Source: Bacteroidales bacterium (GTDB lineage Bacteria > Bacteroidota > Bacteroidia > Bacteroidales > UBA7960). Taken from it: DNA of 64,000 bases. Positions 1 through 64,000 of this stretch are shown here, one piece after another. Every line of letters begins with the position of its first letter. Positions within the stretch are counted from its first letter, which is position 1. Made by a program: the position numbers and the translations under genes. Location: assembly GCA_035477775.1 (NCBI GenBank), contig DATIKH010000004.1:1009-65008 (forward strand), in the 5' to 3' direction. Below the pieces are notes generated by a model. That model searched no databases. It had not been told where the DNA came from and was given only the letters and a program-made list of their open reading frames with translations.

Positions 1-3000
1 AAAGCGTGGGTATGGATGCCATTGCCATAACCGATCACGGCAATATGTACGGCGTGCTCCAATTTACAGAGACGGCCAAGAAAAAAGGCATAAAGCCCAT
101 TATCGGTTGTGAGGTTTATGTAGCAGATGGCACCCGGTTCGATAAAAAAGGACGCGAAGACCGAAGTGGTTATCACCTGGTGTTGTTAGCTAAAAACCGC
201 GAAGGTTACGAGAACCTTTCACGGTTGGTTTCATTGGGATTTATTGAAGGGTTCTACTACACGCCCCGTATCGACAAGGAATTGCTCAAAAAATACAGCA
301 ATGGTCTGATTGCCTCCTCAGCCTGCCTGGCCGGCGAAATACCTCAGAACCTGATGGATAAAGGACTGGAACAGGCTGGGACGGTTTTACAGGAATTTAT
401 TGACATTTTTGGCGGGGATTTTTATTTAGAGCTCCAGAGGCACGGCATTCCTGAGCAGGAACCCGTAAACCAGCAATTGCTGGAGCTTGCAAAGCGACAC
501 CAGGTAAAGGTGATTGCCACCAACGATGTGCATTATATTAATGCTGATGATGCACGCGCCCACGATATCCTCATTTGTCTTCAAACGGGCAAAGACCTTG
601 AAGATACCAACCGCATGAAATATTCGGGGCAGGAGTACCTGAAAACAGGGCAGGAGATGGCCGAACTTTTTTCCGACATACCGGAAGCCCTTGAAAATAC
701 ACGGGAGATTGTAGATAAAGTTGAAAATTTTTCCATCACATCAAAAAAAATCCTGCTCCCCGTTTTTCCCTTGCCCGAAGGTTTTACCAGCGAGGACGAC
801 TACCTCAAACATCTGGCCTACCGGGGAGCCCACAAACTATACCATGAAGTAGATGAGGTTCTGTCGCAGCGGATCGATTTTGAGCTTGAAGTAATAAAAA
901 ATATGGGGTTTGCCGGGTACTTTCTGATAGTGCAGGACTTTATCAATGAGGCGCGCAACATGGGAGTGTCGGTAGGTCCGGGAAGGGGCAGCGCTGCCGG
1001 CTCTGTAGTGGCCTATTGCACGGGAATAACCACGATCGACCCGATAAAATACAATCTGCTGTTCGAGCGGTTCCTGAACCCCGAACGTATCTCCATGCCC
1101 GACATCGATATCGACTTCGACGATGAGGGTCGCGATAAGGTTTTGAATTATGTAATCCAGAAGTATGGCTCAGACAAGGTTGCCCAAATTGTAACCTTTG
1201 GCACCATGGCAGCCAAATCATCCATCAGGGATGTAGCCAGGGTGCTAAAACTTCCACTGCCTGAGGCCGACAGGCTTGCCAAACTGGTTCCGGAAAAACC
1301 AGGCATTACACTTGAAACCGCCTACAAGGAAGTACCAGAACTGGCACAGGCAGTAAAGGATCCAAATCCCCTGATACAGGAAACCCTCAAGTATGCCAAG
1401 ATTCTCGAAGGCTCAAACCGGCAAACCGGGGTGCATGCCTGCGGGGTTATCATAGGGCCCAGAAACCTGGTGGATTGCCTTCCGCTGAGCACCCAAAAGG
1501 ACAGTGAATTGCCGGTTACCCAGTACGAAGGAAAGTATGTGGAGTCGGTTGGCATGCTGAAAATGGACTTCCTCGGATTGAAAACGCTCAGCATTATAAA
1601 TGAGGCAGTTAAGAATGTTAAAAAGACCCGGGGTGTAACAATAGATGTAGAAGCCATTCCGCTCGATGACGAAAAAACCTTCCAGCTTTTTCAAAGAGCA
1701 GAAACCATTGGTTTGTTCCAGTTCGAATCGGATGGCATGCGCGAATATCTGAAGGACTTAAAACCTACCGATATTGAAGACCTTATCGCCATGAATGCCC
1801 TGTACCGCCCCGGGCCTATGGAGTTTATCCCCACTTACATCAGCCGGAAGCATGGCCGGCAAAAGACCGAATACGCCCATCCCTGGCTTGAGGAAATTTT
1901 GAAGCCAACCTATGGTATTATGGTTTACCAGGAGCAAATTATGCAGGCAGCCCAGATCATGGCGGGCTTCTCGCTGGGAAGCGCCGACATACTCAGGAGG
2001 GCCATGGGTAAGAAAAACAAGGAAGAAATGGACCGGCAGCGGGCTTTCTTTGTTGATGGGGCCTTAAACAAAGGAATTGATAAGGAAAAAGCCGTAAATA
2101 TTTTCGAAGTAATGTCGCGGTTTGCCGAATACGGCTTCAACCGCTCGCACTCGGCTGCATATGCAGTGCTTGCCTACAAGACAGCCTACCTGAAGGCCAA
2201 TTACCCTTCTGAATATATGGCTGGAGTGCTTACCAATAATATTAGCGACTTAAAGAAAATAACACAGATGATGGAGGAGTGCCAGCGCTTGAAAATCAAG
2301 GTGCTCGGTCCCGATGTCAATGAGAGCCAACTCAATTTTGTGGTGAACAGCAAGGGTGAAATTCGTTTTGGATTGGGCGCCCTGAAAGGGGTTGGCGAGG
2401 CAGCGGTTGAAGCCGTTGTTGAGGAAAGGGATACCAATGGTCCCTTTCGGAATATTTTTGACTTTGCCAGGAGGGTGAACCTGCGAAACGTCAACAAGCG
2501 CGTATTCGAATCTATGGCTATGGCCGGAGCGTTCGATTGTTTCGAGAACACCCACAGGGCTCAGTATTTTCACTCAGAAGGCAATGACCAAACCGTGTTT
2601 ATCGATAAGGTCATAAAGCACGCAAACATCCTTGCGAGCAAAGAAAATGCCTCGCAAATGAATCTTTTTGATGAGAGCCAGGAAGTGGCCATACCGGATC
2701 CTATTCTCCCCAGTTGTCCTCCCTGGAGCAAACTCGAAATGCTTAGGCAAGAGAAGGAGGTTACCGGCATGTACATTTCGGGCCATCCACTCGACGATTT
2801 CAAGATTGAAATCCAGGCTACCTGCAATGTAACCATAGCCGATCTCGAAAATCTGAATGCCTTGAAAAACCGTGAAATTACCTTTGCAGGAATCATCACT
2901 TCGGCCAACCATAAGATCGCAAAAAATGGCAACCCATTCGGTTCGTTTGTAATTGAAGACTATAGCGACTCCATTCAGTTATTCCTTTTTGCCGAAGATT

Positions 3001-3374
3001 ACCTGAAAATGAAACATTTTCTCGAAAATCAAACCTTTGTTCAGGTCAAGGCGAAAGTACAGGAGCGTCGTAACAATGCGCAATCCGAAATAAAGATCAA
3101 AAGCATGTGCCTGCTTTCCGACCTGGCAGAAAAGGGATTTGCGGAGTTCACACTGTTTATACCATTAAGCAATCTAACCGATGAGTTAATTGACCAGATC
3201 AAAGAGTTGGCCAAAGCACACAAAGGCAAGACCAAGTTTGTGGTTTCAATTGATGATCACAGAGAGCAACTTTCATTGGAAATGGTTTCACGAAGTTTGA
3301 AGATCGAACCTGTTGAATTTTTGAAGCAGCTACTCAAAGACCATGAGTTTGTTTACAGGCTCAACGGCAATTAA
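1..3374 (+). CDS. dnaE: DNA polymerase III alpha subunit, 5'-truncated by the window edge
   Basis: The reading frame of ORF 6..3374 stays open to base 1. It shows a PHP-domain start (AITDHGNMYGV), polymerase core motifs (GPGRGSAAGS, PDIDIDF, MDFLGLKTL, FNRSHSAAYA) and an OB-fold C-terminus. Roughly 30 N-terminal codons are missing. Confidence 0.95.
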   Translation, partial: SVGMDAIAITDHGNMYGVLQFTETAKKKGIKPIIGCEVYVADGTRFDKKGREDRSGYHLVLLAKNREGYENLSRLVSLGFIEGFYYTPRIDKELLKKYSNGLIASSACLAGEIPQNLMDKGLEQAGTVLQEFIDIFGGDFYLELQRHGIPEQEPVNQQLLELAKRHQVKVIATNDVHYINADDARAHDILICLQTGKDLEDTNRMKYSGQEYLKTGQEMAELFSDIPEALENTREIVDKVENFSITSKKILLPVFPLPEGFTSEDDYLKHLAYRGAHKLYHEVDEVLSQRIDFELEVIKNMGFAGYFLIVQDFINEARNMGVSVGPGRGSAAGSVVAYCTGITTIDPIKYNLLFERFLNPERISMPDIDIDFDDEGRDKVLNYVIQKYGSDKVAQIVTFGTMAAKSSIRDVARVLKLPLPEADRLAKLVPEKPGITLETAYKEVPELAQAVKDPNPLIQETLKYAKILEGSNRQTGVHACGVIIGPRNLVDCLPLSTQKDSELPVTQYEGKYVESVGMLKMDFLGLKTLSIINEAVKNVKKTRGVTIDVEAIPLDDEKTFQLFQRAETIGLFQFESDGMREYLKDLKPTDIEDLIAMNALYRPGPMEFIPTYISRKHGRQKTEYAHPWLEEILKPTYGIMVYQEQIMQAAQIMAGFSLGSADILRRAMGKKNKEEMDRQRAFFVDGALNKGIDKEKAVNIFEVMSRFAEYGFNRSHSAAYAVLAYKTAYLKANYPSEYMAGVLTNNISDLKKITQMMEECQRLKIKVLGPDVNESQLNFVVNSKGEIRFGLGALKGVGEAAVEAVVEERDTNGPFRNIFDFARRVNLRNVNKRVFESMAMAGAFDCFENTHRAQYFHSEGNDQTVFIDKVIKHANILASKENASQMNLFDESQEVAIPDPILPSCPPWSKLEMLRQEKEVTGMYISGHPLDDFKIEIQATCNVTIADLENLNALKNREITFAGIITSANHKIAKNGNPFGSFVIEDYSDSIQLFLFAEDYLKMKHFLENQTFVQVKAKVQERRNNAQSEIKIKSMCLLSDLAEKGFAEFTLFIPLSNLTDELIDQIKELAKAHKGKTKFVVSIDDHREQLSLEMVSRSLKIEPVEFLKQLLKDHEFVYRLNGN

Positions 3375-3443
3375 TTTGCATAAACTCGACCTGATTTTTG
3401 AAAGTTTTATGAAAGGTTTTAGTGTTTGTTTTAAAAAAATATT

Positions 3444-3451
3444 TACGTTTG
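3444..3451 (+). promoter_or_regulatory. Candidate Bacteroidota -7 promoter box (TAcgTTTG) upstream of trxA
   Basis: Matches the TAnnTTTG consensus 32 nt upstream of the trxA ATG. A TTTG lies at 3425-3428, but its spacing is shorter than the consensus. Confidence 0.35.
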
Positions 3452-3482
3452 TCATAACACATAAATTTTAAAATTCAATTTC

Positions 3483-3800
3483 ATGGCACTTGAAATTACC
3501 GATTCAAATTTTGAAGAGATCGTATTGAAATCGACCAAACCGGTTTTGGTAGATTTTTGGGCAGAGTGGTGTGGTCCTTGCAGAATGGTAGGGCCAATTG
3601 TTTCGGAAATAGCCATAGAATACGAGAAAAAAGCGGTTGTTGGAAAAATTGATGTTGACAGCAATCCACAAATTTCGACCAACTACGGAATACGGAATAT
3701 CCCCACCATACTTTTTTTTAAGGACGGTCAGGTTGTTGACAAGCAGGTTGGCGCCGTTCCAAAGGCTGTGCTGGTGGCTAAATTGGAGAAACTTATTTAG
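3483..3800 (+). CDS. trxA: Thioredoxin
   Basis: 105 aa with the WCGPC active site and a typical thioredoxin length and layout. Confidence 0.95.
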   Translation: MALEITDSNFEEIVLKSTKPVLVDFWAEWCGPCRMVGPIVSEIAIEYEKKAVVGKIDVDSNPQISTNYGIRNIPTILFFKDGQVVDKQVGAVPKAVLVAKLEKLI

Positions 3801-3819
3801 CAGGAGCATTCTTGAAAAT

Positions 3820-3852
3820 GGCTGTCCCAAGCAGGTGGGATGGCCTTTTTTT
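3820..3852 (+). terminator. Rho-independent terminator after trxA
   Basis: 10-bp stem ggctgtccca/tgggatggcc (two G-U pairs), 6-nt loop, followed by a T7 run. Confidence 0.7.
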
Positions 3853-4045
3853 ATAAAATATTGCCTGGTTTTTAGTTTATATTAAGATCGCATCAACCGG
3901 TCAGGAAACAAGATATTTTTATTGTTTTCCTGGCAATTTTTATACATTTACTTAGAAATAATAAACAAACTACATGGTGTTTGGTGCAGAAATAAATATT
4001 GCCTGCCCTGCTATTGCTCAAATTCTGGTGCTTTTTCAGGGTTTG

Positions 4046-5047
4046 ATGGTAGAAGGATTCAACTTGTATTTTTTGCACCTTGGGTTAGTTGCAGCTCTGG
4101 TATTATTGGTTATTTTGATTTACCGGGTGCAAAACAAAAGAAACACGCAGCATGAGTCCCTTCTTGAAAAGCACCTCGAGGAGTTAAAAAAATCAAACCT
4201 TGCCCTCGACGAAACCAGACATCAGTTGAAACTTAGGGATAAATTTCTTCAAGAGGCCATGGTGCTTATAGATGAAAACGGTATAGTTTATTATCTAAAC
4301 AATCAGGCAGCAGAGATTTTTGGCCAAACACCAGAGAAGATTCTTTATCATCCTTTGCCAGCGTGGGTTCGTTCAGAGGCAAGAAATCCCCTGAATACCA
4401 CCGGAAAACTAAAACCTGGATTGAATTACTCCTCCATGGCGCAATGTTCGGTCGGAGAGAAAATATACTTATTCAAAACAAAATGGAGTTTTTTCCCAAC
4501 ACGCGAAGGGAAGGATGGGGCTGCAGTTGTTTTCATCGATTTTTCGGAACTGCTTGAGGCTGAGAAAAGGTCACAACAACTTTTAATCGAAAAAAATGAG
4601 ATCAATAAGCAATTGAATTGTCTCTTCGATATATGCGATGTTTCCGGAGTTCCCGACATTACTTTCGAGGGTATTCTCGAAAAGTCTGTGTCCATAATTC
4701 CCAATGGATTGAAATACTCCCACGATGCCTACACAGAGATTCAATACGGTAATAAAGTATTGCGGTCGCCCAATTACAAGGAAACCTCCTGGAGTTTTAT
4801 TGCGCCTATCAAGATCCGAAACAAGAAACTTGGATATGTAAAGGTTGGATACCTTACCGAAAAACCCAACCACAGCCGCGATGCATTTCACCTGAACGAA
4901 AAACTCCTGATTAAAACCATCGCAGAAAAACTGGGTCAGGTTATTGAATACCTGAGTCTGGAGCAAAAGTTAGCAGCCTGCGATCCAAAACCTGCCTCAC
5001 CTGCAAAAAGCCCGACCAGGCAAAAAAAAACGCCCCCTAAAGAATAG
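4046..5047 (+). CDS. Membrane-anchored PAS plus GAF-like sensor protein with no recognisable output domain
   Basis: ORF 3974..5047; I prefer the ATG at 4046, just ahead of the single TM helix (LHLGLVAALVLLVILIY). This is followed by a coiled coil, a PAS-like segment (LIDENGIVYYLNNQAAEIFG) and a GAF-like C-terminal half, ending in a low-complexity Pro/Lys tail. The start codon is uncertain. Confidence 0.6.
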   Translation: MVEGFNLYFLHLGLVAALVLLVILIYRVQNKRNTQHESLLEKHLEELKKSNLALDETRHQLKLRDKFLQEAMVLIDENGIVYYLNNQAAEIFGQTPEKILYHPLPAWVRSEARNPLNTTGKLKPGLNYSSMAQCSVGEKIYLFKTKWSFFPTREGKDGAAVVFIDFSELLEAEKRSQQLLIEKNEINKQLNCLFDICDVSGVPDITFEGILEKSVSIIPNGLKYSHDAYTEIQYGNKVLRSPNYKETSWSFIAPIKIRNKKLGYVKVGYLTEKPNHSRDAFHLNEKLLIKTIAEKLGQVIEYLSLEQKLAACDPKPASPAKSPTRQKKTPPKE

Positions 5048-5092
5048 GGAGCGCCATTATCATTGGCAGGCAAATCAGTTCACCTGCAATTA

Positions 5093-6340
5093 TTACTGTT
5101 GAATATTAACGAATGAACCAGTCCGGTATTTTCCATTATCAAGATTGGCCTTAAGCTTCGAGAAAGATTCCAAGGTGTATTCCACATCTTCAAGGGTGTG
5201 CATGGAAGTGGGGATGATCCTGATGATGATGACTCCTTTGGGAACAACCGGATAGCCTACTACCGAGCAAAAAATATTGTAATTTTCGCGGAGGTCGTGA
5301 GCCAGGTTGGCAGCTTCTGTCGGGTCGCCATTCAAAAATATGGGTGTAACCGGCGATTCCGTATTGCCAAGGTTGAACCCCCGCTCTTTAAATCCCTTTT
5401 GAAGGGCATTGGCAATAGTCCAAAGTTTTGTGCGGTACTCGGGATGCTTTCTTATCAGTTCTAGCCTTTTAAGACCGCCTATTACCAAGGGCATTGGCAG
5501 CGATTTGGCAAAGATCTGACTGCGCATATTGTAAGCCAGATAGAAGATTACCTCTTTTGTAGATGCAACGAAAGCGCCTATTGAAGCAAAAGCTTTGGCA
5601 AATGTTCCGAAATAGATGTCAACGCCATCCTGAACTCCCAGATGCTCGTCGGTGCCGCCGCCATTCGGGCCCATAATCCCAACGCCGTGGGCATCATCAA
5701 CCAGCAGCCTGAAATTGAAATCTTTTTTCATTGCAACAATCTCGTCAAGCTTTCCGAGGTCGCCCGACATTCCAAACACTCCTTCGGTAATAACCAGGAT
5801 TCCACCGCCTGTTTGTTGCGTTATTTTGGTTGCACGTTCCAATTGCTTACGCAAATTTTCCATATTGTTGTGCGGAAACACGAACCTTTTTCCAAAATGT
5901 AACCTTACGCCGTCAACGATGCAGGCATGCGATTCGGAGTCGTAAACAATTACATCGTGACGATTAACCATGGCCTCGATAATGGAAACCATGCCCTGGT
6001 ATCCGAAGTTCAGCAAATAAGCTGCTTCTTTATTTACAAAGGCGGCAAGTTCCCTTTCGAGTTGCTCGTGGTAGTCGCTTTGTCCCGACATCATACGGGC
6101 GCCCATAGGATAGGCCATTCCATAATGACTGGCTGCTTCGGTGTCGGTTTGCCTTACTTCGGGATGATTTGCAAGACCCAGATAATTGTTCAAACTCCAG
6201 ACAAGTTTTTCCTTGCCTCGAAATTTCATACGTGGCGAAATTTCGCCTTCAAGTTTTGGAAAAGTCCAATACCCATGAATGCTCTTGGCATATTGCCCAA
6301 TAGGGCCCAGATTCTTTGTTGCTTTATCAAAAACGTCCAC
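5093..6340 (-). CDS. PLP-dependent alpha-oxoamine synthase family enzyme (KBL/BioF/serine palmitoyltransferase-like)
   Basis: 415 aa with NNYLGLANHPEV, DDAHGVG and the PLP-lysine context GTFAKAF. The overall layout resembles Bacteroidota SPT-like enzymes. Substrate cannot be assigned from sequence alone. Confidence 0.8.
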   Translation of the reverse strand: MDVFDKATKNLGPIGQYAKSIHGYWTFPKLEGEISPRMKFRGKEKLVWSLNNYLGLANHPEVRQTDTEAASHYGMAYPMGARMMSGQSDYHEQLERELAAFVNKEAAYLLNFGYQGMVSIIEAMVNRHDVIVYDSESHACIVDGVRLHFGKRFVFPHNNMENLRKQLERATKITQQTGGGILVITEGVFGMSGDLGKLDEIVAMKKDFNFRLLVDDAHGVGIMGPNGGGTDEHLGVQDGVDIYFGTFAKAFASIGAFVASTKEVIFYLAYNMRSQIFAKSLPMPLVIGGLKRLELIRKHPEYRTKLWTIANALQKGFKERGFNLGNTESPVTPIFLNGDPTEAANLAHDLRENYNIFCSVVGYPVVPKGVIIIRIIPTSMHTLEDVEYTLESFSKLKANLDNGKYRTGSFVNIQQ

Positions 6341-6452
6341 GTCAGTTATTTTAAATTAATATTACGGGTTTGCAAACTTAATCTTTATTAAAAAAACGAC
6401 AAATTTTTTTTTCGCTCCTGCTACCGGAGTTGAAACTCAGCAAAGAATTGGG

Positions 6453-7142
6453 CTAAACAAACAAATTTCCGAAAAATAATTTCGGGTCAGGGCAAATTTG
6501 TTCAAATGTATTTACCTCATGCGAATGGCAAACACCCGGAAAATCACCTTGAAATCCCATCATATCGCCAATAACTTGAAAGTGAAGGTGGGGCGGCCAG
6601 TTGCCGTTGGCAGGAAAATTTCCGATGCTGCAGAATGGTTCCCCGTGATTTATGGCCATTCCCTGATACAATCCCTCAAGCGATTCGGGCGAAAGGTGTC
6701 CGTACAATGTAAAAAACCGGTGCTTTTTTAATTGGTGTTCCAAAATTATCGTAGGCCCGTAATCGCCCAGCCGGTCATTGTTCTTAAAACTATGTACCCT
6801 GCCTTGAAGAGGTGCATAAATCTTTTCTCCGGCTTCCGCCCAGATGTCCACCCCAAGATGAATATTTCGGACTTCATCCTGCTTGTTAAAAAACAAATCG
6901 CTGACCTTGTATAAGCTCCGGTTTTCCAGGTATCCGCCGTATCCGTATTTCTTCCCATGAGTTTTCAGAAGCATTGCGATGAATTCATTTACCTGCGAAG
7001 GGTTAGCAAAATCCATGTGTTCCAAGCTCCTGTTAGCAGAGGAGAAGTCCAAAAAGTAGGTGTTTTCGGCATCCAAATCGGGCAAAAAAAGCGGATGGAA
7101 TTCTTCTTTTAGGCTGAGTAGGGTTTGATACAATTCCGACAT
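6453..7142 (-). CDS. M23-family metallopeptidase-like protein
   Basis: 229 aa with HLGVD and PHLHFQV zinc-ligand motifs typical of M23/LytM. No obvious signal peptide. Confidence 0.65.
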   Translation of the reverse strand: MSELYQTLLSLKEEFHPLFLPDLDAENTYFLDFSSANRSLEHMDFANPSQVNEFIAMLLKTHGKKYGYGGYLENRSLYKVSDLFFNKQDEVRNIHLGVDIWAEAGEKIYAPLQGRVHSFKNNDRLGDYGPTIILEHQLKKHRFFTLYGHLSPESLEGLYQGMAINHGEPFCSIGNFPANGNWPPHLHFQVIGDMMGFQGDFPGVCHSHEVNTFEQICPDPKLFFGNLFV

Positions 7143-7151
7143 CCTGCAGGT

Positions 7152-9179
7152 TTATTTAAATTTTTCTTTAAAAACGTTTTCGAGGGCATACAGCTCATCT
7201 CGCCAACGGGCAGCTTCCATAAAATCGAGCGCTTTTGCTGCTTTCTCCATTTCTTTTCTTGTTTTATTAATGGCCTTTTGCAATTGCTCCCTGCCCATAT
7301 ACTGCACTACCGGATCGGCGGCAATATCAGGCATTTCTTTTTCGATATAAATTTTGCTGCCAGGCGTAGCCATGCCTGCAACCCTGGTTTGATTGTGAAT
7401 GGCTTCTACCGATTTCCTTATCTGAGCAGGGGTAATGTTGTTCTCAGAGTTGTACCGGAGCTGTTTTTCGCGCTTGCGGTTTGTTTCATCAATGGTTTGC
7501 TGCATGCTCCGGGTAATTTTATCGGCATACATAATTACCAGGCTGTTCAGGTTTCGGGCAGCCCGTCCGGCAGTCTGTATAAGCGACCTTTCCGATCGCA
7601 GGAAACCTTCCTTGTCTGCATCAAGAATGGCAACGAGCGACACCTCCGGCAAATCAAGCCCCTCCCTGAGCAGATTCACCCCAATAAGCACGTCAAAGTT
7701 TCCCAGTCGCAGGTCTCTGAGAATCTCAACCCTTTCGATGGTATCTACATCTGCATGGATATAACGGGACTTGACTCCGGCATTGGCGAAATATTTTGCC
7801 AATTCTTCAGCCATGCGTTTTGTCAGCGTGGTTACCAGGGTTCGTTCATGAGCGTCAATACGGCGGTTGATTTCCTCTAACAAGTCGTCGATCTGGTTTA
7901 AACTCGGCCGGACCTCTATGACCGGTTCGAGCAGGCCTGTTGGGCGTATCAGTTGTTCTACTACCACCCCTTCGCTTTTCACCAATTCATATTCGGCGGG
8001 TGTTGCACTCACAAAGATGACCTGGTTTACGGCCTTTTCAAACTCTTCGAATTTCAACGGCCTGTTGTCCATTGCTGCCGGAAGCCTGAACCCGTATTCT
8101 ACCAGGTTTTGCTTTCGCGAAAAGTCGCCTCCATACATCGCCCTGATTTGCGGCATGGTTACGTGGCTTTCGTCAACCACCAACAGGAAGTCATCGGGAA
8201 AGTAATCTATGAGGCAGAACGGGCGTGACCCTTCCTTTCGACCATCGAAATACCTGCTGTAGTTCTCAATGCCCGGGCAAAATCCCAGTTCCCTGATCAT
8301 TTCAAGGTCATAATTCACACGGTCCTCAATCCTCCTGGCCTCCAATTCCCGACCGGTATTCCTGAAAAAAGCTACCTGCTTTACCAAGTCGTCCTGAATC
8401 TGTCGTATGGCATATTCCATCCTGTCTTTCGAAGTAACAAAAATATTGGCAGGGTAAATGGCCAGGTGATCCTGCTGTTGAATTTTCTTGCCGCTGATTG
8501 GGTCAATGGACTCCAGCGCTTCAACCTGATCGCCCCAGAAATGAATACGGTAGGCAATGTCGGCATAGGCAGGGAAAACATCGAGCGTGTCGCCCCTGAC
8601 CCTGAAGTTGCCCCTGTTGAAATCGGCCATCGTGCGCGTGTATAAACTTGAAACAAGCCTGTGAAGCAGCTTGTTGCGACTTAAGGTTTCGCCGCGGGTC
8701 AGACGGATGATGTTGTTTGTAAAATCATCGGGATTGCCAATTCCATAGATGCACGAAACGGAGCTTACCACAACCACATCACGCCTGCCCGATAGCAGAG
8801 TGCTTGATGCACTCAAGCGCAACTTTTCGATTTCGTCGTTTATCGAAAGGTCTTTTTCAATATAGGTGTTGGTTGAGGGAATGTAAGCTTCGGGCTGGTA
8901 ATAATCGTAGTACGAGACGAAATACTCCACGGCATTTTCGGGGAAAAACTGCTGAAACTCTCCGTAAAGTTGTGCTGCAAGGGTTTTGTTGTGGCTAAGT
9001 ACCAGCGCAGGGCGTTGAACCTTTTCCAATACGTTTGCAATCGTAAAGGTTTTGCCCGAACCGGTTACTCCCAAGAGGGTTTGAGCCGGTACCCCGTTCT
9101 GAATTCCATCGGCAAGCTGGGCTATTGCCTCCGGCTGATCACCGGTGGGCTGAAAATCTGCAACCAGTTTAAATTGCAT
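7152..9179 (-). CDS. uvrB: Excinuclease ABC subunit B
   Basis: 675 aa with Walker A GVTGSGKT, helicase motifs (VVDESHVT, GRAARN) and the C-terminal UVR motif (EAARWRDEL). Confidence 0.97.
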   Translation of the reverse strand: MQFKLVADFQPTGDQPEAIAQLADGIQNGVPAQTLLGVTGSGKTFTIANVLEKVQRPALVLSHNKTLAAQLYGEFQQFFPENAVEYFVSYYDYYQPEAYIPSTNTYIEKDLSINDEIEKLRLSASSTLLSGRRDVVVVSSVSCIYGIGNPDDFTNNIIRLTRGETLSRNKLLHRLVSSLYTRTMADFNRGNFRVRGDTLDVFPAYADIAYRIHFWGDQVEALESIDPISGKKIQQQDHLAIYPANIFVTSKDRMEYAIRQIQDDLVKQVAFFRNTGRELEARRIEDRVNYDLEMIRELGFCPGIENYSRYFDGRKEGSRPFCLIDYFPDDFLLVVDESHVTMPQIRAMYGGDFSRKQNLVEYGFRLPAAMDNRPLKFEEFEKAVNQVIFVSATPAEYELVKSEGVVVEQLIRPTGLLEPVIEVRPSLNQIDDLLEEINRRIDAHERTLVTTLTKRMAEELAKYFANAGVKSRYIHADVDTIERVEILRDLRLGNFDVLIGVNLLREGLDLPEVSLVAILDADKEGFLRSERSLIQTAGRAARNLNSLVIMYADKITRSMQQTIDETNRKREKQLRYNSENNITPAQIRKSVEAIHNQTRVAGMATPGSKIYIEKEMPDIAADPVVQYMGREQLQKAINKTRKEMEKAAKALDFMEAARWRDELYALENVFKEKFK

Positions 9180-9217
9180 TCAAAAGCTTTTTTGCAAAAG
9201 TACATATTTGCAGGCCC

Positions 9218-9254
9218 AAAAAAAGAAAGGGCTACCCGAACAGGTAACCCTTTC
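9218..9254 (-). terminator. Rho-independent terminator downstream of the small OMP gene
   Basis: 12-bp stem gaaagggctacc/ggtaaccctttc with one mismatch. The A7 run on the plus strand reads as a T-run after the hairpin on the minus strand. Confidence 0.6.
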
Positions 9255-9272
9255 CCATTAAAGCATTACTTT

Positions 9273-9746
9273 TTAAAAAACATACCTTATAGTAAGTCCG
9301 GCTCCAATCCAGAATCTGGTAACAGGTATCAAGTCGATTGAAGGGATCAGATCAACTCCGATACTGATAGGAATATCTTCGATTTTGTACTCCATACCTA
9401 CTACCCCAGATGCTCCAAGCACTGTTTGACCTCCCTCAACATCCCAAGATGGATGATAAACCCCATCGTAAAAGCCCACAAAACCACCTCCACCATAATA
9501 CCATCTCAAACCCGGCACATCAAAAGCACCCACATGACGCTGATACAGAACGGTAAGGAGCAATCCCCTGTGGTGAAATGCTCCAACAAATTCCAAAGCA
9601 TCGCTGTCTGATAGAAATTGTTTGAAGGACACCCCTGAGAATACGCCTCCGCGAATACCAATCCCCGAATTGTAATCCTGAGCCCTGCCCGCTTGTACCA
9701 GCAGAAGGACGAAGCATAAAGACAAAATTATTTTTTTCATTGGCAA
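9273..9746 (-). CDS. Small outer-membrane beta-barrel protein
   Basis: 157 aa with a signal peptide (MKKIILSLCFVLLLVQAGRAQ), Gly/aromatic-rich alternating strands and a C-terminal aromatic residue (..IRYVF). Confidence 0.7.
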   Translation of the reverse strand: MPMKKIILSLCFVLLLVQAGRAQDYNSGIGIRGGVFSGVSFKQFLSDSDALEFVGAFHHRGLLLTVLYQRHVGAFDVPGLRWYYGGGGFVGFYDGVYHPSWDVEGGQTVLGASGVVGMEYKIEDIPISIGVDLIPSIDLIPVTRFWIGAGLTIRYVF

Positions 9747-10047
9747 TAGTTTTAAAAATTAGTTTTAGCGATTCTTGAAGTGAATTATTACTGGTTTTAA
9801 AAAACCATAACGAAAACCCAGCACGAAAACGTCCAATATCTGGTATTTATTTCCAGCTTGTTTCAATCTTGTTATTTTAAGAAATTCATAAATTAAATCA
9901 TTTATCTGCAAGCATTTAGGTCGTATTGCGGATTCAATCTATGTTTTTCGAGTAAACAACAAAATTAATCATTTCTATTAATTGGAAAACTCTAAATCTG
10001 ACGTTGTTTTTTCTACACTTAAAAAAAGAGCATAAGTCTTTCTCGAG

Positions 10048-11181
10048 TTACTGCAAATTCAGAATCACGCTTACGGGAAAATGGTCGGAGTAGGTCTGAT
10101 TTCCGGTTCTGAAATTCACCGGTGTAAATTCGGCACTGTGCATGATATAATCAATTCTAAAACCGGGAATAGCAATCAAATAGGTTCTACCCATTCCAAG
10201 ACCGCTTCTGAAAGCATCGCAAAGTTCATCGGAAAGTTGTCTGTAAACAAAGGATGTCGGGGTGTCGTTAAAGTCGCCAGTCAAGATAACCGGATACGGG
10301 CTGTTTCTGATATGTTCGGCTACTTTTTCCGCTTGGCTTGCCCGCCAGATAAAGGCCCTCCTGAGCCTCCGAAGGATTATCCGGCTATTCTCCTGGAAAT
10401 TGCCATTCTGGGCTTCATGCAGCGTATTGATCATGTTATCGACAAAGAGGTGATCCTCGCGGCTAAGTCCGATGGACTCCAGATGCAGGTTGTAAACCCG
10501 AATGGTATCTTCTCCAATTTTGATATCGGTGTAAATGCATAGGTTTCCGGCGTTTGTTCTGAACATGATCTTGCCCCTGTTCACGATGGGGTAGGCGGAG
10601 AAGGTTGCTAACCCGAAGTAATTTTGGTACCTCGAAAATCGGGTATATTCGAAATGCACATGCCTTGCTCGTAAAAAGGTCCGCATGGTGTCTAAGGTTC
10701 GGAATTCTCCCTTACGGTCGAGTACAAACTCCTGAAAACTTAGAATGTCAGCATCTTTATTATCAAGAAAATTGAAAATATTGTTTCGGTATGCAAAATT
10801 CAACTCCCAACCTGGCATGTAGTTGTAAAGGCCGAAATTCCGTACGTTGTAACTCAGCACCTCCAGGTTCTTTCCTGTTTCGGGCAGGGGTTTATTTACG
10901 TCATTAATTTGTAAAAGGTTTCCGACATGGCTAAGCCCTACCAGGATTGTAATGGCCGAAATCCAGAAATACTTTTTCCAGGTCAATAGCCAAAAAACCA
11001 AAAACAGAAAATTAAAAAAAAGAAGGGCGGGATAGGCAAGACCCAAAAATGCCAGTGGCCAGAACTTTTCGGGACTAATAAATGCGGCCAGATACGACAG
11101 CAACAATATGAATGCCGCAACCCCATTGAAAAACAACAGAACTTTTGTTGTAAAAGGCGGTCTTTTTTTAACGTTTACCAC
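10048..11181 (-). CDS. Endonuclease/exonuclease/phosphatase (EEP) family membrane protein
   Basis: 377 aa with three N-terminal TM helices followed by an EEP fold (LSYNVRNF, LSFQEF, GDFNDTP, SDHFPV). Confidence 0.85.
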   Translation of the reverse strand: MVNVKKRPPFTTKVLLFFNGVAAFILLLSYLAAFISPEKFWPLAFLGLAYPALLFFNFLFLVFWLLTWKKYFWISAITILVGLSHVGNLLQINDVNKPLPETGKNLEVLSYNVRNFGLYNYMPGWELNFAYRNNIFNFLDNKDADILSFQEFVLDRKGEFRTLDTMRTFLRARHVHFEYTRFSRYQNYFGLATFSAYPIVNRGKIMFRTNAGNLCIYTDIKIGEDTIRVYNLHLESIGLSREDHLFVDNMINTLHEAQNGNFQENSRIILRRLRRAFIWRASQAEKVAEHIRNSPYPVILTGDFNDTPTSFVYRQLSDELCDAFRSGLGMGRTYLIAIPGFRIDYIMHSAEFTPVNFRTGNQTYSDHFPVSVILNLQ

Positions 11182-11198
11182 TTACCGATACAAATGAA

Positions 11199-12083
11199 TC
11201 AATTCTTTTTGCTTATCCTGAACAACAACTCTTTTTCACTGGCTGTAAGGCTTTCGTAACCTCTTTGAGAAATTTTGTCAAGGATGTTGTCAATTTCTTT
11301 TTGCCGCTCCGCCCTCTGAAAATTGTACTCCTCATCGGTCAAAGGCCTGGCGCTTGAATATTTTACTTTCAATTTTCTCCTACGCTTAAACATGCTGCCT
11401 AACGAACCCATCCAGCGGTGAATAACCTTTGCCGGATCTACACGGGATTTTACCAAAAGGCCGTATATCAATCCCCAGCAGGCTCCTCCCAGGTGGGCGA
11501 TATGGCCGCCCGGGTTTCCTCTCTCAATACTCAAAATATCAATTACCACGAAAAAAATTGCCAGGTATTTCAATTTCACCGGCCCCAAAAGGAGCAAAGG
11601 AAGCCTGTAATCAGGAGCATAAACTGCTGCAGCAATAAAAATGGAGAGCACCGAAGCCGAAGCTCCTATGGCCACTGCCTGATGCTTCACATCGGCAAAA
11701 ACCGGAAAAATATTGAATGCTCCGACAAAAAATAAAGCTCCTGCCAAACCACCAAGCACGTATGTAACCGGCAATTGCTTAGCGCCAATAAATTCGCTAA
11801 ACAACCTTCCTCCAACATACAATACAATCAGGTTGAAAATGATATGAAAGAAACCGTAATGGAGAAACATGTAGGTAAACACTGTCCATGGGCGTGTCAA
11901 AATCAAGTCAGGATTCGAAGAGACCCCGATCCAGGCAGAAAGTGCATTGGCAACACCGGGCAAATCCCACAGGAAGAAGATCAAGCGCAAAAAATTGATT
12001 GCAAGAAAAACAAACAGATTTATACCTATCAGGAAGCCCAGATTGGGATTGCGGAGAAAAAACTGTCTGATTTCAACCAGCAT
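11199..12083 (-). CDS. Rhomboid-family intramembrane serine protease
   Basis: 294 aa, multi-TM, with GASASV (catalytic Ser context) and AHLGGACWG (His context), plus a soluble C-terminal extension. Confidence 0.85.
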   Translation of the reverse strand: MLVEIRQFFLRNPNLGFLIGINLFVFLAINFLRLIFFLWDLPGVANALSAWIGVSSNPDLILTRPWTVFTYMFLHYGFFHIIFNLIVLYVGGRLFSEFIGAKQLPVTYVLGGLAGALFFVGAFNIFPVFADVKHQAVAIGASASVLSIFIAAAVYAPDYRLPLLLLGPVKLKYLAIFFVVIDILSIERGNPGGHIAHLGGACWGLIYGLLVKSRVDPAKVIHRWMGSLGSMFKRRRKLKVKYSSARPLTDEEYNFQRAERQKEIDNILDKISQRGYESLTASEKELLFRISKKN

Positions 12084-12108
12084 GAAATTTTTATTTTAAA
12101 TGACAAGT

Positions 12109-12954
12109 TTAAATCTGCGGGCGTTTCATTTTGCTCCGCCAGTATAGAATCAGGAAGAACCCGAATACCATCCCGCCAAGATGGGCAAAGTGTGCAATAT
12201 TTCCGCCAGGGCGGTTTATAATGCCAAAAATCAATTCAAGCGCTCCATAAATCATTACAAAATACTTGGCTTTGATTGGAATGGCAAAGAAGACATAAAT
12301 AAGCGAATTTGGGAAAAGCATACCAAAGGCCAGCAGAATTCCAAACACGGCTCCAGAGGCGCCTACAACTACCGGGGCATTCAGGAAATCTACCCGGTAT
12401 TGGTTTATGAAGCCTACCGCTTGCACCAGTGCTTCCTGAGAATCGGTACGCAGAAGTTCATTGTACCTTCCGATAAAGGTATTTAGGGCTGCGTACGACT
12501 CGGGCGAAAATGGCTTGATGTGCCCAGCAGCAAAGGCCGCCTGAAGAATTTCGTGTTCGGGATTGGCAATAAATTGATTGATCACATTGAGTGTTGGCAG
12601 CATTTGAAAATAAATCACCAGGTAATGTATTATGGCTGCCCCAAAACCTGTAACGAAATAATACAGAAGAAATCTTTTTGGCCCCCAAACATTCTCCAAT
12701 ACATTCCCAAACATCCATAATGCAAACATATTGAAAAAAAGATGGGAAAAACCCCCATGCATAAACATATAGGTAATCAACTGATAAGGTACAAATTCGG
12801 TTGCTCCGAAAAAATGTAGCCCAAATATCTGGTATAGGTTTATCCCAAAAGCGCTTTCGAGGGCAAGGGTGGCAAGAAAAAATAACCCGTTGATTATCAA
12901 TAGGTTTTTAACAACTAACGGTAAAATGTTGAATCCTCCGGGTGCAATTTGCAT
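12109..12954 (-). CDS. Rhomboid-family intramembrane serine protease
   Basis: 281 aa with HLFFNM, GASGAVFG and AHLGGMVFG motifs. Confidence 0.88.
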   Translation of the reverse strand: MQIAPGGFNILPLVVKNLLIINGLFFLATLALESAFGINLYQIFGLHFFGATEFVPYQLITYMFMHGGFSHLFFNMFALWMFGNVLENVWGPKRFLLYYFVTGFGAAIIHYLVIYFQMLPTLNVINQFIANPEHEILQAAFAAGHIKPFSPESYAALNTFIGRYNELLRTDSQEALVQAVGFINQYRVDFLNAPVVVGASGAVFGILLAFGMLFPNSLIYVFFAIPIKAKYFVMIYGALELIFGIINRPGGNIAHFAHLGGMVFGFFLILYWRSKMKRPQI

Positions 12955-13046
12955 AGAAACAATATGTAATATTCGAACAATAAATAACCTGACCTTACAT
13001 TTTTTGGCAGGCGAAAGCCAGGTCTGACAAAATTACAAATTTTAGC

Positions 13047-14903
13047 TTATTTTAATTGGTCTGCCAATTGGGCTAATGGAATGAGGGTTAAAACCGGTCG
13101 GCCCGAAGGGGTCCATTCAGGAGCCGAACAGGCAAACAGCGAATCGGTAAGGTGCTGCATCTCATGTTCCGAAAGCGATTTCCCATGTTTTACCGATAGT
13201 TTGCGCGCCATGGAGCGGGCCAGGTTTGTTTGAGTATCCAGTTTGGCGTCAGCCTGATTGATTTTGAAATTTTCTAAAAGGCCCTCGATCAGGTTCTGTA
13301 TAGGTTCGTTTTCAATAATTTCGGCCGGGACTGCACTTACCACAAAGGTTGTATTGCCCAGGATGTCGATTGCAAAGCCCAGCGCGTTTAAACCGGGTAG
13401 CATTTCGATAAGCAGGGCAGCATCCGAGTCAGTAATTACTATGTTTTCAGGAAACAGTAGTTGTTGCGAGGCGGCTTGTCTACTCTCAAACTTTTTCAAA
13501 ATTTCTTCGAACAAAATCCGCTCATGAGCCCTCTGATGATCGATCACCATAATTCCGGATTTTACCGGAACCAGGATATATTTCTTAAAAACATGTAAAA
13601 ACTTCTTTGAAGTATCCTGTTCTTCCTGAGGGTCCCATTTGGTAGGCAGGATGGTTCCCTGCTGGCCAGGTTCTGCCGGAGGAGTGCTTGAAGGCCCATC
13701 TGTCGGTTCACTTTTCTGATGAAAAAGTGTTTCCCATTGGGCAGGGTTTATGCGGGTTGTCAGGTTTCCGGGCAGCCTTGATGATGGTCGGTCGGTGTCG
13801 AAAGGGTTGTAATCAGGGTTAACGGTAATACCGGGCACTGTTATGGGTCTGGCTGCCGGAAAGACCTGGCCGTCGAAGGCTGTTTCCCGTTCAAAATCAA
13901 GTGTTGGAGCAATGTTATACCGTCCCAGCGATCGCTTAACGGCCGATTTCAGGATTTCGTAAATACTGCGCTCATCCTGGAACTTTATCTCCGTTTTGGT
14001 CGGATGCACATTCACATCTATTTTCGATGGGTCGGTTTCGAGGAAAAGAAAATAACCCGGAAACACATCATCTGGTATCAGCTCCCTGAATGCCATTTCC
14101 ACGGCATGATTCAGGTACGAAGACCTGATAAAGCGCTTGTTAACAAAGAAATACTGCTCACCACGTTTCTTTTTGGAAAATTCCGGTTTAATAACATATC
14201 CTGAAACGGCAACAATTTCAGTGGTTTCATCCACAGGAACCAGTCTGTGGTTGTATGCGGAACCTGAGATGCTGATAATACGCTGTTTCAAGTTCGATTT
14301 TTCGAATTGGTGGGTAAGCTCTCCATCCTGGTAGTACATGAACGAAACTTCGGGATAGGCCAAAGCAACCCTCGTAAGTTCCTGTAAGATATGCCCTTTT
14401 TCAATGGCATCACTTTTTAGAAAATTGCGACGGGCAGGGGTGTTGTAAAACAGATTTTTTACCGAAATGCTTGTGCCGGCCTGGCATTGGCACGGCTGCT
14501 GCAGGAGAGTCGTAGAACCTTCGATGATAATCTCGGTTCCCAGAGTAGCATCATGCCTGCGTGTTTTAAGTTCTGTCCGCGATATCGCTGCAATAGAGGC
14601 CAAAGCTTCGCCTCTGAAACCCATGGTGCGTATGGAAAACAAGTCGCTTGCCTGGCTGATTTTGGAAGTAGCATGGCGCTCAAAGCACATTCGTGCATCG
14701 GTTTCGCTCATTCCCGCGCCGTTGTCGGTTACTTGTATGAGTGTACGCCCCGAATCTTTAATAATCAGTTTAATTTGAGTAGCTCCCGCATCAATGGCAT
14801 TTTCGAGCAATTCCTTTACAGCAGAAGCAGGCCTTTGAATTACTTCGCCGGCAGCTATCTGGTTGGCTACCGAGTCGGGAAGCAGTTTTACAACATCTGT
14901 CAT
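13047..14903 (-). CDS. mutL: DNA mismatch repair protein MutL
   Basis: 618 aa with GHKL ATPase motifs (ELLENAIDAGA, DNGAGM, GFRGEAL) and a C-terminal dimerisation/endonuclease region. Confidence 0.96.
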   Translation of the reverse strand: MTDVVKLLPDSVANQIAAGEVIQRPASAVKELLENAIDAGATQIKLIIKDSGRTLIQVTDNGAGMSETDARMCFERHATSKISQASDLFSIRTMGFRGEALASIAAISRTELKTRRHDATLGTEIIIEGSTTLLQQPCQCQAGTSISVKNLFYNTPARRNFLKSDAIEKGHILQELTRVALAYPEVSFMYYQDGELTHQFEKSNLKQRIISISGSAYNHRLVPVDETTEIVAVSGYVIKPEFSKKKRGEQYFFVNKRFIRSSYLNHAVEMAFRELIPDDVFPGYFLFLETDPSKIDVNVHPTKTEIKFQDERSIYEILKSAVKRSLGRYNIAPTLDFERETAFDGQVFPAARPITVPGITVNPDYNPFDTDRPSSRLPGNLTTRINPAQWETLFHQKSEPTDGPSSTPPAEPGQQGTILPTKWDPQEEQDTSKKFLHVFKKYILVPVKSGIMVIDHQRAHERILFEEILKKFESRQAASQQLLFPENIVITDSDAALLIEMLPGLNALGFAIDILGNTTFVVSAVPAEIIENEPIQNLIEGLLENFKINQADAKLDTQTNLARSMARKLSVKHGKSLSEHEMQHLTDSLFACSAPEWTPSGRPVLTLIPLAQLADQLK

Positions 14904-14929
14904 TCAGAAGCGCTATCAGCAATTAAGTG

Positions 14930-15196
14930 TTATCTGAAAAAAATCAGATAGAAAAGAACGGCAAGGGCTACCAAAATGATTACCAGCCGTTGGTTCGATA
15001 CTTTCCGTTCGATGGCACCGGAACTCCTTTTCCACCTCAAGTGCATTCGATCGCGCAAGCCTTGTTCGTAGTTATCGGGATTATTTTCGACGGCGCTCTT
15101 GAGTTTTTGCTCCCGTTCTTCAGCCTTTGGATCATAAAAAACAGGCCGGTAATTATACCTTTTGTTTTTTGGTGTTTTGAAAAATGTTATGGCCAT
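14930..15196 (-). CDS. Small hypothetical protein with a C-terminal TM helix
   Basis: ORF 14930..15226; the internal ATG at 15196 is the more plausible start. A single C-terminal TM (LVIILVALAVLFYLIFF) is present. No recognisable family. Confidence 0.5.
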   Translation of the reverse strand: MAITFFKTPKNKRYNYRPVFYDPKAEEREQKLKSAVENNPDNYEQGLRDRMHLRWKRSSGAIERKVSNQRLVIILVALAVLFYLIFFR

Positions 15197-15335
15197 AATG
15201 GCTTCAGGATTGATTTGATGTTTCAAATATAATCATTTTCCAGGTCTTCGCCTCGGTTTGGGGTTAAAACCTGTATGCAATAGAAAAGGGCTCCCTGTTG
15301 GTGAAGCCCTCTTAAGTGCATTGGTGTTTTGGTTA

Positions 15336-15860
15336 TCAGGCTCTTTTTAACGCCGGGTAGTACTGCTGGATGAGGTAAAAACCCCCAAAAAGCACTCCGC
15401 TATAAAAAAGGTCGCCCAAAAGCGTCATATGAAAAAATGGAATTGCTGCCACATAACATTGCACCAGGCCCTGGACCGTCGTCGGGTACATGGTGCCTGA
15501 CAGCCATACAGCCAGGTTGGTCAGAACAAAGAAAACCAGTGAGCCAGCAATGGCTCCTCCACCTACCGAAACAATTTTGACATTGTTCCTCAAAAGACCT
15601 CCAATCAAAACTACAAGTACGAAACTAATATAAACTGGTACCATCATATCGTGAAATCCCAACAGCAGGTCGCTAAAAAGCAGGGCTGCAATAGGAATTG
15701 ATAAAGCCAGCCACCTGTTGGTAAAATGAGCGCCTGCAAAAAGTGCCAAAGCGCCAATTGGTGTAAAATTCGGATAGTGGGGTACCAGGCGCATAAGAGC
15801 AGCAAACAGGACGATGCCCAATATTACCAAAACCTTGGGAGTGAAAAATTTTCGAATCAT
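15336..15860 (-). CDS. Polytopic membrane protein (resembles the DUF6580 putative transporter family)
   Basis: 174 aa with 5-6 predicted TM helices and the N-terminal pattern RLVPHYPNFTPIGALALFAG. The family assignment is from memory only. Confidence 0.6.
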   Translation of the reverse strand: MIRKFFTPKVLVILGIVLFAALMRLVPHYPNFTPIGALALFAGAHFTNRWLALSIPIAALLFSDLLLGFHDMMVPVYISFVLVVLIGGLLRNNVKIVSVGGGAIAGSLVFFVLTNLAVWLSGTMYPTTVQGLVQCYVAAIPFFHMTLLGDLFYSGVLFGGFYLIQQYYPALKRA

Positions 15861-16027
15861 TGGTAGGTTAAATTGTGTTAAAAGTTGTACTGTGAGCGCA
15901 AAATTATAAAATCATTTTAACTAACAACATTTACAATGGTATTTTGTTTTTTCTTTGCGAACTATGTATAGGACCGATGGAAGGTACGGGTTTTTCCTAC
16001 CAATAGAAACTAAAACGCATCATTTCC

Positions 16028-16432
16028 GTGGAAAATTTTTGGCTGCATTTGCTCGATTGGTTTTTCTTTTTCTTTCACCTGGCATTGGTGTTATTCAATC
16101 TTTTAGGTTGGATTTGGAAAAAAACCAGGTTGTGGAATCTTATTGTTCTTCTGCTTACCCTTTTCTCCTGGTTTGGTCTGGGAATTTTTTATGGTTTTGG
16201 TTTTTGCCCCATTACTGAATGGCATTGGCAGGTACTCAGAAAACTTGGGCAAACCGGTTTACCTGATTCTTACATCAGTTACCTCATTTACCGTATTACA
16301 TCATTCTTGCCGCCTCAGCTTCTGGTCGATTATGCCACCCTGATTGGCGCATTACTTGCTTTCATTGTTTCTACCTACCTGAATAGTCGTGATTGGCTTG
16401 CCAGAAAAAAAATGGTGAATAAAACCAGATGA
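16028..16432 (+). CDS. DUF2784-like membrane protein
   Basis: 134 aa with a GTG start, 3-4 TM helices and a CPITEW motif typical of DUF2784. Confidence 0.65.
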   Translation: MENFWLHLLDWFFFFFHLALVLFNLLGWIWKKTRLWNLIVLLLTLFSWFGLGIFYGFGFCPITEWHWQVLRKLGQTGLPDSYISYLIYRITSFLPPQLLVDYATLIGALLAFIVSTYLNSRDWLARKKMVNKTR

Positions 16433-16447
16433 CCTGCATCAAGGACA

Positions 16448-17725
16448 TCAGCCTTTTTTTGTAACCAGCACTTTGTCAATACGTTTCCCGTCAATATCCA
16501 CTACTTCGAATTCGAATTCCATAAAAGCAAATTTTTCGCCAAGGCCGGGGATTTTTCCGGTATGATGGATTACAAAACCTGCTACGGTTGAATAATCGGT
16601 TGTTTCGAAGTTGATTTCAAATCCAGGTATTACTTCGCCAAGTGTTTCTATGGGAGCATCGCCGCTCACGAGAATGGATTTGTCGTCGCGAACAAAAATA
16701 TCGGGATCGAATGGATCGCGGTCATCGGGGACCTGCCCCAGAATATGTTCAATAATGTCGTGAATGGTTATAATTCCTTCAAATCCACCATATTCATTTA
16801 CTACGCAGCAAATATGTGTTTTGTTTATTCGAAGCAAATCGAGCACTTTCTGGGCGTCGGCGCTTTCGGGTACAATTAGTGGTTCAATGATGATGTCGTT
16901 GATACTGAAGCTACCTGACGAAGAAAGAGATCTGTAAAAATCACGTAGATAAACGATACCTACAAAATTTTCCGGATCACTATGGAAGCAAACTATTTTG
17001 CTGTGCCTGGCCTGTAGAAGCGATTCCTTTAATTCTTCTTCAGGTCGGTTTACATCAATACACTCCACTTCGGTGCGGTGGGTCATAATGTGTCGGGCTT
17101 TTTTATCAGCAAAATGGAATACCTTTTCGTGCATTATATTTTGCTCCCTCTCAATAACCCCTGAAGTAGAAGCTAGTTTCAACATGTGCCTGAGCTCGGT
17201 TTCCGAAACATGTTCGGTCAACTTTTTTATACCCAAGGCTTTGCAAACCAAAGAGGTTGATCCCGACAAAAGCCTTACAAAAGGATAAAAGGCAGTACTG
17301 AAGAACAAGATCGATGGCGCCACGCGCACAGCAATCTTTTCGGGGTTGTTCAGGGCAACAGTTTTAGGTACCAATTCTCCGATTACAATGGAAACATAAG
17401 TAATGATAACAACCGTAATGATTAGGGCAACTTCCTTGGCCACAGGGGCAGTAATTGCGAACTGCAGAAACCAGGGCGCTATATCATCGGCGATATTTAT
17501 TCCACCATACACCCCGGTTACGATACCAATCAGGGTAATACCTACCTGGATTGCCGATAGAAAATTTTCCGAATGGGCCAATAAGTCGAGAGCAACTGCT
17601 GCCCCTTTGATTCCTTCTTTCTTTTTTTGCTCAAGTCTGCTCTTTTTTGCCGATACCAGAGCAATCTCAGATAATGCAAAAAAGCCGTTCAATAAAATTA
17701 AAAAGGATAAAACGATGAATTCCAT
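16448..17725 (-). CDS. DUF21/CBS-pair/CorC_HlyC family protein (hemolysin-like putative divalent-ion transporter)
   Basis: ORF 16448..17752, start trimmed to the ATG at 17725. It has an N-terminal 4-TM DUF21 domain, tandem CBS domains and a C-terminal CorC_HlyC domain. Confidence 0.88.
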   Translation of the reverse strand: MEFIVLSFLILLNGFFALSEIALVSAKKSRLEQKKKEGIKGAAVALDLLAHSENFLSAIQVGITLIGIVTGVYGGINIADDIAPWFLQFAITAPVAKEVALIITVVIITYVSIVIGELVPKTVALNNPEKIAVRVAPSILFFSTAFYPFVRLLSGSTSLVCKALGIKKLTEHVSETELRHMLKLASTSGVIEREQNIMHEKVFHFADKKARHIMTHRTEVECIDVNRPEEELKESLLQARHSKIVCFHSDPENFVGIVYLRDFYRSLSSSGSFSINDIIIEPLIVPESADAQKVLDLLRINKTHICCVVNEYGGFEGIITIHDIIEHILGQVPDDRDPFDPDIFVRDDKSILVSGDAPIETLGEVIPGFEINFETTDYSTVAGFVIHHTGKIPGLGEKFAFMEFEFEVVDIDGKRIDKVLVTKKG

Positions 17726-17846
17726 AAAGTAGAACAGATGGAAATAATGCAATTTATAAAACAGTCAGCACCTGAATTATAATGCTGATGCTTTACAAAA
17801 AAAAATCAAGAACTTTTTTCCGAGAGTGAAAAGAGGAATAAACGGT

Positions 17847-18131
17847 TTAATCGAAAAGCTCCTTCAACCAGTGCTTTCCTGGCCTGTGGTGGCGTGGATC
17901 ATGGTACCTTGGGTCGTTGTACCGGGGATCGTTATAGCGGGGGTCCTGAATTCTTGGGTCAGGTGGTCTGGTGTCGCGGCGCGGTTGGTCCTCGGCTGTA
18001 GCCTTGTCAAGAATTTTATCGAGTTCGCCACGGTCAAGCCATATTCCCCTGCAGTTTGGGCAATAATCAATTTCAATCTTACTGCGTTCCGACATTACCA
18101 GGTCGGTATTAACACACACTGGGCATTTCAT
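17847..18131 (-). CDS. TFIIB-type zinc-ribbon protein with a repetitive DPRY tail
   Basis: 94 aa with CPVC...CPNCRGIWLDRGELDKI, then DPRIQDPRYNDPRYNDPRYHDPRHH. Confidence 0.75.
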   Translation of the reverse strand: MKCPVCVNTDLVMSERSKIEIDYCPNCRGIWLDRGELDKILDKATAEDQPRRDTRPPDPRIQDPRYNDPRYNDPRYHDPRHHRPGKHWLKELFD

Positions 18132-18276
18132 TTTCGGTTTTTTTACAGGTTACTTAGGTTTTGAATAGATTCATAAAATTACAAAAAATAGTAACACTTA
18201 CAAATTCATAAACCGAAAGGCTACAAATATTGTAACCTTTGGAACAAAGTCGTTGTATGTCTGAAGCCCACTTAGG

Positions 18277-19566
18277 CTATTTAAACCCGAAAAGCACCGG
18301 AAAAATGAAAACCACAATCATACACCACAGTATGTAAAGCGGCAGGAATGAAGCTATGCTTTGCTCCACATGCCTCAGTTTTGAACTTTCCTTAAAGGCC
18401 ACGAAGAGTTTGCTGGCAACAAGGATAAGGTTGGCCAAAACTAAAATGTTGGCACCCAAAACAGCCAGCCGGTTTGGTGTGATTCCCCATTCCGAAATCC
18501 GGAAAGCGATGGCTGATAAGGCAATGCCGCTCAAAATGATGGTTACGGCCGATAAAACCGTGAGTAATGCAATACCTGCCTTGCTTTTGGAATTGTCTGA
18601 ACTTCCCGAAATAGAAAAATAAATTATTGCAAGCACGCCAATGAGCAAGGCATTGAAGATCAAGAGAAAATCACGGTCGTGGTAGGGATTTTTGCCGGTA
18701 GCCACCACCGCCACAAGATACACAACCAGCGTAACAAGCACCAGAGGGGTAAATATTCTGGCAATTACAGGCGAAATATTGTTGACCAGGTTGGGGTTTG
18801 TCTGAACAAGGAAAGTTCCTGCTATGGGTACTATCGCCATCCCTGAAATTACTACGTATTGAAAGTAAAAATCCTCAATGTCGATTTGGATCAGCGAGAA
18901 CAACCCCATAGTAATGCCGGTGAGCAGACCCCCTGCGATAAACAGCATGGCCGAAATCACCAGCAAGTTTCCGTTGTATTGCAGAAAATCCACACGTTTC
19001 TGAAGTTCTTTCAGGTTTCCACCCACAAAGGCCAAGCCGAGCATCGACCACAAAAACAGGGGCAGGTGCAGAGAGGCCAGTATCAGGGTGTCGCTTTGCT
19101 GATCGCCCGGAAGCAGGTTGATGTAACATGCAGAAATGACAAAGGCACCTGCTATTCCAAGCAGGAATTTCACCGGCACCCTGTTCTTCCAGGCAAAATA
19201 CGCTGTAAGCATCGGAAACACCACAAAACCCATGTTGCGAAGAAAGAACCTCTCGGGGTCTATGCCTGCAATCTCAGGAATTTGTGCAATCAGAATTGCA
19301 ACCACCGAAACCATCAACACAACGATTTGTTCTGTTCCGGTTCCCCAAAAGATGGATTCCTTCGAAATATTTAACCGAGCATTCCAGATCTTGGCAGCAC
19401 TTTGCTCCTTTATACCTTCATAAATCTGATTGAATTCCCTTTTAAATGCCTTTTTATTTGTCCGATACAATAGCTCCAATTGGTCGGGATGATTCAGATA
19501 GCTTAGAATCTCCTCTTTCAAATTATCCGATCCACTTTTTTGGTCAGATTCAAAATTTGTGTTCAT
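18277..19566 (-). CDS. Polytopic membrane protein (DUF4153-like)
   Basis: 429 aa with a soluble N-terminal ~70 aa followed by about 10 TM helices. Last gene of an apparent three-gene operon. Confidence 0.65.
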   Translation of the reverse strand: MNTNFESDQKSGSDNLKEEILSYLNHPDQLELLYRTNKKAFKREFNQIYEGIKEQSAAKIWNARLNISKESIFWGTGTEQIVVLMVSVVAILIAQIPEIAGIDPERFFLRNMGFVVFPMLTAYFAWKNRVPVKFLLGIAGAFVISACYINLLPGDQQSDTLILASLHLPLFLWSMLGLAFVGGNLKELQKRVDFLQYNGNLLVISAMLFIAGGLLTGITMGLFSLIQIDIEDFYFQYVVISGMAIVPIAGTFLVQTNPNLVNNISPVIARIFTPLVLVTLVVYLVAVVATGKNPYHDRDFLLIFNALLIGVLAIIYFSISGSSDNSKSKAGIALLTVLSAVTIILSGIALSAIAFRISEWGITPNRLAVLGANILVLANLILVASKLFVAFKESSKLRHVEQSIASFLPLYILWCMIVVFIFPVLFGFK

Positions 19567-19612
19567 TCTTTAAAATTTTCAGGTTAATGTAGGGCCGAAT
19601 CAATTATTAATA

Positions 19613-19912
19613 TCAGCCCGATATTTTAATCAATTTCTCTAGTGCATCCAAATGCTCTTTGAAGGCTTTTTTGCCATTGTCGGACGCAGCGTAGGAAGTG
19701 TTTGGTTTTTTACCAACAAATTGCTTTTTGACAAGGATAAAATTCAGTTTCTCTAAAGCCTGGATATGGCTTGCCAGATTTCCGTCGGTAATCTGCAATT
19801 GCTCCTTTAAGGTTCCAAAGTCAGCAAAGTCATTAACGCATAGGATCGACATGATTCCCAGGCGCACCCTGCTTTCAAAGGCCTTATTCAAATCTTCAAG
19901 TAAATTTTTCAC
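19613..19912 (-). CDS. Winged-helix transcriptional regulator
   Basis: 99 aa with a wHTH pattern (RLGIMSILCVNDFADFGTLKEQLQITDGNLASHIQALEK). Its start overlaps the stop of the upstream gene by 4 nt. Confidence 0.75.
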   Translation of the reverse strand: MKNLLEDLNKAFESRVRLGIMSILCVNDFADFGTLKEQLQITDGNLASHIQALEKLNFILVKKQFVGKKPNTSYAASDNGKKAFKEHLDALEKLIKISG

Positions 19913-20547
19913 CTCTCGTATTTAAAATGCATTGCAATTCCATATACAATGTGAAGCACTCCGAACCCGAATCCCCAGAACAAAAGGCCATAATCCGGCA
20001 CTGCAGTGGCAACCAGGCCGGTGATGATTACCGAAATGCCCAGAAAACGGATGTCGTTAAGCGTGTATTTACTCGCATTAACCATCGCAAGACCATAGAA
20101 TAACATGGTAGCCGGAGGTACCAGGGCAACCAGGCCCTGCAAAAGGAGTATCATGCAAAAGATTCCACCCATTGCCAGTGGTAACAAAAGATTGCCCAGC
20201 ATGCGCTTTGCTGTGGCATCCCAAAAGGGGAGCCCTGCTTTTTTCGCTTTTCTGCTGGCCAGCCACCCGGCAGCAATCAATGCAATCGCCAGTACAACGG
20301 CAGCACTGCCCAACAACGTTTTAAAAAAACCAGGATTTGGTGCGCCAAATTCATCAGTAGCCAAACGGTAGTATCCAGGTTCGAACAGGGGAATATCAAG
20401 AAAAAAATAAACTGCCGTAACACCTGCTATTGCAGCTAATCCGGCTACAACACCCGAAAGGCCGCTCAGTGACAAAAACCTCGACGACTGTTCCATCAGC
20501 GACCTTATTTCTCGCAATGTTTCCAACTGCTCTTGTTGCTTATTCAT
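19909..20547 (-). CDS. Hypothetical membrane protein
   Basis: ORF 19909..20580, start trimmed to the ATG at 20547 (MNKQQEQ...). About 5 TM helices. Co-oriented with, and overlapping, the regulator gene. Confidence 0.6.
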   Translation of the reverse strand: MNKQQEQLETLREIRSLMEQSSRFLSLSGLSGVVAGLAAIAGVTAVYFFLDIPLFEPGYYRLATDEFGAPNPGFFKTLLGSAAVVLAIALIAAGWLASRKAKKAGLPFWDATAKRMLGNLLLPLAMGGIFCMILLLQGLVALVPPATMLFYGLAMVNASKYTLNDIRFLGISVIITGLVATAVPDYGLLFWGFGFGVLHIVYGIAMHFKYER

Positions 20548-20697
20548 ATTTTTTGTTGTTAAAAGTACTTTGCGGCACAAAGTTAAAAAATATTTTTTTA
20601 CTATTGAAAAAACTTTAAAATTTTTTCGGTTTTATTTGGTGTCGTCAATTAATCCTTTAGTCGGTAGACCAAGTAAATGAACTAAGTTTGCGCTCTT

Positions 20698-21717
20698 TTA
20701 ATACATGAAAGTGGCATCGCCAAATGAGTAGAATCTGAATTTGCGTTCGACGGCAAAAGAATAGGCTTCGCGGATCAGTTCGATACCGGCAAAGGCCGAA
20801 ACCAATACCAGGTGCGATGACCGGGGCAGGTGCAGGTTGGTGATGAACCGGTCTATGACTTTAAACCGGTATCCGGGGGTTATGAAAAGGTTTGTAGTTC
20901 CTGCAAAAGGCATTACCAGCCCGTTGGGAGTTGCAGCCGACTCCAGGGTGCGTACCACATCGGTACCGCAGGCAATTACCTTGCGGCCGCTTTTTTTGGC
21001 CTGATTGATGGTATCGGCTACTTCCTGATTAACCTGAATGATTTCGACAGGCATCTTGTGCATTTCGAGCGATTCGGCCTTGATTGGCCTGAAACTTCCA
21101 AGGCCCATGTGCAACGTGGTGAAAACGATCGTAACGCCTTTAGCTCTCAGGATGTCGAGCAATTGAGGTGTAAAATGAAGGGCAGCCGTAGGAGCAGCTA
21201 CCGACCCTTCTACGCTTGCATACACTGTTTGATACCTCGAAGGGTCGGCCAAAGATTGTTTAATATATGGTGGAAGTGGCACCTGGCCAACTTCATCGAG
21301 GGCAGACCGCACCGCTTCGGGCGAACTGAATGCCACAATTCTTCCACCATCTGGCGTTGTTGCAAGAATCTGAATGGTAACTCCGTTTTGCAGGCTCAAA
21401 ACTGTGCCCACCGGGATTTTCGCGCCTGGCTTTACCAAGGCTTCCCATTGGGCGTTGCCCAGGTCCTTGAGTAAAAACACCTCCGCCTTGCCTCCGCCTG
21501 GTCGCCTGGCAGGAAGCCTAGCAGCAATAACCCTGGTGTTGTTAAGCACCAGAACATCTCCAGGACTGAAAAAGTCAACAATATCTGAAAACCGGCGCTC
21601 CGTTACCGTCCGGTTTTTTCTGTCAATCACCATAAGGCGCGATGAGTCGCGAGGTTCAACCGGAGTTTGGGCAATGAGTTCCTCGGGAAGGTGGTATTCA
21701 AACGTCTTGGTTAGCAC
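20698..21717 (-). CDS. queA: S-adenosylmethionine:tRNA ribosyltransferase-isomerase
   Basis: 339 aa with an N-terminus YHLPEELIAQTP...RDSSRLMV, plus LHFT and typical C-terminal QueA motifs. Confidence 0.93.
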   Translation of the reverse strand: MLTKTFEYHLPEELIAQTPVEPRDSSRLMVIDRKNRTVTERRFSDIVDFFSPGDVLVLNNTRVIAARLPARRPGGGKAEVFLLKDLGNAQWEALVKPGAKIPVGTVLSLQNGVTIQILATTPDGGRIVAFSSPEAVRSALDEVGQVPLPPYIKQSLADPSRYQTVYASVEGSVAAPTAALHFTPQLLDILRAKGVTIVFTTLHMGLGSFRPIKAESLEMHKMPVEIIQVNQEVADTINQAKKSGRKVIACGTDVVRTLESAATPNGLVMPFAGTTNLFITPGYRFKVIDRFITNLHLPRSSHLVLVSAFAGIELIREAYSFAVERKFRFYSFGDATFMY

Positions 21718-21880
21718 TAAAAAACGATTCTATTAAAACAGATATGGCCTTTCGAAATTCAAGGCAGCAAAGGTACGGTTTCTTCCAAACGAAATTTTTG
21801 CTGAATTTCAAAAATTCAGTTCATTTCGACATGAAATAAATTCGCCTGTGCAATTGCCAGCCATTCTGATTTGGGATGAG

Positions 21881-21953
21881 AGCCTCTCACGGGACTCGAA
21901 CCCGCGACCTACGCATTACGAGTGCGTTGCTCTACCAACTGAGCTAAAGAGGC
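21881..21953 (-). tRNA. tRNA-Thr (anticodon CGT)
   Basis: Hand-folded cloverleaf: acceptor GCCTCTT/GAGAGGC, D-arm GCTC-AGTTGGTA-GAGC, anticodon arm ACGCA-CTCGTAA-TGCGT, T-arm GCGGG-TTCGAGT-CCCGT. 73 nt, CCA not encoded. Confidence 0.9.
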
Positions 21954-21978
21954 TTTTTTACCTTTATTCTCATTTTCG

Positions 21979-22004
21979 AAAAAAGGGGACATAAATCCCC
22001 TTTT
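21979..22004 (-). terminator. Rho-independent terminator downstream of the ferritin gene (sequence is bidirectional)
   Basis: Stem aagggga/tcccctt with a 6-nt loop, flanked by A-runs and T-runs on both sides. Confidence 0.6.
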
Positions 22005-22031
22005 CTTAAAAAATATGCTGGTCGCTTCAGG

Positions 22032-22535
22032 TTATGCTTCGCTGCCCTCAGACTGCCGCAGACTCATGATATCGCGGTCGAACAGATACAGGCTGTGGTC
22101 GCCAAGCAGTTTCAGCTTGTCCAGAATGCGCTGAACCGAAGTTTCCTCTTCCAGTTGCTCCTCAACAAACCATTGAATCCAGTGGTGTGTTGTAAAATCC
22201 TTTTCTTCAAGAGCCAAACCAACAATTTCATTTATTGACTTAGTAACCATTTGCTCGTGCTCAAGTGAAGCTTCAAAAATGGCTTTGATATCCTTGAATT
22301 TAGCTGGTGGCTGGTCAACTTTCGAAACCAGGCCATGGCCGCCTCTCTCGTTAATGTATCGCATAAATTTGAGCATGTGCACTCGTTCTTCTTCAGCCTG
22401 AGCATAAAACCACTCGGCAGTACCTTCGAATCCAGTGTGCTCGGCCCAGGTGGCCATGGCAAGGTAAAGCGCAGATGCATAAGCTTCTTTTCCAAGTTGC
22501 GCATTCAAGGCAACTTCCATTTTTTTCGATAGCAT
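22032..22535 (-). CDS. ftn: Non-heme ferritin
   Basis: 167 aa with the ferroxidase-centre pattern (EAYASALYLAM...EEERVHMLKF...LEHEQ). Confidence 0.9.
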   Translation of the reverse strand: MLSKKMEVALNAQLGKEAYASALYLAMATWAEHTGFEGTAEWFYAQAEEERVHMLKFMRYINERGGHGLVSKVDQPPAKFKDIKAIFEASLEHEQMVTKSINEIVGLALEEKDFTTHHWIQWFVEEQLEEETSVQRILDKLKLLGDHSLYLFDRDIMSLRQSEGSEA

Positions 22536-22670
22536 GGTATTGTTTTTTTTGATGAATAAATCAGTTTAACTTTTGTATAACAAATTTAGCCAAAACATGT
22601 TCTCATTGCAAATTGATTCTAAATATTCAGGATTTTGACTAATGGAGCAATTCCGCTAATTTTGCCATTC

Positions 22671-23165
22671 ATGAACGGCGACCCGAATCTTTATAAAGTT
22701 TTATTGACGTTGGATATTTCGTGGAAATATCTCGAACATCCACCTGCTTCAACTGTTGAAGAAGCCGTAAAGTACTGGAAAGACCTGGATGCAACCCATT
22801 GCAAGAACCTTTTTTTCAGGAACCACAAAGGCAACAGGCACTACCTGGTGATTCTCGATCACCGGCACGAACTCAATATCCGCGACCTGGAACAGCGCCT
22901 CGGGCAAGGTAAGCTTACCTTCGCATCGCCCGAAAGGCTCATGAAATATCTAGGCCTGACTCCTGGCTCAGTTACCCCTTTTGGACTGATCAACGACCAT
23001 GAAAAAGAGGTGCATCTTTTTATTGACAAGAAACTGTCATTCAGCAAAAACATTAGTTTTCATCCGTGCATAAACACCGCCTCCCTGGCCATAAAATACA
23101 GCGACTTTCTTAAATTTCTGAATCACTGCGGCAATACGTACGAATATGTGGAGATGTATTGTTAG
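22671..23165 (+). CDS. YbaK/prolyl-tRNA-synthetase-associated (aminoacyl-tRNA deacylase-like) domain protein
   Basis: ORF 22635..23165; the ATG at 22671 is preferred. It contains HPPASTVEEA, CKNLFFRN, LTPGSVTPFG and HP segments typical of the ProX/YbaK family. Confidence 0.75.
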   Translation: MNGDPNLYKVLLTLDISWKYLEHPPASTVEEAVKYWKDLDATHCKNLFFRNHKGNRHYLVILDHRHELNIRDLEQRLGQGKLTFASPERLMKYLGLTPGSVTPFGLINDHEKEVHLFIDKKLSFSKNISFHPCINTASLAIKYSDFLKFLNHCGNTYEYVEMYC

Positions 23166-23170
23166 GTGGT

Positions 23171-23250
23171 GGCAGAGGGCAGAGGGCAGAGGGCAGAGGG
23201 CAGAGGGCAGAGGGCAGAGGGCAGGGGGCAGAGGGCAGAGGGCAGAGGGC
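23171..23250 (+). repeat. Heptanucleotide microsatellite (GGCAGAG) x 11 plus a partial unit
   Basis: Directly readable: 11 tandem 7-nt units with one variant unit (GGCAGGG at 23220). It starts 6 nt after the stop of the YbaK-like gene. Read as GGG-CAGA, it satisfies the G3N4 G-quadruplex pattern many times over. Confidence 0.95.
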
Positions 23251-23391
23251 ACCCTTCGACTTCGCGCAGGGCAAGTGGGGTAGATTTGAGAATGGGTATT
23301 AACCCCAACACTCCAAATCCGAAAGCCGATACTCACGTATTAAATCTTAACATCAACTTTTACCTCGACATTAACCTTAACCTGAATTACT

Positions 23392-23964
23392 ATGGAGCGT
23401 TGCCCCTGGTGCGGAACCGACCCTATGTACGTGAAATATCACGATGAAGAATGGGGTGTACCCGTGTATGATGAGCAAAAGCAATTTGAGTTTTTGGTGC
23501 TCGAATCCATGCAGGCCGGTTTAAGTTGGTACATTGTATTGAAAAAGCGGGAAAATTTCCGAAACGCTTTTGCCGGCTTCGACCCTGCAGAGGTAGCAAA
23601 GTTTGGCGAGGAGAAGGTTGCGGAATTGCTTGCCGACCAGGGAATTATCCGCAACAAAGCCAAAATTCTTGCCGCCATTAATAATGCTGCCAGGTTTCTG
23701 GAAATACAGAACGAGTTTGGAAGTTTTAGCAATTACATCTGGGGATTTGTGAAAAACAAACCGGTAATAAATCAGTTCGGGCTCTTGTCGCAGATACCGG
23801 CCAGCACACCTTTGTCCGACACCATAAGCCGGGACTTAAAAAAACGGGGATTCAAGTTTCTGGGTACCACGGTAGTTTATGCCCATTTGCAGGCTACCGG
23901 CCTGGTGAACGACCATCTTACCACCTGTTTCAGGTGGAACCAACTTGCAAAATGCTATCGGTAA
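23392..23964 (+). CDS. tag: DNA-3-methyladenine glycosylase I
   Basis: 190 aa with an N-terminal RCPWCGTDPMYVKYHDEEWGVP (zinc-binding Tag signature) and an HhH region. Confidence 0.93.
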   Translation: MERCPWCGTDPMYVKYHDEEWGVPVYDEQKQFEFLVLESMQAGLSWYIVLKKRENFRNAFAGFDPAEVAKFGEEKVAELLADQGIIRNKAKILAAINNAARFLEIQNEFGSFSNYIWGFVKNKPVINQFGLLSQIPASTPLSDTISRDLKKRGFKFLGTTVVYAHLQATGLVNDHLTTCFRWNQLAKCYR

Positions 23965-23995
23965 GAAGATTAGCCAATTGGCATGAAAAATCAAC

Positions 23996-25693
23996 TTAAA
24001 CCGTTGATTTTTCTATCTTCGACCAGGTATCCCTAAGGGGCACCGTACGGTTAAAGACCAGTTTACCGGGCCGGCAATCCGGATCAGCCACGTAGTACCC
24101 GTTCCGCTCGAATTGGTAATTCTGTCCAGGTGTAGCACCTGCGACAAATGGCTCTATAAAGGCTTTAACTACTTTCAAAGATTCCGGATTAAGATTGACT
24201 CTGAAGTCCTGACCATCCTCCACTTCCTCCGGCTCAGCCACCTTAAACAGCCGGTCGTAAAGTCGCACTTCTGCCTCGATGGCAGCCTTGGGATAAACCC
24301 AGTGCAGCGTTCCTTTCACCTTTTTTTCGCTGCCCGATCCACTCCGTGTTTCGGGAAAATAGGTACAGTGTATTTCGGTAATTTCGCCATTACTATCCTT
24401 TACCACATAATCGCAGCGGACAATGTAGGCATATTTAAGCCGCACCTCTTCGCCCGGGGCCAGTCTGTGAAATTTCTTAGGAGGTGTTTCCATGAAATCC
24501 TCGCGCTCTATCAAAAGTGTTTTTCCAAAAGGAACCTGTCTCGCTCCGCTTGTGTGGTCTTCAGGATTGATGATTGCGGGCAAATGTTCTACCTGTCCTT
24601 CAGGGTAGTTATCGATTACCAGTTTTACCGGGTTGAAAACGGCCATGGCACGTGGAGCCGTTTTGTTGAGGTCTTCGCGTATGCAGTGTTCGAGCAGTTC
24701 CACCCCGATGATGTTTTCCCGGCGGGCAACACCCACTTTTTCGGCAAACATTCTGAGACTTGCAGGGGTATAACCTCGTCTTCGCAAGCCGCTGATGGTA
24801 GGCATGCGGGGGTCGTTCCAACCGTTTACCAGTCCTTCCTGCACCAGAGTGAGCAATTTTCGTTTGCTCATAACTGTATAACTCAAATTGAGCCGCGCAA
24901 ATTCGATTTGCCGGGGATGTTGGTTGGGCAGGTCGAGATTTGCCAGAAACCAATCGTATAATGGCCGGTGCACTTCAAATTCGAGGGTGCAAATACTGTG
25001 GGTAATTCCCTCCAGGTAGTCGCTCTGGCCATGAGCCCAATCGTACATCGGATAAATACACCATGTATCACCGGTACGGTGATGGTGGGCATGCATGATG
25101 CGGTACATAACCGGGTCGCGCATGTGCATATTGGGCGATGCCATGTCAATTTTAGCCCTTAATGTGTAACGCCCCTCTTTAAACTCGCCCTGGCGCATGC
25201 GTGCGAAAAGGTCGAGACTTTCTGCAACAGGCCGGTTTCGCCAGGGGCTTTCTTTCCCTGCAATGGCAGGAGTTCCGCGATTGGCGCTGATATCTTCGGC
25301 CGACATCTCACAGATATAGGCTTTACCTTTTTTAATCAGGTGTATAGCATAGTCGTACAACTGCTCAAAATAATCTGAAGCATAGTATTCGCGGTCATCC
25401 CAATCGAAGCCAAGCCAGCGAACATCCTCTTTGATGCTGTCAACATATTCCTGTTCTTCCTTGGTGGGGTTGGTGTCGTCGAAGCGAAGGTTGCACTTCC
25501 CGTTGAATTTCTGTGCCAGTCCAAAATTCAGGCAAATACTTTTGGCGTGCCCAATGTGTAAATAACCATTGGGTTCCGGAGGAAAGCGGGTATGCACCCT
25601 GCCTTGGGTTGACTGGTTGCTCAAATCATTTGCAATGATTTGTTCAAGGAAATTTAACGAGGGTCTTTCTTCAGGTGATTCCGGTAAATTCAT
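23996..25693 (-). CDS. glnS: Glutamine--tRNA ligase
   Basis: ORF 23996..25738, start trimmed to the ATG at 25693. It carries class I HIGH ([14 protein letters not shown]), a KMSKS-type motif (VMSKRKL) and GlnRS-specific C-terminal beta-barrels. Confidence 0.95.
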
Positions 25694-25795
25694 GGTGAAC
25701 AGGATAATTGGTGCGGTTGCAAATTTAACATAAAGCAATTATTTAGTGGCATGTTTCTTACATTTGTACCCTTCGAACCTAATAAAATCAAACCT

Positions 25796-26146
25796 ATGGG
25801 AAAGGTAATTATTGAAGAAATGGAATTTTATGCACATCACGGCTGTTTTTTGGAGGAACAGATTATAGGATCGCGATATTTAGTTAATATTGAATATGAG
25901 TACGATTCTGCCAGGGCTGCTTTGAATGACCAACTTTCGGATGCGGTAAACTACCAGCAATTGTACAAAGTAGTAAAGGCCCAAATGAAACAATCGAGCC
26001 ATTTACTCGAGCATTTAACCCATCGGATTGTTGAAACCATTTACGCTGCCTTTCCCAACATTATCAGCCTTACCGTGCGTGTTTCGAAACTGAATCCTCC
26101 TGTAGGAGGCAAGGTAAAATCGGTGAGTGTGGAACTTACCCGGTAA
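25796..26146 (+). CDS. folB: Dihydroneopterin aldolase
   Basis: ORF 25751..26146; the ATG at 25796 is preferred. It contains FYAHHGCFLEEQIIG...VNYQQLY...LLEHL, typical of FolB. Confidence 0.85.
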   Translation: MGKVIIEEMEFYAHHGCFLEEQIIGSRYLVNIEYEYDSARAALNDQLSDAVNYQQLYKVVKAQMKQSSHLLEHLTHRIVETIYAAFPNIISLTVRVSKLNPPVGGKVKSVSVELTR

Positions 26147-26394
26147 TTTCACCAAATTAGTTTGTTAATCAATTAATTAAGGTTTTCTCGGATTGAGGTT
26201 AAAAAATCTTTGCAAACTGTAAACTTTACGTCTCCGAGCCTTTGCGTGATGTTTTTTCATTCCTGCCTGCCGGCCATTTTTGGTTATAATGTTGTTTACC
26301 CGGTTTTGCAAAAGTTTCTCTTGGGAAGGATTACCGGTTTCAGATCAGTTGGGTTAAAATGCGGGAGTAAGTTTGCATAAATCAATATTTGGAG

Positions 26395-26402
26395 TACTTT
26401 TG
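26395..26402 (+). promoter_or_regulatory. Candidate -7 promoter box (TActTTTG) for tRNA-Cys
   Basis: Matches TAnnTTTG 21 nt upstream of the mature tRNA 5' end. No well-spaced -33 TTTG is present. Confidence 0.3.
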
Positions 26403-26422
26403 CATTGTCGAAAATTAGAAAG

Positions 26423-26493
26423 GGTCTCGTGGCCGAGTGGCTAGGCAGAGGTCTGCAAAACCTCCCACAGCGGTTCGACTCCGCTCGAGACCT
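26423..26493 (+). tRNA. tRNA-Cys (anticodon GCA)
   Basis: Hand-folded: acceptor GGTCTCG/CGAGACC, anticodon arm GAGGT-CTGCAAA-ACCTC, T-arm AGCGG-TTCGACT-CCGCT. 71 nt. Confidence 0.9.
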
Positions 26494-26516
26494 CAAAAAA
26501 ACGATGTTTATGTTAA

Positions 26517-26541
26517 CAGGGCGATAAGCCCTGTTTTTTTT
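26517..26541 (+). terminator. Rho-independent terminator after tRNA-Cys
   Basis: Stem cagggc/gccctg, loop gataa, followed by T8. It abuts the stop of the convergent serpin gene. Confidence 0.7.
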
Positions 26542-26544
26542 AAA

Positions 26545-27801
26545 TTAAAACCTTACCTGCCTGCCGGCGAAAAGGATACTTCCGGTTCTGTTTTCGATAA
26601 TAAAAAACAGAAATGGCCTGTCGGTTTTAAACAATATCGGTGGTTCTTCATCAAAAACTGGCAACGATTTTTGAACCATAACCACTGCGGTTGCTGCAGC
26701 AGCTTCAGTACCCTGTTCGCCAACTTCGATGGCTGCCTGATGTACTATTTTATCAATTTTTAAATCCCTTTTACCGGTCATTCCACTGAAATCTGCACTC
26801 TGAGAAAAGGCTTCCGGCATGCCCATGCCTGCAAGAATCAGGTCAAGGTCAGATTTGGTTTCTATCCTGAAGCGAGGAATCATTACCTGAACATCGCGAT
26901 AGTTCATGTTTTCAAGCGTCCTCCCAAAAACCTCTGCCGAAAGAGTTTTTTGAAATTCAGGCAAAGCAACATTTGTATCGGGAAGTAATATGATCATAGA
27001 GAAGTTTTCACCGGCATAAGGAAGCTTCAATGCCTTGAAAGTATTCTCATCAAAATAAGCATAATCACCCCTGCGAACCATGAAATCTGCTCTTACCCTT
27101 TGTCCGTCAAAATTGGTAAAATACTCCTGTCGGGTCAGGTGTTGATCGAATACATTAAGCCAGTAGCCTTTGAAATGAATTGCATTGGCCAATACCAAAC
27201 GGGTATCTTCGGTCAGTACCCCGGGTGCAATCAAATCAGCAACATTTTCATGGGTTTTTTCAAATGCCCATTGGTTGATCTCTTGCCGAATAGCCTCTCG
27301 ATCGCCTCCAGAAAAATCGGCCTGCTTTACATCAATTTGATAATGTTTTTCAAGAAGGTTGATAAATCTCTTTCTGAAATGGTACCCTTCCTGGAGCCAT
27401 AAGTTATTGGCAATGTTTAATTGAATTCCATCTTTTGCACCGGCAAGGACGGATTGTTGCAACTTGCTGAAACTTCGGTGAAATTTTATTTGTCTAGGGT
27501 AAAAACGCAAAACTTTAGCCATTTCATCTTTGGTAGTTCCTGCTGCACCAGCATAAGCAAGTGCCATTGCTGAGGAAACACTGAATGGTGATAACACGAT
27601 GTTTTCTGAATTTTCATCAAAACTTTTCAATAAGTCAATTGCAAACATATTGTTACGCTGCGAAATGGATAGGTCCAGAGTATGTTGAGTGGGTAAACCT
27701 GCGGGAGTTTTATTTCGTGATAAATTTCGATGGCAAGCCCAACCAATAATCGAAATGGCTATAAATATCAAGAAAAAAATGGTTATTCCGGGTTTTCTCA
27801 T
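26545..27801 (-). CDS. Serpin-family serine protease inhibitor, probable lipoprotein
   Basis: 418 aa with a signal peptide ending IGWAC, a serpin core (SPFSVSSAMALAYAGAAG) and a hinge plus reactive-centre loop (EQGTEAAAATAVVMV..) followed by FKTDRPFLFFI. Confidence 0.88.
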   Translation of the reverse strand: MRKPGITIFFLIFIAISIIGWACHRNLSRNKTPAGLPTQHTLDLSISQRNNMFAIDLLKSFDENSENIVLSPFSVSSAMALAYAGAAGTTKDEMAKVLRFYPRQIKFHRSFSKLQQSVLAGAKDGIQLNIANNLWLQEGYHFRKRFINLLEKHYQIDVKQADFSGGDREAIRQEINQWAFEKTHENVADLIAPGVLTEDTRLVLANAIHFKGYWLNVFDQHLTRQEYFTNFDGQRVRADFMVRRGDYAYFDENTFKALKLPYAGENFSMIILLPDTNVALPEFQKTLSAEVFGRTLENMNYRDVQVMIPRFRIETKSDLDLILAGMGMPEAFSQSADFSGMTGKRDLKIDKIVHQAAIEVGEQGTEAAAATAVVMVQKSLPVFDEEPPILFKTDRPFLFFIIENRTGSILFAGRQVRF

Positions 27802-28291
27802 CCTTATACTGTTTATAGTTAAAACTGGAATGGATCGAAATCATTGTTTAGTCATTGCTGAGGTTATGCAACCTGGTTCCTTTCCTTGTGAAATGCAATG
27901 TTGCACAGTTCCATGAAACCAGATTTCTGAGCGCATCTTCACACAGGCAACAGTTTAAAATTTTGAATTTGTTGTCCAAAATTTGCATCCAAACCGGGTT
28001 ATTTTGTAAACCCAATTGGCTGTAATAGAATAATTTTCAGGTATGATTGCAATATTTCCCCAAAAAAATCATTTAATATACAAATGTAGTGTTAAGAGTT
28101 GTGTAGTACCAGATAATTATCCTCTGGTTTTCTTTTAGTTTCTAAGAAAAATTTTTGTTTAACTTTACATTTCTGAAAACCTTTTTTAAAGGCTTTTACT
28201 CACTGCAAAACTATAGTTTAACTCATTTCTTTGCTTTGATGTAAGTTCGGCACGAAACAGAAAGTCATCTAAAACTTAAAATGTGTTAGTG

Positions 28292-29053
28292 ATGAAACGT
28301 ATAATTATTCTATTTTTTTTCTTTTCTACATTCCTAACAGTTGGATTGTACGGGCAGGCAGTAATTAGGGGGCAAAACGCGAGAGCGCGAAGCAATTCGG
28401 CCGAAAACCTCCGAAAAATTTTGAATATTGGCTACCATGCATGGGATTTTGGTATGACCCTTGGAACTGCCCACTCACTTGCCGATATTGGCGGGACCGG
28501 AATAAATTCGCGGTTTTCATTTTTTGATACCCAGCCCAGGGCAATCGGGTTTCAAGCTGGTGGCTATGTAAGGTATCATTTTAGTGAGTTAATATCGTTA
28601 AAGACAGGGATCAATTATGCCAGGGTTGGTGCTGCTGATTCCTTGTCGCCGGCAAACTCGGGTAGGTTTCCAAGAGGATTTCATTATCGAAACAATCTCC
28701 TTGAAATCTCTCTGGAGTCTGAATTTTATCTTCCCAAAGAATTTCTCAACATTCCGCCCGACCTTTATTTTTTTACCGGATTCCTTATGCTGTTTCATAA
28801 TCCGCAATTAAGAAATGCTGCTGGAGCAATCCTCCCTTCAGAAGTTAGAACCCCGCAGCCGGTAATTCCTTTTGGGATTGGGATCCACTATACTACTCGA
28901 CAAAACTTCAGGTTTGGATTCAGGGTCGGACTGCGAAAGACTTTCTTCGATACCCTTGATGGGCATGCCGCGCCTCAGGGAACAAGAAATGATGCTTATT
29001 TTTTCAACTCATTTTCGGTGGGTTACTTTTTAGTACCTCGCAGAATAAGGTAA
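28292..29053 (+). CDS. Outer-membrane beta-barrel protein (DUF6089-like)
   Basis: ORF 28283..29053 with an ATG at 28292. It has a signal peptide and a C-terminal segment FDTLDG...RNDAYFFNSFSVGYFL shared with the next gene. Confidence 0.65.
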   Translation: MKRIIILFFFFSTFLTVGLYGQAVIRGQNARARSNSAENLRKILNIGYHAWDFGMTLGTAHSLADIGGTGINSRFSFFDTQPRAIGFQAGGYVRYHFSELISLKTGINYARVGAADSLSPANSGRFPRGFHYRNNLLEISLESEFYLPKEFLNIPPDLYFFTGFLMLFHNPQLRNAAGAILPSEVRTPQPVIPFGIGIHYTTRQNFRFGFRVGLRKTFFDTLDGHAAPQGTRNDAYFFNSFSVGYFLVPRRIR

Positions 29054-29210
29054 TTTGAAGCTTTCATAAAGACAATACTCCTTAATCAAATCTCAAAAAC
29101 AGAAATAAGTGTTGCTTGAGGTTGTGATAACCTTTTGTAATCCAATAACATAATCCGCCATATAAACTGCAATATTTGGTTCTTGCCGGGTTCATAAAAA
29201 ATGTGTTCGC

Positions 29211-30224
29211 ATGCTTAAATTACTTCAGATTACTATCTTTTTAATTTGTTTTCCTGCCTTTGTCACCCTGGCTTTTACCTCTAAAAACTACTATTTAAGT
29301 GATCCAATAGGTTGTATTTGCGGAAGTTCAATGACAGTCGTTGAACATAGAAATGAAGGTGAACTAAGCCCCTTTGGGACAATTACAACCGGTTTCGGCA
29401 CAGCTATCTCCGACCTGGAAACAATATCATATCTAACATACAATTCAATTGAACCCAAAAGCCTAGCGCCGGTTGCGTTTTCTGACAATAGGATTAGGAA
29501 GACTGGTACTGAGAATTACGGCATGGTTTGGGATCAGAATATGGGTTCAATACAGGATGATGTTTTCTTTAGCGGGGCAATAAGACGGCCGCCGCAGAGG
29601 AGTTTGCGTAACCAGATTTTGGGCCTTGGCGGAAGGGAAATTGGATTCAATGCAGGTACTTCGCATGCATTTACTGATATTCAGGGTACCAAAGGCCAAA
29701 ACATTGGAAACACTTTTGATTTGTTTCTTCAAGATCCGGGATTGGCTTTAGGAGTTTATTACAGGGTAAGGATGGTCGATTGGTTTGGATTGAGTATTGG
29801 CGTCGATTTTGCCACCCTGTCGGGAAAGAATACCGATAATTTGTCGGCCCTCTACAACTTTTCCTTTTCAAATTACCTTCTTGAATTCAATTCACGCATT
29901 ATTTTTTTTGCCCCACTTCCTTCCATTACCGTTTTTGACCTTTACGGGTTTGCTGGCTTTGCCATGTTTGCAAACTTCCTTACATTGAAAAATCAAACCG
30001 GATCGAAGGTCGAACCTGACGAATTCAGGCTAATTCAGTTTGCAATCCCACTAGGAATTGGCATATCGAGGAGGATAGGAAACAGGTTTGTGGCCGGTTA
30101 CGAAATTGGCTACAGGCATACGGCTTTCAACATGCTCGATGGTATCTCTCCGCGCGATACCCGCAACGATGCGTACCTTTTCAATACACTGCGGTTTGGA
30201 TTCATTCTGAACCCTGCCAGGTAG
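29211..30224 (+). CDS. Outer-membrane beta-barrel protein, paralogue of 28292..29053 with an extra N-terminal region
   Basis: 337 aa with a signal peptide. The C-terminal half parallels the upstream gene (FNMLDG...RNDAYLFNTLRFGFIL). An additional ~110 aa N-terminal segment contains Cys residues. Confidence 0.6.
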   Translation: MLKLLQITIFLICFPAFVTLAFTSKNYYLSDPIGCICGSSMTVVEHRNEGELSPFGTITTGFGTAISDLETISYLTYNSIEPKSLAPVAFSDNRIRKTGTENYGMVWDQNMGSIQDDVFFSGAIRRPPQRSLRNQILGLGGREIGFNAGTSHAFTDIQGTKGQNIGNTFDLFLQDPGLALGVYYRVRMVDWFGLSIGVDFATLSGKNTDNLSALYNFSFSNYLLEFNSRIIFFAPLPSITVFDLYGFAGFAMFANFLTLKNQTGSKVEPDEFRLIQFAIPLGIGISRRIGNRFVAGYEIGYRHTAFNMLDGISPRDTRNDAYLFNTLRFGFILNPAR

Positions 30225-30301
30225 GAATTTTAAGTAATTGCATATTCAGGTGTGATATTGCAGTAATTTCGCATAATAAAGAATTGAATAAAAATTTAAT
30301 T

Positions 30302-31249
30302 ATGAGTAAAGTTTCTGAACGAGTGAAATGTCTTATTATTGGTAGTGGTCCGGCGGGATATACTGCTGCAATATATGCAGCAAGATCTGATATGAAACCT
30401 GTTTTATACCAGGGGCTTCAGCCGGGTGGTCAGCTTACCCTGACTACTGAAGTTGAGAACTTTCCCGGATATCCCGAAGGCGTACAAGGACCACAAATGA
30501 TGGAAGATTTTCGCAAACAAGCCGAACGGTTTGGGACAGACTTGCGTTGGGGAATTGCCACATCGGTTGATTTGCAGCAATGGCCTTTCAAAGTAATTAT
30601 TGATGATACCAACGAGATTTTTTCCGACACGCTGATTATTGCTACAGGTGCAAGTGCCAAGTGGCTGGGGCTTGAATCAGAAAAAAAATATAATGGTTTC
30701 GGAGTATCGGCCTGTGCCACTTGCGACGGTTTTTTTTATAAAGGACTGAATGTTGCAGTTGTGGGCGGTGGAGATACAGCTTGCGAGGAGGCAACATACC
30801 TTGCGAAACTTACCAAAAAGGTGTATTTGATTCACCGGCGAAATGAGCTTCGGGCCTCCAAAGCCATGCAGCACCGAGTTTTAAATACAGCTAATATTGA
30901 AGTTTTGTGGGATTCATTGCCTAAGGAGATTGTTGGTGACAAAGTGGTAAAAGGGGTTGTTGTCGAAAATCTTAAAACCGGACTTTTGACTCAACTCGAC
31001 GTTGATGGTGTTTTTGTTGCCATTGGCCATAAACCCAACAGCGAAATTTTTGCAGGACAACTTGACCTTGACCCTAACGGCTATATTATTACCAAGCCCG
31101 GTACTACACAAACCAATATTCCGGGAGTTTTTGCTGCAGGCGACATACAGGACCACGTTTACAGGCAGGCCATTACAGCCGCTGCTTCGGGTTGTATGGC
31201 AGCCCTGGAGGCCGACCGCTGGTTGGCTTCTCTTGATCAAAATAGCTGA
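30302..31249 (+). CDS. trxB: Thioredoxin-disulfide reductase
   Basis: ORF 30284..31249 with an ATG at 30302. It carries FAD motif GSGPAGYTAA, redox-active CATCDG and NADPH motif GGGDTACEEA. Confidence 0.95.
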   Translation: MSKVSERVKCLIIGSGPAGYTAAIYAARSDMKPVLYQGLQPGGQLTLTTEVENFPGYPEGVQGPQMMEDFRKQAERFGTDLRWGIATSVDLQQWPFKVIIDDTNEIFSDTLIIATGASAKWLGLESEKKYNGFGVSACATCDGFFYKGLNVAVVGGGDTACEEATYLAKLTKKVYLIHRRNELRASKAMQHRVLNTANIEVLWDSLPKEIVGDKVVKGVVVENLKTGLLTQLDVDGVFVAIGHKPNSEIFAGQLDLDPNGYIITKPGTTQTNIPGVFAAGDIQDHVYRQAITAAASGCMAALEADRWLASLDQNS

Positions 31250-31251
31250 TA

Positions 31252-33123
31252 ATGAATGTTTATGCCCTTCTCTCTTTAGTAAGTTTTGTACTTTTTACAC
31301 AGGGGGTAGTATTTGCATTATACCAGTTAGGCCCTTCGCGCGAGAGAACAGCCTATGTTTCCGCATTGGTGGCAACAGCTATTTATGCTCTTTTTACATT
31401 CTTGGCAAACTTAACCGATGATATTGAAGCAGTGTATGTATATGATCGTATTGCTTCGATAGGATGGGCTACCTTTCCGGTCCTTGTAGTTTGGCTGATT
31501 TATGTTGTTTCTAAAAGCGAAAGCAGACCCCTTAAAGCACTTATCGCTTTTTTACTAGTGCCTTTAGCTTTAGCTTCCTTAATTCGTTATAATTACGATC
31601 CCTATTCCATCAAGTTTTACAATTTGAATGAGGGAGTCTGGTTTTTTTCGGTAAGTCAGGAAGGACCTTGGTTTTACCTTTTTGTGTTTTACCTGTTTAT
31701 GTGTGTGGCCGTAAGCATGACCATACTCCATAGTGTTTGGATAAAAGCGATTTCGAAAAGGCAACGAAAACAACTTGTGAGTATTGGTTTAGGATTGCTT
31801 ACGTTTGCTTTTGCCGGCTTGGTTACCAACCTTACGATGCCCTTTATAGGAGTGCAGATTGTGCCCCCTTTGGCACATATCAATACCCTCTTTATGGGGT
31901 TGGGATTTTTCTATGCAGTAGTTATCTTCAGGCAACCATCTTTTACAAGCGAAGTGGTTTCTCAATTTACATATAAGCATCTTCAGGACTATGTTTTTTA
32001 TTTTGATAAGGGAGGAACCCTCTTTTCCGTGAACAAATATTGTATTGACCAACTGAAATATAACAGCTACGAAATCCTCAGGATTCAGCCTGATAAACTT
32101 TTTGGTGATTTTAATGCCATTCAGCGTCTGATTTTGGAGTTTCAAACAAAATCTAAACCAGCTGAGATCCATATGGATCTGTTCCCGCGCAACAGTCCGA
32201 CAATACCTGTAAAATTCACTGCCCTGCGCATTAATGATAGTTACGGAGTTTTTCTGGGAATGATCTTGATTGGGTTTGATCAGCGTCTCAATTTGCAGCT
32301 CAAACAAGAAATAATCGAGCGGATCCGGAATGAACGCAGGCTTAAAAGGACAACACAGAACCTGGAAGCCCTGGTAGAAAAAAGAACCAGCCAGTTGCAA
32401 GCGGCCAATGAGCAACTTCAACTTGAAATCATGGAAAAGGCAAGGGCTGAGGAGCAAATTTCCATCGATTTAAAGGAAAAATTAATCTTGCTCAAAGAAA
32501 TTCACCACCGGGTTAAAAACAACTTTCAAATTGTTATTTCCCTTGCCAGAATGCTCGAATCCCATGAGGCTATGAATGAGCTCGACCGTCAGAGGATTAG
32601 GCTCATTTCTGAAAAAATCAGATGGATTTCCAGTATTCATGAATACTTTTATAGCATTCAGAAATTGTCGAAAATTAATTTTAGTGATTTTCTGAAAAAG
32701 GCGACGGGAGATCTTTACGCCAATTTGGGAAGCGGCGACAGAATTCTTTTCCGTTTAAATGTCGGTGAAGTGCTTCTGGGAATTGACCAGGCATTGCCCT
32801 GTGGCATAATTTTTCATGAACTATTGAGTAATGCCATCAGACACGCCTTTAACACCGACAATTCTGCCAACCTCTATAATCCCAATTTAAGTATGATAGT
32901 GGTTGAGTTTTTCGACCGAAAGAATCAATATGTACTCATTGTTAGCGACAATGGTGTTGGCCTGCCAGGTTTTTCACATCTCAAACGCAAAGGCTATTCA
33001 GGGATTAAACTGGCCAAACTGCTTGGAATCCGTCATTTATCTGGAAAACTCACTGTAGTTAAGGATTCAGGAACCACCTGCAAGCTTACATTTCCAAAAC
33101 CCAAAAGCCCAGCCACTGCATGA
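31252..33123 (+). CDS. Sensor histidine kinase (multi-TM N-terminus, PAS-like region, HisKA_2 H-box, HATPase)
   Basis: 623 aa with ~6-7 N-terminal TM helices, a coiled coil, the H-box EIHHRVKNNFQIV (His codon at 32506-32508), N-box HELLSNAIRHAF and G-box DNGVGLP. Confidence 0.85.
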   Translation: MNVYALLSLVSFVLFTQGVVFALYQLGPSRERTAYVSALVATAIYALFTFLANLTDDIEAVYVYDRIASIGWATFPVLVVWLIYVVSKSESRPLKALIAFLLVPLALASLIRYNYDPYSIKFYNLNEGVWFFSVSQEGPWFYLFVFYLFMCVAVSMTILHSVWIKAISKRQRKQLVSIGLGLLTFAFAGLVTNLTMPFIGVQIVPPLAHINTLFMGLGFFYAVVIFRQPSFTSEVVSQFTYKHLQDYVFYFDKGGTLFSVNKYCIDQLKYNSYEILRIQPDKLFGDFNAIQRLILEFQTKSKPAEIHMDLFPRNSPTIPVKFTALRINDSYGVFLGMILIGFDQRLNLQLKQEIIERIRNERRLKRTTQNLEALVEKRTSQLQAANEQLQLEIMEKARAEEQISIDLKEKLILLKEIHHRVKNNFQIVISLARMLESHEAMNELDRQRIRLISEKIRWISSIHEYFYSIQKLSKINFSDFLKKATGDLYANLGSGDRILFRLNVGEVLLGIDQALPCGIIFHELLSNAIRHAFNTDNSANLYNPNLSMIVVEFFDRKNQYVLIVSDNGVGLPGFSHLKRKGYSGIKLAKLLGIRHLSGKLTVVKDSGTTCKLTFPKPKSPATA

Positions 33124-34976
33124 CGGAATTAGGTGTCTCCATATTGTCGGTATTGGCTTCGCTGTTTTATCTGCAAACAGGAGCCTATGTCTTGTGGAAA
33201 AATCCCTCGATGGCACTTAATAGGTGGTTTTTCGTATTCACATGTACCTTGGCAATATGGTCTTCCGGGTTGATTATCCATATCCCCCGTGAGGACCAGT
33301 TTGGCGGATTTCCATTGTTCTGGCTTTCTATTACAGGAGCTATATTTTTGCCTCCGGTAATGTTTAAATTTTTCTCGGTACTCACTGGCATTCCCCGATT
33401 CCGTAAGGTTGGAGCATGGTGGTTCAGAATCAAATTGTTGATTTCGATTGGATTTTTCTTGATGGCCATTTTTGGAGAGGGGCTCATTGGCCAAAGGCTG
33501 GAGCGAGGTTATATTGAGTTTGGAACACCATTTTTCTTTTTTGGTTTAGCCTATCTGATTTTTATAATAGCCTCATTGGTGGTAGTTTTCCAAATTTTGA
33601 TTCGATGGCGCATAGGTTTACGACATCCTTCCGAAAAGACCAGGGCCAATATTATTCTTATTGCATTGGTGGTGTCAGTGTTCCTGGGTTTGCTCATTGA
33701 CCTGATACTTCCCCAACTAGGGCTAATGCCCAACCTAAACATAGCCCATTTTTTTGGAATCATCTGGGTTGCAACAATGGCTTATGGTATCCTCCGGCTG
33801 CGCTTTTTTAGTCTTACCCTCGAATTGTCTTCCGAAAAAATATTAGAGCATTCCAGGCAGATCGCATTCTTTTGTTCAACAGGATGTAAGGTTTTGAAAA
33901 CCAATGAATTTACTGCAAACCTGCTGCAAATGCCAAAGGCAGACATCATCGGAAAACCAGTTTCTGCTTTTTTTTCAAATTCCAAAACAATTGAAGACAT
34001 GCTGCATAAGGCCATGCAGGATGGTAAATTGCAAAAAATCGACTCAAACCTGATCACAATCGATGGCAATCTGGTCGAGGTAAGTGTTTCAGCTACAATT
34101 GTACTCGATAAGTTTGAAGATTCGCTTGGAGTCATTGTTTTTGGGAAAGACAACAGTGAAACAGTCCAATTGCGCTCAGAGATTCAAATGCGCAAAAATG
34201 CTGAACAACAACTGGGCATAATCGGTGTGGATTTGGAAAACCGCATTATCGAACGAACTGAAAAACTATCGGGCCTGCACAGAGAACTCCAGATCAACAT
34301 GACGGAAAGGCTTAATGCTGAAGAAAAAATAAAAGCCGATATTTTGGAAAAGGAACTTTTGATCAACGAAATCTACGACAGGGTTAAGCGAAATATGGAG
34401 CTCTTTATCTTTTTATTGGATCATGGCGGTAATTCTTCCGAAGAACCCCGTGTAGCAAATAACCCGTTGTTAAATGCCCTTGCACAGAGGATAAAAACCA
34501 TATTGCTTGTTCATCAAAACCTGTATCTCTCAACCACTTATTCGCAGGTCGATTTTACCTCTTTTCTGAATTCGCTCATCACCGAGATTTATAAACTGAA
34601 TCCTGATTCTTCCAAAATCACCCTCGATATTCAGGTAAACGATCTGCTAATTGATTATAAATACGCCATTCCGTTGGGTCTAATTATAAATGAATTGTTA
34701 AATAATGCTTTTTTGCATGCATTCGATTTTAACAAAAGATATTTGGGCAAAAACTCAAAACCTCTGGTATCGTTGCACCTGGCGCATGAGGATAATCACT
34801 ACTATTTGGTTGTGAAGGACAATGGTAAGGGAATGCAGGATGACATCCAGATTCCAGATTTAACAACCAACGGTTTGCCTTTGGTTAGTATCCTTGCTCG
34901 CCATCAATTGAACGGTGAAATTCGGCTGCAATCGAAAGAAGGAACATCGGTCTTTGTTACTTTTCCTGAAGACTAA
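33120..34976 (+). CDS. Paralogous sensor kinase-like protein lacking the phospho-acceptor histidine
   Basis: 618 aa with the same architecture as the upstream gene. The ATGA start/stop overlap is at 33120-33123. The H-box reads EIYDRVKRNMELF, with Asp (codon 34386-34388) where His is expected. The N-box (NELLNNAFLHAF) and G-box (DNGKGM) are retained. Confidence 0.8.
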   Translation: MTELGVSILSVLASLFYLQTGAYVLWKNPSMALNRWFFVFTCTLAIWSSGLIIHIPREDQFGGFPLFWLSITGAIFLPPVMFKFFSVLTGIPRFRKVGAWWFRIKLLISIGFFLMAIFGEGLIGQRLERGYIEFGTPFFFFGLAYLIFIIASLVVVFQILIRWRIGLRHPSEKTRANIILIALVVSVFLGLLIDLILPQLGLMPNLNIAHFFGIIWVATMAYGILRLRFFSLTLELSSEKILEHSRQIAFFCSTGCKVLKTNEFTANLLQMPKADIIGKPVSAFFSNSKTIEDMLHKAMQDGKLQKIDSNLITIDGNLVEVSVSATIVLDKFEDSLGVIVFGKDNSETVQLRSEIQMRKNAEQQLGIIGVDLENRIIERTEKLSGLHRELQINMTERLNAEEKIKADILEKELLINEIYDRVKRNMELFIFLLDHGGNSSEEPRVANNPLLNALAQRIKTILLVHQNLYLSTTYSQVDFTSFLNSLITEIYKLNPDSSKITLDIQVNDLLIDYKYAIPLGLIINELLNNAFLHAFDFNKRYLGKNSKPLVSLHLAHEDNHYYLVVKDNGKGMQDDIQIPDLTTNGLPLVSILARHQLNGEIRLQSKEGTSVFVTFPED

Positions 34977-34997
34977 CGCCCTAAATACTGGCATAAT

Positions 34998-36269
34998 TTA
35001 CTGTATCAGAACCTTATGCCCAACGGCACAATGCAGGCATTTTTTAGGAGTGCAATAAAACTTCCTGAGTTCGAGCAGCGCCTGACTTTCCCCTGCGTTT
35101 CCGGCAGAAAACCCCAGCTGTTTCCATTTCGTAATGATGGCGTTTTTCTCGGGTGGCATTTCTGCAAGGTAATCAATGGCTTTCTCCCCCAAGTGTGGTT
35201 GTAGGCTGTGTCTTCCGTAAACAAAAAGCACCGGAACCAGGGTGTTAATAACAATGCTGGAGATCGCATCGATTCCGAGAGTCTTTGTTCTGGCAGGTGA
35301 TGTTTTTTCAAAAACAAAGTGCGTATCCCAGTAAGGCGACGTGTTTATGCGGAGGATAGCCAGGATTTCTTTCAATGAATGGCAATCTATCAAGGCACTG
35401 AACAAACGGGGTGCTTTATGAATCAGCATGGCAAGCTGTGCAATGCGTATTGTGGGAAATCCGGCTGGTCTGAGTTTGGCAAACTTCCACAAATGTGCTG
35501 GCATGGGTTCTAGTTGGTGTTTTCTTTGCTGGTGCCTATATTCATCCACCAGGGCGCGAGGATAAGGTGCCTCAGGAGTTTCGGGGAGCAGACCCGACTG
35601 TCCGAAGAGCATAGCTTCTATCGACAAAAGATTTGAACTGCTGCGAAGTAGCATCTTAAGTGGAGTTCGCTGTGCAAGCTGGCCAAAAGGTTGTGTATTG
35701 GCCTTAAAACCTAAATTGCGTGCAAGAAGAAAATAAAAAGTTTGTTCCCAATCCTGGTTGAAGAAATTGTAGAAGTGCAAAACCTCCTCCGACTTGCGCT
35801 CAAGCCGCTCAACAAGGATTCTGTGCAGCCAGGTGCTTAAATAGCCCCGGTCTATTTTTCCAATGTTGTCATGGCACGGCACCCAACTCCTGGCTGAAAG
35901 CAGCCTATGGTAATTGTCCAACAGGCTTTCATTAAACTTCCCTTTGAGTTCAATTACCGGTAACCGTTCGCCCTGATGCGTAAATGCCTCACGATCGTGC
36001 TGATAAACTACGTGCAGGATGACGTTTCCATAGGCTGCATCCTCCTGATGGCGGTGCCTGTACCAATAAGAGCTCGTAGTGTGAATTTCAACATGACCGG
36101 CCCAAACCGTTTCACCAATCCGGACTTTTGCAGCAAGGAAGTCCGGACCGGCATCAGGGTTCTCCTGGCCGGGATTCAAAATTTGAACCGGCTCGCCATC
36201 GGCAGTAAAGAGTCGCTCAGGATTAAAAAGCCTGTATTTCCACAAATAATGTAAAAATTCCTCTTTCAT
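34998..36269 (-). CDS. DUF2851-family protein
   Basis: ORF 34998..36344, start trimmed to the ATG at 36269 (MKEEFLHYLWKYRLF, the characteristic DUF2851 N-terminus). Confidence 0.75.
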   Translation of the reverse strand: MKEEFLHYLWKYRLFNPERLFTADGEPVQILNPGQENPDAGPDFLAAKVRIGETVWAGHVEIHTTSSYWYRHRHQEDAAYGNVILHVVYQHDREAFTHQGERLPVIELKGKFNESLLDNYHRLLSARSWVPCHDNIGKIDRGYLSTWLHRILVERLERKSEEVLHFYNFFNQDWEQTFYFLLARNLGFKANTQPFGQLAQRTPLKMLLRSSSNLLSIEAMLFGQSGLLPETPEAPYPRALVDEYRHQQRKHQLEPMPAHLWKFAKLRPAGFPTIRIAQLAMLIHKAPRLFSALIDCHSLKEILAILRINTSPYWDTHFVFEKTSPARTKTLGIDAISSIVINTLVPVLFVYGRHSLQPHLGEKAIDYLAEMPPEKNAIITKWKQLGFSAGNAGESQALLELRKFYCTPKKCLHCAVGHKVLIQ

Positions 36270-36490
36270 ATCAACCAAATAGCTGGTTTCTAATATGTAA
36301 AGATGGTAAAAATTCCTGACTCTGAACAGGTCTAGGCGATGCAAGCGTGAAGAAGTTCAGACACCCAAAGTCAAAAAGTTCTTTTACGAACTTTTTGATC
36401 AAGTGATGTTTTTGAAATTGCGGAATAATTTGACAAACGAAGCCTTACCGGCAATCGTGAAGCTGAATGTCAGGGCCTTATAGGGTGGTT

Positions 36491-36919
36491 TTACACTTTG
36501 CCATATTTGGCATGCAAAAAACTGATGGTTTCTTTCATCAGTTTTTTCAAGGCATCAACATTGATGTCAGATAATTTTTTGATGTAAATACAGGCCTTAC
36601 CCATTTTGAATTTGCCAAGATCTTTGAGCAAATGTTCATGTTCCTGGTTTCCTGTGTAAACGTAGAGCGAAATGGCGGCTTTGCGCGGCGAAAAACCAAT
36701 GAGGGGCCAGTCGCCCTCCTGCCTGCTTCTTTCAGACTTGTAATGATAACTTCCAAAACCAATCATTGTAGGTCCCCACATTTTGGGCTCATGACCCGTA
36801 ATTTCGCGCATCAGTTTCAGAAGCTCAAAACTGTCCTGGCGTTTTTGTTCGGTATCGGCAAAAGAATATATAAACTCGTTTACGTCGGCGTTGGTTTGTG
36901 TGGTTTTCAATTCAGCCAT
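36491..36919 (-). CDS. DUF1801 (YdhG-like) domain protein
   Basis: ORF 36491..36970, start trimmed to the ATG at 36919, which removes the overlap with the upstream GT2 gene. The segment KMWGPTMIGFGSYHYK...GDWPLIGFSPRK is typical of DUF1801. Confidence 0.7.
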   Translation of the reverse strand: MAELKTTQTNADVNEFIYSFADTEQKRQDSFELLKLMREITGHEPKMWGPTMIGFGSYHYKSERSRQEGDWPLIGFSPRKAAISLYVYTGNQEHEHLLKDLGKFKMGKACIYIKKLSDINVDALKKLMKETISFLHAKYGKV

Positions 36920-36941
36920 ATTACCTGTTTTGAACAAGATG

Positions 36942-37901
36942 CTAATCTTTTTCCAGTGTTTCTTTTTCAAGAACCCTTTCGTATGATGTTACTTCCTTGA
37001 ATGGGTCGCCTTTGCGCAGTTTGACTGGTTTCGAAATAAATTCCCTCTTGTTGGCAAAGTTTAGATAAAAGAATTTCAAAATCTCCAGTATGCTTACAGG
37101 GCTTAACTTTCGGAAATGTTTCAATTTTTTGAAGTAATACCAAATCAAATAGTTGCGTTCATTTTTTGTAAAATGATTCATTTTATTGGCCAGCAAAAAC
37201 CTCAAAAACTTGATGGTGGCGAGATTTTTTCGCCAACAATTGCCGCTATTGCCCGAAACGCTTAGAGGTGAATACCTGATGAGTACGCAGGTATTGTTTA
37301 TGGTGTAAACCGGGCCGTAACCTGAAGCTTCCAAAATGAGCACATCGTCGGTGTGCCAGGCTTCGGGCATATCGGCAAAGCCGGTTTTTTCGAAAGCTGT
37401 GCGGCGAAAAATATGCTCCGAAAGCGAAGCACGCGATTTGCGTTGCGCTTTTTTAATGTACGATGTAGTGGATAATTCAATTTCAGGAAACAAATATTGT
37501 CTTGAGGTCTGGTTTCCGTGGCTGTCGATAATTATGGAACTGAAACGCACCACGTCAATTTTTTTTCGATTCACCACATCCAGACTATTGTAAAACTCTT
37601 CCACGCAATATGGTGAAAGTACATCATCGTCGCCTAGAAACATGATCCATTCTTCATTTCTGATCATTCCGAAACACCTGATCCATTGTCTGGTCAGTGA
37701 TACTCGACCAAAATTCTCCTCAAAATATTGGTACTTGATATTGAGGGACTTTTTGTAATTTTCTACAATTTGGGAGCAATCATGCGGACTGTTGTCGTTG
37801 CCAATATAAACCTTGAACCGCTTGTCGGTTTGATTTGCCAAAGAGGCAAGGGTAAACTCGAAAAAGTCTGCCTTGTAATATGGAATGATGATGGCAAGCA
37901 T
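36942..37901 (-). CDS. Family 2 glycosyltransferase
   Basis: 319 aa with an N-terminal IIIPYYKADFF...SLANQTDKRFKVYIGNDNSP and a DDD motif (FLGDDDVL). Confidence 0.85.
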   Translation of the reverse strand: MLAIIIPYYKADFFEFTLASLANQTDKRFKVYIGNDNSPHDCSQIVENYKKSLNIKYQYFEENFGRVSLTRQWIRCFGMIRNEEWIMFLGDDDVLSPYCVEEFYNSLDVVNRKKIDVVRFSSIIIDSHGNQTSRQYLFPEIELSTTSYIKKAQRKSRASLSEHIFRRTAFEKTGFADMPEAWHTDDVLILEASGYGPVYTINNTCVLIRYSPLSVSGNSGNCWRKNLATIKFLRFLLANKMNHFTKNERNYLIWYYFKKLKHFRKLSPVSILEILKFFYLNFANKREFISKPVKLRKGDPFKEVTSYERVLEKETLEKD

Positions 37902-38037
37902 TCTTTATAAATAATGCACAAAGATATGTCTAACTTTTCAGGTAGTGACATTTCAGGATAAAAAATTTACCCCCAAGGCTGGTTTTAAAGTGTTAACAAC
38001 CCGTTTTACCTCAATAAGTCGAAAGTTGATTTGCATT

Positions 38038-39354
38038 TTAACCGGAAAAACCGCTGAGGTAAAGCCCAAGGCCGAAAAGGGCGCTGATACCTATCCATAC
38101 GATCATGTTAATTTTAAGCCTGTATAAGGCGAAAAATGAAACAACAATCCAAACAAGGGCAGCAAAATCAATGTTTGGCAGCGAAACCCCACCGGGGAAA
38201 AGCACTGCCCTGCCGAAGAAAATGGTGAGGTTCAGGATTACCCCAACGACCGCAGCCGTAACCACCGAAAAAATCTCCTTGATGCGCTTGTTTTCCTGGG
38301 TACGTTCGATAATGGGGGCTCCGGCAAAAATGAAAAGAAAACTAGGCAGGAACGTATAGAAGGTAGTAGCAACCAGGCCGAGAGAGCCCATCAAAAACGA
38401 ATATCCAAAATGGTTGTACCCGGCCATGAACCCTACAAAGGCCAGCACCATAATAAGCGGCCCCGGTGTGGTTTCGCCTAAAGCCAGGCCGTCGATCATC
38501 TGCAGTTCGGTGAGCCAGCCAAACTGCTCCACACTTACCTGAGCCACATACGGCAACACGGCATAGGCTCCTCCAAAGGTTACAAAAGCGGCTTGGGTGA
38601 AGAAAACCGATAGTTTTTGCCAGAAGGCAAAATCAGCCGACAAAACGAAAAACAAGCCCAATGGGATTGCCCAAAGGGCTGCAAAAGCACCTATCGTTTT
38701 CCAAAAACGTACATGACTAAATCCTGTACCCGGTAAGGTTGTAGAACTGTTTATTACATAATCGCTCTCATTGTCGGATGTGTTGCCTTGCTGGTTTTTG
38801 CCTGGCTGAAACATCGAAGGAAAAAGGTACCTAGCTAAGACAGCAAAAACTATAGCTCCTAAAATGATGAGCGGAAAGCGTATATCGAGAAAAAATATGC
38901 AAACAAAAGCGCCAACGGCCACTGCGTAATGAAATGGCGATAACAACGATTTGCCGGCAATTTTCAACAACGCCAGTACTACAATGGCTATTACTGCCGG
39001 CTTCAGCCCGTTGAACATGGAGTATATCCACGACACATCGTAAAATGAAACATATACAATGCTTAATCCAAGCAAGATAAACATGGAAGGAAGAATAAAC
39101 AAAATCCCGGCGGCCAGTCCGCCCAACCTGCCATGCAGCAGCCATCCCATATAGGTGGCCAATTGCTGAGCCTCAGGTCCGGGCAGCAACATGCAATAAT
39201 TCAGGGCATGCAAAAACTTGCTGTTGCTAATCCATTTCTTCTTTTCGACCAAATACTCGTGCATCATGGCAATCTGGCCGGCCGGACCACCAAAGCTTAT
39301 AAAACCAAATTTTGCCCAGAATTTGAGCGTTTCGCCAAAAGTGGGTCTTTCCAT
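38038..39354 (-). CDS. chrA: Chromate ion transporter (CHR family, duplicated domain)
   Basis: 438 aa. Both halves carry CHR signatures (FGGPAGQIAMMH..; FVTFGGAYAVLPY..; GETTPGPLI) and about 12 TM helices in total. Confidence 0.88.
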   Translation of the reverse strand: MERPTFGETLKFWAKFGFISFGGPAGQIAMMHEYLVEKKKWISNSKFLHALNYCMLLPGPEAQQLATYMGWLLHGRLGGLAAGILFILPSMFILLGLSIVYVSFYDVSWIYSMFNGLKPAVIAIVVLALLKIAGKSLLSPFHYAVAVGAFVCIFFLDIRFPLIILGAIVFAVLARYLFPSMFQPGKNQQGNTSDNESDYVINSSTTLPGTGFSHVRFWKTIGAFAALWAIPLGLFFVLSADFAFWQKLSVFFTQAAFVTFGGAYAVLPYVAQVSVEQFGWLTELQMIDGLALGETTPGPLIMVLAFVGFMAGYNHFGYSFLMGSLGLVATTFYTFLPSFLFIFAGAPIIERTQENKRIKEIFSVVTAAVVGVILNLTIFFGRAVLFPGGVSLPNIDFAALVWIVVSFFALYRLKINMIVWIGISALFGLGLYLSGFSG

Positions 39355-39752
39355 AAGTTTTATTTTTTGAAACGTTATTTTTAAAACTTTTTATCAACCT
39401 GCCAGTCAACCGTTGAATCGAATGTATGTCAAAATTATTTCAAATTTTGGCAATCCATTACCTTTTTTCCGGATTTGGAAAAGATTTAATTTGACAACCT
39501 GTCAAAGGTACGTAATTTTTGAAAAACTTCGAGACATCTGGAAAATAATCACTATGCGCATTCAAATGCATTTGAAAAATAGCCCGATTCCAAAACCATT
39601 GAAGGCTTAGTATTATTCGTCGGGAACAACCTCCATGGACTCAATCAGGAACTGGATATATAATTTAAAAAATGGTATATTTGGTTGATAAAAATGAGGA
39701 TTGCAGTCTTCGTGTGGATTTCCCTATAAAATCAATTTCAAAAAAAAAGATT

Positions 39753-40571
39753 ATGAAAATCACTCCTGGTAAAAAAGTGTTGATTACCGGCGGGGCGTCG
39801 GGAATTGGAAAAATTATGGGCAGGCTGGCGCTAAAAAGAGGCGCTCAATTGATAATCTGGGACATTGATCAGGAAAAACTAAACGAAACGCTGACTGAAT
39901 TCGGGCAGTTGGGAACCGTAAAAGGATTTCGGGTAGATGTTTCTGATGCCGGCCAGATCAAGGCTGCAGCACAGCAAGTGCTGGAATCGGTTGGTGTTAT
40001 AGATTTATTGATCAACAATGCCGGTATTGTGGTGGGGAAATATTTCGCTGAGCATACCCCTGCCGACATTGAGCGCAGCATGAGCATTAACGCCAATGCC
40101 CCAATGTACATCACCCTGGAGTTCTTGCCACACATGATAAGGCAAAATTCAGGACATATCTGCAATATTACTTCCTCGGCCGGATTGATATCGAACCCAA
40201 AGATGTCGGTTTACGCAGCAAGCAAATGGGCAGCAACGGGCTGGTCGGACAGCCTCCGGCTCGAAATGAAACAACTTTCGTACAATATCGGTGTAACCAC
40301 CGTAACACCCTATTACATCAGCACCGGCATGTTCCACGGAGTAAGGTCGGTTGTCCCCATCCTGAAACCTGAAACAGTAGCCAGGAAGATTATCCGGGGT
40401 ATCGAACGCAACCACCTTTTTGTAAGCCTACCCTGGAGCATGCGCTTTGTCAGGTTCGGACAGGGTGTGTTGCCAATCCGGTTTTTCGATTGGTTTATTG
40501 GAGGAGTAATGGGCATATACCGCACCATGGAGCATTTTAAAGGACATCCGCAAAAAAACCAGGCATTATGA
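39753..40571 (+). CDS. Short-chain dehydrogenase/reductase (SDR)
   Basis: ORF 39672..40571 with an ATG at 39753. It carries TGGASGIGK, NNAG and the catalytic YAASK. The stop overlaps the AOR start (ATGA at 40568-40571). Confidence 0.88.
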   Translation: MKITPGKKVLITGGASGIGKIMGRLALKRGAQLIIWDIDQEKLNETLTEFGQLGTVKGFRVDVSDAGQIKAAAQQVLESVGVIDLLINNAGIVVGKYFAEHTPADIERSMSINANAPMYITLEFLPHMIRQNSGHICNITSSAGLISNPKMSVYAASKWAATGWSDSLRLEMKQLSYNIGVTTVTPYYISTGMFHGVRSVVPILKPETVARKIIRGIERNHLFVSLPWSMRFVRFGQGVLPIRFFDWFIGGVMGIYRTMEHFKGHPQKNQAL

Positions 40572-42427
40572 AAACCATTACCGGAGCAAGTAATCGGGTG
40601 CTTGAAGTGAACCTCAGCACCGGCAAAACTAATGTTCTGCCAATTTCGGAAGAACTTCATAAAACCTACATAGGCAGCAAGGGATTGGGATTGAAGCTGC
40701 TCTACGACAGGTTGAAACCGGGAATTGACCCGCTTTCGGAAGACAACCTGATAGCTTTTATGCCGGGAGTCTATATGGGCTCTGGAGCGCCCTGTTCAGG
40801 ACGCTGGTCGGCGCTTACCAAATCGCCTCTCACGGGTATTATGTTTTCTACTTCGTGCGGAGGGCCTTTTGGCATGAGCCTGAGGACTTCGGGTTGGGAT
40901 GGCTTGCTGGTTACCGGCAAGGCAGAGGGGCCTGCCTGGCTTTATATTGATTCGCAGGGCGCCGAATTGCGCGACGCTTCGCACCTGAAAGGCAAGACCA
41001 CCTTCGAGACCCACGAGGAATTGGCCAAGGAGGGCGGCGCCCTGGTCATCGGGCCTGCCGGCGAAAACCTGGTGCGGTTTGCCAATGCCCTTTCCGGACA
41101 CCGCTTCCTGGGTAGGGGAGGCATAGGTGCTGTTCTGGGTTCAAAAAATCTGAAAGGCATCGTTGCCAAAGGCGGAGAATTTAAAATTGAACCTGCCAAC
41201 AAGGTGGTGTTTGAGAAGTTGCGAAAGCTGGCTGCACGACAAATAAATGCCAATAAAACCACCTCGGTGTCGTACCGTCAGTTTGGCACGCGGGCCAATG
41301 TGATGCCCTGCAACGAATCCAACATCCTGCCGGTCAACAATTTTTCAGACGGGTCGCACGTGCAGGCCTTTGACCTCTCGGGCGAAAACTACCGTGCACG
41401 GTTCAACCCAAAATATCATACCTGCAAACCATGCAGCATTCTGTGCGGACAGAAGGCTGACTTCGACGACGCGCCCATGGCGGTGCCTGAATACGAAACA
41501 GTGGGCCTTATCGGGTCGAACCTGGGAATTTTCGATCCGGTTGCCGTGGCAAAACTGGGCCACCTGTGCGGCGAATTGGGTATGGACACCATCTCGGCCG
41601 GCGGAACCATCGGATGGGCCATTGAAGCGACCCAAAAAGGCCTCATTGACAGCCGGCTTGCCTTTGGTAACCATGAAGCAGTGGAGCAAATGATAACCGA
41701 CATCGCTAACGGTAAAGGCCTAGGAAAAGATTTGGCTTTGGGTGCCCGTGCGGCTGCAGTAAAATACGGTGGGGCAGAATTTGCCATCCAGACCAAAGGC
41801 ATGGAACTGCCGGCATACGACCCTCGCGGTTCGTACGGACAAGCCCTGTCGTATTCGGTGGCCAATCGCGGCGGATGCCACCTGAGCGCTTATCTCATTG
41901 CACAGGAAGTGCTGTTTAAGCTGTTGAACCCGCTCTCGGCTATAGGTAAGGCAGCCTATGTAAAATTTCTGCAAAACGTAAAAGAAATCCTGGACTCTTT
42001 GCACACCTGCACCTTTACACAGTTTGCGTACCTGCTCGAACCGCCATTGGTAAAATACACCCCGAAGCCCGTGTTGGCGCTGCTCATGCAGTACCTCCAT
42101 CCGGTAGCCATCAAGCTGATTGATTTCAGTTTATACACCAGGACATGGAGCGCAATCACGGGCATAAAAATCACCAACGGTGAAATGCTCAAAGCCGGTG
42201 AACGTATTTATGTGCTTGAGCGATATATGAACACCCGCGAAGGCATATCGGCCAAAGATGATACCCTGCCCGAGAAGCTGCTCAAAGATTTCCGCAAAAG
42301 CGACACCAGAAAAAGACCCATCCCGCTGGGGCGCATGGTGCGCAAGTTTTACTCCCTGAGGGGGTTCGACAAAAATGGGATACCGACCAGGAAAACCCTC
42401 TACAACCTCGGCATACAAACTGGGTAA
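40568..42427 (+). CDS. Aldehyde:ferredoxin oxidoreductase (AOR) family tungsto-/molybdopterin enzyme
   Basis: 619 aa with an AOR N-terminal domain (LEVNLSTGK...YIGSKGLG), [4Fe-4S] ligands C-x2-C-x3-C (CKPCSILC) plus a distal Cys (RGGCHLS), and pterin-binding segments. Confidence 0.88.
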   Translation: MKTITGASNRVLEVNLSTGKTNVLPISEELHKTYIGSKGLGLKLLYDRLKPGIDPLSEDNLIAFMPGVYMGSGAPCSGRWSALTKSPLTGIMFSTSCGGPFGMSLRTSGWDGLLVTGKAEGPAWLYIDSQGAELRDASHLKGKTTFETHEELAKEGGALVIGPAGENLVRFANALSGHRFLGRGGIGAVLGSKNLKGIVAKGGEFKIEPANKVVFEKLRKLAARQINANKTTSVSYRQFGTRANVMPCNESNILPVNNFSDGSHVQAFDLSGENYRARFNPKYHTCKPCSILCGQKADFDDAPMAVPEYETVGLIGSNLGIFDPVAVAKLGHLCGELGMDTISAGGTIGWAIEATQKGLIDSRLAFGNHEAVEQMITDIANGKGLGKDLALGARAAAVKYGGAEFAIQTKGMELPAYDPRGSYGQALSYSVANRGGCHLSAYLIAQEVLFKLLNPLSAIGKAAYVKFLQNVKEILDSLHTCTFTQFAYLLEPPLVKYTPKPVLALLMQYLHPVAIKLIDFSLYTRTWSAITGIKITNGEMLKAGERIYVLERYMNTREGISAKDDTLPEKLLKDFRKSDTRKRPIPLGRMVRKFYSLRGFDKNGIPTRKTLYNLGIQTG

Positions 42428-42516
42428 GAGCATTATTTTGCCAAGGCTGCGACCAGAATGATAACTTTACAAATTTATTCTAATTGAGCCTGTCGAAGTT
42501 AAAACAGACCAAAATA

Positions 42517-44055
42517 ATGTTCGAACAAACTTTTAAAAATATTGACGATATACTTCACAAAGACGCGGGTTGCGGCAGTGAATTGGACTATGTGGAGCAA
42601 ACCTCTTGGATTTTGTTCCTCAAATACTTGGACGATTTGGAGCGTGACCGTGCCACGGCAGCCGAATTGACAGGGAAAACCTACACGCCGATTATTGACA
42701 TTGATTACCGTTGGACAAAATGGGCTGCACCAAAGATACGACGAACTCAGCCTTCGAAAAACGGAAAGGCCACTGAGCGTGTCGAAGTGGACCATAATGC
42801 ACTTACAGGCGATGACCTTACCGACTTTGTAAACAACAAACTGTTTCCTTACCTCAAAAAGTTTAAGACGAGGGCCGAGAGTGCGGACACCATTGAATAC
42901 AAGATTGGCGAGATTTTCAGCGAACTGAAAAACCGCATACAAAGCGGTTACAATTTGCGTGAAGTGATTAACCGCATTGATGAGTTGCGTTTCCGAACCC
43001 ATGCGGAAAAGCACGAAATGAGCCACCTGTATGAAGACAAAATCAAGAATATGGGCAATGCAGGGCGAAACGGTGGCGAATATTACACACCCCGACCGCT
43101 CATTACCACCATTGTAAAAGTGGTTGCCCCAAAAATTGGCGACAAAATTTATGACGGTGCATGCGGTTCGGCAGGTTTCCTTTGCGAAGCGTTCGACTAC
43201 CTGAAAAACCGCCCTTCGGCAGGCTCAGGGAGCGGTTTATCTACCAAAGAAACCGAGATACTGCAAAAACGCACATTTTACGGCAAAGAGAAAAAATCGC
43301 TGGCTTACATTATCGGCATTATGAATATGATTTTGCATGGTGTGGAAGCACCAAACATCATACATACCAACACGCTTGCCGAAAACCTTGCCGACATACA
43401 GGAAAAAGACCGTTACGATGTGGTGCTTGCCAATCCGCCATTTGGTGGAAAGGAACGTGCCGAAGTGCAACAAAACTTCCCCATAAAAACCGGCGAAACC
43501 GCTTCGCTCTTTTTGCAGCACTTTATTAAAATACTGAAAGCGGGTGGCAAAGCAGGTGTGGTAATTAAAAACACCTTTTTGAGCAATACCGACAATGCAA
43601 CGGTTGCTATTCGTAAAACTTTACTGGAAAGTTGCAATCTGCACACCGTGTTGGATTTGCCCGGTGGCACTTTTACCGGCGCTGGTGTAAAAACCGTGGT
43701 GCTGTTTTTTGAAAAAGGCAAGCCCACGCAAAAGGTTTGGTTTTACCAGTTGAACCTAGACCGCAATTTGGGCAAAATCAATCCACTCAACGAAAACGAT
43801 TTGGCTGATTTTCTATCACTTTACGCTTCGAGAGCCTCAGGGTCCGAAGGTCCCGAAACCGAAAACTCTTGGAATGTGGACGTACGGCCCCTGAGCCTGC
43901 CGAAGGGGACCGAAGCCACCTACGACCTGAGCGTAAAGAACCCGAACAAAAAAGAAGAGGTTCGGCTACGCTCACCACACGAGATATTGGAAGAAATGAA
44001 AGCATTGGATGAAGAAAGTGCAGAAATCCTTAACTCAATTTTAGAACTGATATGA
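42517..44055 (+). CDS. hsdM: Type I restriction-modification system, DNA methyltransferase subunit
   Basis: ORF 42484..44055 with an ATG at 42517. It has the HsdM N-domain, SAM motif I DGACGSAGFL and catalytic motif IV NPPFGG. It overlaps hsdS by 4 nt. Confidence 0.93.
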   Translation: MFEQTFKNIDDILHKDAGCGSELDYVEQTSWILFLKYLDDLERDRATAAELTGKTYTPIIDIDYRWTKWAAPKIRRTQPSKNGKATERVEVDHNALTGDDLTDFVNNKLFPYLKKFKTRAESADTIEYKIGEIFSELKNRIQSGYNLREVINRIDELRFRTHAEKHEMSHLYEDKIKNMGNAGRNGGEYYTPRPLITTIVKVVAPKIGDKIYDGACGSAGFLCEAFDYLKNRPSAGSGSGLSTKETEILQKRTFYGKEKKSLAYIIGIMNMILHGVEAPNIIHTNTLAENLADIQEKDRYDVVLANPPFGGKERAEVQQNFPIKTGETASLFLQHFIKILKAGGKAGVVIKNTFLSNTDNATVAIRKTLLESCNLHTVLDLPGGTFTGAGVKTVVLFFEKGKPTQKVWFYQLNLDRNLGKINPLNENDLADFLSLYASRASGSEGPETENSWNVDVRPLSLPKGTEATYDLSVKNPNKKEEVRLRSPHEILEEMKALDEESAEILNSILELI

Positions 44056-45260
44056 AAAATTGGGTAGTAAAAAAATTAGGTGAAGTTTATGATGTCAGAG
44101 ATGGCACTCACGATTCTCCGAGATACGTAAATGAGGGATATGCTCTAATTACCTCAAAAAATTTGAAGAATGATAGTTTGAACTATGATAATGTAAACTA
44201 CATAACCGAACAAGATTACATTAATATCAATAAGAGAAGTAAAGTTGATGTAGGTGATGTATTGTTTGCAATGATTGGAACAATTGGAAATCCTATTGTG
44301 ATAAAAGATGAACCAGATTTTGCAATAAAGAATGTGGCACTTTTAAAAGTGCCTGAAAATCAAAACAGCTATTTCTTAAAGTATTATTTGGATTCAAGCC
44401 TTGTAATAGACAAAATGTCAAGAGATGCTAAGGGAGCTACACAAAAATTTGTTGGCTTGGGCTATCTTAGAAATTTTGAAATCCCCCTTCCCCCACTCCC
44501 CGAGCAACAACGCATTGTTTCCATATTAGATGCAGCCTTTGCGTTGATTTCGAGAGCCTCAATCAACGCTGAAAGGTGCCTGAGCCTGTCGAAGGCACTT
44601 TTTGAAAGCTATTTGCAGCTTGCCCTGAGCCCGGTCGAAGGGGGGGTGTTTGGTGGTTCGACAGGCTCACCAACCAAACGGGATGGGTGGGAAGAGAAGA
44701 CAATCGGAGAAATCGGAAGTCCCAAAATGTGCAAGCGAATTTTTAAAGAGCAAACCACAGCAGTAGGTGAAATTCCATTTTATAAAATCGGCACTTTCGA
44801 GAAGGAGCCAGATGCTTACATTTCAAAAGAAATTTATGATGAATTCCGTGCAAAATATTCATTTCCTAAAAAAGGTGATGTTTTGATTTCTGCATCAGGA
44901 ACAATCGGGAGACGGGTAAGATATGATGGTGAGCCAGCATATTTCCAAGACTCAAATATTGTGTGGATTGAAAATGATGAGAAACAAGTTTCAAATGATT
45001 TTCTCTATGAATTTTATGGTACTTGCAATTGGGGTTCAACAAAAGGTGCAACGATTTCAAGACTGTATAATGACAATTTAAAAAGCATTAAAATCAGTTT
45101 CCCAAAATCTAAAGAAGCCCAACAAATTATCGTCCGCCAATTAAATGCCCTGCGAGCCGAAACGCAAAAGCTGGAAGCCATTTATCAGCAAAAACTTTTA
45201 AATTTGGAAGAGCTGAAAAAGAGCATATTGCAAAAGGCGTTTAGGGGAGAATTGAATTAA
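44052..45260 (+). CDS. hsdS: Type I restriction-modification system, specificity subunit
   Basis: 402 aa with two target-recognition domains separated by conserved helices (LPPLPEQQRIVSILD... and ...EAQQIIVRQLNAL...LKKSILQKAFRGEL). Confidence 0.92.
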   Translation: MKNWVVKKLGEVYDVRDGTHDSPRYVNEGYALITSKNLKNDSLNYDNVNYITEQDYININKRSKVDVGDVLFAMIGTIGNPIVIKDEPDFAIKNVALLKVPENQNSYFLKYYLDSSLVIDKMSRDAKGATQKFVGLGYLRNFEIPLPPLPEQQRIVSILDAAFALISRASINAERCLSLSKALFESYLQLALSPVEGGVFGGSTGSPTKRDGWEEKTIGEIGSPKMCKRIFKEQTTAVGEIPFYKIGTFEKEPDAYISKEIYDEFRAKYSFPKKGDVLISASGTIGRRVRYDGEPAYFQDSNIVWIENDEKQVSNDFLYEFYGTCNWGSTKGATISRLYNDNLKSIKISFPKSKEAQQIIVRQLNALRAETQKLEAIYQQKLLNLEELKKSILQKAFRGELN

Positions 45261-45262
45261 TT

Positions 45263-46378
45263 ATGACAAAAAAAGATTTTCATAAGTCAAAATTCGACAA
45301 AGGCACTCAGTCTAAGCTTGAGGTATTCAAGGAGTACTTCAAAGAAAGTTTTCCTGTTTTCCTTCACAGTCCTTACTTCGAAGAGATTTTTATTTACGAT
45401 TTCTTTGCCGGCCAAGGCTTAAATAGCAAAAAAGAGTTTGGTACGGCATTTAATATTCTAAACGAAATTAAGCCTTATTGCAAAGACATAAGAAAAAGCA
45501 CGAAAAAGGTTTATATTATTCTGAATGACAAAGGGGAGTCTGATGTTTTAAAGTCAAATGTGTCAGACTTTTTCAATTCCTGTAAAACAAATTGTCAAGG
45601 AGAGTGTGTGTTTGCATTGAATAATAACCTAATTGTAAAATCTGAAGATTTTGAAACCTATTTCCCAAAGATATACCCTGCTATGCTTGGTAGGAAAAGA
45701 GCAGCAAAACTCTTGTATTTAGATCCTTTCAAATTTGTTATAGATAGCGATTTGTTCAATAAATTGATAAATATTCCTTCGGCAGATTTTATCAGTTTTA
45801 TGCCTTCATTCTTTTTAAGACGTTTCCCCGATGTGTCCGCTTTTAATAAATATATCAATACCAGGGAAATTGATTTTAAAAAATCACGACCTGAACATTG
45901 CCACCGGGTTATTGCCAATTATTTCAATACACTTGTTCCTCCAGATAAGGAATATTATATGGGTTGCTTTTCCATAAGGAAAGATTCTGGATATAATGGT
46001 CTCCTATTTGGGAGTAATCATACTTTGGGTGCTGAAAAATTCCAGAAAGTATGTTGGAAAATTGATGAACTAACAGGCGAAGCCGATTACAATATTGACA
46101 GAGAGTTAACCTATGACAAACAGGGAGTTCTTTTTGAGGAAGCGAGAATTCCTACAAAAATCAAACAATTCAACACTGACTTAGAAAACCAGATTATTCA
46201 GGGCAAAATAAAAACTGATATTGATTCATACAAGTTTGCACTTAAAAATCGCTGTTTAGTTAAACATTCCGCTGATAAGTTAAAAGAGTTAATGAAAGAA
46301 GCGAAAATCGAGGAGTTTAAAATAACTAACAACGATATTCACAAAATTAAAATAGCCACACAAATAAAATTAAAGTAG
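45263..46378 (+). CDS. TcmP-like 'three-Cys-motif partner' protein; methyltransferase-like motifs, function unknown
   Basis: 371 aa, starting 2 nt after the hsdS stop. It contains YDFFAGQG (res 45-52, resembling SAM-MTase motif I DxFxGxG) and YLDPF (res 152-156, resembling motif IV and the Trm1 DPFG). The family name is recalled from NCBI/TIGRFAM naming and was not searched. Confidence 0.7.
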   Translation: MTKKDFHKSKFDKGTQSKLEVFKEYFKESFPVFLHSPYFEEIFIYDFFAGQGLNSKKEFGTAFNILNEIKPYCKDIRKSTKKVYIILNDKGESDVLKSNVSDFFNSCKTNCQGECVFALNNNLIVKSEDFETYFPKIYPAMLGRKRAAKLLYLDPFKFVIDSDLFNKLINIPSADFISFMPSFFLRRFPDVSAFNKYINTREIDFKKSRPEHCHRVIANYFNTLVPPDKEYYMGCFSIRKDSGYNGLLFGSNHTLGAEKFQKVCWKIDELTGEADYNIDRELTYDKQGVLFEEARIPTKIKQFNTDLENQIIQGKIKTDIDSYKFALKNRCLVKHSADKLKELMKEAKIEEFKITNNDIHKIKIATQIKLK

Positions 46379-46380
46379 CT

Positions 46381-47133
46381 ATGGCACACAAGATTGAATG
46401 GACAGAGCAAACATGGAATCCATCGGTTGGTTGTTCAAAAATTAGTTCAGGTTGCCAAAACTGCTATGCAGAATCAATGGCACTTCGTTTACAAGCCATG
46501 AATGTTGATGGGTACGAAAATGGATTTAAGTTTAATATAGTATCTGGCAGATTAAATGAACCTTTTAAGAAGAAAAAACCCAGAGTATTCTTTGTAAACT
46601 CAATGAGTGATATTTTTCATCAAGAGATGCCTGAAGAATACTTAAATAGGATTTTTGAAGTAATAGAAAAAACACCAAAGCACACATTTCAGATTTTAAC
46701 AAAGCGCGCCGATAGGATGTATCAGTACCTTTCAAAGCGAGAAATTCCTAAAAATATTTGGTTAGGAGTAACTGTTGAAAACAGAAAAGAAGGTTTACCA
46801 AGAATTGACAAACTAAGACAATTACTAGCTACAGTGCTATTTCTATCGTTAGAACCCTTACTTGAAGATTTGGGTGAAATTAACTTACATAATATCGACT
46901 GGGTAATTGTTGGAGGTGAAAGCGGAAACAAAGCTCGCCCTATGGACAAAGAATGGGTACTCAGTATCAAAAAGCAATGTGAAAAGCAGAATGTTGCCTT
47001 TTTCTTTAAGCAATGGGGAACTTGGGGTGCAGACAAAGTGAAACGTAATAAAAGACTAAATGGCAAAGAGCTAAATGGCAAAATTTGGCATCAGTTTCCT
47101 GAAGTAATTGAGAAGCAATTTGCTGTCGTTTAA
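46381..47133 (+). CDS. DUF5131 / phage Gp37-Gp68 family protein with an N-terminal three-Cys motif
   Basis: 250 aa, starting 2 nt after the upstream stop. It contains WNPSVGCSKISSGCQNCYA (Cys18-x6-Cys25-x2-Cys28), FVNSMSDIFH, QILTKR, SLEPLLE and DWVIVGGESG. Confidence 0.8.
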   Translation: MAHKIEWTEQTWNPSVGCSKISSGCQNCYAESMALRLQAMNVDGYENGFKFNIVSGRLNEPFKKKKPRVFFVNSMSDIFHQEMPEEYLNRIFEVIEKTPKHTFQILTKRADRMYQYLSKREIPKNIWLGVTVENRKEGLPRIDKLRQLLATVLFLSLEPLLEDLGEINLHNIDWVIVGGESGNKARPMDKEWVLSIKKQCEKQNVAFFFKQWGTWGADKVKRNKRLNGKELNGKIWHQFPEVIEKQFAVV

Positions 47134-47304
47134 TTTTCAGAAAAATAATGAGTAAAACACAAGCAAAATCATTCCGCCATTCGGCAGCTTTTGGCAAACG
47201 CATAGTGTATTACGTTATAGGCTTAATGCTTAAAGATGGTTTGGATGTGTAATTACCAATGTTAGATGATGATGCAATAGATGCCGTTGTAAAAAAACCG
47301 ACAA

Positions 47305-48197
47305 CCACAACGCAACTCCGAAGGAGGTGACAAGGTTATAGAAACAAGAATAATCAACCACAACGCAACCCCGTAGGGATGACAAGAATATTGAAAAAAA
47401 TGACGTACGAATAAAAAACCCCGAAGGGATGATATGATTATAATGATGAACATACCATCAGCCATAAAACCCCGAAGGGGTGAAATAAATTCCACCCCTT
47501 CGGGGTTAGGGGATATGCACCATATTGATTTCTATAATCATAACACCCCTTCGGGGTTAAAATCATAGCATTATGGCAGGCACATTTTCACAAATTTATA
47601 TTCAATACGTTTTTGCCGTAAAAGGTCGTGAAAACCTATTGCTAAAGCCGTGGTGTGATGAGGTGTTTAAATATATGGCAGGCATTATCAAGGGAAAAAA
47701 TCAGAAACCACTTATCGTTAATGGTGTTGCAGACCATGTTCATGTTTTTGTGGGTTTAAAACCTGCAATGAGCATTTCGGATTTAGTTCGGGACATCAAA
47801 AACAATTCTTCCAATTTCATCAACGAACAAAAATTCCTGAAGGGAAAATTCTCGTGGCAAGAAGGATACGGTGCATTTTCCTATGCCCATTCGCAAATTG
47901 AGAATGTGTATCAATACATTGCTAATCAGGAAGAACACCATAAGAAGAAATCATTTAAAGTAGAATACCTTGATTTCCTTCAAAAATTTAACATTGAATA
48001 CAACGAAAAATATTTATTTGAATGGGTGGATTAATAATATCACCCCTTCGGGGTTTAATTGACTTTTGGTTTGCATTGAGCTATAATCTTTACATCCCTT
48101 CGGGATTAAAGAAGATAACCGAACACAAACCCCGTAAGGATGGCATTTTTGCAGAAAACGAAATTATATCATTTTAACAACCCCAAAGGGGTGAAAA
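47305..48197 (+). mobile_element. REP-hairpin array surrounding a Y1 transposase gene (REP/RAYT-type unit)
   Basis: Ten copies of a small hairpin (core AACCCCGAAGGGGTGA or its complement). Copies in one orientation are at 47305-335, 47358-386, 47415-433 and 47466-485. Copies at 47492-510 and 47542-560 are inverted. The transposase gene follows, then inverted copies at 48040-058 and 48091-110, then copies at 48127-143 and 48179-197 in the first orientation. Confidence 0.8.
47573..48034 (+). CDS. IS200/IS605-like Y1 (HUH) transposase, REP-associated (RAYT-like)
   Basis: 153 aa with the HUH motif ADHVHVFVG, the catalytic Tyr context VYQYIANQEEHH and the N-terminal FSQIYIQYVFAVKGRE typical of IS200-like TnpA. 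Confidence 0.85.
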   Translation: MAGTFSQIYIQYVFAVKGRENLLLKPWCDEVFKYMAGIIKGKNQKPLIVNGVADHVHVFVGLKPAMSISDLVRDIKNNSSNFINEQKFLKGKFSWQEGYGAFSYAHSQIENVYQYIANQEEHHKKKSFKVEYLDFLQKFNIEYNEKYLFEWVD

Positions 48198-48206
48198 GAT
48201 TATAAA

Positions 48207-50705
48207 ATGAACGAAGCAGAAACCAGAGCTGAACTCATAGACCCAATGCTAAAGGCTTGTGGTTGGGGCGTTGTGGAAGGCTCTAAAATCCTTCGTGAAT
48301 ACAACATAACGCTTGGTAAAATTCAAACAGGCGGTGGTTTCGACTGCCTCACCAACCGCAACCAGGTACGGAGGGGCAAAAGAGAAATTGCCGATTATGT
48401 ATTGGTGTATAAAGGCTTAAAACTAGCTATAATAGAAGCCAAAAGTGATGAATTGGAAGTGAGCGAAGGAGTGATGCAAGCCAAAAAGTATGCACAGAAA
48501 CTTCAATTAGAAACCACTTACAGCACCAACGGTAAAGAGATATACCAAATCTGCATGAAAACAGGCGAAGAAGGTTTGGTTACAGACTTTTTAAGCCCAG
48601 AAAAACTTTGGAATAAAACATACCCGGTGGCTTCGGCAGGCGTTCGTCTGAGCTCAGCCGAAGGCTCAGCCACCGAAGAAGAATGTGCTCGCCTTGAGCT
48701 TGTAGATAGGTGGAGAGAAAAATTTGCCAATGTTCCGTTTGAAGATAAAAGCGGGACTTGGCAACTCAGGTTTTATCAGGAGATTGCAGTTAAGAACTCA
48801 TTGGAAGCTTTATCCAACGGTAAAGAACGCATCTTACTCACCCTTGCCACAGGAACTGGAAAAACCGCAATTGCTTTTCAAATTTCCTGGAAATTGTTTC
48901 AAACCCGTTGGACGGTTCAACAAACTCACCGACCACCGGGGGCTGAGCCTGTGGTAGCCCGAAGACCAAGAATCTTATTTTTAGCCGACCGTAATATATT
49001 AGCAGACCAAGCCTACAATTCATTTTCTGCTTTTCCTGATGATGTTCTGATTCGTATAAAACCAAATGAAATTCGAAATCGTGGCAGAGTCCCAACCAAC
49101 GGAAGTATATTTTTTACCATTTTCCAAACTTTTATGAGTGGAACGGATGAGTTTGGTAAACCTGCACCGTATTTTGGAGAATATCCTGCCGACTATTTTG
49201 ATTTTATCATCATTGACGAGTGCCACCGTGGCGGAGCCAATGACGAAAGCAACTGGCGGGGCATTTTGGAATATTTCAGTCCGGCAGTGCAATTGGGTTT
49301 AACCGCCACACCCAAACGAAAAGACAATGTGGACACTTACCGTTACTTTGGCGAACCAGTTTACATTTATTCGCTGAAAGAAGGCATCAATGATGGTTTT
49401 TTAACGCCATTTAAGGTAAAACGCATTAAAACCACGTTGGACGATTACCGCTATACTTCCGATGATACGATTGTAGAAGGTGAAATTGAAGAAGGCAAGT
49501 TGTATGAAGAAAAAGACTTTAACCGAACTATTGAAATAGTTGAGCGTGAAACAAAACGGGTAAACATATTTTTGGATGAAGCCAACCAAAACGAAAAGGC
49601 AATTATCTTTTGTGCCAATCAAGCACACGCTGCATTGATACGGGATTTGGTCAATCAGGAAAGATTTGAAAGAATTGGAAAATGGGCAAATGGGCAGCGC
49701 CACCCTGAGCTTGTCGAAGGGTATTGTGTTCGTGTAACTGCTAACGATGGCGAAGAGGGCGAAAGATTGTTACGAGAATTTCAGGACAACGAAAAAACAA
49801 TTCCAACCATACTGACTACTTCGCAAAAGCTCTCCACAGGAGTTGATGCAAGGAACATTCGGAATATCGTTTTGCTACGTCCAGTAAATTCAATGATTGA
49901 GTTTAAACAAATCGTTGGTCGTGGCACACGGTTGTTTGACGGTAAGGAGTTTTTTACCATTTACGACTTTGTAGATGCTTACAAGCACTTTTCAGACCCA
50001 GAATGGGACGGTGAGCCAATCGGAGAAGAACCAAAGGAACCTACCTCATATCCAACATCTGAATCGAATGAACCACAAGTGACTTCAGACTCAGGGGAGT
50101 CAACTCTAAAGAAGCAGAAAATAAAAATCAAACTGCGAAACGGAAAAGAGAGAGAAATCAAACACATGGTTTCAACTTCGTTTTGGAGTGCAGATGGCAA
50201 GCCCATTTCAGCAGAAGAATTTTTGAGCAATCTGTTTGGAGAGTTGCCTAAACTTTTCAAAGACGAAGAAGAATTACGGAAACTTTGGAGTAATCCGATG
50301 ACCCGTAGGACTTTATTAGAAAAACTGGACGATGCAGGTTTCCCAAAACCTGATTTACTGACTTTACAAAAGTTGGTTGATATGGAAAAAAGCGACTTGT
50401 ACGATGTTTTGGAATATGTTTTTAATGGCGACTACATAGCAATGACACGAGAAGCAAGAGCAAAGGCAGCCGAAGCGACAATATTTGCCTTACTCAACGA
50501 CAAACAGAAAGAATTTATATCATTCGTCTTGAGCAAGTACATTGAAACAGGCGTTGAAGAACTCGACCAGGAGAAACTTCCAATATTGCTGACAAACAAA
50601 TATCATTCGTTGGAAGATGCTAAAGAAATTTTAGGAGACGTGGCAAACATAAGCCGACTGTTTATAGAATTTCAGGAACATTTGTACAAACAAAAAGTTG
50701 CGTAA
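48207..50705 (+). CDS. hsdR: Type I restriction endonuclease, R subunit
   Basis: 832 aa with the N-terminal nuclease domain (NEAETRAELIDPML...ADYVL...IIEAK), SF2 helicase motifs (TGTGKT, IIDECHRG, TATP, QIVGRGTR) and a C-terminal EcoEI-R-like helical domain. Confidence 0.93.
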   Translation: MNEAETRAELIDPMLKACGWGVVEGSKILREYNITLGKIQTGGGFDCLTNRNQVRRGKREIADYVLVYKGLKLAIIEAKSDELEVSEGVMQAKKYAQKLQLETTYSTNGKEIYQICMKTGEEGLVTDFLSPEKLWNKTYPVASAGVRLSSAEGSATEEECARLELVDRWREKFANVPFEDKSGTWQLRFYQEIAVKNSLEALSNGKERILLTLATGTGKTAIAFQISWKLFQTRWTVQQTHRPPGAEPVVARRPRILFLADRNILADQAYNSFSAFPDDVLIRIKPNEIRNRGRVPTNGSIFFTIFQTFMSGTDEFGKPAPYFGEYPADYFDFIIIDECHRGGANDESNWRGILEYFSPAVQLGLTATPKRKDNVDTYRYFGEPVYIYSLKEGINDGFLTPFKVKRIKTTLDDYRYTSDDTIVEGEIEEGKLYEEKDFNRTIEIVERETKRVNIFLDEANQNEKAIIFCANQAHAALIRDLVNQERFERIGKWANGQRHPELVEGYCVRVTANDGEEGERLLREFQDNEKTIPTILTTSQKLSTGVDARNIRNIVLLRPVNSMIEFKQIVGRGTRLFDGKEFFTIYDFVDAYKHFSDPEWDGEPIGEEPKEPTSYPTSESNEPQVTSDSGESTLKKQKIKIKLRNGKEREIKHMVSTSFWSADGKPISAEEFLSNLFGELPKLFKDEEELRKLWSNPMTRRTLLEKLDDAGFPKPDLLTLQKLVDMEKSDLYDVLEYVFNGDYIAMTREARAKAAEATIFALLNDKQKEFISFVLSKYIETGVEELDQEKLPILLTNKYHSLEDAKEILGDVANISRLFIEFQEHLYKQKVA

Positions 50706-50911
50706 TGTCAGGGCAACAAAAACATGTAGCCAATGCACAGACAAAAACTTTGGTAAAAGTATGCCTGCCCCATGCCCGGCTGTCAGAAACCGAACTTGCA
50801 GATTATTGATAAAAATGACTGAAAATAAAGAACACCACTGCCCCAAGCCGCAAAACATTCTACACTTCATGCCACAAATCATTAACAGCATACTGTATAC
50901 CAGGAAAGACC

Positions 50912-51487
50912 ATGAAGCAAGTTTTTGTTTTTTTCTTTTGTTTGCTGTCTTTTATAAGTAAAGGACAAGAGTTAGAACCTCTAAAAGAAATTGAATTAGC
51001 TGATTTTACCAATGGAAATTTAAATCTCGAACAAGGTTGGAGTGTATCAATTGGGCCCGACCCAGAATGGATGTTTTACCTGGTTGAATTCCAAAGGTTC
51101 AATCAGGTGAAATTGGTTGATTCGGTTGAGCTTTATGTGTATGAATTCTCTTTCAGATTACTGCAACACCCTTCCAAGGATGTCTTAGTTGTGATGGTTG
51201 AAGTCGCATTCGAACATCTTTCTTATTATCCCGTTTACCTGATTCAGCAGGATGCGATAAGGAAAATTGGAAATTTTAACATCAGGATCGCTTGCGACGA
51301 ATATAATGGATGGCATTATCCTTTGGATGATATAAATGTAAAAGGGAATAATGCCCGGATTGAGTTCTCTTTTGGTCAAGCCGTCATTCTTTTGGATAGA
51401 AAATATTTCCCAAAATTTGACAAGAATGAAATTCGGTTTGTTTTTGATTTTACCGGAGAAAAATTGAGAATTGAAACAGACCCATAG
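50912..51487 (+). CDS. Hypothetical secreted protein
   Basis: 191 aa with a signal peptide (MKQVFVFFFCLLSFISKGQ). No recognisable motifs. Confidence 0.5.
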   Translation: MKQVFVFFFCLLSFISKGQELEPLKEIELADFTNGNLNLEQGWSVSIGPDPEWMFYLVEFQRFNQVKLVDSVELYVYEFSFRLLQHPSKDVLVVMVEVAFEHLSYYPVYLIQQDAIRKIGNFNIRIACDEYNGWHYPLDDINVKGNNARIEFSFGQAVILLDRKYFPKFDKNEIRFVFDFTGEKLRIETDP

Positions 51488-51662
51488 GTCGGCACGCAAT
51501 AAAAGAAAAGACGGGAGGAGCCAAAATGGATGGATAAACCACTACATCTCCCCACAAAACCTACGCGTCAGCGTACCGGCAACCATTTTTAAATACAACA
51601 CCTTGGTCGCACGGGTAAATGATGCAAAGACGTGTAATTTGGCAAATATTTTTTTAATAATA

Positions 51663-53048
51663 TTACTTCAGCAGTACCATCTTCTGCGTTTGTATTTGAT
51701 TTTCAGCTCTGAGTACGGCAAAGTAAATCCCCGGAGGGAGATTTATTCCGTAAAATGTATGGGTTTGAACACCCGTTCCTGAAATTTCTTTGGTTTCGAT
51801 AATTCTTCCGTATTGGTCGATAATTTGTAAGGTGGCTGCTGCAACGGTTGAAGGTACAATCATGGTAATTTTTGCAACCTGATAAAAAGGGTTCGGTGAA
51901 ATGTTCAGGATTCTTGCCGTTACCTCTTCACCCGAAATTTCTTCTGCAATTGCAGTACTTCCCGGGGGAGTAAAGATGTATTGCGGAAAGCGATTTTTCA
52001 TGTGGTTGGTTGCTACGCTGATCCCGGCGAAGTCGCCATGGCCGTCATTGGCCAAATCGCTCCAGGCCATCACGCCGGCATATCCCAGATTGAAGGCTGC
52101 CTCATACATTTGGGTTACGGTCATATTAAATCCCCCGAAATTTACAGTATCACCAGGGCTTTCGCCTATTATCACAGGTCGGTATCCAATGCCCCAGTGG
52201 TTTGGACCCCGAACAAAAGGGTTATACCATGGAATCATCCAATCGTAAAAGTGAATCTGATACCAGTCGAAATATGCCAAACTGTCGTTCCATTGAGCCT
52301 GCAGAGACGCATCGCTCCAAAGGTTCACCTCTGTCCCGTGCGGATTATCCCAGTTCCATTTTAAGGAGGCTGCACCGTTTACAACCGGTTTTGAGGTATT
52401 TCTGTTTATGGCCGCAGCAATTTGTGCATGCCAGCGAACAACCGCATTCCGATTAAATCCCAGGTTCTCGAACATCCATTCAGGCTCATTGCAAATTTCC
52501 CAGGCAAGAAGCATTGGGTCATTCTCATATCTTTGAACCAAAGGAATTAAAACCCTGTCGATATAGGTTTGTGTTTTTACAGGGTCATAAACAAAAGCCC
52601 TGAAATTTTCGGATGTTTGGTTGGGGTAATTGGTTAGAACCTTGTTGGTTCTGGCAATATCAAAAGAAAATAGGGAAGGCATAACCAAAATGTTATACCT
52701 GTTTGCCAGCCTCATCATATCATCAAAATTTTCCCAAAACACACCAACAACGCCTGTAACATTGCCCTGTGAATCCAAAAGCGGTCCACCCTCTCCGGCG
52801 CAGTGAATCCACACCCTTACTGAGTTGATACCATTGGCAGCATATCTTTGAAAAGCTGCCTCAAACTGCCCACTGTTGTAATTATTGCCACCCCATGGGG
52901 TTTCAAAATCTGTCCAGTTGACCCAAGGCAGGTTTATGCCGTTTAACCAAATTGGTACTCCGTTGACCATTACCCGGTTTACCTGAGCATTAACCAAAAT
53001 GGTTGAAGCAATTAAAACCACAAATGTTGCCACAAAAGGTTTATTCAA
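51663..53048 (-). CDS. Glycoside hydrolase family 5 enzyme with a T9SS C-terminal sorting domain
   Basis: 461 aa with a signal peptide, the GH5 acid/base motif WEICNEPEW and nucleophile context VIIGESPG. The C-terminal ~80 aa (ISPNPFYQVAKITM...GIYFAVLRAE...KMVLLK) match the Por/T9SS type A tail. Confidence 0.85.
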   Translation of the reverse strand: MNKPFVATFVVLIASTILVNAQVNRVMVNGVPIWLNGINLPWVNWTDFETPWGGNNYNSGQFEAAFQRYAANGINSVRVWIHCAGEGGPLLDSQGNVTGVVGVFWENFDDMMRLANRYNILVMPSLFSFDIARTNKVLTNYPNQTSENFRAFVYDPVKTQTYIDRVLIPLVQRYENDPMLLAWEICNEPEWMFENLGFNRNAVVRWHAQIAAAINRNTSKPVVNGAASLKWNWDNPHGTEVNLWSDASLQAQWNDSLAYFDWYQIHFYDWMIPWYNPFVRGPNHWGIGYRPVIIGESPGDTVNFGGFNMTVTQMYEAAFNLGYAGVMAWSDLANDGHGDFAGISVATNHMKNRFPQYIFTPPGSTAIAEEISGEEVTARILNISPNPFYQVAKITMIVPSTVAAATLQIIDQYGRIIETKEISGTGVQTHTFYGINLPPGIYFAVLRAENQIQTQKMVLLK

Positions 53049-53391
53049 AATGCACCTCCCTTAGTTAATAAATGAAGCCCATACCGAAAATGAACCAAAG
53101 AAGTTGTGAGGCATAGATTAAGCATAACATAATGGTGATTTTCTGAAACCATATAAAATTTTGGCTTTGTCCTTTAGCTGGTGGTTGACTATTCATTATC
53201 ATTGTGCAGTGAGCACGGATTACACATAACTGGTAAGATTTTAGGGAACCTGAGATACAGGTTTTTGACTCCTTATGAAAATCTTAGCAGTTTGAGAAAT
53301 AAATAACCAGATGTTTTTTTTACTGAGCTAGTTTTTAAAAGAAACAGCCATGGGTTCAAAATCATCCAACCTTGCGAAATCCTAAACCAGT

Positions 53392-54255
53392 TCACCGTGA
53401 AAATCCGGCCGAAGCGAACGGTATGGCAATATACAGGGCCGAATGCCAGTATTCCCAGGTATGCCCGCCGTCGCGTACCCTTAGTTGACTGGGGATTCGG
53501 GCCTTTTGCATGGCCTGGAAAAAGGCGATATTTACATCGAACAGGAAATCATCATCGCCGCAATCAATAAACCACCGTATTTTTCTGAGTTTTTCTTTGG
53601 TTGCATCGCTGGCATTCTCGATAAATCTCACGGCATGGTTCTCAACAACGGATTGGTTGAGCAATTCAAATTTTCGGTCGCGGGGAGGTATTCCCTGTCC
53701 TGGTTCAAGCCCCATAAGAGCGCTCATGGCATATACCGATGAAAACATTTCGGGATGTTTCTGAGCATAAACCGTTGCTCCGCCACCTCCCATGGACAAA
53801 CCGGCTATGGCCCGGTTTTGCCTGTTCCCGATGATGCGGTATTTTTTTTCAACATAAGGTATAAACTCCGTGAAAAAAAACGTCTCATACTGCCAGCCTT
53901 CCTTGTTAAAATACCCATTCCACAGGGAGCCGGCATCGGGTACAATAATGATCATTTCCAGGGCATCGCCGGCGTCGATGATTTGATTTGCAACATCCTG
54001 CAAATGACCACGCTGCACCCAGCCGCGGTGGTTGTCAAATACCCCATGCAAGAGATAGAGTACAGGGAATTTTCTACCGGGGTCGCTTTCAAAGCTTTTG
54101 GGCAGATAAATGGAAAAATTGCGATATACGTTTAAAACCTCGCTTTTTATACTGTCAACAATCACTTTCCCCTGTGGGGGCATGGCCGGGAACTGAGCGT
54201 TGGCCACTGTGGCCATGATGGCCAGCAACAGCAATGATAAAATCATTCTATTCAT
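53392..54255 (-). CDS. Secreted esterase (putative esterase/CE1-like alpha/beta hydrolase)
   Basis: 287 aa with a signal peptide, the nucleophile elbow GLSMGGGGA and the LYLLHG motif. Confidence 0.8.
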   Translation of the reverse strand: MNRMILSLLLLAIMATVANAQFPAMPPQGKVIVDSIKSEVLNVYRNFSIYLPKSFESDPGRKFPVLYLLHGVFDNHRGWVQRGHLQDVANQIIDAGDALEMIIIVPDAGSLWNGYFNKEGWQYETFFFTEFIPYVEKKYRIIGNRQNRAIAGLSMGGGGATVYAQKHPEMFSSVYAMSALMGLEPGQGIPPRDRKFELLNQSVVENHAVRFIENASDATKEKLRKIRWFIDCGDDDFLFDVNIAFFQAMQKARIPSQLRVRDGGHTWEYWHSALYIAIPFASAGFSR

Positions 54256-54535
54256 GGTTTTTATCTTTTTAGAGTTTAAGAGCTAATTCAATTGGTAGCA
54301 TTCCTTTTTTGGAGCCTTTCAAAATTAGGGTTTTTCAAACACATTTGCCTCCCTGCTTCTTTTTTCGTTGGATACAACTTACTGAATTGCCCGTTGTCGA
54401 TTGGGTAATTTTATATACATTAGTCTGATGATTTAAATCGCCGGTGAATAAACCCCACCGATTTCACACCCTTACCCCAGGCAATCAATGAAATTCAATA
54501 CCCCGACATAATTGAATTAACCTAACTGAACTACA

Positions 54536-55609
54536 ATGGAATTCTTCAAACCCTCAAGATTAGTCTCTGTTCTGAATCGAAAAAAGCACGACCCGGATCA
54601 GTTCATTTTTACAGGCAGCCAGAAAAGTGAAAAAATTGACATCCAGCTTTTTAAATACAACAGGCGGGAATGTATTGAAAATAAGGAAGTGCCGGTTGAA
54701 AACATTGAAAAATTTGATGAGTTGGGATCTCAATACTGGTTAAACATCAATGGATTGAACGAGCCAGAAATCATTGCAGCTATTTGTGAAAAGCAGGGCA
54801 TTCACGGTTTGGTAATTCAGGATATTCTGGACGTAAAACAACGACCTAAATTTCAGGAATTTGATGACTTCTCCTTTTTGACTCTCAAGTCTATAATTCC
54901 TTCTGAAAATGAAATGATAACTGACCAGATCAGTTTTGTATTTGGTTCACATTACTTAATATCCTTTCAGGAAAGAATTGCAGACTTTTTCGACCATTTG
55001 TGTTTTAGGCTAAGGGAAAATAAAGGGATACTCAGGGAGCAGGGGGCTGATTATTTGCTTTTCGAAATGCTCGAATCGATTCTCGACAACTATTTTAAGA
55101 CTTTAAACAAGCTCGACGAAGAGTTTGAAACGTTAAACTTCACGGATACAAGAAAGGAGCATTCGCCCAATGCTCTGGCAATCATTGAAAACCAGAAGAA
55201 ATTTATTCATTTCATTGTCAGATCCATTCTGCCCATAAAAGAATTCTCCCAAATGGTAGAACGGGGCGAATGTAAACACATAGAGCAGAGGCATGTGAAG
55301 TATTATCTGGAAATCAAAGACCTGTGCTTAACGCTGATCGACAATTGCGAAATGATGCTTTCAACGCTTGAGAGTGCAACAAACCTGTTTTTTTCGGTGC
55401 AGAATTATCGTTTGAGTCAGGTAATGAAAACATTAACCATAGTTGCCACCATATTTATTCCCCTTACATTTATAGTTGGGATTTATGGCATGAATTTCAG
55501 GAATATGCCTGAGCTTGAATGGAAGTATGGATATTTTGCTTTGTGGGGTGTTATTTTGTTGGTTTTTTTTGGAATGATATTTTTTTTCAGAAGAAAAAAA
55601 TGGTTCTGA
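54536..55609 (+). CDS. corA: CorA-family magnesium/cobalt transporter
   Basis: 357 aa with a cytoplasmic funnel domain, then two C-terminal TM helices carrying the YGMNF signature. Confidence 0.9.
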   Translation: MEFFKPSRLVSVLNRKKHDPDQFIFTGSQKSEKIDIQLFKYNRRECIENKEVPVENIEKFDELGSQYWLNINGLNEPEIIAAICEKQGIHGLVIQDILDVKQRPKFQEFDDFSFLTLKSIIPSENEMITDQISFVFGSHYLISFQERIADFFDHLCFRLRENKGILREQGADYLLFEMLESILDNYFKTLNKLDEEFETLNFTDTRKEHSPNALAIIENQKKFIHFIVRSILPIKEFSQMVERGECKHIEQRHVKYYLEIKDLCLTLIDNCEMMLSTLESATNLFFSVQNYRLSQVMKTLTIVATIFIPLTFIVGIYGMNFRNMPELEWKYGYFALWGVILLVFFGMIFFFRRKKWF

Positions 55610-55882
55610 ACTATGCAAGAGTTTGGATTTAGAGGTGATCAATTAAACAGCCCAAGAACTTAAGTTTATAAATGAATCAACCATCAAACTGATTATTTAA
55701 GCAATAGGAGATTGTTACAAAACCATCGACGTGGGTATTTGTTGTAAGTGTTAAAATACAGCAATAATGCCTGTAATCCAATTTCTGGAAGGAATGCCTT
55801 TTGGAGGCGTCCATGTGGTTGCTTTGGCCACAAAACTTTAAATTTTTTAACAACAAATATTTCTTAAGTTTTACTTTGAAAA

Positions 55883-56503
55883 TTGAAAACATTTACTTTT
55901 GTGCCTGTGAAACTGAAAGCATACTCATTAACATTATTGCTGGCTTATCTGGCAATACTATGTCATAATGTAGTGCCGCATTATCACCATGTGATGAGTG
56001 GCGGGGTGTACTCTGTTCAACATATACACCACCACGGACAAACCCACCATCATGCTTCAGAAGTCCACAATAACCATCAGCACAACTACCACGATCAAGG
56101 CTATCATCATCACAGCCACGACCACCCGCATGAACACCCTCACCCAACATGCAGCCCAAATAATGTAACCGCAGACAATAGTCAGGTTACAAGTCTTTAT
56201 ACCCACAGCCTGTATGATGGTCATGTTACCTTTTCCCAGCCGGAAAATAACCATCCCCATGGTTTTCCCTGGCACCATCACATTTCACCTGCCAATGATT
56301 TTAATTATCTCAGGCTTGTAATCAAGTTCATTTCATCATCTCCTGACTTTTCCCTTTTGGCCTATTTCAATGAAGGAGATTCTTGTAAAGCCATTGTACC
56401 TCTTTTGACGCAGCGCAGGTGGTGTTATGAATACCCCTTTTTGATATTTTCCCGTTACGAACCCGGAGCCACTGGCTTGCGGGGCCCGCCTTCTATTGCC
56501 TGA
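55883..56503 (+). CDS. Histidine-rich membrane-anchored hypothetical protein
   Basis: 206 aa with an N-terminal TM (LTLLLAYLAILC) followed by an extreme His-rich stretch (HYHHV..HIHHHGQTHHHASEVHNNHQHNYHDQGYHHHSHDHPHEHPHP). The TTG start is uncertain; a TActTTTG box at 55894-55901 lies inside the annotated 5' end. Confidence 0.5.
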   Translation: MKTFTFVPVKLKAYSLTLLLAYLAILCHNVVPHYHHVMSGGVYSVQHIHHHGQTHHHASEVHNNHQHNYHDQGYHHHSHDHPHEHPHPTCSPNNVTADNSQVTSLYTHSLYDGHVTFSQPENNHPHGFPWHHHISPANDFNYLRLVIKFISSSPDFSLLAYFNEGDSCKAIVPLLTQRRWCYEYPFLIFSRYEPGATGLRGPPSIA

Positions 56504-56581
56504 ATCTAAGGTAATTGCTTCAATTTACATATTTAATTTTAAATCAAACCTGCTATATGCGGGTTTAAAACCATTACTATT

Positions 56582-56902
56582 ATGAAACGATTGTTGTATT
56601 TTTTGGCACTTTCAGTTTACATGACCTTTATGGCCGTTTCATGCGGCCCGGGAGCGCAGCAGCCAGAAGAGCAGCCCCCGGCTGAGCAGCAGGAACAAGC
56701 TGCTGAAACCCACGATCATGAGCACGGCCACGAGCACCCGCATGATCACACACACGATCATGCCCACGGACACGATCATAACCATTGTCATGATCATCCA
56801 CATCACCACCCTCATACTGCTCAGGAAGAATTTGTGGTTGGGGACACAGTGGTCGAAGGGCAAACGCATCAGCACGAACACAGGCATGACCACAACCATT
56901 AG
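56582..56902 (+). CDS. Histidine-rich lipoprotein (putative periplasmic metal-binding protein)
   Basis: 106 aa with a lipobox (FMAVSCG). About 25 His residues occur in HxH/HD repeats (THDHEHGHEHPHDHTHDHAHGHDHNHCHDHPHHHPH ... HQHEHRHDHNH). Confidence 0.7.
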   Translation: MKRLLYFLALSVYMTFMAVSCGPGAQQPEEQPPAEQQEQAAETHDHEHGHEHPHDHTHDHAHGHDHNHCHDHPHHHPHTAQEEFVVGDTVVEGQTHQHEHRHDHNH

Positions 56903-56950
56903 AAATACTTTATGGAGCTTAACCCTCCGGAATCTTAAAAAGTTACATCA

Positions 56951-58495
56951 ATGAATAAAATACAATTTTTTCTCATGGCGCTGGTTGCAATTTTTTTGGC
57001 TTCCTGCAACCGACAGCCAGTTTCGCACGGGCATGGGCACGGACACGGGCACACACACGATGTGATTGGCGGCCATACTCACGGCGAGGACGATCACGAT
57101 CATGGCGACGGAATGTTTAGCCATACTTTGTTTTCTGAAGAATATGAAATCTTTGTAGAGTTTCCGGCTCTTGTGGTCGGACAGATCAGCGAGTTTGCTG
57201 CCCATGTAACACAATTGAGCAATCACAAACCGCTTTCGGAGGGTAGCCTCACTGTGAGCCTTATTAAAGATGGCAGGGGAATCAGGCATCGTGTTGATTC
57301 TGCTGCTACTCCAGGGATTTTCAAACCGGCTCTACAGCCTACTGAAGCAGGTACCTTTCTGTTGTTGTTCGAGCTTACAGCAGAAGACAGGACGGTATCG
57401 TTCAGAGTACCCGATGTAGTGGTTTTTGCTGATGCTCATGATGCAGCCCATGCCACTGTTGAGCAACCCCATGGCGAAACTGTTTCCTTACTGAAGGAGC
57501 AGGCATGGCGTTCAGATTTTCTTACCCAGGTGGTACAGCCCAGGCCTTTCTATTCCATAATCAGAACATCGGGCAGGGTGAAAAGCCAGCCACAGGCACA
57601 GCTCTCGGTAAGCGCCCAGGTTCAGGGTGCCGTAAACCTTATGGTTGTGTTGGGTGAAAATGTAAACAGGGGCGACCTGATTGCCGTAATTTCTCCTACC
57701 GGGATCGAGAACAATACATCGCTATTACTCAACGAAAGCAAAATAGCATACGAGCGAAGCAGAGCAGACTACGAACGTTCGAAACCCCTGGCCAACAGGC
57801 AGATGTTATCACAGAGAGAGTTTCTGGAAATCCAGCAACGCTTCTTGCAAGATTCATTGCGTTTCAATCAGATAGCCCGCCTGGTGTCTCAACAAGGTCT
57901 TAGGGTAGTTGCTCCCATAAGTGGTTTTGTAAGTTCCATACCTGTAGCCAATGGGCAGTTTGTTGAAAGCGGCGCTACAATAGCATCTGTTACCAACAGG
58001 GCACCCGTTGTTATCGAAACCTTTGTCAATAAATCGGACTTCAGAAGGGTAGGAGGCATTTTCGATGCCAACTTCAGGATTCCCGGCGACGGCTCTACCA
58101 TTAACCTCAGGGAGATTAACGGCAGGGTAACATCCAACAATGCTTTTGTAAACGAGCAGGCAGCCCGCATTCCGGTGGTTTTCTCGGCACAAAACAACGG
58201 TGAACTTATGCCTGGAATGTTTCTTGAAGCTTACCTGAAAACAGGTAGAAAAGAACAGGCTCTGGTAGTGCCATTAACTGCCATAGTTGAAGAGCAAGGC
58301 TTACATTTTGTGTTCATCCAAACCGGTGGCGAATCGTTTGAAAGGCGACAGGTGCAAATCGCTGATAGCGATGGCAGGCTGGTTGAGATTCTTTCGGGGT
58401 TAAATCCCGGCGATAGGATTGTAAGTCGTGGAGCACAGTTGGTAAGACTGGCAGCTAAGGCAGGTGCACTTCCCCTCCATGGTCATACCCATTAA
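56951..58495 (+). CDS. czcB: Heavy-metal efflux RND periplasmic adaptor (CzcB/CusB-like) with His-rich termini
   Basis: 514 aa with a lipobox (FLASCN), an N-terminal GHGHGHGHTHDVIGGHTHGEDDHDHGD, a membrane-fusion-protein core (barrel-sandwich, hairpin and beta-barrel segments) and a C-terminal LHGHTH. Confidence 0.85.
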   Translation: MNKIQFFLMALVAIFLASCNRQPVSHGHGHGHGHTHDVIGGHTHGEDDHDHGDGMFSHTLFSEEYEIFVEFPALVVGQISEFAAHVTQLSNHKPLSEGSLTVSLIKDGRGIRHRVDSAATPGIFKPALQPTEAGTFLLLFELTAEDRTVSFRVPDVVVFADAHDAAHATVEQPHGETVSLLKEQAWRSDFLTQVVQPRPFYSIIRTSGRVKSQPQAQLSVSAQVQGAVNLMVVLGENVNRGDLIAVISPTGIENNTSLLLNESKIAYERSRADYERSKPLANRQMLSQREFLEIQQRFLQDSLRFNQIARLVSQQGLRVVAPISGFVSSIPVANGQFVESGATIASVTNRAPVVIETFVNKSDFRRVGGIFDANFRIPGDGSTINLREINGRVTSNNAFVNEQAARIPVVFSAQNNGELMPGMFLEAYLKTGRKEQALVVPLTAIVEEQGLHFVFIQTGGESFERRQVQIADSDGRLVEILSGLNPGDRIVSRGAQLVRLAAKAGALPLHGHTH

Positions 58496-58506
58496 TACCG
58501 AAAACC

Positions 58507-61500
58507 ATGTTGTTAAAAATTATTGATTATTCACTCAAGAACCGTTTGCTGGTGTTGTTCATGGCCGTGATCCTTACGGTTACGGGCACCTTTGTTACAA
58601 CCCGGATGGATGTTGATGTGTTTCCCGATCTTACAGCTCCCACTGTAGTGGTCTTAACTGAAGGCCACGGTATGGCTGCCGAAGAAGTGGAACGACTGAT
58701 TACATTCCCCATCGAAACAGCTGTAAACGGCGCTACCGGCGTTCGCAGGGTAAGATCTGCCTCAACCATTGGTTTTTCGTTGGTTTGGGTTGATTTTGAC
58801 TGGGGCACCGACATCTTTAGGGCACGGCAGATAGTAAACGAAAAACTTGCCATGGTGGCAGGTCAAATGCCTGCTAATGCAGGAATCCCCACGATGGCTC
58901 CCCAATCGTCGATTATTGGAGAGATTATCTTGCTGACCGTGTCGTCAGACTCCATCTCGCCCATGGAAGTAAGAACCATTGCAGACTGGCAGATTAGAAA
59001 CCGGCTGCTCTCGATTGCAGGCGTGTCGCAGGTAATGGTCATGGGCGGTGATTACAAGCAATACTTTATCGAAGCCGACCCTGAGAAGATGCACTTCTAC
59101 GGAGTGAGTCTCGAAGAGTTGGTGAAAGCCTCAGAAAACCTCAACGACAATGCTTCGGGAAGTTTCCTGAATGATTTTGGAAATGAGTATGTTATTCATG
59201 GCGTAATCCGCACCAACAATAAGGTGGATATCGGCAATTCGGTAGTAAAGGTGCACAACGGCAACCCCATCACCATAGGCGATGTAGCAACCATTAGAAC
59301 CGGAACGCCGCCCAAAATCGGGGCCGGTTTTCTGAACAGCAAACCGGCTGTGGTAATGACGGTGCTAAAACAGCCCGAAACCAATACCCTTGAGCTTACC
59401 GGTAGAATTGATGATGCCATTGAAACCCTTAGGGAAACCTTGCCGGGGCATGTGGAAATCAGGACGGATGTTTTTAGACAGGCCGATTTTATTCAAAGAG
59501 CAGTGAACAATGTTGCGGAGGCCCTTATACAGGGCGCTTTGCTTGTAGCCCTTGTGCTATTCCTGTTTCTGCTCAATACACGCACCACAATAATTTCACT
59601 CATTGCCATTCCGCTTTCGATGGTGGTTGCCATCATCGTTTTGGAAATATTGGGGCTTACAATCAACACCATGTCGCTTGGCGGTATGACCATTGCCATT
59701 GGCTCACTGGTTGATGATGCCATTATTGATGTGGATGTGGTGCTCAAACGCCTTAAAGAAAATTCCCGTTTGCCCAAAGAGCTACAGACCAGCAGCCTTT
59801 CGATAGTTTACAAGGCTACTGCCGAGATCATGCCTTCGATGCTCAATGCTACGCTGATTATCTCCGTTGCATTTATTCCGTTGTTCTTTTTATCCGGAAT
59901 GGAAGGACGTATGTTGCGACCTTTGGGTATAGCATTTTTGGTGTCGCTCTTTGCCTCACTGCTTGTAGCTATTTCTGTAACCCCTGTTCTTTGCAGCTAC
60001 CTGCTTACGACCGACAAGCAACTTGCAGCCCACACAACAGGCAGCCGCTGGGTGCGATGGCTCAACAAGCAATATGGAATGCTATTGGAACGCTCCATGA
60101 AGTACAAGAAGATTGTTCTTGGTGTTTCCGTTGGTTTGTTTTTTGGTTCCATGGTGATCATGTTTAATTTGGGAAGGAGCTTCCTGCCCGAATTTAACGA
60201 AGGCATGCTTTCTTTAAGTACGGTGAGCCTTCCCGGGCTTTCGTTGGACGAAAGTAACAAGCTGAACGAAAAGATTGAGCAAGAATTACTTGCCATGGAC
60301 GAAGTAAACACCGTGGTGCGTCGCACCGGCCGTGCAGAATTGGACGAACATGCTCAGGGAGTATTCTCTTCCGAAGTGGATGTGCCTTTCCAACTGAATG
60401 GGCGGCCTATGGACGAATTCATGGAAGACCTCCGCAGCCGCCTGGGTGGCCTGAGCGGAATCAACATCACCGTGAGCCAACCCATAGCCCACCGTATTGA
60501 CCACATGCTCTCGGGTACCCGTGCCAATATTGCCATAAAGGTTTTTGGAACCGACCTGAACAGGATGTTCACCATCGCAAACCAAATCAGCAGCAATATT
60601 TCGGGCATTGAGGGACTGGTTGATGTGAGCGTAGAACAGCAGGTGGGTGTGCCACAGTTGCAGATTATTCCACGACGCGAAATGTTACGGCAATATGGCA
60701 TCCCTCTCAATGATTTCTCCAAGTTTATCGAAGTGGCTTTTGCCGGCAAGAAGGTGTCCGAAGTTTTCGATGGCAACATGAGATTCGATCTGGTGTTGCG
60801 TTACGACGAGCGCAACCGCGAATCCATTGAGGCTGTCAGAAACACCCTGATTGATACCCACAACGGCAGCAAAGTTGCCCTGAGGGAAGTAGCCGATGTG
60901 GTATCGGCATCGGGTCCGCACACGATAGGCCGCGAAGATGTACACCGGAGGGTTGTGGTTTCGGCAAATGTTGCAGGCCGCGACTTAAGGGGTGTTGTAA
61001 CAGATGTGCAGAATACCATCGCCGAGAAGGTTGAACTGCCCGAAAATTATTATATCGTTTATGGAGGTCAGTTCGAAGCCGAAGAAAGGGCTGCAGGGCT
61101 GCTGTTCTACACTTCCATTCTGGCCATTTTTGTAATTTTCATGCTACTATTTATAGAATTCCGCAACCTGACTGTTTCAGGTGTTATTCTGCTCAACCTG
61201 CCTTTGGCATTGATTGGTGGAGTTGTGAGCATTTGGCTTACCTCGGGCATCCTGAGCATTCCGGCCATCATCGGGTTTATAACCCTGTTTGGTATTGCTA
61301 CACGCAACGGAATACTGTTGGTGTCGCGATACACCGCGCTACAGGACGAAGGTGTGCCACTTTACGATGCAATCATAAAAGGCTCCCTCGACAGGCTTAA
61401 CCCGATTCTAATGACCGCTATGACCGCTGCTTTGGCTGTTGTTCCCCTTGTTGTTGCAGGCGACCAGCCCGGCAATGAGATTCAAAGCCCCATGGCTTTG

Positions 61501-61596
61501 GTTATCTTAGGCGGGTTGTTCAGCTCAACCTTTTTGAACATTTTCATAGTTCCGGCAGCGTATTATTTCATCAAAAGAAAGGAACCCGCGAAATGA
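58507..61596 (+). CDS. czcA: CusA/CzcA-family heavy-metal efflux RND transporter
   Basis: 1029 aa with 12 TM helices and two large periplasmic loops. HME-RND signatures are present in TM4 (AIGSLVDDAIIDVD). Confidence 0.93.
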   Translation: MLLKIIDYSLKNRLLVLFMAVILTVTGTFVTTRMDVDVFPDLTAPTVVVLTEGHGMAAEEVERLITFPIETAVNGATGVRRVRSASTIGFSLVWVDFDWGTDIFRARQIVNEKLAMVAGQMPANAGIPTMAPQSSIIGEIILLTVSSDSISPMEVRTIADWQIRNRLLSIAGVSQVMVMGGDYKQYFIEADPEKMHFYGVSLEELVKASENLNDNASGSFLNDFGNEYVIHGVIRTNNKVDIGNSVVKVHNGNPITIGDVATIRTGTPPKIGAGFLNSKPAVVMTVLKQPETNTLELTGRIDDAIETLRETLPGHVEIRTDVFRQADFIQRAVNNVAEALIQGALLVALVLFLFLLNTRTTIISLIAIPLSMVVAIIVLEILGLTINTMSLGGMTIAIGSLVDDAIIDVDVVLKRLKENSRLPKELQTSSLSIVYKATAEIMPSMLNATLIISVAFIPLFFLSGMEGRMLRPLGIAFLVSLFASLLVAISVTPVLCSYLLTTDKQLAAHTTGSRWVRWLNKQYGMLLERSMKYKKIVLGVSVGLFFGSMVIMFNLGRSFLPEFNEGMLSLSTVSLPGLSLDESNKLNEKIEQELLAMDEVNTVVRRTGRAELDEHAQGVFSSEVDVPFQLNGRPMDEFMEDLRSRLGGLSGINITVSQPIAHRIDHMLSGTRANIAIKVFGTDLNRMFTIANQISSNISGIEGLVDVSVEQQVGVPQLQIIPRREMLRQYGIPLNDFSKFIEVAFAGKKVSEVFDGNMRFDLVLRYDERNRESIEAVRNTLIDTHNGSKVALREVADVVSASGPHTIGREDVHRRVVVSANVAGRDLRGVVTDVQNTIAEKVELPENYYIVYGGQFEAEERAAGLLFYTSILAIFVIFMLLFIEFRNLTVSGVILLNLPLALIGGVVSIWLTSGILSIPAIIGFITLFGIATRNGILLVSRYTALQDEGVPLYDAIIKGSLDRLNPILMTAMTAALAVVPLVVAGDQPGNEIQSPMALVILGGLFSSTFLNIFIVPAAYYFIKRKEPAK

Positions 61597-62765
61597 AGAA
61601 AGTAGTCTTGATGGTTTTATTTCTGGTGGGCCCTTTCCTGGGGTTCGGCCAATCGCTCGACAACCTGTTACAGAGCGTGGAGCAAAACAACCCGCGCCTG
61701 ATAGCCCTGGAGAAATGGCTTGAAGCTGAAGAAGTGAGGGCAAGGACAGGCATATATCCCGAAAACCCTGAAGTGAGCTTTAGTTATCTTTTCGGAAACC
61801 CTGAGGCTATTGGCAACCAGCAGGAGCTAGGTGTAATGCAAACTTTCAGGCTTCCATGGTATTACCTTTCCAAATCGGCTGTTCAACAGTTGACTTTTCA
61901 ACAGATGCAGGCTCTTGCTGATGTAGAGAGGCGCAATGTGATTCACTCAGCGCGTTCGGCGTTTTTTCGTCTGGTGATGCTTCACCAAAAAGCTACCATA
62001 TTGAAGTCTCGCCACGAGGATGTTACCTTATTGGTAGAACTTATGACCGAAGGATTTGAGGCTGGCGAAATATCCAGGCCGGTTTTGGATAAAGCCAGGA
62101 TACATGCCATTGGAGTGCAAACCGAGCTTCAAACAACGCTTTCGGATATCAATGTTCAAACCCACCTTTTAGCACAATTAGGTGTCGGATCTGATATTGA
62201 CAACATGACCTTTGAATACCCTAAGGATTGGGTGATTCCTGAGTTTAAGCAAATTTGGGCTAACCTTTCGGAGAACAATCCAAATCTGATAATTGCAAGG
62301 CTCGACATCCAGCAAAGCGAGGAGGAAATCCGGCATCAGCGGATGGCCAATTTGCCTGCACTTACTGCCGGATACCGCTCAGAAGCTATTCTCGATCAGT
62401 CGTTGCAAGGCTTTCAAGTAGGGATTACTATCCCCCTGTGGCAGAACAAAAACAGGTTGAGGCAGGCAAGGTTGGAGAACGCTTGGGCTACTGCAAATTA
62501 TTCGCAAAAGGAAAGCGAACTAATCACAGAAGTTTACGGTATTTACGAAGAGTTGCATGCACTTCATAGCGGCTATCAGCAAATGAAAGCTGTACTTGAC
62601 GAAGAGCAGGCATCCATTGGCAATCTGGAACTTTTGCGTGCTGGTCATATTTCATTTACCGAGTTTTTGGTAAATGCAGATTTGATTTGGGATGCCAGAT
62701 CCCGATTCTTACGGGCAGAAAACGATTATTTCGTGTTACTTAGCAAGCTAAAATCGCTGCTGTAG
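61593..62765 (+). CDS. TolC-family outer-membrane efflux protein
   Basis: 390 aa with a signal peptide and two repeated OEP helical/beta segments. It overlaps czcA by 4 nt (ATGA). Confidence 0.82.
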   Translation: MKKVVLMVLFLVGPFLGFGQSLDNLLQSVEQNNPRLIALEKWLEAEEVRARTGIYPENPEVSFSYLFGNPEAIGNQQELGVMQTFRLPWYYLSKSAVQQLTFQQMQALADVERRNVIHSARSAFFRLVMLHQKATILKSRHEDVTLLVELMTEGFEAGEISRPVLDKARIHAIGVQTELQTTLSDINVQTHLLAQLGVGSDIDNMTFEYPKDWVIPEFKQIWANLSENNPNLIIARLDIQQSEEEIRHQRMANLPALTAGYRSEAILDQSLQGFQVGITIPLWQNKNRLRQARLENAWATANYSQKESELITEVYGIYEELHALHSGYQQMKAVLDEEQASIGNLELLRAGHISFTEFLVNADLIWDARSRFLRAENDYFVLLSKLKSLL

Positions 62766-62868
62766 AATCTGCAGCATAAATTTTCAAATCATGGGTTGAT
62801 TTGGAATATGAGATTGTGCAAGAAACTTTTGCTGTTTCTTATTTATTTTGAAAACCCAACGAGTTTGG

Positions 62869-62895
62869 CAGGGAACCTAAGGTTCCCTGTTTTTT
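62869..62895 (+). terminator. Rho-independent terminator of the czc operon
   Basis: Perfect 9-bp stem cagggaacc/ggttccctg, loop taa, followed by T6. Confidence 0.8.
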
Positions 62896-63318
62896 AATCC
62901 CGAAGGATACTACCCGAGCGATTTATGCAGACTCATAAACATGGTGGGTTTTGCCGTCTTGCATGCAGTTTATCGAAGGGCAGAAAGACTCGAACCCGCA
63001 ATATCAGGATGCTCGGTTCTTGTATATTATCTTGTCGTTTTTAACTATTCACAAGGGGTTAACACTCACTCGTTTTTGGTTGTTAAACGGATGATAAAAT
63101 TGGAATTATGTCTGTAAAATGCTGAAGAACTACAAATTCTTGTTTTAAAATGCGCCGAAGAAACAAAACATTCTAAACAAGAAACACCACATCAAAAATT
63201 TTTTTACTGATAAAAAAATAATCATACATTTGCCGCCTGAAAAAAACAAACAATTACTTCAATGGACGAAGGCCCTTATCATAGTAAATTTTTAATTACA
63301 CTTCTGTAAGGGGGCTAC

Positions 63319-63348
63319 ACCTCCTTGCAGGTTATTAATGCAGGAGGT
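63319..63348 (+). promoter_or_regulatory. Hairpin sequestering a GGAGG Shine-Dalgarno-like element upstream of mgtE
   Basis: acctcc(t)tgca - ggttattaa - tgcaggaggt forms a 10-bp stem with a 1-nt bulge. The 3' arm contains GGAGG, 6 nt before the ATG at 63354. Confidence 0.4.
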
Positions 63349-63353
63349 ATAGC

Positions 63354-64000
63354 ATGACTAACTTTTATTCCGAATTACTGGATTTTCTCCAGAAAAAAGA
63401 CCTTAATTCCTTACGACAGAAACTGAAAGAATTGGATTCTTTCCAGATTGCTGCAACTATTGAGGATTTGCCCAAACCAAACGATGTTTTTCTATTCAGG
63501 TTATTACCCAGGGAGCTGGCCAAAGAAATTTTCAAGCACCTTTCGCACGACAAGCAGGAGGAAATTGTGGAGAGCTTTGCCAAAAACCTTGGTGAAATCA
63601 CCAATCTGCTCAACGACCTTGACCCTGACGACCGCACAGCATTTCTGGAGGAGCTACCTGGCGAGGTAACCCAAAAGTTGTTGCAGTACCTTTCTGAACA
63701 TGAACGCAGCATTGCTATCAAACTACTCGGATATCCAGAAGATAGCATCGGCAGGCTGATGACGCCTGAATATGTGTCGGTTAAACCATCTTTTACCATT
63801 GCCAAAACGCTTGACCACATACGAAAATTTGGACAAGACTCAGAAACTCTAAACAACATATATGTTGTTGACGACTCGCAGGTGCTTATCGATGAAATCC
63901 GCATCAAGGAGATCATCCTCGCTTCGCCCGAAAAATTGATTTCCGACCTGATGGACTACCGGTTTGTAGCCCTAAGACCCGATGAGGATCAGGAAAGAGC
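63354..64000 (+). CDS. mgtE: MgtE-family magnesium transporter, 3'-truncated by the window edge
   Basis: My own translation from the ATG at 63354 gives MTNFYSELLDFLQKKDLNSLRQKLKELDSFQIAATIEDLP...FRLLPRELAKEIFKHLS...DPDDRTAFLEELP...IGRLMTPEYVS, i.e. the MgtE N-domain entering the first CBS domain. This ORF is absent from the ORF track because it runs off the end. The listed antisense ORF 63365..63916 is its shadow. Confidence 0.88.
   Translation, partial: MTNFYSELLDFLQKKDLNSLRQKLKELDSFQIAATIEDLPKPNDVFLFRLLPRELAKEIFKHLSHDKQEEIVESFAKNLGEITNLLNDLDPDDRTAFLEELPGEVTQKLLQYLSEHERSIAIKLLGYPEDSIGRLMTPEYVSVKPSFTIAKTLDHIRKFGQDSETLNNIYVVDDSQVLIDEIRIKEIILASPEKLISDLMDYRFVALRPDEDQER

What the first reader, a model, noticed from the sequence alone, without database searches (positions are those of the whole stretch)
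42484..49721. GC-rich palindromic motif CTGAGCCTGTCGAAGG and its complement recurs in-frame inside hsdM, hsdS and hsdR (RPE-like elements?)
By eye I find at least ten copies or half-copies of a ~16-20 nt motif, all within or just upstream of the three hsd genes, and every reading frame stays open.

| Coordinates | Sequence | Location and encoded peptide |
|---|---|---|
| 42484-42500 | ttgagcctgtcgaagtt | hsdM leader |
| 43212-43230 | cccttcggcaggctcaggg (complement) | PSAGSGS |
| 43827-43850 | ttcgagagcctcagggtccgaagg | hsdM |
| 43888-43908 | cccctgagcctgccgaagggg | PLSLPKG |
| 44549-44561 and 44580-44595 | ...ctgagcctgtcgaagg | CLSLSK |
| 44623-44674 | ccctgagcccggtcgaagggg...ggttcgacaggctcaccaacc | hsdS inter-TRD linker; the two arms can pair with each other; ALSPVEGGVFGGSTGSPT |
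| 48336-48357 | ggtttcgactgcctcaccaacc | GFDCLTN |
| 48648-48671 | ctgagctcagccgaaggctcagcc | hsdR |
| 48914-48964 | ggttcaacaaactcacc...ctgagcctgtggtagcccgaag | TVQQTHRPPGAEPVVARR |
| 49703-49721 | ccctgagcttgtcgaaggg | HPELVEG |

Several copies sit where related Hsd proteins, as I remember them, have no residues, such as the N-terminal nuclease loop of HsdR and the region before the PRILFLADRN helicase segment. Those look like net in-frame insertions. At least one copy (44580) looks length-neutral.

The only established precedent I know for palindromic repeats tolerated in-frame within genes is the Rickettsia palindromic elements.

I saw only weak look-alikes elsewhere in the window (10361-10375 and 23252-23271). 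The motif is therefore strongly concentrated in the R-M locus.
Basis: seen in the sequence. Interest (0 to 1): 0.66.

Follow-up and report, generated by a model that had tools for sequence, protein, structure and literature searches.

The report
Tiny hairpin repeats inside restriction genes
About seventeen copies of a roughly 24-base hairpin-forming repeat are inserted, without breaking the reading frame, into the leader and three genes of a widely transferred type I restriction-modification operon; similar in-frame repeats are known, but this family and its link to one operon appear undescribed.

Summary
CTGAGCCTGTCGAAGG (up to 3 mismatches) occurs 10 times in the window against 0.24 expected, and 9 of those lie in the hsd locus. 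A covariance model finds about 17 copies in the hsdM leader, hsdM, hsdS and hsdR, and one elsewhere.

Alignments with 120 close and 80 distant homologues and PDB 3H1T show that the copies are derived in-frame insertions at a few hot spots. The baseline is HsdR 775 aa and HsdM 484 aa; here they are 832 and 511 aa. Two copies are length-neutral overwrites.

The repeat is not a simple palindrome. It is a conserved core, TGAGC-N2-3-G(T/C)CGAA, closed by a covarying 3-6 bp stem, and often moves as a 24-nt unit. Units occur singly, nested, in tandem or as inverted doublets. Exact copies occur in over 120 viral and over 120 metagenomic contigs and on Moraxella and Sphingobium plasmids. Rfam and the searchable literature have no match.

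Across 67 hsd loci the units are about 11 times denser inside the operon than in flanking DNA. Orthologous copies decay.

Best reading: selfish REP/SDR/RPE-like mini-hairpins trapped in permissive loops of a promiscuous R-M operon and carried along with it. The mobilising enzyme is unknown.

The parts
42479..42503 (+). Unit in the hsdM 5' leader (stem TAAT/GTTA, core TGAGCCTGTCGAA). It is a ~23-24 nt insertion relative to the unit-free leader of allele L002.
   Evidence: CM E = 2.4e-5. Leader comparison of 62 loci: present in window, L001 and L327, absent from L002 and the rest.
42520..44055 (+). hsdM, the type I methyltransferase subunit. It is 511 aa against a 484-aa baseline.
   Evidence: Pfam N6_Mtase and HsdM_N. 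Alignments A2 and 56 loci.
42736..42758 (-). Decayed unit (…CGACGAACTCAG…). It is the upstream partner of an inverted pair that flanks native KNGK codons. The ortholog is intact in L001 719-743.
   Evidence: Codon alignments. CM hit in L001.
42768..42792 (+). Unit in hsdM (GCCAC-TGAGCGTGTCGAA-GTGG; peptide ATERVEV). With the preceding copy it makes a net 33-nt insertion.
   Evidence: CM E = 1.1e-6.
43209..43233 (-). Unit in hsdM (peptide RPSAGSGSG): 27 nt replace 9 nt. Allele L001 carries the exact reverse complement of this 27-nt CCG…CGG segment at the same site.
   Evidence: CM E = 3.9e-7.
43821..43845 (-). Degenerate unit in hsdM (ASRASGSEG), an 18-nt insertion.
   Evidence: CM E = 0.032.
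43886..43910 (+). Unit in hsdM (CCCC-TGAGCCTGCCGAA-GGGG; peptide PLSLPKG), a 15-nt net insertion.
   Evidence: CM E = 7.8e-7.
43955..43980 (-). Length-neutral unit in hsdM (VRLRSPH against baseline AALRQPQ). Also present in L001, L327 and L160.
   Evidence: CM E = 9.6e-5.
44052..45260 (+). hsdS, the specificity subunit. The units lie in the central conserved region between the two target-recognition domains.
   Evidence: Pfam Methylase_S x2; alignment A3.
44543..44567 (-). Degenerate unit in the hsdS central conserved region (LISRASI).
   Evidence: CM E = 0.071.
44575..44599 (+). Perfect unit with a 5-bp stem (GTGCC/GGCAC; peptide RCLSLSKA). Its 24 nt replace 24 native nt (QNLKNAKE), so it is length-neutral.
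   Evidence: CM E = 4.1e-7. The fold has a 10-bp stem, z = -2.1 as DNA and -2.6 as RNA.
44620..44645 (+). 24-nt unit CTTGCCCTGAGCCCGGTCGAAGGG (peptide LALSPVEG), inserted just before the native GVF codons.
   Evidence: CM E = 8.4e-7.
44651..44675 (-). Unit in opposite orientation (GGTTCGACAGGCTCACC; peptide GGSTGSPT), inserted just after the native GVF codons.
   Evidence: CM E = 5.1e-6.
48207..50705 (+). hsdR, an EcoAI/FtnUII-family restriction subunit. It is 832 aa against a 775-aa baseline.
   Evidence: NCBIfam NF046051, 756.8 bits against a cutoff of 550.
48333..48357 (-). Decayed unit within a 33-nt insertion (GFDCLTNRNQV) at hot spot R1, after GKIQTGG. It is absent from L001, from all 80 genome-collection loci and from PDB 3H1T.
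   Evidence: CM E = 1.1.
48624..48671 (.). Hot spot R2. An older minus-strand unit (GCTTCGGCA|GGCTCAGC) is split by a window-specific 24-nt plus-strand unit (48630-48653, GGCGTTCGTCTGAGCTCAGCCGAA). The inner unit is a near inverted copy of the outer one.
   Evidence: CM 48643-48668 E = 4.3e-4 and 48629-48659 E = 2.5. Filled versus empty comparison with L001, L324, L325 and L326.
48689..48713 (+). Decayed unit (CCTTGAGCTTGTAGATAGG; peptide RLELVDR) at hot spot R2. The ortholog is intact in L001 6206-6230.
   Evidence: CM E = 4.3.
48910..48969 (.). Hot spot R3. An inverted pair of decayed units (GGTTCAACAAACTCACC … CTGAGCCTGTGGTAGCC; peptide TVQQTHRPPGAEPVVA) replaces NLKRDGS. The orthologs are intact in L001 and L324.
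   Evidence: CM E = 3.8 and 0.61.
49700..49724 (+). Unit at hot spot R4 (CACC-CTGAGCTTGTCGAAGGG; peptide HPELVEG). It is the 3' end of a 13-aa net insertion that replaces NAKSKDPF.
   Evidence: CM E = 4.7e-7.
23249..23274 (-). The only probable unit outside the hsd locus. It is intergenic and directly follows a (GGCAGAG)n heptamer array at 23172-23250.
   Evidence: CM E = 0.0059; sequence.

Best explanation
The motif copies are members of a widespread, apparently undescribed family of very small, non-autonomous hairpin repeats of the REP/SDR kind.

Anatomy (shown). One unit has a conserved core, TGAGC-N2-3-G(T/C)CGAA, which can close as U-A, tandem G·A/A·G, G-C and C-G around a mini-loop. The core sits between a 3-6 bp stem whose sequence varies but stays complementary. 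With a short 5' extension the unit moves as a quantum of about 24 nt (8 codons). Five of its six reading frames lack stop codons.

Insertion and tolerance. Units landed in the 5' leader and in surface-loop hot spots of HsdM, HsdS and HsdR of an EcoAI-family type I R-M operon that is transferred between phyla. That they are insertions is shown. That the sites are surface loops is inferred from alignment gaps, including gaps against PDB 3H1T.

Why they accumulate (inferred). An in-frame copy inside a gene under selection can only be removed by a precise deletion. Copies therefore build up like passport stamps and are inherited with the operon as it moves.

Local change and decay (shown by allele comparison). 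Once present, units spawn local changes: tandem duplication, inverted duplication into their own loop, in-place inversion and short length-neutral overwrites. These fit hairpin-driven template switching or short-patch conversion. The copies then decay by point mutation.

Function and mobilisation (inferred). The units most likely do nothing for restriction or modification. The enzyme responsible for primary insertion is not identified. A hairpin- and ssDNA-specific HUH/Y1 (RAYT-like) transposase acting in trans is the leading candidate.
For: Not chance:
- 10 hits against 0.24 expected.
- CM hits with E from 1e-7 to 1e-4.

Derived insertions:
- 38 of the 120 closest HsdR homologues are 775 aa. 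The others carry variable inserts after baseline residues 43/44, 133, 204, 440-448 and elsewhere; the simplest are single units such as TELVEV, PALSGVEG and AHRPN.
- Nearly all of 80 loci from more than 10 phyla, and PDB 3H1T, lack the inserts.

Hairpin unit:
- The three stem pairs next to the core are paired in 87-91% of 141 units, with CG, GC, UA and AU all used.
- The covariation score is 0.409 against 0.158 ± 0.012 for shuffles (0 of 500 reach it), and at most 0.18 when the partners are slid.

24-nt quantum and mobility:
- Clean filled-versus-empty sites exist: L001 hsdM CTTGCCCTGAGCGGAGCCGAAGGG and window 48630-48653.
- The exact 23-mer occurs in over 120 metagenome contigs and the 18-mer in over 120 viral contigs.
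- The 64-nt doublet is on Moraxella and Sphingobium plasmids.
- A split outer core downstream, the nested self-insertion signature, occurs in 9 of 138 viral copies against 0.24 expected.

Travels with the operon:
- 69 core hits in 472 kb of operon against 11 in 848 kb of flank (p = 1e-20).
- Loci with operon copies have no flank copies.
- All 41 CM hits in L001 and L324-L327 lie inside the operons.

No conservation as a functional site:
- Orthologous copies differ, and several window copies are decayed where L001 is intact.
- Both orientations are used about equally.

Permissive loops collect other junk too:
- Heptamer-repeat peptides, a Cys-rich insert and a GIY-YIG domain occur at the same or nearby sites in homologues.

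Precedent:
- Intragenic REPs are concentrated in DNA repair and replication genes (PMC3733652).
Against: - Density inside the hsd genes (about 2 per kb in the window and in L001) is roughly ten times that seen in contigs that were selected for containing a unit. Passive hitch-hiking has to be stretched to explain this.
- None of the six unit-laden alleles examined sits in a genome with units in its flanks. The unit-rich donor hosts that the model needs have not been observed.
- Allele-specific gains after the split of window and L001 imply continuing activity in hosts that look unit-poor.
- No mobilising enzyme was found. The RAYT in the operon is flanked by a different hairpin.
- Surface-loop location was not verified on a structure; the AF2 model was unusable at pLDDT 40.
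Confidence: 0.6

Rival explanations
1. The units are functional cis-elements selected in this operon. Possible roles: DNA or RNA hairpins that tune expression of the long hsd transcript; recombination hot spots that let alleles swap segments (units flank both target-recognition domains of hsdS); or 8-residue length modules that alter HsdS geometry and hence specificity.
For: - Strong operon-specific enrichment across unrelated hosts whose flanks lack units.
- A unit sits in the 5' leader 20-35 nt before the hsdM start in three alleles.
- In hsdS the units lie at the N-terminus, in the central conserved region and in the C-terminal conserved region, so they bracket both TRDs.
- A tandem array of seven units forms the linker of an NTase-HsdS fusion in L184 and L175.
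- Presence and absence are mosaic among alleles, as recombination would produce.
Against: - Most family members, including the majority of close relatives, lack the units and are intact.
- Both orientations occur, which argues against a sequence-specific RNA role.
- Orthologous copies decay at core positions.
- The same unit is abundant in unrelated intergenic and viral contexts with no hsd genes.
Confidence: 0.15
2. The units are REPs being actively written into the operon by a hairpin-specific Y1/HUH transposase (RAYT) that is itself a recurrent passenger of the operon. The local enrichment would then reflect activity of that enzyme in cis or on the same replicon.
For: - A Y1_Tnp gene lies immediately upstream of hsdR in 8 loci: window, L124, L129, L156, L164, L180, L325 and L326. 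That is 4 of 11 loci with 3 or more units against 4 of about 70 without.
- Sources name members of its 90% cluster RayT.
- It is flanked by arrays of its own hairpins, CCCC-GAA-GGGG or GCCC-TGAAA-GGGC, whose stem and loop ends resemble the outer part of the unit, CCC-TGA…GAA-GGG.
- Nested insertion into the loop and the fixed 24-nt size fit a cut-and-join enzyme that recognises a hairpin.
Against: - The most heavily loaded alleles (L001 with 15 units, L324, L327, L160) have no Y1_Tnp in the operon.
- Four RAYT-bearing operons have no units.
- Genes next to the RAYT (TcmP, DUF5131) are unit-free.
- The RAYT-flanking hairpins lack the conserved core.
- No RAYT was found near any of about 240 unit-bearing viral or metagenomic loci, nor on the plasmids that carry doublets.
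- The association may simply be phylogenetic, reflecting a Bacteroidota subclade.
Confidence: 0.15
3. The motif reflects the R-M system's own recognition or methylation sequence, or is a compositional or coding coincidence, rather than a repeat element.
For: - The core contains GAG…GTC, reminiscent (from my memory, not tested) of the EcoAI site GAG(N7)GTCA.
Against: - The spacing is 3-4 nt, not 7.
- The motif occurs in several reading frames and in both orientations, and it coincides with indels.
- Shuffles give 0.24 expected hits.
- Identical units abound where no hsd genes exist.
- hsdS specificity domains differ between alleles that share the same units.
Confidence: 0.03

Closest known systems
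Rickettsia palindromic elements (RPE; Ogata et al. 2000, from my own knowledge; referred to in PMC3733652)
   Same: Selfish palindromic or hairpin repeats are inserted in frame into protein-coding genes. They are tolerated because they land in permissive regions, and homologue alignments show them as insertions.
   Different: - RPEs are about 100-150 bp and, as far as I know, confined to Rickettsia. These units are about 24 nt (doublets about 64 nt) and occur in many phyla and in viral contigs.
- RPEs are dispersed over the host genome. Here the copies are concentrated in one horizontally transferred operon.
REP / REPIN elements and intragenic REPs (Bertels & Rainey 2011, PMC3116915; Di Nocera et al. 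2013, PMC3733652)
   Same: - Short imperfect hairpins of 20-40 nt occur as single units and as inverted doublets that can fold into a larger hairpin.
- Some lie inside genes, preferentially genes of DNA replication and repair.
- They are proposed to be mobilised by Y1 (RAYT) transposases, one of which sits in this operon.
   Different: - There is no GTAG or CGTC tag.
- The conserved part is the 13-14 nt interior and the stem varies, whereas in REP families the stem is usually conserved.
- No RAYT flanked by these units was found.
- In this window they are almost entirely intragenic.
Small dispersed repeats SDR1-8 of heterocystous cyanobacteria (Elhai et al. 2008, Genome Res 18:1484; cited in PMC3116915; text not held, features recalled from memory)
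   Same: - Size class of 21-27 nt.
- A shared hairpin supported by compensatory changes.
- Insertion into copies of themselves, giving nested structures.
- Association with tandem heptamer repeats (one case here, 23172-23274).
- Mechanism unknown.
   Different: - SDRs were reported as essentially confined to one cyanobacterial subgroup. This family is found in Bacteroidota, Ignavibacteriota, Proteobacteria, probably Acidobacteria, and phage-like contigs.
- Sequence relatedness could not be checked.
- In-frame accumulation in one operon was not, to my knowledge, described for SDRs.
MITEs inserted in ORFs (e.g. QMITE of Coxiella, PMC5896051)
   Same: Non-autonomous repeats that can sit in frame in genes and add peptide segments.
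   Different: MITEs are 50-500 bp with terminal inverted repeats and target-site duplications derived from an IS. These units are far smaller, show no target-site duplication at clean filled-versus-empty sites, and have no IS parent that I could identify.

Membership tests
Rickettsia palindromic elements (RPE) | Element length about 100-150 bp, folding as one long palindrome | tested here: not met
   Units are 19-27 nt and inverted doublets about 64 nt.
Rickettsia palindromic elements (RPE) | In-frame insertion within ORFs, seen as indels against homologues | tested here: met
Rickettsia palindromic elements (RPE) | Sequence similarity to the RPE-1 to RPE-8 consensus | not tested
REP / REPIN | Short (20-40 nt) imperfect palindrome able to form a stem-loop | tested here: met
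   Covarying 3-6 bp stem around the core: covariation 0.409 against 0.158 for shuffles, 0 of 500 reaching it.
REP / REPIN | Inverted doublets (REPIN architecture) | tested here: met
   Full elements in viral contigs, plasmids, L183 4963-5030 and 14634-14700, and window 44620-44675.
REP / REPIN | Conserved terminal GTAG or CGTC tetranucleotide (PMC3733652) | tested here: not met
   The flank profile of 120 copies shows only (A)GC conserved 5' and nothing 3'. Neither GTAG nor CGTC was seen by eye at unit ends in alignment A4; the tags were not searched for.
REP / REPIN | A cognate RAYT gene flanked by the same repeats | tested here: not met
   The Y1_Tnp genes in the window, L325 and L326 are flanked by different hairpins. 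No RAYT lies near about 240 unit-bearing loci or on the doublet-bearing plasmids. Whole genomes could not be searched.
REP / REPIN | High-copy, mainly extragenic dispersal in the host genome | tested here: inconclusive
   In this window there is 1 copy outside and about 17 inside the operon. On plasmids and in metagenomes copies look intergenic. Genome-wide counts were not possible.
Cyanobacterial SDR elements | 21-27 nt unit with a conserved hairpin supported by compensatory changes | tested here: met
   24-nt quantum; covariation.
Cyanobacterial SDR elements | Nested insertion into copies of itself | tested here: met
   9 of 138 viral copies have a split outer core against 0.24 expected. Window 48624-48671 is a further case.
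Cyanobacterial SDR elements | Sequence identity to SDR1-8, and the cyanobacterial host range | not testable with these tools
   The paper (PMC2527708) is not held. The host range observed here is non-cyanobacterial.
MITE | Terminal inverted repeats plus a target-site duplication, 50-500 bp, related to an IS | tested here: not met
   Clean filled-versus-empty sites show no TSD (ACA|unit|TAC; GGTGGT|unit|AGG). Size is 24-33 nt.
EcoAI/FtnUII-family type I R-M (the host genes) | HsdR scores above the curated NCBIfam cutoff; the operon has an N6_Mtase HsdM and a two-TRD HsdS | tested here: met
   NF046051 at 756.8 bits against a cutoff of 550. Pfam N6_Mtase, HsdM_N and Methylase_S x2. PDB 3H1T, E = 5e-120.

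The most novel reading that the evidence does not exclude
This would be a previously unrecognised, cross-phylum class of about 24-nt mobile hairpins, among the smallest mobile DNA units known. The units would be specifically linked to a promiscuous type I R-M operon in one of three ways: targeted to it, propagating autonomously within it by hairpin-templated copying, or exploited by it. Exploitation could mean acting as 8-residue modules and recombination joints that diversify the Hsd subunits, or as inverted doublets that bracket and help mobilise the operon, as in L183.
Probability: 0.25. Interest if true: 0.78.

Novelty: new variant of a known kind. Interest (0 to 1): 0.6.

Why it matters
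**Extension of a known phenomenon.** If confirmed, this takes selfish DNA inside proteins well beyond Rickettsia, to a tiny and very widely distributed hairpin family.

**Insertion-tolerant sites.** The copies give a natural map of sites in HsdM, HsdS and HsdR that accept insertions.

**A historical marker.** The units would work as passport stamps for tracing the host history of a horizontally transferred defence operon.

**Open questions made concrete.**
- What enzyme moves a 24-nt hairpin?
- Why are such elements over-represented in genes that handle DNA, as already noted for intragenic REPs?

**Practical consequence.** These inserts inflate and diversify annotated Hsd proteins, and they generate spurious peptide motifs (PELVEG, LSLSKG, FDKLR, VRQAH and the like) in databases.

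Tried and rejected
- **Rfam.** No family covers the unit in the window at E ≤ 1, in 15 viral loci or in 20 metagenome loci. The only hits were tRNA and Acido-Lenti-1 elsewhere on the contigs.
- **Literature string searches.** Twelve DNA and peptide versions of the motif found nothing relevant. Elhai 2008 is not held.
- **AlphaFold2 of HsdR** with a 21-sequence alignment gave mean pLDDT 40.5, so loop mapping was abandoned. The 3H1T sequence alignment was used instead.
- **Folding energies alone are weak evidence.** Z-scores range from -2.6 to +1, and the paired-arms fold for hsdS is not favoured. Covariation was used instead.
- **Hammerhead, k-turn, group II D5 and tRNA T-arm resemblances** were considered by eye and dropped, because the conserved positions do not fit.
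- **Test for purifying selection on core columns.** Identity of 52-59% was below that of native third positions (65%). This comparison is confounded by non-orthologous inserts sharing columns, so it was replaced by site-by-site inspection.
- **Search for a cognate RAYT.** None was found on plasmids carrying the doublet or in unit-bearing viral and metagenome loci.
- **A first regex with a fixed 3-nt spacer** missed most copies and was corrected to 2-3 nt (onward).
- **A peptide search of the 5.8-billion protein set** for in-frame copies in other families was considered and not run, because an 8-20 aa query cannot reach significance.

Full report
**1. What is at the coordinates**

The region holds an operon:
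- hsdM, 42520-44055
- hsdS, 44052-45260
- a TcmP-like ORF, 45263-46378
- a DUF5131 ORF, 46381-47133
- an intergenic stretch with a Y1 (IS200/RAYT-type) transposase gene, 47573-48034
- hsdR, 48207-50705, which is EcoAI/FtnUII family (NCBIfam NF046051, 756.8 bits)

**2. Is the motif more than chance?**

CTGAGCCTGTCGAAGG with up to 3 mismatches gives 10 hits in the 64-kb window against 0.24 expected, and 9 of them are in the hsd locus. The 12-mer core with up to 2 mismatches gives 19 hits against 2.9 expected.

A covariance model built later (R1) finds 10 strong hits, all between 42479 and 49724. It finds one probable copy elsewhere, at 23249-23274 (E = 0.006, intergenic).

Counting decayed copies that are recognisable through intact orthologues in a sister allele, the operon carries about 17 units.

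**3. The copies are insertions**

*Close homologues.* The 120 closest HsdR homologues are 78-87% identical to the window protein. Thirty-eight of them are exactly 775 aa. The rest are longer through variable segments at a handful of sites.

In alignment A1 the window's motif copies fall exactly in four of these sites:
- After GKIQTGG: GFDCLTNRNQV.
- After WNKTYP: a 24-residue insertion; the window reads PVASAGVRLSSAEGSATEEECARLELVDR where the baseline has AEQNN.
- After TRW: TVQQTHRPPGAEPVVA against NLKRDGS.
- After LVNQ: ERFERIGKWANGQRHPELVEG against NAKSKDPF.

*Distant homologues.* Eighty further loci came from species-representative genomes. They span Bacteroidota, CPR phyla, Planctomycetes, Chloroflexi, Proteobacteria, Spirochaetes and Methanosarcina. 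Nearly all lack these segments. So does the solved homologue 3H1T (E = 5e-120).

*HsdM and HsdS.* The same holds for HsdM: five sites, 511 aa against 484 aa. In HsdS two 8-residue segments flank the native GVF.

*Length-neutral copies.* Two copies replace native sequence without changing length:
- hsdS 44575-44599 replaces 24 native nt.
- hsdM 43955-43980 replaces about 22 nt, at a place where the native sequence already matched the unit at 11 of 21 positions.

The insertion reading stands.

**4. Anatomy of the repeat**

*Size.* Codon-level comparison of the window with a sister allele (L001, 87-91% aa identity) and a baseline allele (L002) gives clean filled and empty sites. Several are exactly 24 nt:
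- L001 hsdM ACA|CTTGCCCTGAGCGGAGCCGAAGGG|TAC
- window hsdR 48630-48653
- the hsdS overwrite
- a tandem duplication in L001 hsdR

*Core and stem.* I collected every match to the loop-only pattern TGAGC-N2-3-G(T/C)CGAA. The bases on either side are complementary although their sequence varies: CCC/GGG, GG/CC, CAC/GTG, CAT/ATG, GTGCC/GGCAC, GGTGGT/ACCACC and TAAT/ATTA.
- The first three flanking positions pair in 90-94% of 70 copies, against 42-55% after shuffling.
- On a 141-unit alignment the covariation score is 0.409, against 0.158 ± 0.012 for shuffles (0 of 500 reach it) and at most 0.18 when the partners are slid.

Its apparent A and B arms differ only in the stem.

*Proposed fold (inferred).* The invariant core can be drawn as U-A, tandem sheared G·A/A·G, G-C, a bulged U and C-G closing a 2-3 nt loop. 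In some metagenomic copies that apex is expanded into a full stem-loop, which fits this drawing.

*Energies and frames.* Thermodynamic prediction alone is unimpressive, with z-scores from -2.6 to +1. Five of the six frames of the unit are open.

**5. Distribution elsewhere**

There it is embedded in several different composite intergenic repeats.
- Only a short 5' extension, (A)GC, is conserved beyond the 23-mer.
- Many viral copies form 64-nt inverted doublets: CCGTTCGC-unit-spacer-unit-ACGAACGG. That doublet occurs on plasmids of Moraxella osloensis, Sphingobium, Sphingomonas, Comamonas and others, in unannotated intergenic DNA.
- None of about 240 unit-bearing loci encodes a relative of these Hsd proteins, apart from one distant HsdR hit.
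- A split outer core, the signature of insertion into the loop of an older unit, follows 9 of 138 viral copies against 0.24 expected.
- Rfam has no family for the unit. Text searches for twelve versions of the motif found nothing.

**6. The link to the operon**

This is the unexpected part.

- In the window, L001 and four more insertion-bearing alleles fetched with 10-kb flanks (L324-L327), every covariance-model hit lies inside the hsd operon or its leader. There are about 55 hits in about 36 kb. About 109 kb of flanking host DNA, with different genes in each case, hold one hit.
- Over 67 loci, the operon has 69 core matches in 472 kb and the flanks have 11 in 848 kb (p = 1e-20).
- Using only the unbiased genome set, the counts are 25 in 430 kb against 11 in 740 kb (p = 7e-5).
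- Loci with operon copies have no flank copies, and the reverse also holds.
- 'Cargo' genes inside the operon are unit-free, except for one copy in RhuM. These include TcmP, DUF5131, the transposase and AlbA_2.
- The leader copy is itself a ~24-nt insertion relative to L002.

The units are therefore inherited with the hsd genes rather than drawn from the present host.

**7. Dynamics**

*Decay.* Orthologous copies are not conserved. Where L001 has intact cores at hot spots R2 and R3, the window has decayed ones (GTCGAA to GTAGAT; TTCGACAAGCTC to TTCAACAAACTC). L324 and L326 show other decay or partial deletion.

*Gains since window and L001 split:*
- An imported canonical 24-mer in L001 hsdM.
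- A window-specific 24-nt unit inside an older unit. It is an inverted near-copy of that older unit, which suggests local template switching.
- A tandem duplication in L001.

*In-place inversion.* At one hsdM site the window and L001 carry the same 27-nt CCG…CGG segment in opposite orientations.

*Other inserts at the same loops.* In homologues these loops also hold unrelated inserts: heptamer-repeat peptides, a Cys-rich segment and a GIY-YIG domain. This marks them as generally permissive.

**8. Interpretation**

*Best supported reading (about 0.6).* The units are selfish mini-hairpin repeats of the REP/SDR/RPE kind. They are tolerated in frame at permissive loops and retained because only a precise deletion can remove them from a gene under selection. 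They are carried along by an unusually promiscuous R-M operon, then rearranged locally and left to decay.

*What is shown:* that the copies are insertions, the hairpin constraint, the 24-nt quantum, the wide distribution, the enrichment in the operon, and the decay.

*What is inferred:* the retention ratchet, the template-switch origin of the local copies, and the nature of the mobilising enzyme.

*Rival 1, a selected role (0.15).* The units might act in expression, recombination or HsdS geometry. The enrichment, the leader copy, the bracketing of the TRDs and a seven-unit tandem linker that fuses an NTase domain to HsdS in L184 keep this alive. The decay, the mixed orientation and the absence from most alleles weaken it.

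*Rival 2, the operon's own Y1 transposase (0.15).* This gene lies just upstream of hsdR in eight loci, and sources name members of its cluster RayT. It is flanked by its own hairpins, CCCC-GAA-GGGG or GCCC-TGAAA-GGGC. However, the most heavily loaded alleles lack it, and its repeats lack the core.

*Rival 3, recognition site or chance (0.03).* Effectively excluded.

**9. Comparison with known systems**

The behaviour matches RPEs (in-frame, tolerated), but size rules out membership; RPE sequence was not compared and taxon was not assessed.

The unit matches REP/REPIN in hairpin form and in doublet architecture. Di Nocera et al. report intragenic REPs concentrated in DNA repair and replication genes (PMC3733652), which is a close parallel. 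The unit lacks the GTAG or CGTC tag and lacks a cognate RAYT.

It shares four features with the cyanobacterial SDR elements as I recall them: 21-27 nt size, a covarying hairpin, nested self-insertion and heptamer-repeat neighbours. Sequence relatedness could not be checked, and the host range differs.

I therefore rate it a new variant of a known kind. The family itself, its cross-phylum invariance and its concentration in one mobile defence operon appear undescribed in the sources I could search.

**10. Limits**

- No whole-genome census was possible.
- No structure-based loop mapping was done, because the AF2 model failed.
- E-values from the short covariance model are rough, and some window copies were in its training set.

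Noticed in passing
window 47280-48200: A REP-RAYT-like module sits inside the hsd operon. Eight copies of the hairpin ACCCCGAAGGGGTGA, in both orientations, flank a 153-aa Y1 transposase gene (47573-48034). They occur nowhere else in the window. Sources name members of the protein's 90% cluster 'REP element-mobilizing transposase RayT'.
   Followed up: yes
L124, L129, L156, L164, L180, L325, L326 (just upstream of hsdR in each): Y1_Tnp genes, 40-90% identical to one another, recur at the same position immediately upstream of hsdR in eight hsd loci. In L325 and L326 they are flanked by their own hairpins (GCCC-TGAAA-GGGC). This is a recurrent insertion site, or a stable passenger of this R-M family.
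   Followed up: partly
window 23172-23274: A tandem array of about 11 copies of the heptamer GGCAGAG directly abuts the only probable hairpin unit outside the hsd locus. In L326, inverted heptamer arrays (GGATAAT)n and (CAATTGT)n flank a 23S_rRNA_IVP gene (9502-9557 and 9922-9977).
   Followed up: no
window 45263-47133: A TcmP-like protein (TIGR04474) and a DUF5131 protein lie as a pair between hsdS and hsdR. Other alleles carry different cargo at the same place: an OLD-TOPRIM ATPase, AlbA_2, a HATPase, 23S_rRNA_IVP or RhuM. The operon therefore has cassette-like insertion points.
   Followed up: partly
HsdR homologues P0008-P0010, P0015, P0017, P0020 and others, after baseline residue ~275: About 18 of the 120 closest HsdR homologues carry an in-frame GIY-YIG domain insert (PF01541) of about 115 residues inside the helicase region. 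This looks like a domesticated or invading homing-endonuclease module.
   Followed up: no
HsdR homologues P0027, P0084, P0116, after baseline residues ~552 and ~578: Cysteine-rich inserts (CKICGQNPCICEK… and CGQRPCVC) occur in the linker before the C-terminal EcoEI_R_C domain. They could form a zinc-binding module.
   Followed up: no
L184 3600-3760 (also L175 3038-3098): Seven tandem 24-nt units encode (LPKGDALS)7. They form the linker of a 529-aa fusion between a nucleotidyltransferase-like N-terminal domain and HsdS, in sponge-associated Gammaproteobacteria.
   Followed up: partly
L183 4963-5030 and 14634-14700: Two inverted doublets of the hairpin unit, reverse complements of each other, bracket a 9.6-kb segment that contains an hsd operon without internal units. 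This may be chance in a repeat-rich genome, or it may mark the boundaries of a mobile island.
   Followed up: no
window 10356-10379: A weak unit-like sequence (TCC-TGAGCCTCCGAA-GGA; CM E = 0.44) lies inside the 377-aa ORF 10048-11181 on the minus strand, where it encodes IILRRLRRA. Whether it is an insertion was not checked.
   Followed up: no
L221, L224, L225 (metagenome contigs): Acido-Lenti-1 RNA (RF01687) hits occur on three contigs that also carry the exact 23-nt unit. This hints that these unit-bearing contigs are acidobacterial. The RNA motif itself is unrelated to the unit.
   Followed up: no

Follow-up and report, generated by a model that had tools for sequence, protein, structure and literature searches.

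Analysis of the window, i.e. the whole stretch of 64,000 nucleotides from a Bacteroidales bacterium (contig DATIKH010000004.1), led to a two-gene cassette within a type I restriction-modification (R-M) operon, whose first product, TcmP, turned out to be the swappable module of the pair. Comparisons of related loci at the sequence level revealed that TcmP is hypervariable and exchanged as a discrete allele, while its partner DUF5131 and the flanking genes are conserved. This is the new point of our analysis. The pair as such was already catalogued: judged by profile matches, it belongs to the phage defence candidates PDC-M30 / PDC-M41 of PADLOC, and the proposal of a previous sequence-only reading that it is the best candidate for a new system had to be dropped. 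We assign a probability of roughly one half to the interpretation that the cassette is an obligate two-protein module of the PDC-M30 type, in which TcmP would confer specificity and DUF5131 radical-SAM chemistry on nucleic acid, and which is carried here as a passenger of the R-M operon.

The following features were assigned to the operon:
42484..44055, + strand: hsdM, type I R-M methyltransferase subunit (PF02384 N6_Mtase, E 5.3e-60, plus HsdM_N)
44052..45260, + strand: hsdS, type I specificity subunit with two target-recognition domains (PF01420 Methylase_S in two stretches, E 1.6e-44)
45263..46378, + strand: tcmP, three-Cys-motif partner protein (ATG..TAG, 371 aa; TIGR04474 above cut-off)
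46381..47133, + strand: DUF5131 gene, phage Gp37/Gp68 family (ATG..TAA, 250 aa; PF07505, E 1.5e-104)
47300..48205, transposase 47573-48034 on the + strand: REP-associated IS200-like Y1 transposase (RAYT) insertion (PF01797 Y1_Tnp, E 4.1e-23)
48207..50705, + strand: hsdR, type I restriction subunit of the EcoAI family (NF046051 restrict_EcoAI, 756.8 bits vs cut-off 550; ResIII, EcoEI_R_C)

The gene order in the window is hsdM-hsdS-tcmP-DUF5131-(RAYT)-hsdR, and the host operon is, by its predicted products HsdM, HsdS and HsdR, an intact type I system of the EcoAI family. The true start of hsdM is likely the ATG at 42517, resulting in a protein of 512 aa, a length that gene calling on the identical contig L003 also yielded. 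Four nt (44052-44055) are shared by hsdM and hsdS. Both genes of the pair lie directly 3' of hsdS with 2-nt gaps: the hsdS stop codon TAA (45258-45260) is followed by 'tt' and the tcmP ATG at 45263, the tcmP stop codon TAG (46376-46378) by 'ct' and the DUF5131 ATG at 46381. The two open reading frames, their gaps and all motifs quoted by the sequence-only reading were thereby confirmed. A crude consensus scan did not disclose any terminator-like sites on the + strand between the junctions, and neither an Rfam family nor a tRNA, which might have pointed to an overlooked RNA gene within the operon, was detected within 42-51 kb. The GC content of the pair was 0.33-0.36, compared to 0.44 for the window.

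DUF5131 and hsdR are not adjacent, a separation absent from the sequence-only reading. They are 1.07 kb apart, and the DNA between them contains the IS200-like Y1 transposase (NF033573, 64.7 bits, cut-off 55) along with REP-like hairpins. Some ten hairpins of the sequence AACCCCGAAGGGGTG flank the RAYT gene on both sides and in both orientations; the sequence CCCCTTCGGGGT gave 6 matches, all inside the 47300..48205 stretch, vs 0.25 expected. The insertion is missing in the orthologous operons of three related loci (L007, L008 and L010). It is a secondary event, separate from the TcmP-DUF5131 pair.

The family calls of the sequence-only reading were borne out for both proteins, at scores well beyond chance. 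TcmP scored 77.9 bits with TIGR04474 (cut-off 53), residues 15-267 covering model positions 3-262 of 263, and PADLOC PDC-M30A matched nearly the whole protein (E 8.8e-107; residues 1-368 on model positions 1-364 of 368). At the C-terminus, PF22560 GMT-wHTH was found with an E value of 1.4e-4, which is under the gathering score. We also checked whether the name GMT-wHTH refers to Gamma-Mobile-Trio elements, an origin for which no support emerged. In the AlphaFold2 model (pLDDT 89, pTM 0.88), a predicted class I SAM-methyltransferase (MTase) fold comprises approximately aa 10-270, followed by a C-terminal winged helix-turn-helix (wHTH) at about aa 277-350. All significant Foldseek matches of this model in PDB and BFVD were class I MTases, as the MTase fold suggested for gene 1 had implied. 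The closest one was TYW4 (5.7e-7), followed by COMT-like proteins, KsgA and TFB1M; the nearest folds are thus small-molecule, protein-carboxyl and RNA methyltransferases, with DNA methyltransferases not among them. The motifs YDFFAGQG (45-52) and YLDPF (152-156) occupy fitting places in the model, motif I (D46-F-F48-A-G50-Q-G52) after strand 41-46 and D154 after strand 147-153. F48, G50, G52 and D154 are invariant among relatives down to 16% identity; the same holds in the family for [DE]-x-F-x-G-x-G (motif I) and D-[PQ]-x-G (motif IV). In its modelled fold, motif I and motif IV, TcmP conforms to the class I SAM-dependent MTases. The motif IV consensus D-[PQ]-[FYHN]-G (here D-P-F-K) has no PP dipeptide, and the motif (D/N/S)-P-P-(Y/F/W) of DNA amino-methyltransferases (N6A/N4C) was not found in TcmP. 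Moreover, hhalign did not reveal a relation of the TcmP profile to the operon's own HsdM. An Fe-S or Zn site formed by C73, C107 and C115 was considered and rejected as a family feature, since distant TcmPs do not possess these cysteines.

DUF5131 gave 349.3 bits with PF07505 (cut-off 28.9; residues 4-240 on model positions 3-243 of 243) and corresponds to PDC-M30B/M41B (PDC-M30B, E 5.7e-114). Its N-terminus WNPSVGCSKISSGCQNCYA harbors C18, C25 and C28 in the arrangement C-x6-C-x2-C, and the sequences FVNSMSDIFH and DWVIVGGESG reside at 71-80 and 173-182. In alignments of 40 and 63 homologues, the three cysteines and the blocks FVNSMSD-F-H, Q-x-LTKR, S-x-EPL and VGGESG were invariant. The canonical radical SAM motif C-x3-C-x2-C was therefore not present, the spacing being C-x6-C-x2-C throughout. 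As accepted members of the superfamily also comprise proteins with non-canonical cysteine spacings, radical SAM chemistry is compatible with the DUF5131 motif. Residues 13-211 matched TIGR04471, 'radical SAM mobile pair protein A' (E 1.4e-31), with a score of 109.7 that is far under the equivalog cut-off of 355, so the protein is not a member of this family. RadicalSAM.org places DUF5131 among the radical SAM families, in Megacluster-5-2 (PMC9477430). The AlphaFold2 model (pLDDT 82.8) displays alternating beta/alpha elements. With Foldseek, no match at E <= 1e-3 was obtained; lipoyl synthase (LIAS, 1.6e-2) and spore photoproduct lyase (SPL, 1.8e-2, TMq 0.49) were mixed with generic TIM barrels. 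The model appears to be a partial barrel, weakly closest to these two enzymes. Together these indirect indications point to a radical-SAM-superfamily-like enzyme, in keeping with the Fe-S enzyme previously proposed for gene 2. Sequence and profile searches of the PDB did not retrieve a solved relative of TcmP or DUF5131.

To study the context of the pair, 80 loci from 80 species were compared for adjacency and 79 related loci for R-M neighbours. DUF5131 directly adjoined TcmP in 78 of the 80 loci, most commonly with a 4-nt ATGA overlap. Rosetta-stone fusions were absent from the best 150 TcmP representatives (all 211-395 aa) and from the DUF5131 matches listed. An R-M gene was located within four genes of the pair in 30 of the 79 loci (17 type I, 11 type IIG with PLD-SNF2, 3 Dcm), which substantiated the suspected link to R-M systems across genomes; as truncation affects 34 loci, these counts are minimum values. 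In eight loci, the pair (TD) was enclosed by type I genes on both sides, in one of three slots: M-S-[TD]-R, M-[TD]-S or R-[TD]-S. A recognisable R-M neighbour was lacking in more than half of the 79 loci, and many adjoined housekeeping genes, the flanks being heterogeneous. In two genomes, the pair was inserted into the dcw cell-division cluster between murE and mraY. There and in the slots of type I operons, only 2-5 nt separate it from the unrelated conserved genes.

Relatives were confirmed in 177 genomes of many phyla by a pattern-based scan of 185,579 species genomes. The pair was also found in a temperate Gordonia phage (gp44/gp45), on plasmid pCAR1, on Leptospira p74, where a type ISP enzyme is encoded directly upstream, and on viral contigs; clinical megaplasmids of Pseudomonas carry members of the family, too. 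The pair of phage Bosnia lies between the integrase and the immunity repressor, which is the place of the proven defence genes 43/44 in Gordonia phage CarolAnn. The products of the latter do not belong to the same family but are RexAB-like (membrane protein plus DUF4747). Many phage DUF5131 proteins are longer and occur without any TcmP, indicating that the chemistry of the DUF5131 family does not strictly depend on TcmP. The data demonstrate the pairing of TcmP and DUF5131, their association with R-M systems and mobile genetic elements (MGEs), and their horizontal spread.

The variability of TcmP was most apparent from orthologous operons. Between the window and locus L084, HsdM (75%), DUF5131 (76%) and HsdR (64%) were well conserved, whereas HsdS and TcmP shared only 32% and 38% identical residues. 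The same was seen in the dcw cluster (L021 vs L034), where TcmP was 36% identical, compared to 73% for MurE, 78% for DUF5131 and 78.5% for MraY. At the DNA level, the identity broke off precisely where tcmP begins and ends: it dropped to 0.4-0.6 inside this gene only, and as soon as the DUF5131 gene started it was back at 0.8-0.9. Locus pairs whose DUF5131 proteins were 80-90% identical showed a bimodal distribution of TcmP identities, with 22 pairs at 30-40%, 35 at 60-100% and only three between. One locus (L038) even harbored two very different tcmP genes around a single DUF5131 gene, and in PADLOC several TcmP families share one common DUF5131 family. Thus, with its alleles replaced beside conserved DUF5131 and flanking genes, TcmP behaves like HsdS, which is only 31-39% identical across otherwise conserved orthologous operons. 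The variation is independent of HsdS, since in other orthologous operons TcmP was 76-82% identical where HsdS was 31-38%. The hypervariability of TcmP would also be compatible with a subunit that senses phage proteins or is targeted by phage inhibitors, instead of one that confers specificity for DNA sequences.

In our preferred interpretation, the pair would ride as a passenger within the EcoAI-type R-M operon and be co-transcribed with it. DUF5131 would be the conserved catalytic subunit, a radical enzyme with a site-differentiated [4Fe-4S] cluster and SAM on an SPL-related partial barrel, and TcmP the variable SAM-binding subunit whose MTase fold and wHTH choose what the complex acts on, as HsdS does. 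We infer complex formation of the two proteins as well as the Fe-S/SAM radical chemistry of DUF5131. The target would be a nucleic acid, most likely DNA, and the role would lie in genetic conflict, either as anti-phage/anti-MGE defence or as self/non-self marking. A more specific proposal, which we regard as quite improbable, is a self-contained restriction-like immune enzyme belonging to a new chemical class. TcmP would pick the target and might also methylate self DNA, while DUF5131 would damage or hypermodify unmarked nucleic acid by means of a 5'-deoxyadenosyl radical instead of hydrolysis. Such an enzyme would account for one conserved DUF5131 working with TcmP alleles that are ~35% identical, for two tcmP genes per DUF5131 gene in some loci, for a pair functioning alone in many genomes, and for its clustering with, and nesting inside, other R-M systems.

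Alternatively, the pair might modify nucleic acids on its own without a restriction partner, leaving an unusual mark on DNA or RNA. Such a module would serve the phages, plasmids and islands that carry it to evade restriction in new hosts or to tune expression. The combination of an MTase fold with a radical SAM enzyme is typical of writers in RNA and natural-product modification pathways. The occurrence of DUF5131 in 178 of 50,697 phage records and in 434 of 72,556 plasmids (163 of them conjugative) is consistent with this idea, as are the integrases adjoining the pair on pCAR1 and in phage Bosnia. We nevertheless consider it unlikely, because the TcmP subfamily studied here is very rare in viruses (none of the 50,697 phage records, and six loci among 2.9 million viral contigs), genes for a reader or an eraser do not recur near the pair, and neither embedding in host R-M operons nor the turnover of discrete TcmP alleles would be expected for a broad anti-restriction writer. 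A guard or back-up of the adjacent R-M system following the logic of PrrC is, in our opinion, distinctly unlikely. It would stay silent until a phage anti-restriction factor, possibly a DNA mimic, a peptide inhibitor or a SAM-degrading enzyme, disables the R-M enzyme, and might then damage host or phage RNA or DNA, leading to abortive infection. The co-transcribed position between hsdS and hsdR, SAM-type sites in both proteins and neighbours that are specifically SAM-using, MTase-containing restriction enzymes (types I, ISP and IIG) suit this role, and a hypervariable TcmP would make a plausible arms-race sensor. On the other hand, neither protein is homologous to PrrC or another known Abi effector, and the variation of TcmP follows neither HsdS nor the type of R-M system. 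As at least 49 of the 79 loci lack a recognisable R-M partner nearby, the dedicated physical guarding of one R-M complex is not the general mechanism.

The tight insertion of the pair between unrelated conserved genes, in three type I slots as well as between murE and mraY, its heterogeneous flanks and the resolvase or integrase neighbours in seven loci could also be taken as signs of a selfish mobile cassette, addiction- or homing-like, for which R-M operons are tolerated sites without shared function. The name 'radical SAM mobile pair' of the related NCBIfam family points in the same direction. That TcmP and DUF5131 contain no transposase, recombinase or nuclease domain, and that terminal repeats were not evident at the two junctions read (hsdS/tcmP and tcmP/DUF5131), makes this very improbable to us. 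Furthermore, the insertion in the dcw cluster is an old one that was passed on vertically, its flanks and DUF5131 being 73-78% identical between the two genomes, and the R-M enrichment is far above what we would infer for random tolerated sites, an expectation that is not a computed figure. Hardly credible is a housekeeping pair that modifies RNA or a cofactor and plays no part in conflict, even though the closest structures of TcmP are tRNA, rRNA and small-molecule methyltransferases, two loci reside in the dcw operon and many others have housekeeping flanks. The patchy distribution (177 of the 185,579 species genomes in the pattern-based scan), the spread across phyla, the low GC content, the presence in phages and on plasmids and the swapping of alleles all argue against it.

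Should the pair work as an immune or modification module, it would represent the first radical SAM-type enzyme steered by an exchangeable subunit with MTase fold, and would extend restriction-like systems by a new chemistry. With 2,171 TcmP clusters at 50% identity and, as a lower bound, more than 8,000 DUF5131 clusters matched, the family is sizeable. The statement that neither family has an experimentally defined function agreed with the literature searched, which contained no experimental study of DUF5131 or TcmP but only mentions in annotation tables, the RadicalSAM.org list and the PADLOC preprint. Taken as a whole, the sequence-only reading stood with regard to both families, the MTase fold of gene 1, the radical-SAM-like nature of gene 2, the slot and the R-M link, and fell with regard to the newness of the system; the nucleic-acid target and the coupling to the type I enzyme that it put forward are putative.

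Compared to known proteins, DUF5131 resembles the SPL-like branch of radical SAM enzymes in its N-terminal three-Cys motif and, weakly, in the putative beta/alpha partial barrel of its model. Its Megacluster-5-2 is placed beside that of SPL (5-3) by RadicalSAM.org, and SPL, which acts on DNA, gave the top TM-score (0.49). Differences from SPL are the C-x6-C-x2-C spacing, the absence of an aromatic residue before the third cysteine and a Foldseek E value of only ~0.02; at the sequence level, DUF5131 matched no solved radical SAM enzyme. TIGR04471, to which DUF5131 is homologous, likewise belongs to a sporadically occurring two-gene pair. Its partner is a second radical SAM protein, going by the family names.

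PrrC is the textbook example of a defence gene embedded in type I operons, and on this established knowledge the comparison of the slot between hsdS and hsdR with that of prrC, made by the sequence-only reading, is supported by the gene order in the window. The PrrC of E. coli EcoprrI (prrABCD, type Ic) is also a co-expressed passenger between hsdS and hsdR. However, PrrC is one protein with an ABC-ATPase and a nuclease, unrelated to TcmP or DUF5131 in sequence and domains; Pfam, NCBIfam and PADLOC gave no match to its ABC-type ATPase N-domain or its nuclease C-domain for either protein. In addition, TcmP and DUF5131 frequently occur as a pair where no type I system is present. A parallel to TcmP is the shuffling of HsdS and its target-recognition domains. 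Both are hypervariable, swapped as discrete alleles within a conserved operon and work for a catalytic partner that is itself conserved: HsdS and TcmP were ~32-38% identical in the very operons in which HsdM, DUF5131 and HsdR were 64-76% identical. As TcmP possesses an MTase fold and a wHTH but not the target-recognition domains of HsdS, this likeness is one of analogy only.

Both the DUF5131 and the TcmP models of Pfam/NCBIfam were matched above their cut-offs, with adjacency and the three-Cys motif present, and the TIGRFAMs/NCBIfam name for TcmP already describes a pair. The family definitions carry no function; the subfamily found here has the additional TcmP residues C73, C107 and C115. 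In the preprint by Payne, Hughes, Fineran and Jackson, which names PrrC as the typical gene embedded in type I systems, the cassette was independently picked out among genes that lie within BREX, DISARM or type I systems, and PDC-M30 is a prediction, the text containing no phage assay, mechanism or domain discussion (bioRxiv 10.1101/2024.01.29.577857). Other authors treat PDC systems as unvalidated candidates. In the window, both component HMMs of PDC-M30 were matched nearly end to end by adjacent genes in the same order and without structural difference, so that the pair is a member of PDC-M30 and, within this window, an unremarkable example of a candidate already in the catalogue.

The two genes are passengers in an operon whose flanking genes form an intact type I restriction-modification (R-M) system of the EcoAI family. 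The genes were arranged as follows:

42484-44055, + strand, hsdM (likely true start 42517)
44052-45260, + strand, hsdS, overlapping hsdM by 4 nt
45263-46378, + strand, tcmP, ORF of 371 aa
46381-47133, + strand, DUF5131 gene, ORF of 250 aa
47573-48034, + strand, IS200-like Y1 transposase (RAYT), ORF of 153 aa
48207-50705, + strand, hsdR

The 2-nt gaps reported by the sequence-only reading between hsdS and tcmP and between tcmP and the DUF5131 gene were recovered, the junctions reading TAA-tt-ATG and TAG-ct-ATG, respectively, and all motifs it had quoted were found in the two ORFs. A crude scan of the + strand disclosed no terminator-like site at the operon junctions. The GC content drops along the operon (hsdM 0.46, hsdS 0.38, tcmP 0.33, DUF5131 gene 0.36, hsdR 0.42; window mean 0.44), which suggests that hsdS and the passenger pair have a history different from that of hsdM and hsdR.

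The DUF5131 gene is parted from hsdR by a REPtron-like insertion (47300-48205), which holds the RAYT gene between hairpin units AACCCCGAAGGGGTG, about ten altogether, that lie on both sides of it and occur in either orientation. Near-exact copies of AACCCCGAAGGGGTG occurred six times in the 64-kb window, all within 47300-48205, where 0.25 copies were expected by chance in the window. Since the insertion is not present in three orthologous operons (L007, L008, L010), it is recent. Its presence may break the coupling of hsdR to the genes upstream; it also contains a strong sigma-70-like site (TTGACT-17-TATAAT, 48059-48087).

Both genes had been identified correctly from the sequence, and the feature is real. 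The product of the second gene matches the DUF5131 (phage Gp37/Gp68) family over its full length (PF07505, E 1.5e-104). The C-terminus of TcmP gave a weak match to the GMT-wHTH family (PF22560) under the gathering score, and a precomputed PF22560 match exists for many TcmP homologues. Identical proteins from a Bacteroidales MAG are present in NCBI, named TcmP and Gp37/Gp68. In PADLOC-DB, TcmP is matched by the phage defence candidate (PDC) model PDC-M30A (E 8.8e-107) and the DUF5131 protein by PDC-M30B (E 5.7e-114) and additionally by PDC-M41B. The PDCs come from the work of Payne, Hughes, Fineran and Jackson, who drew them from genes nested within BREX, DISARM and type I R-M systems; their curation table gives the cassette FAM_02405>>FAM_00989 as PDC-M41 with a count of 75, and the pair goes undiscussed in the main text (bioRxiv 10.1101/2024.01.29.577857). 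A later paper termed the PDCs unvalidated. A literature search found no experimental study of the DUF5131 or TcmP family. The proposal of a new system was thus soundly reasoned, but the same prediction had already been published, and the pair is an instance of the unvalidated candidate PDC-M30.

By sequence or profile search, no solved relative of either protein was found. The structural model of TcmP, built from an alignment of 60 sequences, was confident (pLDDT 89, pTM 0.88) and predicts a seven-stranded Rossmann-type core preceded by an N-terminal helix and followed by a helical domain at the C-terminus. Foldseek searches against the PDB returned class I SAM methyltransferases only, led by TYW4 (5.7e-7) and followed by COMT-like enzymes, KsgA and TFB1M; viral models gave the same class. 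TM-scores were modest (0.3-0.38 on the query), so that the predicted fold class is evident while no single nearest relative stands out. Motif I (D46-F-F-A-G-Q-G52) comes after strand 1 and D154 after strand 4, and residues F48, G50, G52 and D154 are invariant even in TcmPs of 16-40% identity. In these distant proteins motif IV reads D-[PQ]-x-G; TcmP motif IV does not match the (D/N/S)PP(Y/F) of DNA amino-methyltransferases, and hhalign found no relation between TcmP and the operon's own HsdM. TcmP has conserved segments (aa 11-30, 41-50, 151-190, 231-280) and variable ones (aa 71-150, 281-371). The subfamily of the window's TcmP possesses three invariant cysteines, one nearly invariant cysteine and an invariant histidine (C73, C107, C115, C264, H214). 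All five are missing from distant TcmPs and might together make up a metal site specific to this subfamily, within the variable insert. In a representative library 2,171 TcmP clusters were obtained at E <= 1e-3; among the best 150 of these, full-length proteins measured about 355-395 aa, shorter ones being fragments.

The DUF5131 model, of fair quality (pLDDT 82.8), shows strands that alternate with helices. Its best PDB matches were weak, comprising human LIAS (1.6e-2) and SPL (1.8e-2; top TM-score 0.49) intermixed with ordinary TIM barrels. The NCBIfam model 'radical SAM mobile pair protein A' matches it at E 1.4e-31, far under the cut-off. C18, C25 and C28 of the three-Cys motif are invariant, as are the blocks FVNSMSD-F-H, Q-x-LTKR, S-x-EPL and VGGESG. 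RadicalSAM.org places DUF5131 among the radical SAM families, as Megacluster-5-2, beside spore photoproduct lyase (SPL) at 5-3 (PMC9477430). Of the suggested combination of an Fe-S enzyme with a methyltransferase-fold partner, the second half agrees with the TcmP model; for the DUF5131 protein, a radical-SAM-like chemistry is judged likely.

To place the pair in its genomic context, a pattern-based scan of 185,579 species genomes was used, which confirmed TcmP relatives in 177 genomes. The best 80 loci were analysed; they belong mostly to Bacteroidota, the others to TM6, Hyphomicrobiales, Oscillospiraceae, Spirochaetota, Akkermansia, Kiritimatiellia, Ignavibacteria, Chlorobiota, Zixibacteria and one archaeal bin. 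The DUF5131 gene directly adjoins tcmP in 78 of the 80, most commonly with a 4-nt overlap. All neighbouring genes were clustered and recurrent clusters annotated. The expected association with R-M systems was borne out: R-M genes lay no more than four genes away in at least 30 of 79 loci (type I subunits in 17, type IIG enzymes in 11, Dcm-type methyltransferases in 3), figures that are lower bounds because 34 loci are incomplete. The type IIG neighbour corresponds to PADLOC REase_MTase_IIG (E 2.3e-299) and is usually accompanied by a PLD-SNF2 helicase. Type I genes occurred on both flanks in eight loci, and the pair occupied the following slots (M, S, R for hsdM, hsdS, hsdR; TD for the pair):

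M-S-TD-R: the window and loci L007, L008, L010 and L084 (Victivallales)
M-TD-S: loci L060 and L079
R-TD-S: loci L080 and L085

A protein of about 490 aa combining AlbA_2 (Schlafen), HATPase_c_4 and wHTH domains was seen as gene +2 in L027, L036, L053, L054 and L057 and at 7670-9157 in L085. AlbA_2/HATPase_c_4 proteins recur in 9-10 loci, often just downstream of the DUF5131 gene, and may represent a third component in some loci or simply one more passenger of R-M islands. Other immediate neighbours were heterogeneous, with many housekeeping genes and, here and there, defence genes (EcoRI, type III, HamA, HEC-01A, PD-T4-6). Two Bacteroidia genomes have the pair in the dcw cell-division cluster, where it separates murE from mraY (L021, 9995-11877; L034, 8361-10252) with spacers of 2-5 nt.

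DUF5131 was also detected in 178 of 50,697 phage records and 434 of 72,556 plasmids. Gordonia phage Bosnia has a genuine pair, gp44 (DUF5131) and gp45 (TcmP, 124.7 bits), which are convergent and flanked by the integrase on one side and the immunity repressor on the other; the pair occurs in Synechococcus phage Ssp-JY39 as well. On the IncP-7 conjugative Pseudomonas plasmid pCAR1 (L095) a site-specific integrase, DUF5131 and TcmP follow each other between IS elements, and on Leptospira biflexa plasmid p74 (L096) a type ISP restriction/modification enzyme directly precedes TcmP and DUF5131. DUF5131 homologues with about 61% identity to that of the window are present on P. aeruginosa megaplasmids. 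The window's TcmP subfamily is almost absent from viruses. Several phages encode a longer solo DUF5131 protein (330-400 aa) with a C-terminal extension and no TcmP within 3 kb, e.g., Mycobacterium phage Sparky gp73 (L097), Sinorhizobium phage phi3LM21 p08 (L088) and Burkholderia phage vB_E192a (L099). Their neighbours are early or DNA-metabolism genes, with DNA methylase genes near in two cases, and the extension might stand in for TcmP.

A new result was that TcmP is the variable, exchangeable member of the pair. Mean identity to the window's proteins was 60% for DUF5131 and 41% for TcmP homologues, the two being loosely correlated (r 0.47). Pairwise comparisons of loci sharing a backbone are given below.

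Protein identities between loci with the same gene order
Window and L084: HsdM 75%, HsdS 32%, TcmP 38%, DUF5131 76%, HsdR 64%
L021 and L034 (dcw loci): MurE 73%, TcmP 36%, DUF5131 78%, MraY 78.5%

Sliding DNA identity between the dcw loci was 0.75-0.8 in murE, fell to 0.4-0.6 exactly across tcmP and rose to 0.8-0.9 as soon as the DUF5131 gene began. Window and L084 exhibited an equal step at 46370, the diverged blocks being hsdS and tcmP. Where DUF5131 proteins were 80-90% identical, TcmP identity was bimodal (22 locus pairs at 30-40%, 35 at 60-100%, three between), which indicates discrete allele replacement, not a faster clock. TcmP also varied independently of HsdS, being 76-82% identical where HsdS was only 31-38% identical.

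These data show that the pair is an obligate, horizontally mobile two-protein module. Its conserved member is an enzyme with a motif of the Fe-S type; the other bears a SAM site and is exchanged as a specificity or sensor subunit would be. The module lodges preferentially within or next to restriction systems that use SAM and contain a methyltransferase, and in mobile elements. For these reasons we favour, at a probability of roughly one half, a role in conflict in which TcmP would direct the DUF5131 chemistry to a nucleic-acid target. We infer radical SAM catalysis from the motifs, DNA from the wHTH and defence from the context. The functional guess made from the sequence, an additional modification or an R-M-coupled effector, was reasonable and is backed in part by the comparative data.

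Other roles appear less probable. That mobile elements use the pair as a stand-alone writer of modifications is possible but rather unlikely; that it guards the neighbouring R-M system in the manner of PrrC is somewhat less likely still, a reading weakened by the many R-M-free loci. There is a slim chance that the pair is a self-contained restriction-like enzyme with radical chemistry, TcmP being the recognition and self-marking subunit. That it is a purely selfish cassette seems improbable, and a housekeeping modification very improbable.

The remaining interest of the pair lies in its chemistry and in the allele swapping of TcmP, a pattern that makes the specificity-subunit hypothesis directly testable. 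PADLOC's division into several 'A' families with one common 'B' family reflects this pattern. In two Flavobacteriaceae loci (L038, 9995-12982; L045), two tcmP genes surround one DUF5131 gene in the order tcmP (+), DUF5131 (-), tcmP (-). The two of L038 are very unlike each other, being 39% and 20% identical to that of the window, and such double tcmP genes call to mind spare hsdS genes.
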